From Wallemia ichthyophaga EXF-994 (Eukaryota > Fungi > Basidiomycota): DNA of 32,000 bases. This document shows positions 1 to 32,000 of this stretch, one piece after another. How positions within the stretch are numbered: the first letter of the stretch is position 1; every line of letters starts with the position of its first letter. A program made the translations under genes and the position numbers. The stretch covers positions 90,001 to 122,000 of the forward strand of contig NW_008806295.1 in the NCBI RefSeq assembly GCF_000400465.1, in the 5' to 3' direction. The notes under the pieces are model-generated. The model had not been told where the DNA came from. It saw nothing but the letters and a program-made list of their open reading frames with translations, and made no database searches.

Positions 1-143
1 CCCTTTTGTGCAAAATTTCACCAATTAGACACGTCACAGCCATCACAGCAAATCATCAAGTTCAATTCGATAACGTGGGTTATTCATATAAATCATATTT
101 CAAGATAATTGTTTCTTCGCATCACCCTCCGCAAGTTTTCAAG

Positions 144-1739
144 CTAAGCTGCCTCGACTAAGACACCGCCGTTTTGAGCGACTTGTGCCTGCTTCTTAAT
201 CATCTCAGCCTGCTTAGCGTTACCGTCGACCTTTTCCTCATCGTCGAGCTCCCAAGACAAATACTCGTTCGTGTAGTTAGGTTGGAGTTCCTCGGGGAAG
301 ATACCGAGACGTTGAGAGTATCCAGTAACCTTTCTCCAGTCACGGTCGACGTTAGCCAGGTCCGAGCGCATATAATTGAATGATCTGGCGAATTGGAGAG
401 ATGCAAGGGTACTTCTCATAGCGGGCTGGGGTGGGTGTGAGGAATAGCCTTGCAATATACCTTTAATAAAAACCCACCTTCAACTCTTGGAAGAGTTCCC
501 AAGTGCCCTTTGGATCGCGAATGAGATCGTCGGCAGCTCTCTTGACAGCTTTCATAAAGCCACGAGCTTCGTTGGGGTGTGCTTCAAGCCATGCTGGTGG
601 GTGGGGTGAGCATCGCGCAAGCAGAACCCGCGCTCAATCAACTAACCTTCATTACCAATGTAGAGGATTGAACAGAAGCAGCAGCATCCCAGTTCGGCAA
701 GTTGGTCAATACTGTTTGTCATCGTGTTATCAACTTGGTCAGCCCGAACAAGTGTACCACGCATACCGCAGCATCTGCACATCCGTCGCAGGACGATTGA
801 CAGATTTACACCACTCCTCGAGCTACAAAGCGTTTCTGTTAGTATATGAAAAAAAGCAGTTAGTATAACGTTATCGATGGAATATAACGGGGTTATAAGG
901 ACTTGTTGCCATGAAGGCATCCCTTCGCATGCATGACCATGGACAGGTTCGGACCGTATTATCTCAGCAGCTGGCTGACGGATGGGTGTGCAAGTTACAC
1001 TCAGCCATCTATCTCCAGCTGCACCGGCAGCTCCATTGCAACAAGCTCCCGTTAGGAGATGTGCGTACCTTTTTGTGTACCGTGTACTGTGTACCGTGTA
1101 CCATCGATATCAAGACACCATTACAGAGCCCCAGTCATATTCCAGTCGATGTTCGCAGATAAAAAGACAATAAAGAGTGGAACCCTTATCTCACCTCTAC
1201 TTGTTGCATGTTCTCGAGACCGATACCAGCATGAATCTTGCCATCGATGAGTGCCTGGAGTTGCTTAAGTGGAAATGTCTCACTGCGGATACTCTACCCA
1301 CCTTGGAGATATTCATTCCACATCTAACAGCCTCGTACTCATCATCGCGCATGCCATGTGCTTGGGCAAGCTCAGCTACTTGAACCTTACCAAATTCGCC
1401 GACGTAGCCAATCTTCTTGCCCTTAAGCGAGGTAAAGTCATTTGTGACGCCATTGCCTTTGAGGTAGAGCAGACCTGTGAAGGGCTCGTCCATGAGTGTA
1501 CCAATGGATTTGATCGGGTAGCCGCGGGCTTTACCAGCAAGCGTGTGGATCATAGCCTTCAATCCGAGGTCTGCCTTGCCCGAGCCAACTATCTCGGTGA
1601 CGTCGGAAACATCCTCGGGGTGGATCGTCGCCACGCGAAGGTTTTCGTCTTTGAAGTAGCCCTTGTACTTTGCCACGATTAGCGGGACGTGGTACGCGGT
1701 GAGCTCCCAGTTTGTGCAGCAAACGATATCAATTGACAT
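144..1739 (-). CDS. NMT1: 4-amino-5-hydroxymethyl-2-methylpyrimidine phosphate (HMP-P) synthase, NMT1/THI5 family; 6 exons (1739-1302, 1254-1195, 822-767, 711-647, 593-478, 425-144), about 338 aa
   Basis: Hand-spliced product carries THI5 hallmarks: [15 protein letters not shown] (PLP Lys and substrate His), [44 protein letters not shown] and NYTNEYLSW. All five introns are GT-AG, and the exon lengths sum to 1017 nt with the frame preserved. Confidence 0.97.
899..1049 (-). ncRNA. TPP (THI-box) riboswitch aptamer inside NMT1 intron 2 (intron 1194-823)
   Basis: Minus strand reads cttgttgcaatggagct-GCCGGTGC-agctgg...ccagct-GCTGAGA-taata-CGGT-ccgAACCTG-tc-CATG-gtcatg-CATG-CGAAGGGAtgccttcatggcaacaag. 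It contains the UGAGA pyrimidine-sensing motif and all expected helices: P1 (atggag/cttcat plus cttgttgc/gcaacaag), P2 (gccg/cggt), P3 (cagctgg/ccagctg), P4 and P5. The host is a thiamine-biosynthesis gene. Confidence 0.93.
1075..1101. repeat. 7-nt tandem repeat, 4 x GTGTAC(C/T) (GTACAC on the NMT1 sense strand)
   Basis: GTGTAC units at 1075, 1082, 1089 and 1096. Confidence 0.9.
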
Positions 1740-2020
1740 TCTTGTGAGTTGTATGAATGATAGTGTTAGACAAGCTGTTGGCCGATTTCTTAAATTTAAT
1801 TCAATGACTCAATGACTCGATCACTCTACGTCATATCTGGCATGACGTGATGCTAGGGCGACACCAGGGTAGCGTGGATATTCCGGAATCTATCCATTTA
1901 CAGTCTAGCCTTATTACCCCATCCACAGCCCAATTCTTCTTACAGCTGCAACAGGATGAAAAATCATAATCAATGTTTTAATAGTACAAGAGATCCGTAA
2001 GAGGGAATAATACATATCGT

Positions 2021-3669
2021 TCACTTCTTTATGTGTTCCTGAGAAGCTCCATGATCGAGCTCACCGAGTTCATGCGGCCGTGCGTGCTCGTCGACGTCCT
2101 CGACGTCCCTCACCATAGTTTCATCTGCGAGAGTAGTGTGGTTTTTGATACGCCACCAGACCATTGGGAGGGCGAGGAGGAGACCACCTGCCATGAGTGC
2201 CCACGATGAGGCGAGAGCGCCTAGCGATCCCATTTGGCTATCGCAAGCCCAGATGATAGCTGCACCAGCCGACTGCAAGCCCTTATAGAAACCAGCGTAA
2301 AATGCCAGTTTAGATGGATCATTGCTCATTGATCCCATCATCCAATATGCGTATGTCTGCCACGCAGCGTCGAGTGCGCCTGCGAATATGTAGAGAACGA
2401 TGCGGTGCGGGTAGCGCGATGACGTCAGATCAATAGTATCGATCTGGTCAGTGGGCGTATCGAAGAACTGACGTTGTATTGTGTAGAAACCTGCATTCGT
2501 CGCCCAGACCATGGCGAAAAGGACACACCATCCAATTGTAGCCCTCCACTTGCGGTTCACCCTGCTGATGTCGAGCAGCTGGCCGAAGATAACCGCGCCG
2601 ACTATCTGCGCCAGCCAGTAGCAGAGGCCGTTGAGGGATCGCGTACGAACGTTGTGCAGCGCTGCGTTGAAGTCGTTGAACTGGTACGTGTAGAACCAGT
2701 TAGAGGCGAAGAAGAAGGGGAAGAGGAGCGTGATCCAAGGGTCGTCGACTAGCGCTCTGTAAAGGTTGATGAGTTCTGTCTTCCATGTTGTCGCTCTCTC
2801 GATGACAACTGCTGAGCCATCCTCTCTGATCATCTTGGAGGGTGCACGCAATGTTAATGGTAGTAGCACGCCCAGGGCCGTTACCGCGACAAAGGCAATA
2901 TACGTCGAGTTGGTCACTCCCCCTTGTTCAGAGTCCCAATTCGTACCGACAGACACAGCCGACCCGATAACACCACCGAAATTGAATATTACCCAGAAAA
3001 TAGAGGTGTATAGACCTTTCTTGTCCTCAGTTGGGTACGAGAGCATCAGCGATCCCTGTTTATGCGTTTGTTAGTCGAGGTGCTGCCTGAGACATGCAAC
3101 AAGAAAAACCCAACTCACCTGAGCAGTCCATAGAAGACCAGCGCAGCAACCGAGTATAGCTCCTGCTGCAATGTTGAAGCCGCCCGCATCTGGGTGGTAG
3201 TTGAGTGCGAGGAATGAGCCAATGTAGAGACAATAACCAGCGCTACCAATCATCATGGCAAGGATAGGGCCAATAAGGTTAACGACACTACCGCCAAACC
3301 AAGCGACAGTTGCGAATGTCGCGTAGAGTGCAGCGTTTGCCTTGTTGGCCACTTCCGGAGAAGCCTGTCCACCTCCACCCAAACCTGGAGAAGGTGTGAG
3401 TAAAGTGTGGGGATGTTGTGCTCGTGTGCCTCACCAGTCAAAGCGTTGAACAGTCCCGGACCACAGAAGCAGATCAAACCGACGATTGAAACCTGCGGGT
3501 GGACAGTGAGTCAGACTGAAGCAACTGCCCGTGTGCATCCTCAACCCACTTGCAGCAGTGGATGGCAGTATAACGCCTTAAGGCCACTAGGTTTGCTGCT
3601 GTCCTTGTTAAGTATGTTTATAACTGGCGGGAGAGACGACTGCCTCTTCTCTAGCGTGTTGGAAGACAT
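2021..3669 (-). CDS. UNC-93-like (DUF895) MFS membrane transporter, about 4 exons
   Basis: Spliced motifs VSIVGLICFCGPGLFNAL-GGGG, ANAALYATFA, GAILGCCAGLLWTAQ, MLSYPTEDKKGLY, PFFFASNWFYTYQFN and AGFYKGLQSAGAA are typical of fungal UNC-93-like proteins. ATG at 3669 (MSSNTLEKR). Confidence 0.88.
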
Positions 3670-3836
3670 CGGACAGTTGAAGCAAAAGCGTTTGGAACCA
3701 AAATAGCCCAGTTGACGTTTTAGGTAGTATAAATTAAGCGTGGCCTAAAAAGGAAGTCAAGTCATCTTATACAGCAGGTGATAAGCAGAGCGGCGAAAAG
3801 GGCGAAGAATAGATTAGATTGGTACAAATGGGTGTT

Positions 3837-5053
3837 TTAATTTGCGTGAGACTGTAATAAGCGCGATATGTTCTCATAACTTCACATTCCAGGTTAGTAA
3901 GGCCAATTTTCACCCCCAACTTAACTCACACAACGAACGTAACGCATGTTCCTGGCAGAATCCTTATCGCGTTAACCCCGGCGCCTTGATAAAAAGCACG
4001 TAAGCCTTCATTCCTGTAGGTCGAAGCGACGCAATGGGCTATTGAGCTGTAATGATTTTGGTTCTGCGGCAATTTCGGGGTTAGTAGGCGAGGTCAGCAG
4101 GTGAAAGCGTAACTGACCTGAATTCGAGTGCGAACCACTTGATAAGGGTAGGTAGTTCCCAGGGCAAATAATTTCGATGCTCCTGACATGAGCGTGTATT
4201 CCCAGTTGGACTGGGTTGTTAGACAGAGTGAGCGCACCAACACAAATCACTCACCAGCCAAGTTGGAGTGTTCGATAGGTTCCCAGAAGATTTCGAACGC
4301 CAAATCTTTAGCTCCTCATAAACTGCGAACTGTATTGCGCCCTGTAGCACACCGAATAAAGCGAGTAGAGTGCCTTTCCAGTACCCGCGCATTCCTTCTT
4401 TTCTGCCAATTTCAATTAGACCGTCTGGTAGTTTGTTTATTAGTGTATCTTTCTGCTTGCACTACATCCACCCACGCGCTAGCCCGCGATAAGCACCTTT
4501 ATCATGTTGTTTGGTTGAGAAAATTCTCGTTTTGATGAGCCAAAGGGGATTTGTAGTGATAGCAATGATGGAACCTGCCTTTAAGTTATTTTGGATGTAT
4601 ATAGGTGTAATTAAGAACCAACCTGCTTCAGATGCCGCGTAGAGATGTTCCAATGGACCCAAATTTCGCGCAGGATGGCTAGAATGAAGGCGATTTTTAA
4701 CGCCTGTGTAGCTGTATCGAGGTTATAGCGTAAATTAATAGCTAAATTCCCCTCTTACAGCCAGAAATATCCGCCCCAGCTCACGGAATTACCGATAATA
4801 TTGGTAGTAACGCCTCGCCACATGCCCTTCCAGCCATTGCTTCGTATGAATGTACTTAATAAGTCTTTGTGTGTAGATTTATCCGTAACTTGCAAGCGCA
4901 CCTTGATTAGATCTAGTGGCTGCATTGCGATTGTGGAAGCGATTCCAGCGCCCATTCCAGCGACACCGTGGTCCTGAATAGCATAAGATACTGGATGTAG
5001 AATATCATTCAACTCACCAAACTGGGATTGCTAAAATAGCTCGATTGTGTCAT
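3837..5053 (-). CDS. FLX1: Mitochondrial carrier family (SLC25) protein, FAD/folate carrier FLX1/SLC25A32-like, multi-exon
   Basis: Three carrier-signature repeats: QPLDLIKVRLQ, NPLWLIKTRIF and YPYQVVRTRIQ. Also WKGMWRGVTTNIIGNSVSWGGYF and EGLRAFYQG...PGTCVTFVV|YENI. The subfamily was assigned from remembered similarity. Confidence 0.8.
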
Positions 5054-5099
5054 GGAAGGTGGCTTCTTAGTACACAACTACGACTACGAACAAAGGTAG

Positions 5100-7178
5100 T
5101 TGAATAATCCGAGTAAGATAGTATTTGATGTGTATTCATCGATAATAACATCATTTACAGTGAATCCACCTTCAAATCCTGCAAAATACTCGCGTCAAGC
5201 ATCTTCCACTATACGCCAATTACTCAGGAATGGCAGTCCATCGAGCGATGCCTATTCTCAAATTAAAAATCTAGCAATGCAGCTTGGTCCACTCTGCCAA
5301 CCTCAGAAATCCTATTCTCTAGGGCTAGCACAGACAACCTACCTTCATGGTTTGATTAGGCGTGGCGATATCTATGAAGCACGTAAAATGTCTATAGCAT
5401 TTGCTAGAGCTGCTGCTCGTTCGCCTGATATCTACTTCCCTTTCTCCAGGCGACGGCTTCCAATGAAAACTATGTCTTCAATTTTACAAGCGCTTGTTGG
5501 TGATAATAGTAGTAGAAATAATGCTCTCGCCAACAAATCCCCCAACAGACCCTCCTATTCCTTCCTCTATCTCATTTCTCAATTCCCAACACCCGGTGCT
5601 AGAGCTGCTAGGATGTTCGTCTCTCACCACGCTAAGCTTGGCGATAGGAGGGCTCTGCGTGATTTTCTCATGCTTCTTATATTCGGCTTGCTCAGTGCGG
5701 AAATGATTGGTGGCGCTGTTGCTCTATACTCGCAGTGGTGCAGGAAATTCGCAATCTCTGAGGCACAAAAGTTACAGAAAAGCACATGTACTCAAACAGA
5801 ATCCACAACCACAACTACAACCACACCCAGCACACCAACTCACGTAACTTGGCAACCTTCGAAAACTCTCATTAAGATGCTCCTTGACAGGCTACACGCA
5901 TCTCAATCCGACCCCTACAAGCAAATTAAAGGCGACGCTTTATTACACATTGCTCATCTCCTCGATGATCGTATACGCATGCCACACTACGCTTCTATGA
6001 TTAGCGCTTTATCTCAATACACACGCGCACATAAATCTTCTCAATATACCCTCCGCTTTGAGCACATCCTGCAGAACCTCTCAGATGATATAACTTCAGG
6101 TCACATTTTCACCAACACCAACCAATCAGATTATAAGAGAGTGAAAGGGGTTAACGCGTCCAGCTACAATGCTCTCATTCATCATTTCACTCATGCGCGG
6201 GATGTGCAGAGGGTGGAGTCACTACTGCAATCGTTCAACAGCCGTCATGGCACTGTACGCAGCGACACCCTCAACGCAATCCTCAGCGCTAGTGTAGATG
6301 TCGACGATTTACCTCTCTCCACGCGCCTCGTAGAATTTTTGCAGTGGAAAATCAACAACCAACCTAGCCACCTCTTTGAAACACATAGCGATGAGAGGGT
6401 GTTAGCGCAGCTGAAGAAAATGAAAAGCTACAAGGTAGATGACGAAACTATCTCGGCACTCCTCAAGTATTACGTTGCTGTAGGTGAATACAGCATGGTC
6501 GCTCCCCTCACATACCAGCATCTCCCCCACCTAAACCTTAACACACCTAAAGAAGAGCGCGGTAAGGTGCTCAAACAACTCGATGAACAGAGCTCCAGTG
6601 ATCTATTTGCGGCACTCCATCGCAATCTTAAAACAGGCCTGAGCTCCCGTCTCCTCAAAGACCGGCATCTTGAGAATATGGCGGTGGAATCACTCACCTC
6701 CCTAATGGCGATCATGGCTCAAGAGGCAAGTAAATATAGGAAGCACGAGATGAGCCTAGGGTGGGGTGGTAGGAGATGGATACGTACCAACTTCCATGCC
6801 AGATCGAGAGAGGAAATTGCTAATGAAAAGCAGTATAAGAAGATATACAAATTTCTCAAGCTAAGGTGTAATTCGGCTACCTATCTAGCTGCCAGTCTTT
6901 ATAAAAGTGTTAGACACAGACCATCTAAGCATCATGTGGGCAGGTGCGAGATGAGCATAGATGAGGGTTTCTTGAATATGTGTCTCAAGACATTCGCAAA
7001 GTCGCGGTATAATCTGGCTATAGATGATGTTTTACTGCAATATCATCAGCGAGGGTATACCCCTCCTACGCGATACAGCGATCGCTTCGACTGGATCAAA
7101 AGTCAAGACCCTCACCTCATCCAGTCAACTTTCAATAAATCTAGAGTCCCACTCATCTTCCCTCAGCATATGTTATAG
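5100..7178 (+). CDS. Pentatricopeptide-repeat (PPR)-like helical repeat protein, probably mitochondrial; single exon; first in-frame ATG at 5277
   Basis: 692-codon open frame with about 35-aa PPR-like units (SSYNALIHHFTHARDVQRVESLLQSF..., DTLNAILSASVDVDD..., TISALLKYYVAVGEY...). The start is uncertain because the ORF track begins at a TTG. Confidence 0.55.
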   Translation: MNNPSKIVFDVYSSIITSFTVNPPSNPAKYSRQASSTIRQLLRNGSPSSDAYSQIKNLAMQLGPLCQPQKSYSLGLAQTTYLHGLIRRGDIYEARKMSIAFARAAARSPDIYFPFSRRRLPMKTMSSILQALVGDNSSRNNALANKSPNRPSYSFLYLISQFPTPGARAARMFVSHHAKLGDRRALRDFLMLLIFGLLSAEMIGGAVALYSQWCRKFAISEAQKLQKSTCTQTESTTTTTTTPSTPTHVTWQPSKTLIKMLLDRLHASQSDPYKQIKGDALLHIAHLLDDRIRMPHYASMISALSQYTRAHKSSQYTLRFEHILQNLSDDITSGHIFTNTNQSDYKRVKGVNASSYNALIHHFTHARDVQRVESLLQSFNSRHGTVRSDTLNAILSASVDVDDLPLSTRLVEFLQWKINNQPSHLFETHSDERVLAQLKKMKSYKVDDETISALLKYYVAVGEYSMVAPLTYQHLPHLNLNTPKEERGKVLKQLDEQSSSDLFAALHRNLKTGLSSRLLKDRHLENMAVESLTSLMAIMAQEASKYRKHEMSLGWGGRRWIRTNFHARSREEIANEKQYKKIYKFLKLRCNSATYLAASLYKSVRHRPSKHHVGRCEMSIDEGFLNMCLKTFAKSRYNLAIDDVLLQYHQRGYTPPTRYSDRFDWIKSQDPHLIQSTFNKSRVPLIFPQHML

Positions 7179-7327
7179 ACTTTATTGTATTAATTATGTA
7201 TTTGTAGTTTACAAATAGTGATATGTGAAAATTGTGAAATGCAATAAGATCCTAGAAAGTGAAAAAGTTGAAATGAAATAATATGACTAAAATCCTGATC
7301 TGTAATGTGTGATTCGATGCTGAATGT

Positions 7328-8996
7328 CTATGCTGTTTCCTTGTTGACACTGTTCTTGCCATCCTTTGTATCATCCTTAACGTCCTCCTTAACACCATCC
7401 TTAACATCCTCCTCACTATCTCTTTTCTCAATATGGCTAGTTTTCTCTGCGACCTCCTCATCCGTTTCATTTTCAATAGCGCCGACTTTCCAAGGCAAGA
7501 GGAAGAGAATGAACAAAAGTCCGCAAAAGTGCAAACCAGCCAAGAACCTGTGAATTTAAATGAGCTTCAAATGTTTATAGAATCAGAACCACCCACCAAT
7601 CTCCAGCGGAAGTTCCAATAAATTGATTGTTAGAAGTGTCCCTCCTATCCACCTGCAACTGCACTACAGTGAACAAACTAATACCAATAGCTGAACCGAG
7701 TTGCTGAGCAGTGACGAAGACACCCCCAACCAAACCAGATTCTGAATCGGGTGCTGATTGTATCATAGCGACGTTAGATGCGCAGTAGAGGATAGCAGCT
7801 CCACCGCTACCGACTACCATACCAGGTACCTGCAATCTCCAAAATTTGCTGATATCATCACCAAAGCCCAAAACAATCGCACCAGTAGTGGAAGCAATGA
7901 AACCGAACAGAAGCGTAGCTTTTATGTTAATGTAGCGAAGCAGATAAGCCACCACTACTGAGCAAATGACAGAAGAGATGCCGAAAGGAATAAAATGTAC
8001 GACAGCGTCTAAAGGTTCAAAATCCCAAACATCGATGTAAATTCTAGTGAGAGATTCCAGTGTAGTAGTCCACCAAAGCGTGATGAGAAAACAAACACCA
8101 AACAAGACGGTGAAACCGGGATATTTCCAAAGGCGTTTAGGGAGAAGAGCTGAACTCTGATCTACGCGGGTTTGCCACCAACCAAAAACAACGAAAGAGA
8201 TGATCGAGATAATGAGTGGTGCTATGACTTGCGCAGTGCCCCAACCAACGTTATTTCCACTGGTCAATGCAAATATGAGTAATACTACGCCTACTATAAG
8301 TTGCAGTACTGAGAGTACATCTATACGACCACCTGGATGGTATAGTACTTTTTCGCGCGGTGTTAGAAAGAATGAAATGGGAGATAAGGGTAGAGCTATA
8401 ATAGCGAGTATCCAGAAACACCACCTCCAGTCAGCTTGTGTGAGACAGCCACCGACAATTGTGCCGATAACATTCGCCAAGCCACCCGTTGCGCAGAAAA
8501 CACCGAGTGCTTTTGCTTGAGATTCGATATCCGTGTACATTTGAGTAATCAGTTTGATAGCAGAGGGAATTGTGACAGATGCACCGACTCCCGAGACTGA
8601 TTTAAGTACAATCAAACCAATCGCATTGTCGCAAAAAGGGGCGACTAGTGATAGGATACCGAGGACGGCGAGACCTACAGTGAATATGATTCTCGGAGAG
8701 AATCGATCACTAAGTAATCCAGCAAAGAGAAGGAAAGAGGCGAATGCGACAAGATAGCCGTTCACGATCCAATTTTGCGTCGCACTGTTGATATCCAAGT
8801 CACGACCGATTGAGGGGAGTGAGATGAGAGTGACATAGACACCAAATACGTCTAAGAATCTGTGCAACTGGTTAGAGTGTAAAAGAAAGATTGAGATGGC
8901 TTACTGGACGGTGCTGAAAATCGCAAGGAGGAAGCCTCTCCGGAGGTTTCCTGGATGATTTAAGAAAGCTGAATCAGCTTTAATGGATTGGGACAT
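7328..8996 (-). CDS. MFS drug:H+ antiporter, DHA2 (14-TMS) type; 3 exons
   Basis: QNWIVNGYLVAFASFLLFAGLLSDRF, WRWCFWILA, GGRID and SGLVGG motifs with many TM segments. The N-terminal exon starts at ATG 8996 (MSQSIKADS) and the charged C-terminal tail is in ORF 7328-7543. Confidence 0.88.
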
Positions 8997-9240
8997 ATAA
9001 TAAAGTAAATTTAATTATTCAAGGAGTATTTTAACCGATTCGCAGGAGTTGAAAGCTTAAGCCCGAGTGAGGTACGCGAAGCTAGTAATTTAAAGTGTAG
9101 GGTATTGAATTTGTAGCGTTTCCCCAAGTCAACAGCTATAGCTATTTAGTAAGACCAACTCTATTAAATTTCTAGCAATTTGAAAGATACATTAGGTAAG
9201 AGGATATGGAAGATATGAATTACATTGGTTGATTGTATAA

Positions 9241-9575
9241 TTAATCCCACTTAAATTTAAAATCAGATTATATACATCAAAGTACCTCATACTCACAACT
9301 AGCGGTTCAGATTTTGAAATTGGTGGTATTGTTGGCTTTGAATTGCGTCTTGATTGTTGAAGCTTCATTGACATTGATCCACTTCCACCCCTAGACTCAC
9401 TCGCTTTGATCCTCTCTTCTGCTGCGTTGGCTGCAAGCTCCCTATTTGGGCTTTTTGACGCGTTGTTTGATAAGTTATTTGAGTCATTTACTTTCTTATT
9501 ATCATCGCCCTTAGCATCCGTTGTTGAATCACCAAGCTGCCTTCCTTGCGCCTTCTTTGACACGCAATTCCCCAT
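9241..9575 (-). CDS. Small N-myristoylated/palmitoylated protein (SVIP-like), about 95 aa, 2 exons
   Basis: MGNCVSKK acylation signal and RELAANAAEERIK core. Intron GTGAGT...TTTAAG gives the terminal EPLV|WD*. The family call is from memory. Confidence 0.6.
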
Positions 9576-9860
9576 AAATGAATGATTTTTGTGATGATAT
9601 TGTTTATGAGAGGACGTGTAGGCTGTGATGAGTGACCAAACGTGATGAGACTCTTATAATTCTTCAAGAGAAACATTTTCATTGAAACGAAAAAGATGTA
9701 AAGTTGTCTCATCGATTCTACAGCACCTCCTGCGTTTGCTTACTTATAGTTGTGAAAATCTCAAGACAAATCGGTACGATATACAATAACGTCTATTACT
9801 ACAATTTATACAAAAATCATCTTATAAGTCATTAAATACACCACCTATAAATGGCAACCA

Positions 9861-11789
9861 TCAATCTTCCTCCTCCTCTCGACGTTTTGTTGAAGTTGAG
9901 AACTTATCGTTAAATCGAATCAATTCACGCGTAAGGTCATCAAGCATTTGTATGCTCTCAGGTGCTTTGCCATCTTCTGTCACCTCCGGTGGTGCAGGTT
10001 TTTCAGCTGCTTCAATCTGCACTCGTCCGACATACTCTAAAACGCTCCTCACTCTCCTCTTCATCTCTCCAATTGTCATCCTCTTGCTAGGGAACTTGAC
10101 CCTCGTTGGTAATTCTTTGACTGTATCCATTGAGGAGGTCGAAGAACCGTGCGGTATCCTCAATGCTAGCATTTCCGGTTGTTCAGTTGGCAGCAAGTGA
10201 CTGAGGTGTTGAAGGTGATCAGGTAGATTCCAATATAAACTACTCTCATCATCAAATGACTGCTTCTTCTCCTTGTCTTTTGTGCCTCCTTTACGTTTCT
10301 GGGGTGATTGGAGTTGCTTATCCTTTCGACTGCCATTCGCTGTACGTTTCGGTCCATTAGCCGTTGCTGGCGGGGTGAATCCTTCTGTATGATGAGTGAG
10401 CAATAAAATTACACCTCAATCTAACACCGCAACCTACCCTCATTGTTCGACTCATCAGTCTCTCTTCTTCGCTTCTTGTATCCACGAGGTGGTGCACGCT
10501 GATCACGTTCATCTGTAGCTGGTGGAGGTGAGGCTGATCTTTTACTATTCTCACTGTGTGTTTTGTGAGATGGGAATTAGTATACACAATCGCACATACT
10601 TTCTATCATCTTCATCGTTGACACCACTGACAACGCTCTTCTCTTTGGATTTAGATTTGGCAGCTGTAGAATTCCTCCCCTGATCCTTGCGCTTGCCTCC
10701 ACGACCTCTGGTACTCTTAGACTCAGACTTGCTTCTCGGTTTGTAATCAGCCTCACTGTCAGGTGCAGGCTCAGTTTTATCTTTGTACGTAGGCGGATCA
10801 CTCTCGCTTTGTTGAGGCAAATCGCCCTCCTTATCCAAGTCCTTGGAGTCGTTGTGTTGAGTGTGATCAGGCTCAGGTTGGGGAGGATGCTCCGGCTGTT
10901 CAAGTTCGTCTGGGTGAGTTGGATCATGTGGATGGTGATCGTTATCATTGTTGTCGTGATGTTGTTCGTCTTCTTGCTGGGAAGGAGGGCCATAGTGCAA
11001 CCAACGGTGCTTCTCCTTCTCAGCAATCTGAGACTTGATACTGTCATTCTGTACATCTAATAAAGACGCAGCGATAGCATCATCGTAAGCTGCGTCTCTG
11101 CTATTGAGAGTGCTTCTCCTTTTCGGGGAACGAGCCCTTTCAGCGGTATCAATTGAGGAGCTACTGCGCCGTCTAGAAGGATTTGGGTTGTTGGAGGTGT
11201 TGTTGATAGGAGATTTCTGCTTAAGTTCTCTTCTCTGTTGTGTGAGTCTGGCTGGTTTACGCCCTGGACGACTGGGATTGTAGAGTGAGATATTGAATAG
11301 ACACGAGCAGTAAGAACCAACCCTGGAATCACGATTGGGTGCATATCAGGTCTACATTCCTCGCAGTAATATGTCTCTGGTGCGTATTTCTCCTCGACCA
11401 ATCCAACGCAAACGCCGTGTTGCCAGCAACCACAAGTTTCGCACTGAATCATGAATCCATAAGACTCTTCATCTATTTCATGTGCATTAGATGTTGCATT
11501 TGCTCTAATATTCTCTAAACTCACCGGAATTCCCGCAAACGCAACGAGTCTCACCGGATCCGCCTTCAACGCCTTCGCCACCTTCACCACCTTCATCTTC
11601 CTCCTCATCCTCCTCTTCAGCTTGATGGATTTCTTGATTAACGTCTTCTCTGCTCACTTCCTGTGGCTTCTCAAGGGAATCATGATCCATTGGCTGTTCT
11701 TGATCAATCGGTTCGTCTACTGGCTCTAACTTGGTTGCATTTTGCTGTTGCTGCTCTTCCTCTCCTCGCTTTTCACTCATATCGCTCAT
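9861..11789 (-). CDS. CTI6: PHD-finger protein, Cti6-like (Rpd3L histone deacetylase complex subunit), multi-exon
   Basis: ETRCVCG...[19 protein letters not shown]...[11 protein letters not shown] finger. The C-terminal [31 protein letters not shown]...[16 protein letters not shown] matches the Cti6-type tail. Confidence 0.75.
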
Positions 11790-12174
11790 TTCGGATGACA
11801 GTTACGGTTAGAGAATTATCAATCGTTGTATTTCTTGTTTCTTTCAATCAAACTTAGATATATTGCTATCATCCCTTTAAATTTCTCATCCATCATCTCC
11901 TCACCTTGTAATCAGCCATCTTTGCATGTGAAAATCTTCAATTTTATTCCCCAACGAAGCTCTAAAAGTCTATTGAATAGCTTAATTTCCTTGTAGAAAT
12001 CTTGATAAGAATCACATCTGTAACCCGTGTTATCGCTCAACTACGTCATCAAATTTAAGTTGACTCACCTTCTTGAGCAAATCCTCTACGAATACACTCT
12101 CAAAAACCAACCAATCAATTCAGAACGCTTTTGGTATGTATAAATGGTTCAGAATATTTTAATGAAATTTTCAT

Positions 12175-13774
12175 CTACATTGATTCAAATGAATTCTTCT
12201 CTTCACTGCTATGTGAAGCTGCTGGTGGTCCATCAAACGTTTTTCTCGCGTAAATGATGTAATACACGAAAGAGATTGAAGCGAATCCGACAAAAACCAC
12301 GCTAGCATAGTTCATAGTATCTGCATTCAATCCACTAAGAGCAGTAGGCATGCAGAATATTACTATACTCAGCAATATCCAGCAACAACAAACTATGTTG
12401 ACTATAAAACCCAACCACGATGGCATTCTAAACGCTGCACCCTCCAATGGCTCTCTTTTGCGCAGAAGCGAGATCAGTATCGGTCCAGCATAACTAGACC
12501 CTAGCGTTATAGTAGCCACTCCTGTGAAAGCGCTAAAGGCTGCTGATTCGAATGATATCAAACCTAACAATCCAATCACGATACTACTCAATATGAGTGC
12601 ATTCAGCGGCAAATACTCCCTCCATATCACTTTCCACCATTTAGATCCCATCATTCCGTTATCTCTTGCAAACGAGTAACAACATCTTGAGGAAGTAGTC
12701 AGCGCTCCAATTCCACCCAACAATCCAATAGTGATAATGAGCACCATCAGTCCTGTTGCGCCCGACGTGCCAGTAGCTTGCTGGAAGAGGATAGGTACTG
12801 GCTGAGCTGCATCAAGCAGTATCTCCAAATCTGTCATAACAAACAGGAGGGGAATGAGATAGAGTAAACCCACCACCGCGGCTGCAATCACCGATCCTAC
12901 CATTCCACGCGGCACATCTCTTTCAGGATGAGCAACTTCATCTGCCATAGCTGCAACCATTCCATAACCTGTCAGGACATACGCCGATTGTAGCAGTCCT
13001 ACACACCACGCCCAGCCAGGCACCCAGCCTGAGTTTACTTGGAAACCTCCAAATGCGAATGCTCCACTAGTTCGCCCGTTGCGTGCCATCGAAAGCACCG
13101 TTATTAAAACTACTACCACAGTCCCTCCCGTCCAGTATATCGAAAAGGTGTTCAGTGCATCTAGGTGCTTCTGTTTCAGAAAATTTGCCGAAAAGCAGAT
13201 AAGCAAGACTGCGAGAAAAAGGAGGTAGGTTTGATATGATTCAGCTTGATATTCTGGATGCCAGAGTGGAGGTATAGCTATAATGAGCTGCGCAGTGCCG
13301 TAAATAATCGATAACGATACTGTCCAATTGCCGATCAACCCCAGCCAGCCGACAACGTACGAAGACGGTTTGTTGTACCGCGATGATGCAAGCATGTATG
13401 ACCAATAGTAAGGTCCACCTGAAGTTGGAAAGCGAGAACAAATCTCCGCAAGTGAAAGTGCAATGCAGATTGACATAAGTGATATAAAAACCCAGCCCCA
13501 GAGTACTGAAACTGGTCCACCGTTTTGTAAAGCTATCGATATCGTTGTACTCAACCCGTATGGACAAGCCTGCAAATGTTATTTACTCATAAAGCTCTAT
13601 CTTCTCACGCACCATTATCGCTAATCCTAGCCCAATAGCCGACCACACACTCATCTCGCGCGGTAGCTCCACTTTATAACCATGTTCATCAGTCGATATT
13701 GCCACTGCTGCTCCTTTCTCGCTGCCATTTCCCTTTTCCATAGAATTTGAAGGAGTTATTTTGATTTGATCCAT
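12175..13774 (-). CDS. APC-superfamily amino-acid/polyamine permease (UGA4/HNM1/TPO5-like), 2 exons
   Basis: ELPREMSVWSAIGLGLAIM|ACPYG, GGPVSVLWGW, SLAEICSRFPTSGGPYYW, MADEVAHPERDVPRGM, FARDNG and MNYASVV motifs. Confidence 0.9.
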
Positions 13775-14288
13775 TCCAATTGTCTTAGTCTGGAATGTGA
13801 CAACAACGCCTATCACATGTTGCAACCTTATCAACTGATATATCTGCAAGTGATTGCCTGTGATAGCAGCTTATTTGCTGATAAGATACTCGTGCATACA
13901 AAATGTATCACTTGATACGAGTTGGTGTATTCACCGTTAATAAGGTTCAATAAAGTAGTGAATTCATTCATAATTAATTTCAATAATGCGTAAGCTACAT
14001 CTTTTGGCTCATTGATGAACCACTCAAAGCTAGTCGACACGAGTGGATGACTCATACTAATTAGTATCTCAAAATCGATTAGAATATTATTAAAGGTTAG
14101 CAAAATCAGCACATCGTGGTTTCGCATTGACGTCAAACTGATAAGGACCATACTCAAATGTTTACTGAATGTAAAGAGCCCCTAAACCTGAAACTGCTGA
14201 AAGACATCATGGCAAGTAGCCAAATAGATGAATGCAATCCTTCGACCGTTTATCTAGCATTACATCGGAAAATGTTAAATTAAGATGC

Positions 14289-14294
14289 AAAAAA
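14289..14294 (-). terminator. RNA polymerase III oligo-T terminator of tRNA-His
   Basis: TTTTTT on the minus strand 2 nt after the discriminator base. Confidence 0.75.
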
Positions 14295-14296
14295 TT

Positions 14297-14368
14297 TGTG
14301 GTTGCCAGGAATCGAACCTGGATCTTACCGGCCACAACGGAACGTGCTAACCATTATACCACAACCAC
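14297..14368 (-). tRNA. tRNA-His (GUG), intronless
   Basis: GTGGTTG/CAACCAC acceptor stem, D-loop AATGGTTA, anticodon loop TT-GTG-GC, T-arm CCAGG-TTCGATT-CCTGG and discriminator A. A T6 Pol III terminator follows. No genomic G-1, as expected for eukaryotic tRNA-His. Confidence 0.96.
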
Positions 14369-15400
14369 TTATGAATATGGTCTGCTGTTATAAAATATAT
14401 CACCAAACCTATATGTCTCAAAACTCTTCAAAACGGGGGGTTTTTTTTTATAAATATTCTGGTGGCTCAGTGTAATTGAGAACCACCAAAAACTTAGAAA
14501 AACCGACGCTAGTCAAGAAACGCTTCCAGTAATTCAGCACCCCCTTTGACTCCTCATGCTTTAAGAAGTATTGATGGACACAGTTTAAACATGTATCGTC
14601 TTGACAATATATTCAGATTTCATCATCATCACCATTTTTTATCTTCTAATGATTGTCTTCTTAGGAATCCTTCAAAATATCAGAAAGAGGATTCAAAAAG
14701 GCTTTTTCCGTCAATCAATGACCATATCTGTATCACCAAAAAGGTGCGCATTTCTTGATTATACACCGTCCTCCCCAAAGCCAACATGATATTGTACAAG
14801 GAAACAAAGAGTTACAGACCCACATCTCCACTAAATCATGTTCAAGACAGTATCACACATAGGATTTTCAGATGTAGGAAGTTCGTTCAAGCAAGATTGT
14901 CGTTGAGTAGGAGGATTTATTAATTAGGGTAAGGTTCAACATGAAATACGTGCTTTCAAATGAAGAAGCTCTCAAAGCTCTCAAAGCTCTCTACGAGTTC
15001 TTCAAAAACCAGCTCAGCACCTACCCGCCCACTTCTGGTAGCTCCACGTAGTTACTTGCTAATTTACGGCACACGTGCCAAGCACCGCATTCATTTGAGT
15101 CTCTAAAATCGTCATCTTCCAATGCACAAGAAATATAGATAAGCGAAGATAATCAATCGTTGTAATGCTTTTCACTGCATATCATGGTTTCTACCTATCT
15201 ATCTATTTATTGGTTATGAAAAATCACCTATTCAATCAAAAATCCCTAAGGATAGCACGAGAATTAAAGATTTTGATCTTGCTTTCTTAACACTTCATTA
15301 GCCGTTAAATTTGTAACAACGCGTTTTACAACATATCTTAAGCTGCACCCACTCAGTAAATTTACAACAATTTTATTAAGTACAATGGTTATAACTACAA

Positions 15401-18400
15401 CTAATCCTCGATTTTGACGTCGACATTCGCATCAACGTTCTCAGCGCTGTCAGACATCTGAGATGCTAGATCAGCTACAGGCGTGAAAGAGGGAATGTGC
15501 ACGTCGGGCAACAGTAATGACAACAAATCGTCCTCTGATTCTTTGTTAGTGTTGTGGTTTGAAACAAGCATAATACACACTTTTTGCGATAAAATCACCC
15601 TTTGTTTGTGCTTTCTCCAGACTTTCCATATCGTTGGTTGAGAGTGTCGCATTCTGTTGACTCTTGATATAAAGTGATTGGCCTTTCAAAGCAGCCAAAT
15701 CTAGTATTGCTTCATCGATAGTGTCTGTGGATGCATAAGTGTATACCTTGACGGATTGGTGTTGGCCCATTCTATCGACTCTCCCGATAGCTTGCAACTC
15801 TAGTGGAAAATTTGCGATTGGATCAATAAAAATAACGACAGAAGCCATCGTTAAATTCAATCCACTCGATTGACGCTCACCATTCAGTAAACAGACATCC
15901 ACATCATCAGACTTCTTGAACATTTCTAGCTTTCTGACATCGCTCCCAAGTGTATACGTGATATCGTTTTTCTGGAATGCTCGTTCTACGATCTGCATAC
16001 CACTTTGCCACGAAGAAAAGACAACTGACTTTACTTTTTGGGCTCGAAGCGTCAAGATGTGCTTGCAGAGGGTGTCGATCTGAAAATAGAAAGTCAGAAA
16101 AACCCCTTATCAGAACACAACATACCTTCACACCATGTCCTTGGGTGAAGATCTTCTGTTCCTCTATTTCAAACATTTCATGGGACGGGATGATATTATA
16201 CTGTGGTCGAACTCGCTTCTGGATAGTCTCTCCTATTGCTTGAACATTTGAGTTGTCACTTTCAGTCTCAACACTTTTCTCTTTACCCTGTGAAGTTTTG
16301 TGGACCTTGATTTTGTGAAGAGATGATGAAGACAACTTTGTTCTGCAATGTGGACACTCAGGTCTTGACTGAAACCACCTATTGAGACAAGACTGACAGA
16401 ATATGTGTCCACAAGAAGTAATCACACCATTAGTAAATGGCAGCGTACATATGGCACACTCGCTTGCATCATCTTCGGACGAATTCTTGATATGATGCAG
16501 ATAGTTCAATTTCGCTCTACCTCCTTGAACATTGCGCGACGCGACAGCCTCTATCCTATCAGCTTCTGCGATTTCTTGAAGAATAGTACGGTCACCCTCT
16601 TCCTGCCTCTCAACGTCAAGTGGGGCAACAGAATCACTCAAAATCTGTAACTGTTTGAAGTAAAGAACTCTAGAATTGAAAGTACCCAAGAAGTCATCTT
16701 TCTCGAGATTCAGAGTGCGTGTCAAATCACGTTGCTTGTCGTAGACATCATGCAGTCTCGATTGCAACTCCTTGAACGCCTTAACGTTATGCTTGGGTAT
16801 TCTACTAGATTCCGTCTTTAGTTCTGATATCAGCTTTCTGAATGGCCGATCCTTCTTTGTGATACGCAGAGCTTGGCGTTCAAGTTTGAGTTGACGGCGA
16901 AGAACATCCTGCTCTGTGTCAATGACTTGGTCTTTCTCAACTTCTATTGCATTGGCAAGCATCATCTCCTCTCTAGCTTTGGCGTTTGCGTTCGCGCGGC
17001 GCTTGCCAACCAGACCCTTTTCGTTTTCGTCTGATACGTCGACTATCCCCAGAACCTCTCTCCGGTCTTTGATAGAAGATTCAAAAGCCTCCAAATAAAT
17101 CTCTAGATTAGCTTGCAGCTCGGCGTCCTCTCCATATGCTTCAGTGCTGGCTTCCACCTTGTCAATTGGATTGAGGATGCCTTCCAGAATCTTTTGACGC
17201 TTGTCAATAATGAAGTTGGCTAGCTCGTTAAGTTTGGCAATGACTGTATCTAAATTTAAAAGAATTGATGGGATACGCTCTTCACGATCAACACCTTCCT
17301 CGTCAATGCCTTCGTTCTCGCCAACCTCAGCATACTTCTTTGGCGTTTTTTTCTTGGCCATCTCAGCCAGTGGCTTAGCGGTAGCAACGATATTAGGGTC
17401 TAGACCCAGCTCGACACCAGAAACATAGTTTATTTTCAGATCATCCTTCTTGGGCTCAATTCTTTTCTTGATATTTTCAGATAGAGCATCTACGCGTTTG
17501 TTGTAGATCTCAATGGCATGACTAAGTAATTTTGCTCTATCAGCATCAGCGGCGGTATAATTGATATCCTCTTCCTCTTGTACTTGCTGTTGGTGGCCAA
17601 TATCACCGAGAATTAAATGCGCTTGATGGATAACCAATAGCATGTCGCGGTGTCTATTCAAGAGGTTCGAAAGATGGGACTGCCAGTCCTTCCTCGATTG
17701 TGCTTCTTCAGCTGTCTCAACGACGTCATTGGACTTTTCTTTAAAAGCAATAACAGCACCCGTGTGCTCAACAATATCCTCAACAACGTCCTTCGGCTTT
17801 TTCACTCTATGTTGATGAATCTGTTCCTGAGCATTCTCAAGGACTTGATTAGCTTCAGAAAGTACTGTCATAAGTAGTAACTTTGCTCCATCACGATTAG
17901 GTGGATCGAGAAGTAGCCGCAGTCTTGCAACTTTAACGGAAGATGCCAACTGAAAAAAAAAATTAGATTGTTCGTGGCTCAACAACCTCACTTACAGCGG
18001 ATCTTTGTTCTGTAACGATATGAGAATATGAACTCTCAATCATCCTATCTAGCACTTGATCAACGGTTCTAAATGTTTTTCCTATAATGTCTTTCGTAGC
18101 TGAGTGTGTCTGAGGATGTGTGGTGAGTTGCCTGAGCTTTGTTATCCAAACTCTTAGCTTGCTGATATCAAAGGAAGGATCATTAGCATCCAAATAGTCG
18201 CCGCGTTCATTCAAACCAATTTCACTGAGCGCTTGCTTGTACTGCTCATCAATGTATGCCTGCTCAGCAGCTCCCATATTCAGTGGAACTATGTAACGCT
18301 GGAGTGGAGGAATTTGCAACTGCTTCTTTACATGATCTTTGGTTGTGCGCACGCAAATGCTCTGTATTAGTCGCGTGAAGTCATGCGATAAACCATGAGT

Positions 18401-20523
18401 CGCAAAAGCCGCGAAGGTTTTCTTATCAATAAGTCGACCATCTAACTGAAATCCAAGATAGCGAAGTATGGGCAGAAGCTGTTCAATAGAGCCAGTAATC
18501 GGAGTGCCTGAACAAGCGACAGACGTTTGGCGGGGAATGAGTGCTGTCATTTCGGCGGACTTCTTAACTCCAGACAATTGAATCTCATCTTGAGCGACAC
18601 GATAGAAGGTGCATGAGACTAGCGGTGACATGGGTATGTAGTCGTTTTTGTACTCTACACCGTTTCTACGTGCTCTAGGTTGGCGCTCATGAGCAACCAC
18701 TAAATCTTTTGAAAAAGTGCTGTATGTACTGAGGATGAGGTCAAACTGATTAAAAAAGTCTTGGACGATACTCCTGTTGGTGAGAACGCTTTTACTTTCA
18801 TAGTCAAAGTTATCGTGATTATTCATGAAACTAAAGAGTTGTGGGAAGTTATCCACGTACTCCAAACCATGCTGTTTGCACTCTTTAAGGCTTCCAAAAC
18901 TATCAAACGTGTACTTGGGCTGTGGGGCTTTCCGCTTAGTACCACCTGTAAGGTTAACGCGCGTGCCATCTGCAAGAAAGTCACGCTGAGATTTTGAGCC
19001 ACTCGAGTTAAAGAGTTCAAGCTGTTGGATGGAGAATTGCGGGACAAAATCGTCATCATCTTGCTTTTTCACTTTCTTTTTTGTGGGAGGAGGCTCAATG
19101 TCTTCTTCCTGTTTCACTTGTGTTTGAGGCGGTGGTGATGCTGATAAAGGTTTCCCCTCTAACTCTTCTGGCTCTCCTGGCTCTCCCTTCGCTACTGTAT
19201 TGGCAATTCTTGCGGATGTGAGCAGAGCATCCATGCTTTTATAGCCATTATATACAAGCAATTTGAGATCAGGAGTATGCTCTCTGGCCTCGTCTACCCA
19301 TTGCTGCAACAAGTGATCTGGTGTGACTATCAGCGAAGTCTTCACAAAACGTTGGTATGATTCAGTTTCTTGGTTGGACCATTCTTGAGCTCGCTCTTTA
19401 TTTTGGGCAATGAGACCGAGTATCTCAACAGTCTGGAAGTGCGTAAGCAAATTAACGGAGCTGTTACAGAGTCACATACCTTTCCTAAGCCCATCTCCTC
19501 GCACAACATACTGCCATTGATAGAGGTCTTGGGTGGTTGATTGTTTTGCCTAAATTGTGCTGATATCGCAGAGTACTGCCACTCGTCTGTCAACTGGATC
19601 CATCCAGGCTCAATAATATTGTCTGGATTGTCTTCCCGCCCCTGCATGAACTCAATTGAGCTTTTTTGGAAGTCTTTGAGAGGCGTTTTGAGATAACTGG
19701 TGCTGACAGTGTTGGCAATTGGGGTTGCTGGTTGAAGGATAGAATAGAAAAACTGAGTAGACAGCCTGATTGGTGTGGTAGGCTTAGGCACAAGCGGTGG
19801 TTTATACCGCATTAAAAGCAGCTTCAACGAGTCATTTGGAGCTTCTTGAATGAGTTTCTGCTTCAGGAAAACCTTGAGAGTTATGATAATTTGAAATTCA
19901 ACATCTTCAGCATTATCCGATGAGGTAGGACATGTTATTAGTTTGGCTGTGGGTAAAACATTTGCCACAGATTGATTTTGAGACAGCGTACCAACAGCAA
20001 CAGCAGCATTAACCCAGCCATTAACCCTCTTCAAAATGCTTGTATCTTCATCACTCTTAATGTATCCAAACCCGTTAGCTTTCAACCATTCTTTCTCCTC
20101 ATTTGGTACTTTATTCGGCAATGACGCAATGAAGCCATCAGCGACATCCGTAAATTTACCAGGGATGCGCACCCGTGGCGGCATAAAGTACATGCCCTTA
20201 TATTGAGCAGACGCCTGTAGCTGAACCTTTCCAAATTCGATTGTATGCGATTCGTTGTAGGGCTTTGGCAGCGATTGCTTGAGGTTGTTGATTGAATTAG
20301 AAAACCAGGAAGGCCGTGAATCATCTTCAGGCTCAGATGTTATTGTGAAAGTGTGATCGACGATCTGCAAGCCTTCGAGTGAAGGTGGCGTGTGCATTGG
20401 ATGGTCCACTGGTTGCGGAACTGAGATCCCATTTTTGAAATTGTTTATTTGAGTTTTGAGGGAGCGTAAGAGTGGTTTACAGCTACCAACGTCCAGGCTG
20501 TGGGTTGAATTCGTTGACGCCAT
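15401..20523 (-). CDS. SNF2-family helicase with C3HC4 RING, SHPRH/IRC20-like E3 ubiquitin ligase, multi-exon
   Basis: Motif I CEEMGLGK|T, motif Ia SLIVTPDHLLQQW, motif II RVAQDEIQ, motif III CSGTPI, RING CAICTLPF...CGHIFC..C...CPHCR and motif VI ELQAIGRVDRMGQ. Also the SHPRH-type FN.RV.YFKQLQ.LSDSV segment. Confidence 0.9.
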
Positions 20524-20674
20524 GGCTGTACGAGATAACAACGTTTCAGTATTTGTACATTCAAATATTCTAAACAATTGTACATTTATTGCAAATATAA
20601 GTGAAATTGTGAAAGTGTGAAAATATTCAAGATATCAGCGAGACCAGCGCCACAACTAAAAACTACATATCTAT

Positions 20675-23600
20675 TCAACTTTGTCCGAACTTAGATCTGG
20701 GGCTGTCGAAACCCTTCTTAGACTTCTCAACTATATTTGCAGACTGGAGGTTCTTGATTTCATGTTCCAGCGTCTTCCTAGGTCCTCTGCGGACGGAGCT
20801 ATTCGACTTTAGGCCATCATAAGCAGGTAGTGGCTCAGGAGTCTCTTTCACACTGTTCTTACGCGACAGGCTATCCGTCGGTCTCGACCTGGATGGTGTT
20901 ATCATAGATGCAGCTCGCGAATGTCCTCTGCGAACTGGCGTTGTTGGTTGATCAATAGAAGATGCAGGCCTTGATAGATAGGGTGAAGGACTTCTGTTCT
21001 CATCATACTTATCTTTGTCCTAAAATTGAATAGTCAGCCTCAACGATATATGATAGCGATCTAACTCACATCTCTCCAGTTCAAGATATCTTTGCGAAGA
21101 TCTGTAATTGTGCTTCTCTGCAATCTGACGACATCGTTCAACTTATCAATCTCCTTATCGTCAGTCTTAGTAAGTGGAGTTGACTGGGCTCGAAGATTGG
21201 GCGACGAAGCTCTATCAAAGAGTTTCCTGGCAGCGCCACTCTCAAAGCTCATTCTAGACGATGCATGAGATGATTGTGTTGGTTGTGGTAGTGGTCGGGC
21301 TTTAAGCTTTGATAATTCAGAAGCTTGTCTCTGGATGACGGTATTCAGTTCGCTGACACGGTCTTGCAATTCTACGTATTCTTCCATACGCTTAGCAATA
21401 TGCACTTGACCAAACCCTTCATTATCATCTTGACTATTTTGACGCTCAATGTATTCTTCAATCTTGGTCTCGAGTTCCTTTATTATGCTATCTTTTTCCA
21501 CAAGCGTTGACGTGAGTTTGGTAGCCATTCCCCGTGCATCGCTACTCTCTTTCTCTGCTGTACCTAAACGCTCTTGGAACTCAACGTCTTCTTCTGCACG
21601 ACTGTTGATAAGTGCAGCCATCTCTGCTTCTGAATTTTTCTTGGCAGATTCTTGAGCTTCACGAACTGTCGTCAACTGAACAGTAGCTAAAGCGAGTTCC
21701 TCTTGAACTTTATTGAGGCTTTCTTGGTGATTTGCCTCCGCTTCTTCTACCACACGTTTATTATCGATATGCTGGGATTTGATGTCACGGTTGAGAGATT
21801 CTTTCTCGGCCAACATCTCAGATACTTGAGCCTTAAGGGATGTGTGTTCCTGTTCGCGCTCCTCGCTACTTTTCTTACGTTCTTCCGCCTCTTTTGTGAC
21901 ATTTTTGAGGTCTGCTTTGAGCTGTTCTCTCTCATCCTCACCTTCTTTATTGTCTTTTTTAAACTTATCGGCATCCTTGACTAATTTATCTATTTCAAGT
22001 TTGTGGTTTTCAATTTCTCCCTGCATGCCATCCTTGAGGGTGTTATGAGATTGCTGAAGTTCTTTGTATGTGTTCTCAAGTCTTGAAGTTTTATCCTCTT
22101 TCTCGGCTTTGAGCTGGTCGTGATTGGTTTGCAAGGTATTGTGAGTAGATTGCAGAGTTTCAAGAGCGCTCTTTGTAGAGGCATGCTTGTCTTTGTGAGT
22201 GTCGCGATCTATTTCTGCTGTCTTTTGTGCATTTATAGCAACTTTCAAAGAATTTTCAGCGGTTTCTAATGCATTGGCAACTTTGCTAGACTCTTCTTTC
22301 AATTCATCAAGATCCTTTTCAGCAGACAGCCGGGCGTCTTGAGAGACCTTTTGCGCGGCAACAGACATTTCAAGCTCTTCTTTGAAGCCATTGCACTCCT
22401 TCGTGGCATCGTTATACTTGTTTTCTGCTGCTTGAATTTGAGTTTTGAAATTATTCAAGTCCTTCTCATACGTCTCAAGCTTAGCAAGCAGACCATCTCT
22501 CTCGCCAGCTGCCTTCTCCTTTTCACTTTTCAGATTCTCGCCTTCTTTGAGCATTTCCTCCAGGCAATTCTCTTTCTCTTGGGATTCAGATTCAAGTACG
22601 CTAAGACGACCATTGAGTTCATCACGCTCCTTTTCGGCAGCCAGCTGAACTTCTTGAGATAACTTTTGTGCAGCGATAGCCTTTTCAACCTCTTCTTTGA
22701 AGCCATTACGTTCGCTGGTAACTTGGCTATACTTGTCTTCTGCAGATTGTAGTTGACTTCTGATGTCTTTCATATCATTTTCATAATTTTCGACTTTACC
22801 AAGCAAATCATCTCTATCCCTAGTCACTAAATTCTTATCGCTCACCATGTTCTCATTCTCCTTGAGCATCTCCTTCAGACGACTTTCTTTCTCTGTAAAT
22901 GCAGCCTCGAGTGTGCTTATACGACCGTTGACTTCATCACGCTCCTTTTCAATTTCTTTCAGCTCATTTTCAGCTACGTTCTTACGTTCATCTGCAGACT
23001 TGAAGTCGTCTTGCAGGAGATCGTTCTGGGATTGTAGTGATGACAGCCGCAGCTCATCGTCCTGTCTCGCTGATTGAAGATTGGAGAACTCAGACTTGAG
23101 ATCTTCAATCTCCTGACTGTTACTGATATCGTTCTCTGTTTGTTCCTTTTGTGAAATAAGCAACTTTCTCAGCTGTTCGAGTGTGTCCGATAGCTGCTTG
23201 TTCAGATTCTCGTTTTCATCCTTCACTCTGGAAATCTCCTCACTAAGTTCACCTTTGTTCTCTTCAACGCTGTCGAGCTCTCCTTTGGCTTTTAGCTGTA
23301 CTTCTAGATCTTCAATGCGAGAGCTTGTTTCAGCCTGCTCAGATCTTACTTCTTGTAGCTGCAACTTGAGTGAATCAATCTCGTCATCTTTCTCTCGCAT
23401 CCGAGAATCTTGATCTCCCTGGGGCATATGTTAGTCAGTCTAGGTGAAAATTGAAAATGACTCACACTCTCATCAGTAGAATCAGGTATACCCGTCGAAA
23501 GCACTCTTCGCTTGTTCATGGGAATGTTAAATCCAGGTGCTGACACTCCGAGACCCATATCAGACAGTCGTCTACTCTGTCCATGTTTAAGATGCGACTG

Positions 23601-25183
23601 TCGTCTACTGCTCATATCTTCACTATCAATGTTCGTACTGTTGAGAACTAATTTACGAGCTTCTCCGAGGTCCTTGTTTAATTGATCAATTTGCTCATTC
23701 TGATAAGACACTTTCTCATCATTTGCTGCTCTCTCTTCAGCAATAGCATGCCGGATTTCTTCATACTTGTTAGATTCCAGCTCTGCGACTTCTTTCTGGA
23801 GTATTTTGATCTGAGTGATGTGCTGCTGCAACAGTGCATCCTTGGTACCATCCAGTATATCACCACGCTTAGCCTGTATCTTGACCTTCTTTATTGTGCG
23901 TGCGAATTTGAGTGTGTCGAGTGTGGCGTTGTGATGATCCATTCCGTCGGCTATGGTGCACACCACACCGACTCTGGCATCACCTGACAAGGACGGTTTG
24001 AGGAGGTAAGTGAGTTTGCTATTACGGAAAGGTATATGAGCTGGTTTTGGGGTCTTGACAATCTCGCTGATAACTGTTGAAAGTGCAAGTAAAGATTTAT
24101 TGATATTGCTACCTTCTAACCGACGTGATGAGTCTGTCGTAGCTTTCTCACTACCAGCCAAATCTATCAGGTTGAGTGTCGATTTACGAGATATAGAGTT
24201 CTTGGTGAGGTTTGATTGTCTTTCTGAAGATTCTACGACGATTTGGAATACACAGTGCGATCTGCTACTTCTGTCATTCCAGTCAGTGGCACCAACGTGA
24301 CGATTGAGATCACCCTGGTCTTTCAGTGCAAGAACTTCTTGTGGAGTTGTGACTAGCACTTCAGTGAGATTCTCTACGAATGTATTGCCACCTTGATTTT
24401 CACGAACTCGTAGCTCTTCATTTTGTGTAGAAGGACCGAGAAGATCACGTAATTTCTCATTGTATATTTCCAAATAACGTACTCTGAGAAGAAACTCACG
24501 CGAAGGATCCTATTTGACGCGTAAATGAGACATATAAAGACGCGTTAGATGACACTTACGTCATAGATTTCTTCGAATACTTGTTCGACGGCTAGAGGAA
24601 TGATACCAGGTTCATCTTCAGTACCCGTGAGAGTATGAGTTTTACCAGAGCCAGTCTGACCATAAGCAAAGACGGTTGAGTTGTAACCGACCATGGAGGA
24701 GTGAATCAGTCTGGTGATGTGACTATCATACAAAGAGCAAGTACGAGCAGGGGGGAGGAGAAGACTGTCGTAAGTGAATTCACTGTTCTTAGAGTGCCTG
24801 GTAGGAGTACCTGCGCTTCTCTTTTCGACAAGGGGGTGATTTGCGCTAAGGGCAATTGTATTCGTTGGTTTGTTGATATCGTACAAGTGATGTTTCTTGT
24901 GTACGTTTGCATTTATGTGATTTGGGGAGAGAGCAACTGGATTCACCTCATTTGGGCGCATTCTAACGAAAACTTGAACTTGTTCTGGCTTCTGTGTGTC
25001 ATCGATGACTTGCTTACGGCGCATATGACGGGGAGTTGGGGGAAGAGGAATTAAATCGTCCTCACTGAGCTCATCTAATGAAGGAGGATTCGATGTCGGT
25101 GAAGGTGGTGCTTCCGTTGGTGTAAACGCGGCCGTTGGCCTCCTGTAGCCCGTTGGAATCTGATTCTTTACTTTAAGCTTCAT
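20675..25183 (-). CDS. Kinesin motor protein, kinesin-7 (CENP-E/Kip2-like) with long coiled-coil tail, 4 exons
   Basis: P-loop AYGQTGSGKT, switch I SSRSH, switch II LIDLAGSE and HIPFRNSKLT. Introns at 24559-24510, about 23465-23423 and about 21069-21021 join ORFs 24545-25183, 23346-24473, 21061-23427 and 20675-20905 into one gene. Confidence 0.9.
22320..22950 (-). repeat. Diverged tandem duplication (315 nt, 105 aa) inside the kinesin coiled coil
   Basis: KERDEVNGRIS...AAE and KERDELNGRLS...SAE recur 105 aa apart. The DNA anchors cgacc(g/a)ttga(c/g)ttcatcacgctcctttt lie at 22607 and 22922. Confidence 0.85.
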
Positions 25184-25541
25184 GAGAATATCGTCAAAGT
25201 CGTAATTAAGGCCAATAGATGTTATTATTACGCGTATTTTTAATTTTTATTAGATTTTTATAATTTTTATAATTTGGTGATGGCTGAATTGGGCTGAACT
25301 GCTGGACGGCTCCAAGTTGGGTTATGGATCCACGAATCTTGTGAGGCGGAGCTGGATTTGGAAATAATTGAAAATTAATTCAAACGTTGCAGGAGAAATT
25401 TCTCAGTTCTATTAGCAATCGCAGGTGTTGCTGGATATAACGTAAAGTCAAATATCGATAAACGCAGATTCGTCAAGGTTGGAGCGTGTTTTATATCTCC
25501 TTTCGACATACTCACATGCCTATAGCACCAACAATACCGCA

Positions 25542-26178
25542 ATGAGAAAGAATTACGAGCAAGGAGTGGATAAGTATTACACTCAAGTCCACGACAGTTA
25601 CAGGAATCCTCATTTCTACGCTATCACCAAATGCCTCAGTCAATTTCTTACAAACCACCCTAAACCTGCTAGCGTTGTTGACTTGAGTTGTGGAAGGTTG
25701 GTTCCTGCTACCTTTACACATATAAACATGACGCTTACACTCAAACAACAGCGGCGAAGTCACGGAAATACTCACAAACTTTTACAGGCGCAGGAACCAA
25801 CAAATACCTTCAATCGTAGCGACTGACCCTTTCACAATGTCCGCTTACACTCAACGTACTGGCAGAACCTGTCTCTCACTCAGTTTCCAAGATATAGCCC
25901 ATGGAAAGCTCATTGGGGATTTTCATTTAGTCATCATTTCATTTGCATTGCATTTAATCTCGGATAACAGCGCCTTATACTCTTTCCTCACCCAACTATC
26001 TTATCAATCCAGGTACCTTTGCATACTCAGCCCGCACAAGAAGCCAGAGATCAAACCTTCATGGGGATTTGAAAGGATAAACACTAAGACATTGGAAGCT
26101 GATGATAACGACGAGATATATATCGAGAGGGTTCGACTTCGTTTGTTTAAATCGTATAACTTTGATCAATTTTCATGA
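25542..26178 (+). CDS. Uncharacterised class I SAM-dependent methyltransferase-like protein, 2 exons
   Basis: Splicing GGAAG|GTTGGT...AACAG|C gives the motif-I-like VVDLSCGSGEVT. Also ATDPFT, LVIISFALHL, LSPHKKPEI and ERVRLR. The start codon is uncertain. Confidence 0.65.
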
Positions 26179-26964
26179 CATGTCCATTGAGGTATCTTCT
26201 TTTTGCTGTGCGTTGTGTGTGTTGTGTGTGTTGTTTGAGTTGTGTGCATTTTGCGCATTTTGTGATAAATATTCATCATAAAGTGCATCTAATTCATCAT
26301 CATCAAAGAGGTCATCGCTATCTGCGGCGTTAGTAGCATTTGCGTCATTGAAATAGGACATATCCATGTTATTGTCCAAATCCTCGGGTATTTCCTCCTC
26401 AGTCTCACTCCAAAACTCAAGTGGATCATAATCTGAGCCAACGCAAAGATCAAACTTGCTTTCTTTTCGCCTAATCTCAGATCTGTAATCCCTTTCGTCA
26501 ATCTTGCTGTCGATTTTATTCTGCAGGTCATCGTCGTCCTCATCAGCCTCCTCATCGAGATTGAAGAGCTGCTTGGAATTTATACGGGCAGAGTCAACAT
26601 CGCGAGCTCTAGACAACTTTCTTAGCTGCTGAGATTTGAACCTTTCCTTCCAAAGTCTTTTCTTAGGATCTGCTGCGTCGTTGGGTGCGAGTGGAGACGA
26701 CGACAGAATCGCGTGACTGAATTTAGATGTCGTTGCAGACGTAGGTGATGAACTGTGATGTAGGTTTGCAACGCGTCTTCTATTCCCACCAATTCCAAAT
26801 TGATCTCCATCGCTCTTTAAATTCCCACTGCCAGTGCCATTCTGCCTGTATCTGTATCGATAGCCAGAATCAAGTGAAGCAGGCTGCGTTGGACGCGTGA
26901 CTCTTTGTCGTGCTGGCTTTGGCTTTGGTGGCGTGCTGCTTCCGATGTTGAATAAATCCATCAT
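26173..26964 (-). CDS. Hypothetical 263-aa protein, S/R-rich N-terminus and acidic C-terminus
   Basis: Uninterrupted ATG-initiated ORF. The LWKERFKSQQLRKLSRAR segment faintly resembles the RPA-interacting protein N-terminus (unverified). Confidence 0.6.
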   Translation of the reverse strand: MMDLFNIGSSTPPKPKPARQRVTRPTQPASLDSGYRYRYRQNGTGSGNLKSDGDQFGIGGNRRRVANLHHSSSPTSATTSKFSHAILSSSPLAPNDAADPKKRLWKERFKSQQLRKLSRARDVDSARINSKQLFNLDEEADEDDDDLQNKIDSKIDERDYRSEIRRKESKFDLCVGSDYDPLEFWSETEEEIPEDLDNNMDMSYFNDANATNAADSDDLFDDDELDALYDEYLSQNAQNAHNSNNTHNTHNAQQKEDTSMDMS

Positions 26965-27270
26965 CTTCGTTGTAAGGAGTCAAGAAGAAGTGATGCTAGT
27001 CAAATTGGCAGGATACATTTGAAATATTTCTTGGCCTGAAGATATGCATTTCTAGTCTATCACGTGTTGCCTTGCTACAAATCTCACTCCCACTGCCATT
27101 GCTTACAATTTGCCTTTGTTTGTCAGAAATTTTCACTCTTTCAACAAAGTCAAAGCGATTCGAGCGCGTTTAAAAAGGTAAAAATATACGTTATTTATCA
27201 AAAATTCTGTTTCGTTTACATCCATCCCCACTAAGTCTCCTTCTTTAACACCGATTATCAAGATCGTAAA

Positions 27271-28183
27271 ATGTCCAGTAAAGCACCCCGGGCGCTTGTA
27301 ATTAGCCCAAACTCTAAATTTGATATGCAAATGCTTTCAGTACTTCGTCATGTATCTTTACATGGCACATTAACATCTTTTTGTGGTGGCACAGCACCTC
27401 ACCAACTGACACAATACTCGCCACATTCAAATGATATCTTGCTTCAAATCAACAGCAAAGAAGACCTGAAATCTCAATTCACCATATTTGATGTAATCAT
27501 TAACTGCTTTGATCAATCTGCTGACTTCAATAGGGGGAAAGGTATCTCAAACTCTATCGTCATGGCGCTGTCGAAATGCGAAGTTAGGTGAGCTGCTCTA
27601 ATCGAAAGCTCATGAAAAACACCCACTCAACAGGCAGGAAAATATACTTCACCTCCGACAGGGATACTGACAATCGAAAAACTATTTTTTTCAGACGATG
27701 TCTCAACTTCGAAAGTGAATGCCCGCACTTTCGCAGACAAGCACAGCAGCGCTAATATAAAAGTTTTCAGCGTATACGGTGGTATATGCATGCAAGACTT
27801 CTTCGAGGTGTATTTGGAGACCAAGTCAGAGGTGTTTAGGGGAAAGAAACTCTAGTATTTTGAAATGCTAGAGGAGCGCGGCCAAGTATCAGTCGCACTC
27901 ACCTACAAGAGCGACCTATTTCAGGCCACTATGAAGCTTGTTCTGCTAGCTTGGTCAGATGTCGGTAAGACACCCGATCACATACATCTCTACTCCGAAT
28001 GCAGGCCTCTCCGAGAGCAACTGCAGACCTAAGAGACTAGCGATTGAACGCCGCGCACTAGCGCTATTCTCTTTCAAAGCTATGTATTTCAATAGCTACC
28101 AGAAAATTGACTATACCCTCAAAGCGCGTAAAGGTACCCATTTGAGCAATATAGCAGCCAGCGAGCCCTGGACAAAGATGTAA
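27271..28183 (+). CDS. Hypothetical multi-exon protein, possibly NmrA-like Rossmann fold
   Basis: ORF 27271-27591 can be joined through GT-AG introns to TIEKLFFSDD...SVYGGICMQDFFE|YFEM...VSVALTYKSDLFQAT and to ORF 27959-28183. The family guess rests on weak resemblance only. Confidence 0.4.
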
Positions 28184-28231
28184 AAGTAAGAATAAAGGAA
28201 TACATATGCATTAGTTTTACATTATATCACG

Positions 28232-29490
28232 CTACACCCTTCCTCGGAACATGAGAGCAGGGATAGAGGTTGGTGGATGGATGCCGACTTCAGATATCAC
28301 ACCATCGATAAACTTAGCGGGTGTGACATCATACAACAGCGACTCTTCTCTCACGTTTGGACCGAGACCTTGGATATCCAACTTGAAAGCCTCCGGAGCG
28401 AGCTCATTGGTGGTGATAGAATCGAGCATGACCCTGTCGACAAATTTGTAGGATTCAGCGAGTGTGTACACAGGAACATTATGTAATTTAGACAGCAGCG
28501 CAACTGAAGCGTTACCAGCGCGAGAGTAGAGTGAACCATTTGCGAGTATGGCGTGTGCACCGAGGAGAGCGAATGAGATGTTAGGGAGTAAAGACTGCAG
28601 GGCTGTCAAGTGAGAGTAAGTGCAATCAATACCTGCTTCTGTTAAGGTGGACAGTAGATTTTTGCCTTCGTTGAGGGGCTTGGCGTCGAGAAGAGTAACA
28701 GAAAACAGTTTACCAGCTTTTTTAGCTTCTATCAAGGTCTTTTCAATGATAGAAGAACGGGCATAGACGAGGATGTTGGAGTGAGTGGTTGAAGAAAGTT
28801 TTGTGAGCGTGTTCTTGATAATTTCGTCGCCAGCGAGGGTTATTCTGTCTCTGACGTAGTAGTCTATGAGCATACAGAGGTGGTTACGTGCCTTGAAAGT
28901 GTTTGTTAGGATGACGCGCCGGATAATACGCCTAAAACACGCGCACTCACGTCATTGTCATCCATATCGGGATCAATGTTAGCAATCTGAAGCTTGAGCC
29001 ATCTGATAGCACTTCCGTTCGAAATGGATTTTGGCCTGCAGCTCTCGAGGTGGGTGATCTGGGGTGAGATCACCGATAGCAGATTCCTAGAGAGCGTGGT
29101 GCCGGGAGGAGTATTGTAGGAGCCAATAACGAGTTTGAGTGCGCTCATAAGAGCCAAAGTGCGAGCATTAGCGCCTACGATAGAGAAGTTTGAAAGAAGA
29201 GCGCCTAATCTGGATATTTGGGGGTGCACATGCTCAGGCTTGACGGAAGGGATCGGGGCTTTGTGAAGGTGCTTAAGAGGGCTGTCCAAGGTATTCTGAA
29301 GGGCTTGAGAATGGCTCAAGACGCTACCTGAGTCGCTTCTAGCGCTGGATTGGGCTGGGTGTTGGGAAGGCTGAGAAGGCTGAAAAGGCTGTGCCATATG
29401 CTCAGGCTTCTCACCGCCACCTCTAGCCTCCACTTTCTGCTTCCTCCTCTCAGATTTTTGATTTATTTTCTTTTGTTTATCTTCAGGCAT
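28232..29490 (-). CDS. GCD2: Translation initiation factor eIF2B delta subunit, 2 exons
   Basis: IVGANARTLALM, LESCRPKSISNGSAIRWLK, ILVYARSSIIE, LLGAHAILANGSLYSRAG, ESYKF and LYDVTP motifs. Start MPEDKQKK at 29490. Confidence 0.93.
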
Positions 29491-29703
29491 TTTTGAAGCG
29501 TACGTCTTGAGAAACAACCAAGTGAGTCAACGAATTGGGATCAAAATTGGAATGATGAAATTTCAAATACACAAACGTAGCCAGTCCAAATACCAATTGG
29601 ATTAGACTTCTTGACTGTTTTAGCTCAAGTTTTCTTCAACGGCTTTGACGGCTATATAGTCATAGTTACTCTGACCCAATGTGATCCCAGCCAGTATTCC
29701 TCT

Positions 29704-31263
29704 CTAAACATCCTCCACAGTCACCCTATCCACCCCTATAGGCATTCCTGTCTCGCTATGTACCAAAACCCATTTGTACTTGTTCATGAATCCTCCTTTC
29801 TCCAGTCTCTGATCATACTTGAGTGCCCTCCCCCATTCTATCCTCTGAACCCTTGAGTTGCCCATTGTACACGCATGCGCTATTGCTGCACTTGCTTTGT
29901 CATACCGCCCTATTGACCTCATGTCCCACTCTCTCCACGTGTCCGTATTTGGCAGTGCTAGCGGTGAAGGATCCCCATATAGCTCGTCCAAGTTGAGGTG
30001 TATGCACACTCTTTCCAAGAAAGGCATCTTGCTTAGCATCTTTATCACAGTGTCTGGCCAGTACCTCATTGGAACCTCCTCTGCCTCTCCAAACACCAAT
30101 GCTAAGTCTAGCTCCTTGATTGTTGGTATCGAATAACACAGTCTTTCGAGGCTGTCGTCCTCCGTAACTAAAATTGTCAACTTGAGTCGTTCTAGCTGCT
30201 TATCCCGCAAATCTATCAACGCAAACGCCAACTCATCCGGCTCCATCAATCCTTCAAACTCTACCTCCTTCAGTTGCCTCGACACGCGCAATATCTGATC
30301 CGATGTCGATGGCGGTCTCCCTGCGAATTTGAGACACTCCAATTGTCCAAACATATCGTCTTTCTCGGTTCTGCTCACCCTATATGACCTCTCGACTCCT
30401 GACAACGACAATGTTTTTAATTGCTTCAATGTCTTGAACATGTCTGTGTACGCTACCTCAATATCCCCATCGATGGCCTCGCTTGGCAGAGGCAGCGGTC
30501 CTATTGCGAGATTTTCCAATGTGCTATCAAACTGTGAAATAAACCTGAACAGATCCACAAACTCTGTCTTATCCGGTGGTGCAAGTGGAATTGGATCACC
30601 GTCTTGATCTGTACCATCTCCCTTGAAATTGTTGGTGTTAGTGAGAGTTACACAGATCAGGTTTACCCTGCTTACGTATGTTGCATCACGCGGGTACCAT
30701 TCTACTGTAAACTTATTCAATTTCGGTTTACTGAGGTGTTTTCTTTGCAAACCAAGCGTCAAAGTATCGTAGAAAATAAGATCAAGTGACGTGAGTGTCG
30801 TAATGCCTCCAAGGCTCTCTCCTATTGAATCAAACATTGGCTGATCCCATGCCAGTGAGACGTGGTCCAACCAAGACAATTGACGGATTCCGCGAGCGAC
30901 TTCGAGTGCAACTAAGGGGCCTGTTTGAGAATGTCATAACCACTATTATCTATATAGCTCACGCGATGCTGGCTTGTATAGACATATCCGCAGATCAATA
31001 TCGAGTCTACGTATGCTGTCATGGCCAATTGAGTCGGTTTTACATCTAGAAGGCATTGCTCACTGATTAAAACTGGTCGGATCACATCGCAGCGCTTTCA
31101 AATTGCTCAAGTCGTGTCCCCGTATCGTCATGCTCCGCGATAACAGTCTACGCAGCACGCGCTCGAAGCGCTTGCAAGTGAGCGAGAAATGCAATTTATC
31201 TTCAAAATCAAGATAATTGGCTATTTGAAGCACCTCTTTATCCTTTATCGTTGACGTATTCAT
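29704..31263 (-). CDS. F-box protein with LRR-like C-terminal region, 3 exons
   Basis: N-terminal F-box-like EVLQIANYLDFEDKLHFSLTCKRFERVL. Introns about 31063-31016 and about 30963-30922 join it in frame (FN|HIRRLDIDLR...S|RPLVALEV) to the 391-aa ORF with LxxLxL repeats. Confidence 0.65.
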
Positions 31264-31310
31264 CGTGGTCCTTTTAGAAGATAAGACTTGAAAATTATCA
31301 AGAATGTCTT

Positions 31311-32000
31311 TCATTCCCGCGCATTCTTGGTAGCAATAATAATAATAATAATAATAAAACGTTTTCTTTCTTATAATACACACTCTCAAATCAAAGCTAT
31401 CCTGTTGTCTTTTATATTGAATATCAGCCAAGCCGACGTTTGGGTTTTCTGGTCGCGCACCCGCTCTCTTATCAGATGAAGGTAAGAGGATATGTGGGGT
31501 GAGCCAGCACCTAGAACCTGTTTAAACTTGTCGTCATCGCGTATCCAGTCGCTGTTCATTGCCATTCTATCAAAGACAACTGCTGGTACATCGACAGCCA
31601 GCATCGCCTTACTAGCATTTTCAAATTCTTGTAATGCACTCTCAGCTGTTTTGTGTTGCGTTTCGTGTTTTGCGTTAACATTGTAATTATAAATTGAGTA
31701 TCAAACTCACCTCTGTCACTCATTAGGGCCCGATTCCGCTTGTTAATCTTGTTCTTATTGTCGTCCTTTTTAAATGACCACGCTATCTCACTTGGCATGG
31801 CAAGATGAATATCAACACCAGGTGTATCTTTGTCATGTGTCCTCGATATTTCGTCCTGTGATTGGCGCAGCTTCCTCGATAGAAAATCAACGATATCATG
31901 TCGATCGACTGTGAAGAGTTAAGCTCAGTTATTAAAAAACACCTATAACCAACCACACACCTTCCTCCTCTGATTTTTTAGACAGCGTATTGCGCACCTT
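31311..32000 (-). CDS. 3' part of an unidentified multi-exon gene truncated by the window edge
   Basis: Spliceable frame KVRNTLSKKSEEE|VDRHDIVDFLSRKLRQ...LAMPSEIAWSF...MSDR|AESALQEFENASKAMLAVDVPAVVFDRM...DDDKFKQ. The final exons are uncertain. Confidence 0.5.
31334..31356. repeat. (AAT)n microsatellite
   Basis: About 7 AAT units, likely intronic or intergenic. Confidence 0.85.

Follow-up and report, generated by a model that had tools for sequence, protein, structure and literature searches.

Fungal TPP riboswitches that lie in coding introns and cause premature stops have been demonstrated experimentally in N. crassa NCU01977 and Candida DUR31 (Li and Breaker, 2013; Donovan et al., 2018). 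The N. crassa NMT1 switch lies in a 5'-leader intron and is an OFF switch that works through donor choice; its logic involves uORFs, and P4/P5 masks the second donor (Cheah et al., 2007). The Type III model of Mukherjee et al. (2018; Sci Rep 8:5563) describes an internal intron of 200-400 nt that has two donors, an in-frame stop between them and an AG before the next exon. Two published surveys found NMT1 switches to be nearly or wholly absent from Basidiomycota.

We analysed the NMT1/THI5 gene of Wallemia ichthyophaga within a window of 32,000 nt, which is the whole stretch of DNA studied here. We conclude, with good but not full confidence, that intron 2 of this gene carries a eukaryotic TPP riboswitch and that it is most likely a thiamine OFF switch acting through splicing. 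A row in Supplementary Data S1 of Mukherjee et al. (2018) lists W. ichthyophaga NW_008806295.1, NMT1, as Intron, Type III, with the riboswitch at 90905-91057(-) and a gene of six exons at 90144-91739(-). The gene span, strand, exon count and riboswitch position in this row equal ours once exactly 90,000 is added to the window coordinates. The intron has the features of the Type III model: it is the second of five, is 372 nt long and lies in the coding region, and its donor GU1 (nt 1) and candidate donor GU2 (nt 127) flank a TAA and a TGA, with an AG at 824-823. The preliminary description of this DNA had presented the locus as a different architecture for NMT1. It does differ from Neurospora NMT1, but that table row had already catalogued it as Type III.

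The host gene and its riboswitch intron

When all five introns are removed from the minus strand, a single open frame of 338 aa remains. The introns measure 47, 372, 55, 53 and 52 nt, the sizes given earlier, and each of the five is GT..AG. The product matches Pfam NMT1 with an E value of 2e-65, is collinear with yeast THI5 (PDB 4h65, 1.6e-121), including the MQQVE|LEEW junction, and is 90% identical to W. mellicola NMT1. Thus, the host of the aptamer is a thiamine biosynthesis gene, NMT1/THI5, which makes the thiamine pyrimidine. Cells express THI5/NMT1 at very high levels, and the enzyme is consumed after one turnover, so a tight shut-off by thiamine matters to the cell. A weak sR35/sR17 snoRNA-like match at 1295-1349, within coding exon 1, was taken as chance. 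The gene and the elements of intron 2 are as follows.

144-1739, minus strand: NMT1/THI5 (HMP-P synthase) gene, ATG at 1739, stop at 144, six exons, 338 aa
1739-1302, 1254-1195, 822-767, 711-647, 593-478 and 425-144, minus strand: NMT1 exons
823-1194, minus strand: intron 2, bearing the riboswitch; 372 nt, phase 0, after codon 166
1189-1194, minus strand: productive 5' splice site GU1 (GTGAGA) of the splice model, identical in W. mellicola
1186-1188, minus strand: in-frame TAA, the third intron codon (intron nt 7-9); W. mellicola has TGA there
1112-1121, minus strand: candidate anti-GU2 strand AUGGUGUCUU, a weak candidate from a near-optimal local hairpin sequestering GU2 in both species
1075-1102, minus strand: tandem 7-mer GGTACAC in four copies just 5' of GU2 (TRF), absent from W. 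mellicola
1061-1073, minus strand: conserved block AAAAG|GUACGCAC, candidate alternative donor GU2, with its GT at 1068-1067
1046-1058, minus strand: hairpin H0 (CUCC-UAACG-GGAG), a predicted fold whose sequence W. mellicola shares without change; its loop holds a CUAAC that resembles a branch site
865-859 and 844-838, minus strand: two matches to the branch-site consensus UACUAAC, whose branch A nucleotides lie 37 and 16 nt, respectively, from the 3' splice site
823-824, minus strand: 3' splice site AG of the splice model

The splice model confirms that the riboswitch intron (1194-823) follows codon 166. Reading through the end of exon 2 gives GTG AGA TAA, so every non-productive route reaches the TAA at 1188-1186, and intron nt 58-60 form another in-frame stop, TGA. 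The earlier expectation that mis-splicing would create a premature stop and not uORF control agrees with this early TAA. GU2 (1068-1063; intron nt 127) is the sole GTRNG in the intron besides GU1, and splicing from it would keep 126 nt that include the in-frame stops. The GU2 block is 100% conserved in W. mellicola amid an otherwise diverged intron. GUACG(C/G/U) is also found at donors in the Naganishia and Rhizoctonia splice models that we built, and at the boundary of an annotated intron in Exidia. In the branch-site region, ACUAACAGA is kept in W. mellicola.

The aptamer, its conservation and its surroundings

A full TPP aptamer fold had been proposed for the long intron, with a covariance search set beforehand as the test. 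RF00059 gives a significant match at 1038-903 (-) that spans the full model (1-105) and scores 44.1 bits, with an E value of 4.3e-7 in a 1.2-kb search and 1.1e-5 when the whole window was searched against all 4227 families. The gathering score of RF00059 is 54.3 bits; a default Rfam gathering scan missed the aptamer on this account and reported a tRNA alone, and we recovered it by an E-value scan in place of the gathering cut-off. Scores below this value are normal for fungal aptamers: 44.1 bits is also exactly what RF00059 gives for the NMT1 aptamer in the 5' leader of Thermothielavioides terrestris, a classical case. Eukaryotic aptamers fall short of the threshold on account of their long P3 and lack of P3a. 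The Wallemia aptamer has this eukaryotic form, with CUGAGAU present, a P3 insertion of 43 nt and no P3a. Its P1-P5 architecture is complete and includes the J3/2 CUGAGA pyrimidine sensor and the P4/P5 pyrophosphate-sensor helices (GAACCUG...GCG.AGGGA). The 32,000-nt window yielded no further TPP aptamer at E<=0.05. This holds for the region before the ATG too, where the absence of an aptamer had been noted before.

920-1028, minus strand: aptamer core (P2, extended P3, J3/2 CUGAGAU, P4, P5), from the RF00059 alignment, P3 compensation and P4/P5 covariation
1030-1045, minus strand: P1 5' strand CUUGUUGCAAUGGAGC, forming about 16 bp with 918-902
902-918, minus strand: P1 3' strand GCCUUCAUGGCAACAAG, from the RF00059 alignment and duplex energy

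The orthologous intron of W. mellicola (328 nt) carries an aptamer of 42.9 bits at the equivalent codon. Between the two species the aptamer core is nearly identical and the intron flanks are unalignable. P3 shows compensatory changes between them, and six of eight P4/P5 pairs covary among seven fungal NMT1 aptamers. The ligand-contacting motifs are invariant across Wallemia and Naganishia. A comparison of intron positions in NMT1 orthologues found the codon-166 position in W. mellicola, Naganishia and Puccinia as well. The Wallemia comparison amounts to two independent lineages, because the Logan contigs L002 and L003, at 93% identity to W. mellicola, contribute hardly any intron variation. 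A metagenome scan with a conserved 19-mer (H0 to the P1 5' strand) returned one unrelated, GC-rich chance match and thus no additional Wallemia lineage.

Additional structures are predicted around the aptamer.

1129-1150, minus strand: clamp helix 5' strand AUCGACUGGAAUAUGACUGGGG, pairing with 892-873 in the MFE fold
873-892, minus strand: clamp helix 3' strand CCCCGUUAUAUUCCAUCGAU, pairing with 1150-1129 in the MFE fold
1200-1208, minus strand: exon-2 end element 'alpha', UGCAACAAG, followed after 5 nt by the 5' splice site

W. mellicola forms an equivalent clamp helix with about five compensatory pair changes. The clamp duplex energy was matched by 7 of 500 shuffles for W. ichthyophaga and by none of 500 for W. 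mellicola. In Naganishia, a long-range helix of this type gave a marginal result for N. friedmannii (37/500) and no significance for N. cerealis; for this reason we claim the clamp for Wallemia alone.

The exon-2 element 'alpha' is complementary, in Watson-Crick terms, to the P1 5' strand, and its sequence almost repeats that of the P1 3' strand. The run of complementarity is 9 bp in W. ichthyophaga (equalled or exceeded in 62 of 2000 shuffles), a match of modest significance that was spotted post hoc, and 10 bp in W. mellicola (9 of 2000). The P1 5' strand has predicted duplex energies of about -16 kcal/mol with the exon-2 end versus about -20 in P1. At the exon-2 end, all six non-Met codons are identical between the Wallemia species, synonymous sites included, versus 52% gene-wide. 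These comparisons suggest that 'alpha' may have a regulatory role.

A proposed model for thiamine control of NMT1 splicing

We have drawn up a model from what sequence analysis offers: the conserved aptamer and its position, the stops, GU2, the clamp and both partners of the P1 5' strand. From these we infer TPP binding, the direction of the switch, the choice between GU2 and retention, and NMD. We propose that when TPP is low the whole 372-nt intron would be excised, from GU1 (1194) to the AG at 823, to give the 338-aa enzyme. The clamp (1150-1129/892-873) may bring the branch site to an effective distance of about 60-80 nt from GU1, near the length of the normal introns of NMT1, and the P1 5' strand may also be held by the complementary exon-2 end. 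When TPP is high, the aptamer would close the 16-bp P1 and so bring GU2 (1068), the one other donor, to within about 60 nt of the branch sites; alternatively, the closed P1 may otherwise reduce the use of GU1. Either GU2 splicing or intron retention would leave the TAA in the message and give a fragment of 168 residues that has no C-terminal half. NMD would be the expected fate of the mRNA with the retained TAA.

In partition-function modelling, enforcing the aptamer as against penalising or forbidding it left the predicted accessibility of GU1, GU2, the branch sites and the 3' splice site unchanged. The switching step is therefore invisible in silico, and modelling cannot decide the mechanism. 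By simple geometry, the clamp and P1 could equally favour productive splicing with TPP bound.

Several other explanations bear on the same data. The suggestion that intron 2 simply contains a chance match to RF00059, and no riboswitch, draws on a bit score below the Rfam gathering threshold and on the silence of the default scan. We regard it as effectively refuted: the match covers the full model with a window-wide E value of 1e-5, the host is a thiamine biosynthesis gene, the aptamer is conserved at the orthologous site with covariation, and a row of the Mukherjee et al. (2018) table catalogued the locus independently. A structure that no longer regulates, or an ON switch in which TPP-stabilised P1 stacks on the clamp and promotes removal of an over-long intron, seems very improbable to us. 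Clamp and P1 do form one continuous stem that would draw GU1 near the branch site, and in our modelling no site is masked under either ligand-state constraint. However, it would make no physiological sense for an end product to activate the gene for HMP-P synthase, and the validated fungal NMT1, THI4 and transporter switches are all OFF switches. The invariance of the ligand-contacting motifs across Wallemia and Naganishia argues against a relic. We also consider it quite improbable that Wallemia has a Neurospora NMT1-type platform that has shifted into the coding region, with P4/P5 masking GU2 without TPP and TPP freeing it. The layout matches, in that one donor is distal, another lies immediately 5' of the aptamer and the branch sites follow directly on its 3' side, but both the leader intron and the uORF logic are absent from Wallemia NMT1. 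The complementarity between GU2 and P4/P5 was matched by 383 of 500 shuffles in W. ichthyophaga and 101 of 500 in W. mellicola; as it is no better than shuffles in either species, masking of GU2 by P4/P5 was rejected.

Control by intron retention, as in DUR31 and in algae, deserves more weight, although we still think it unlikely. Here, the bound aptamer and the clamp would hinder GU1 or the branch site, GU2 would be idle, and the retained intron would supply the premature stop. In C. parapsilosis DUR31, thiamine mainly raises the unspliced RNA and use of the second donor is unregulated. All non-productive routes in Wallemia NMT1 meet one TAA, and GU2 (GUACGC) has nucleotides unusual for a donor at +4 and +6 and is partly paired in the predicted folds. 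On the other hand, the perfect conservation of the GU2 block AAAAGGUACGCAC in a diverged intron would be hard to explain if GU2 had no role, and the GGUACGC motif recurs in Naganishia riboswitch introns. A thiamine OFF switch acting through splicing, whether by GU2 or by retention, is the reading that we prefer. Within it, we put forward tentatively, as possible and not yet probable, that the clamp and a toggling P1 5' strand make up an undescribed Wallemia platform, and that the riboswitch intron has been relocated or gained repeatedly in Basidiomycota. Through the clamp, the aptamer may become a closed insert in a short intron, and the 5' strand of the 16-bp P1 may toggle between the P1 3' strand and its look-alike at the end of exon 2.

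The second part of this proposal comes from the NMT1 riboswitch introns of Basidiomycota, which occupy at least three coding positions: about codon 85 in Exidia, codon 166 in Wallemia and Naganishia, and about codon 204 in Rhizoctonia. Therefore, the riboswitch-bearing intron appears to have been relocated or gained repeatedly within one gene. Microexons of 9-14 nt often adjoin these introns. The distribution in Basidiomycota may already be covered in Moldovan et al. (2018; Fungal Genet Biol).

Relation to known riboswitches

If confirmed, the switch would be the main regulatory element of NMT1, one that protein-only annotation misses, and retention or partial splicing of intron 2 would be marked as regulated and not as noise. 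The gain as a discovery is small: the locus is catalogued, and experiments on other genes have established the logic of coding introns and premature stops. Its comparative value is modest. It offers a compact 372-nt two-donor system with a mutable exon-end complement, clamp and GU2, and evidence for the switch in different introns of basidiomycete NMT1 genes. These may be of use in studies of the movement of riboswitch introns and of the influence of RNA structure on which donor is chosen.

In Mukherjee et al. (2018), the Wallemia locus is a table row alone, absent from the text, and the paper does not describe the clamp, the extended P1 or the exon-end complement. Our literature search returned no paper text naming both Wallemia and riboswitch. 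In the ascomycete 'Type III NMT1' rows examined, the aptamer lies about 150-450 nt from the listed gene start. The T. terrestris aptamer is upstream of the ATG, whereas that of Wallemia is mid-coding. Among the rows examined, Wallemia may be the sole truly mid-coding NMT1 case.

Like Wallemia NMT1, NCU01977 and DUR31 have an aptamer in a coding intron, and non-productive splicing or retention leads to premature stops. They differ in that their hosts are transporter genes and the Wallemia host is NMT1. The NCU01977 intron is about 600-900 nt long with several alternative donors, whereas the Wallemia intron is 372 nt. In NCU01977, alpha lies beyond donor S1, on its downstream side, and has the P1 3' strand as its partner; the Wallemia element is exonic, upstream of GU1, and complementary to the P1 5' strand (9-10 bp). 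The NCU01977 alpha consensus RGCGGYRRY was sought in Wallemia and was absent.

With N. crassa NMT1 (Cheah et al., 2007), the Wallemia gene shares its gene family, the aptamer class, an alternative, proximal donor immediately 5' of the aptamer and, as we propose, OFF switching through donor choice. In Wallemia, however, the intron is mid-coding, a premature stop takes the place of uORFs, and complementarity between P4/P5 and GU2 is lacking. In sum, the Wallemia NMT1 riboswitch locus is already known, as is its general design. To this we add a conserved GU2, a covarying clamp, a 16-bp P1 with an alternative partner in exon 2, and the multiple intron positions in Basidiomycota.

Host gene and aptamer

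When the minus strand was spliced at the five introns of the preliminary description (47, 372, 55, 53 and 52 nt), a single open frame of 338 amino acids resulted, so the claimed lengths hold. The protein matches Pfam PF09084 at 2e-65 and aligns with yeast THI5 (PDB 4h65) at 1.6e-121; judged by its sequence, it is the HMP-P synthase NMT1/THI5. As the alignment crosses the exon 2/3 junction (MQQVE/LEEW) without a gap, this and the splice model place intron 1194-823 after codon 166, as had been proposed.

NMT1 and adjacent genes (window coordinates, minus strand)
1739 to 144: NMT1, from the ATG to the end of the stop codon (splice model)
1739-1302, 1254-1195, 822-767, 711-647, 593-478, 425-144: NMT1 exons (splice model)
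about 2021-3700: MFS/UNC-93-like transporter
3929-4973: mitochondrial carrier

The nearest protein is NMT1 of Wallemia mellicola (90% identity). The order mitochondrial carrier, transporter, NMT1 on one strand is kept in both species (W. mellicola locus L001, 2770-7553). The 90% cluster of the W. mellicola protein (P0001) also takes in the mitochondrial-carrier proteins encoded next to it, together with a fused 'NMT1-domain' model of 892 aa; this is probably a clustering artefact that arose because genes were merged in the prediction for one strain.

A default Rfam scan of the window returned tRNA only and no TPP match; a tRNA-His (GTG) lies at 14297-14368 (minus strand; 57.6 bits, ARAGORN agrees). 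With E-value thresholds, the TPP riboswitch model RF00059 matched 1038-903 (minus strand) over its full length (1-105) at 44.1 bits (E = 4.3e-7 locally and 1.1e-5 when the whole window was searched with all families). This falls short of the gathering value (54.3), but the NMT1 gene of Thermothielavioides terrestris has a classical leader aptamer with the identical score; thus such a score is typical of fungal aptamers and is not counter-evidence. The match has CUGAGAU, a 43-nt P3 insertion and no P3a, the eukaryotic form, and P4/P5 carries compensatory changes at six of eight pairs across seven fungal NMT1 aptamers. It was the only TPP match in the whole-window scan, with none upstream of the NMT1 ATG. 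The observation of a full aptamer in the 372-nt intron, and of none before the ATG, is therefore correct and beyond chance.

Conserved elements of the Wallemia intron

In W. mellicola, the same NMT1 codon is followed by a 328-nt intron (L001 6560-6887), in which the TPP model scores 42.9 bits. The end of exon 2 and GTGAGAT are identical in the two species, the block AAAAGGTACGCACAnCTCCTAACGGGAGCTTGTTGCA(t)ATGGAGCTGCCGGTGCA and GGGATGCCTTCATGGCAACAAGTC are invariant, and the branch site ACTAACAGA is kept. The aptamer core is almost unchanged, and P3 pairing is maintained by changes in both strands (GCAGCUGG/CCAGCUGC versus GCACUUGG/CCAAGGGC). The remainder of the intron cannot be aligned. At the level of sequence, it is established that a thiamine gene carries a conserved TPP aptamer in one of its coding introns.

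Elements in and near intron 2 (minus strand; for intron nucleotide n, window coordinate = 1195 - n)
1208-1200: UGCAACAAG in the final codons of exon 2, 5 nt upstream of GU1
nt 1: GU1, the productive 5' splice site
nt 45-66 with nt 303-322: clamp, a long-range helix, its second strand directly 3' of P1
1075-1102: tandem 7-nt repeat GGTACAC, four copies
1068 (nt 127): GU2, candidate alternative donor
1046-1058: hairpin H0, CUCC-UAACG-GGAG
1045-1030 with 918-902: P1, unusually long at about 16 bp

GU1 and GU2 are the only GTRNG motifs in the intron, and GU2 is the one conserved candidate alternative donor, just 5' of the aptamer. GUACG(C/G/U) recurs at donor sites of the splice models made for Naganishia and Rhizoctonia, as well as at the annotated Exidia intron boundary; thus GU2 is a credible donor. 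In predicted folds of both Wallemia species, an upstream strand is able to hold GU2 in a local hairpin. Splicing from GU2 would keep 126 nt, which include two in-frame stops, TAA at nt 7-9 and TGA at nt 58-60. The premature stop expected from mis-splicing was found: the third intron codon is TAA in W. ichthyophaga and TGA in W. mellicola, and every non-productive outcome meets it.

The GGTACAC repeats directly 5' of GU2 (GGTACGC) are absent in W. mellicola. They resemble copies of the GU2 motif made by slippage and may be extra weak donors or decoys. H0, between GU2 and P1, is perfectly conserved; its loop shows a branch-site-like CUAAC, and the hairpin may serve as a decoy branch site or bind a protein.

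The clamp encloses the aptamer, GU2 and H0. Its W. mellicola homologue differs in sequence (UAUGAC/GUUAUA to CGAGAA/UUCUCG; GGGG/CCCC to GGUG/CAUC), with about five compensatory double changes and no disrupted pairing in a hand count from the folded helices. Shuffled sequences gave as good a duplex in 7 of 500 cases for W. ichthyophaga and 0 of 500 for W. mellicola. When the clamp is closed, about 44 nt separate GU1 from the stem, and two UACUAAC branch sites follow about 14 and 35 nt past it, a path about as long as ordinary NMT1 introns.

UGCAACAAG and the P1 5' strand are complementary over 9 bp in W. ichthyophaga and 10 bp in W. mellicola; shuffled introns had a run at least as long at any place in 62/2000 and 9/2000 cases, respectively. 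The alternative helices are near in energy (exon-end duplex about -16, P1 about -20 kcal/mol). At this exon end, all six non-Met codons are identical between the species, versus 52% gene-wide. In W. ichthyophaga the palindrome CUCGAG occurs in exon 2 (1232-1237) and again at the very start of exon 3 (817-822, both minus strand). The copies pair in the MFE fold, probably incidentally, because the exon 3 copy is missing in W. mellicola.

NMT1 introns in other Basidiomycota

The NMT1 aptamers of these fungi, at sub-threshold scores of 30-40 bits, lie in coding introns at three different positions.

NMT1 introns and TPP matches
Naganishia friedmannii, N. cerealis: VE/LEEW, as in Wallemia; 14-nt microexon before the intron; 30-31 bits
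Rhizoctonia solani: YIG/NE, L006 2507-2807; 9-nt microexon after the intron; 35 bits
Exidia glandulosa: after about codon 85, L010 1877-2198; 39.6 bits
Puccinia graminis: VE/LEEW intron present; no aptamer found
Violaceomyces palustris: no aptamer found
Loci of the Naganishia introns listed above: L007 3246-3627, L009 2268-2712

The fourth intron codon is an in-frame stop in Naganishia and Rhizoctonia; in Exidia, where the intron boundary is uncertain, different splice models place the first stop 17-52 codons in. Two published surveys describe few or no NMT1 switches in Basidiomycota; judged against these two, this spread may be under-reported. The public Exidia gene model may be slightly wrong, because the annotated protein lacks the conserved Glu of LMDEPFTG, yet the sequence permits a 3-nt microexon GAG (L010 1948-1950), with a 70-nt intron on one side of it and the riboswitch intron on the other.

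A proposed splicing model and known systems

Our results support the interpretation of this element as a coding-intron riboswitch of NMT1. We propose that at low TPP the whole intron would be spliced out from GU1, with the clamp assisting, and that the end of exon 2 can hold the P1 5' strand. At high TPP, P1 closure would bring GU2 nearer to the branch site, cutting the path between them from about 210 to about 60 nt; alternatively, GU1 may be disfavoured in some other way. Either GU2 splicing or intron retention would give a 168-residue fragment and probable NMD.

A serious rival is a mechanism like that of DUR31, in which the intron would simply be retained. Whether the aptamer was enforced or excluded in thermodynamic models, predicted splice-site accessibility stayed the same, so the switching step is not visible in silico. 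Neurospora-type masking of GU2 by P4/P5 was unsupported in a complementarity test. The alpha consensus of N. crassa NCU01977 is absent from this intron.

Supplementary Data S1 of Mukherjee et al. 2018 (PMC5882874) has a row for W. ichthyophaga NMT1 (NW_008806295.1, XM_009271838.1, Type III) with an intronic riboswitch at 90905-91057 and a six-exon gene at 90144-91739, both on the minus strand. Less 90,000, these are 905-1057 and 144-1739; because coordinates, strand and exon count agree, we infer that NW_008806295.1:90001-122000 is the source of the window and that this element had already been catalogued. Wallemia is absent from the main text of that paper, and the literature searched contained no paper text naming Wallemia together with a riboswitch. 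Its authors put Type III forward as a prediction: the intron is internal and 200-400 nt long, and an in-frame stop separates its two donors (PMC5882874).

Experiments have established premature stops from a TPP switch in a coding-region intron for two genes, NCU01977 (Li & Breaker 2013) and C. parapsilosis DUR31, for which Donovan et al. (2018) suggested NMD. Thus the proposed architecture of a coding-intron switch with a premature stop stands, but its novelty is low: the locus is tabulated, Type III is the same model, and the design has been demonstrated in other genes. To these systems our analysis adds conservation in a second Wallemia lineage and the platform elements (GU2, clamp, long P1 and exon-end complement). 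It also adds that the position of the intron varies from one basidiomycete NMT1 gene to another.
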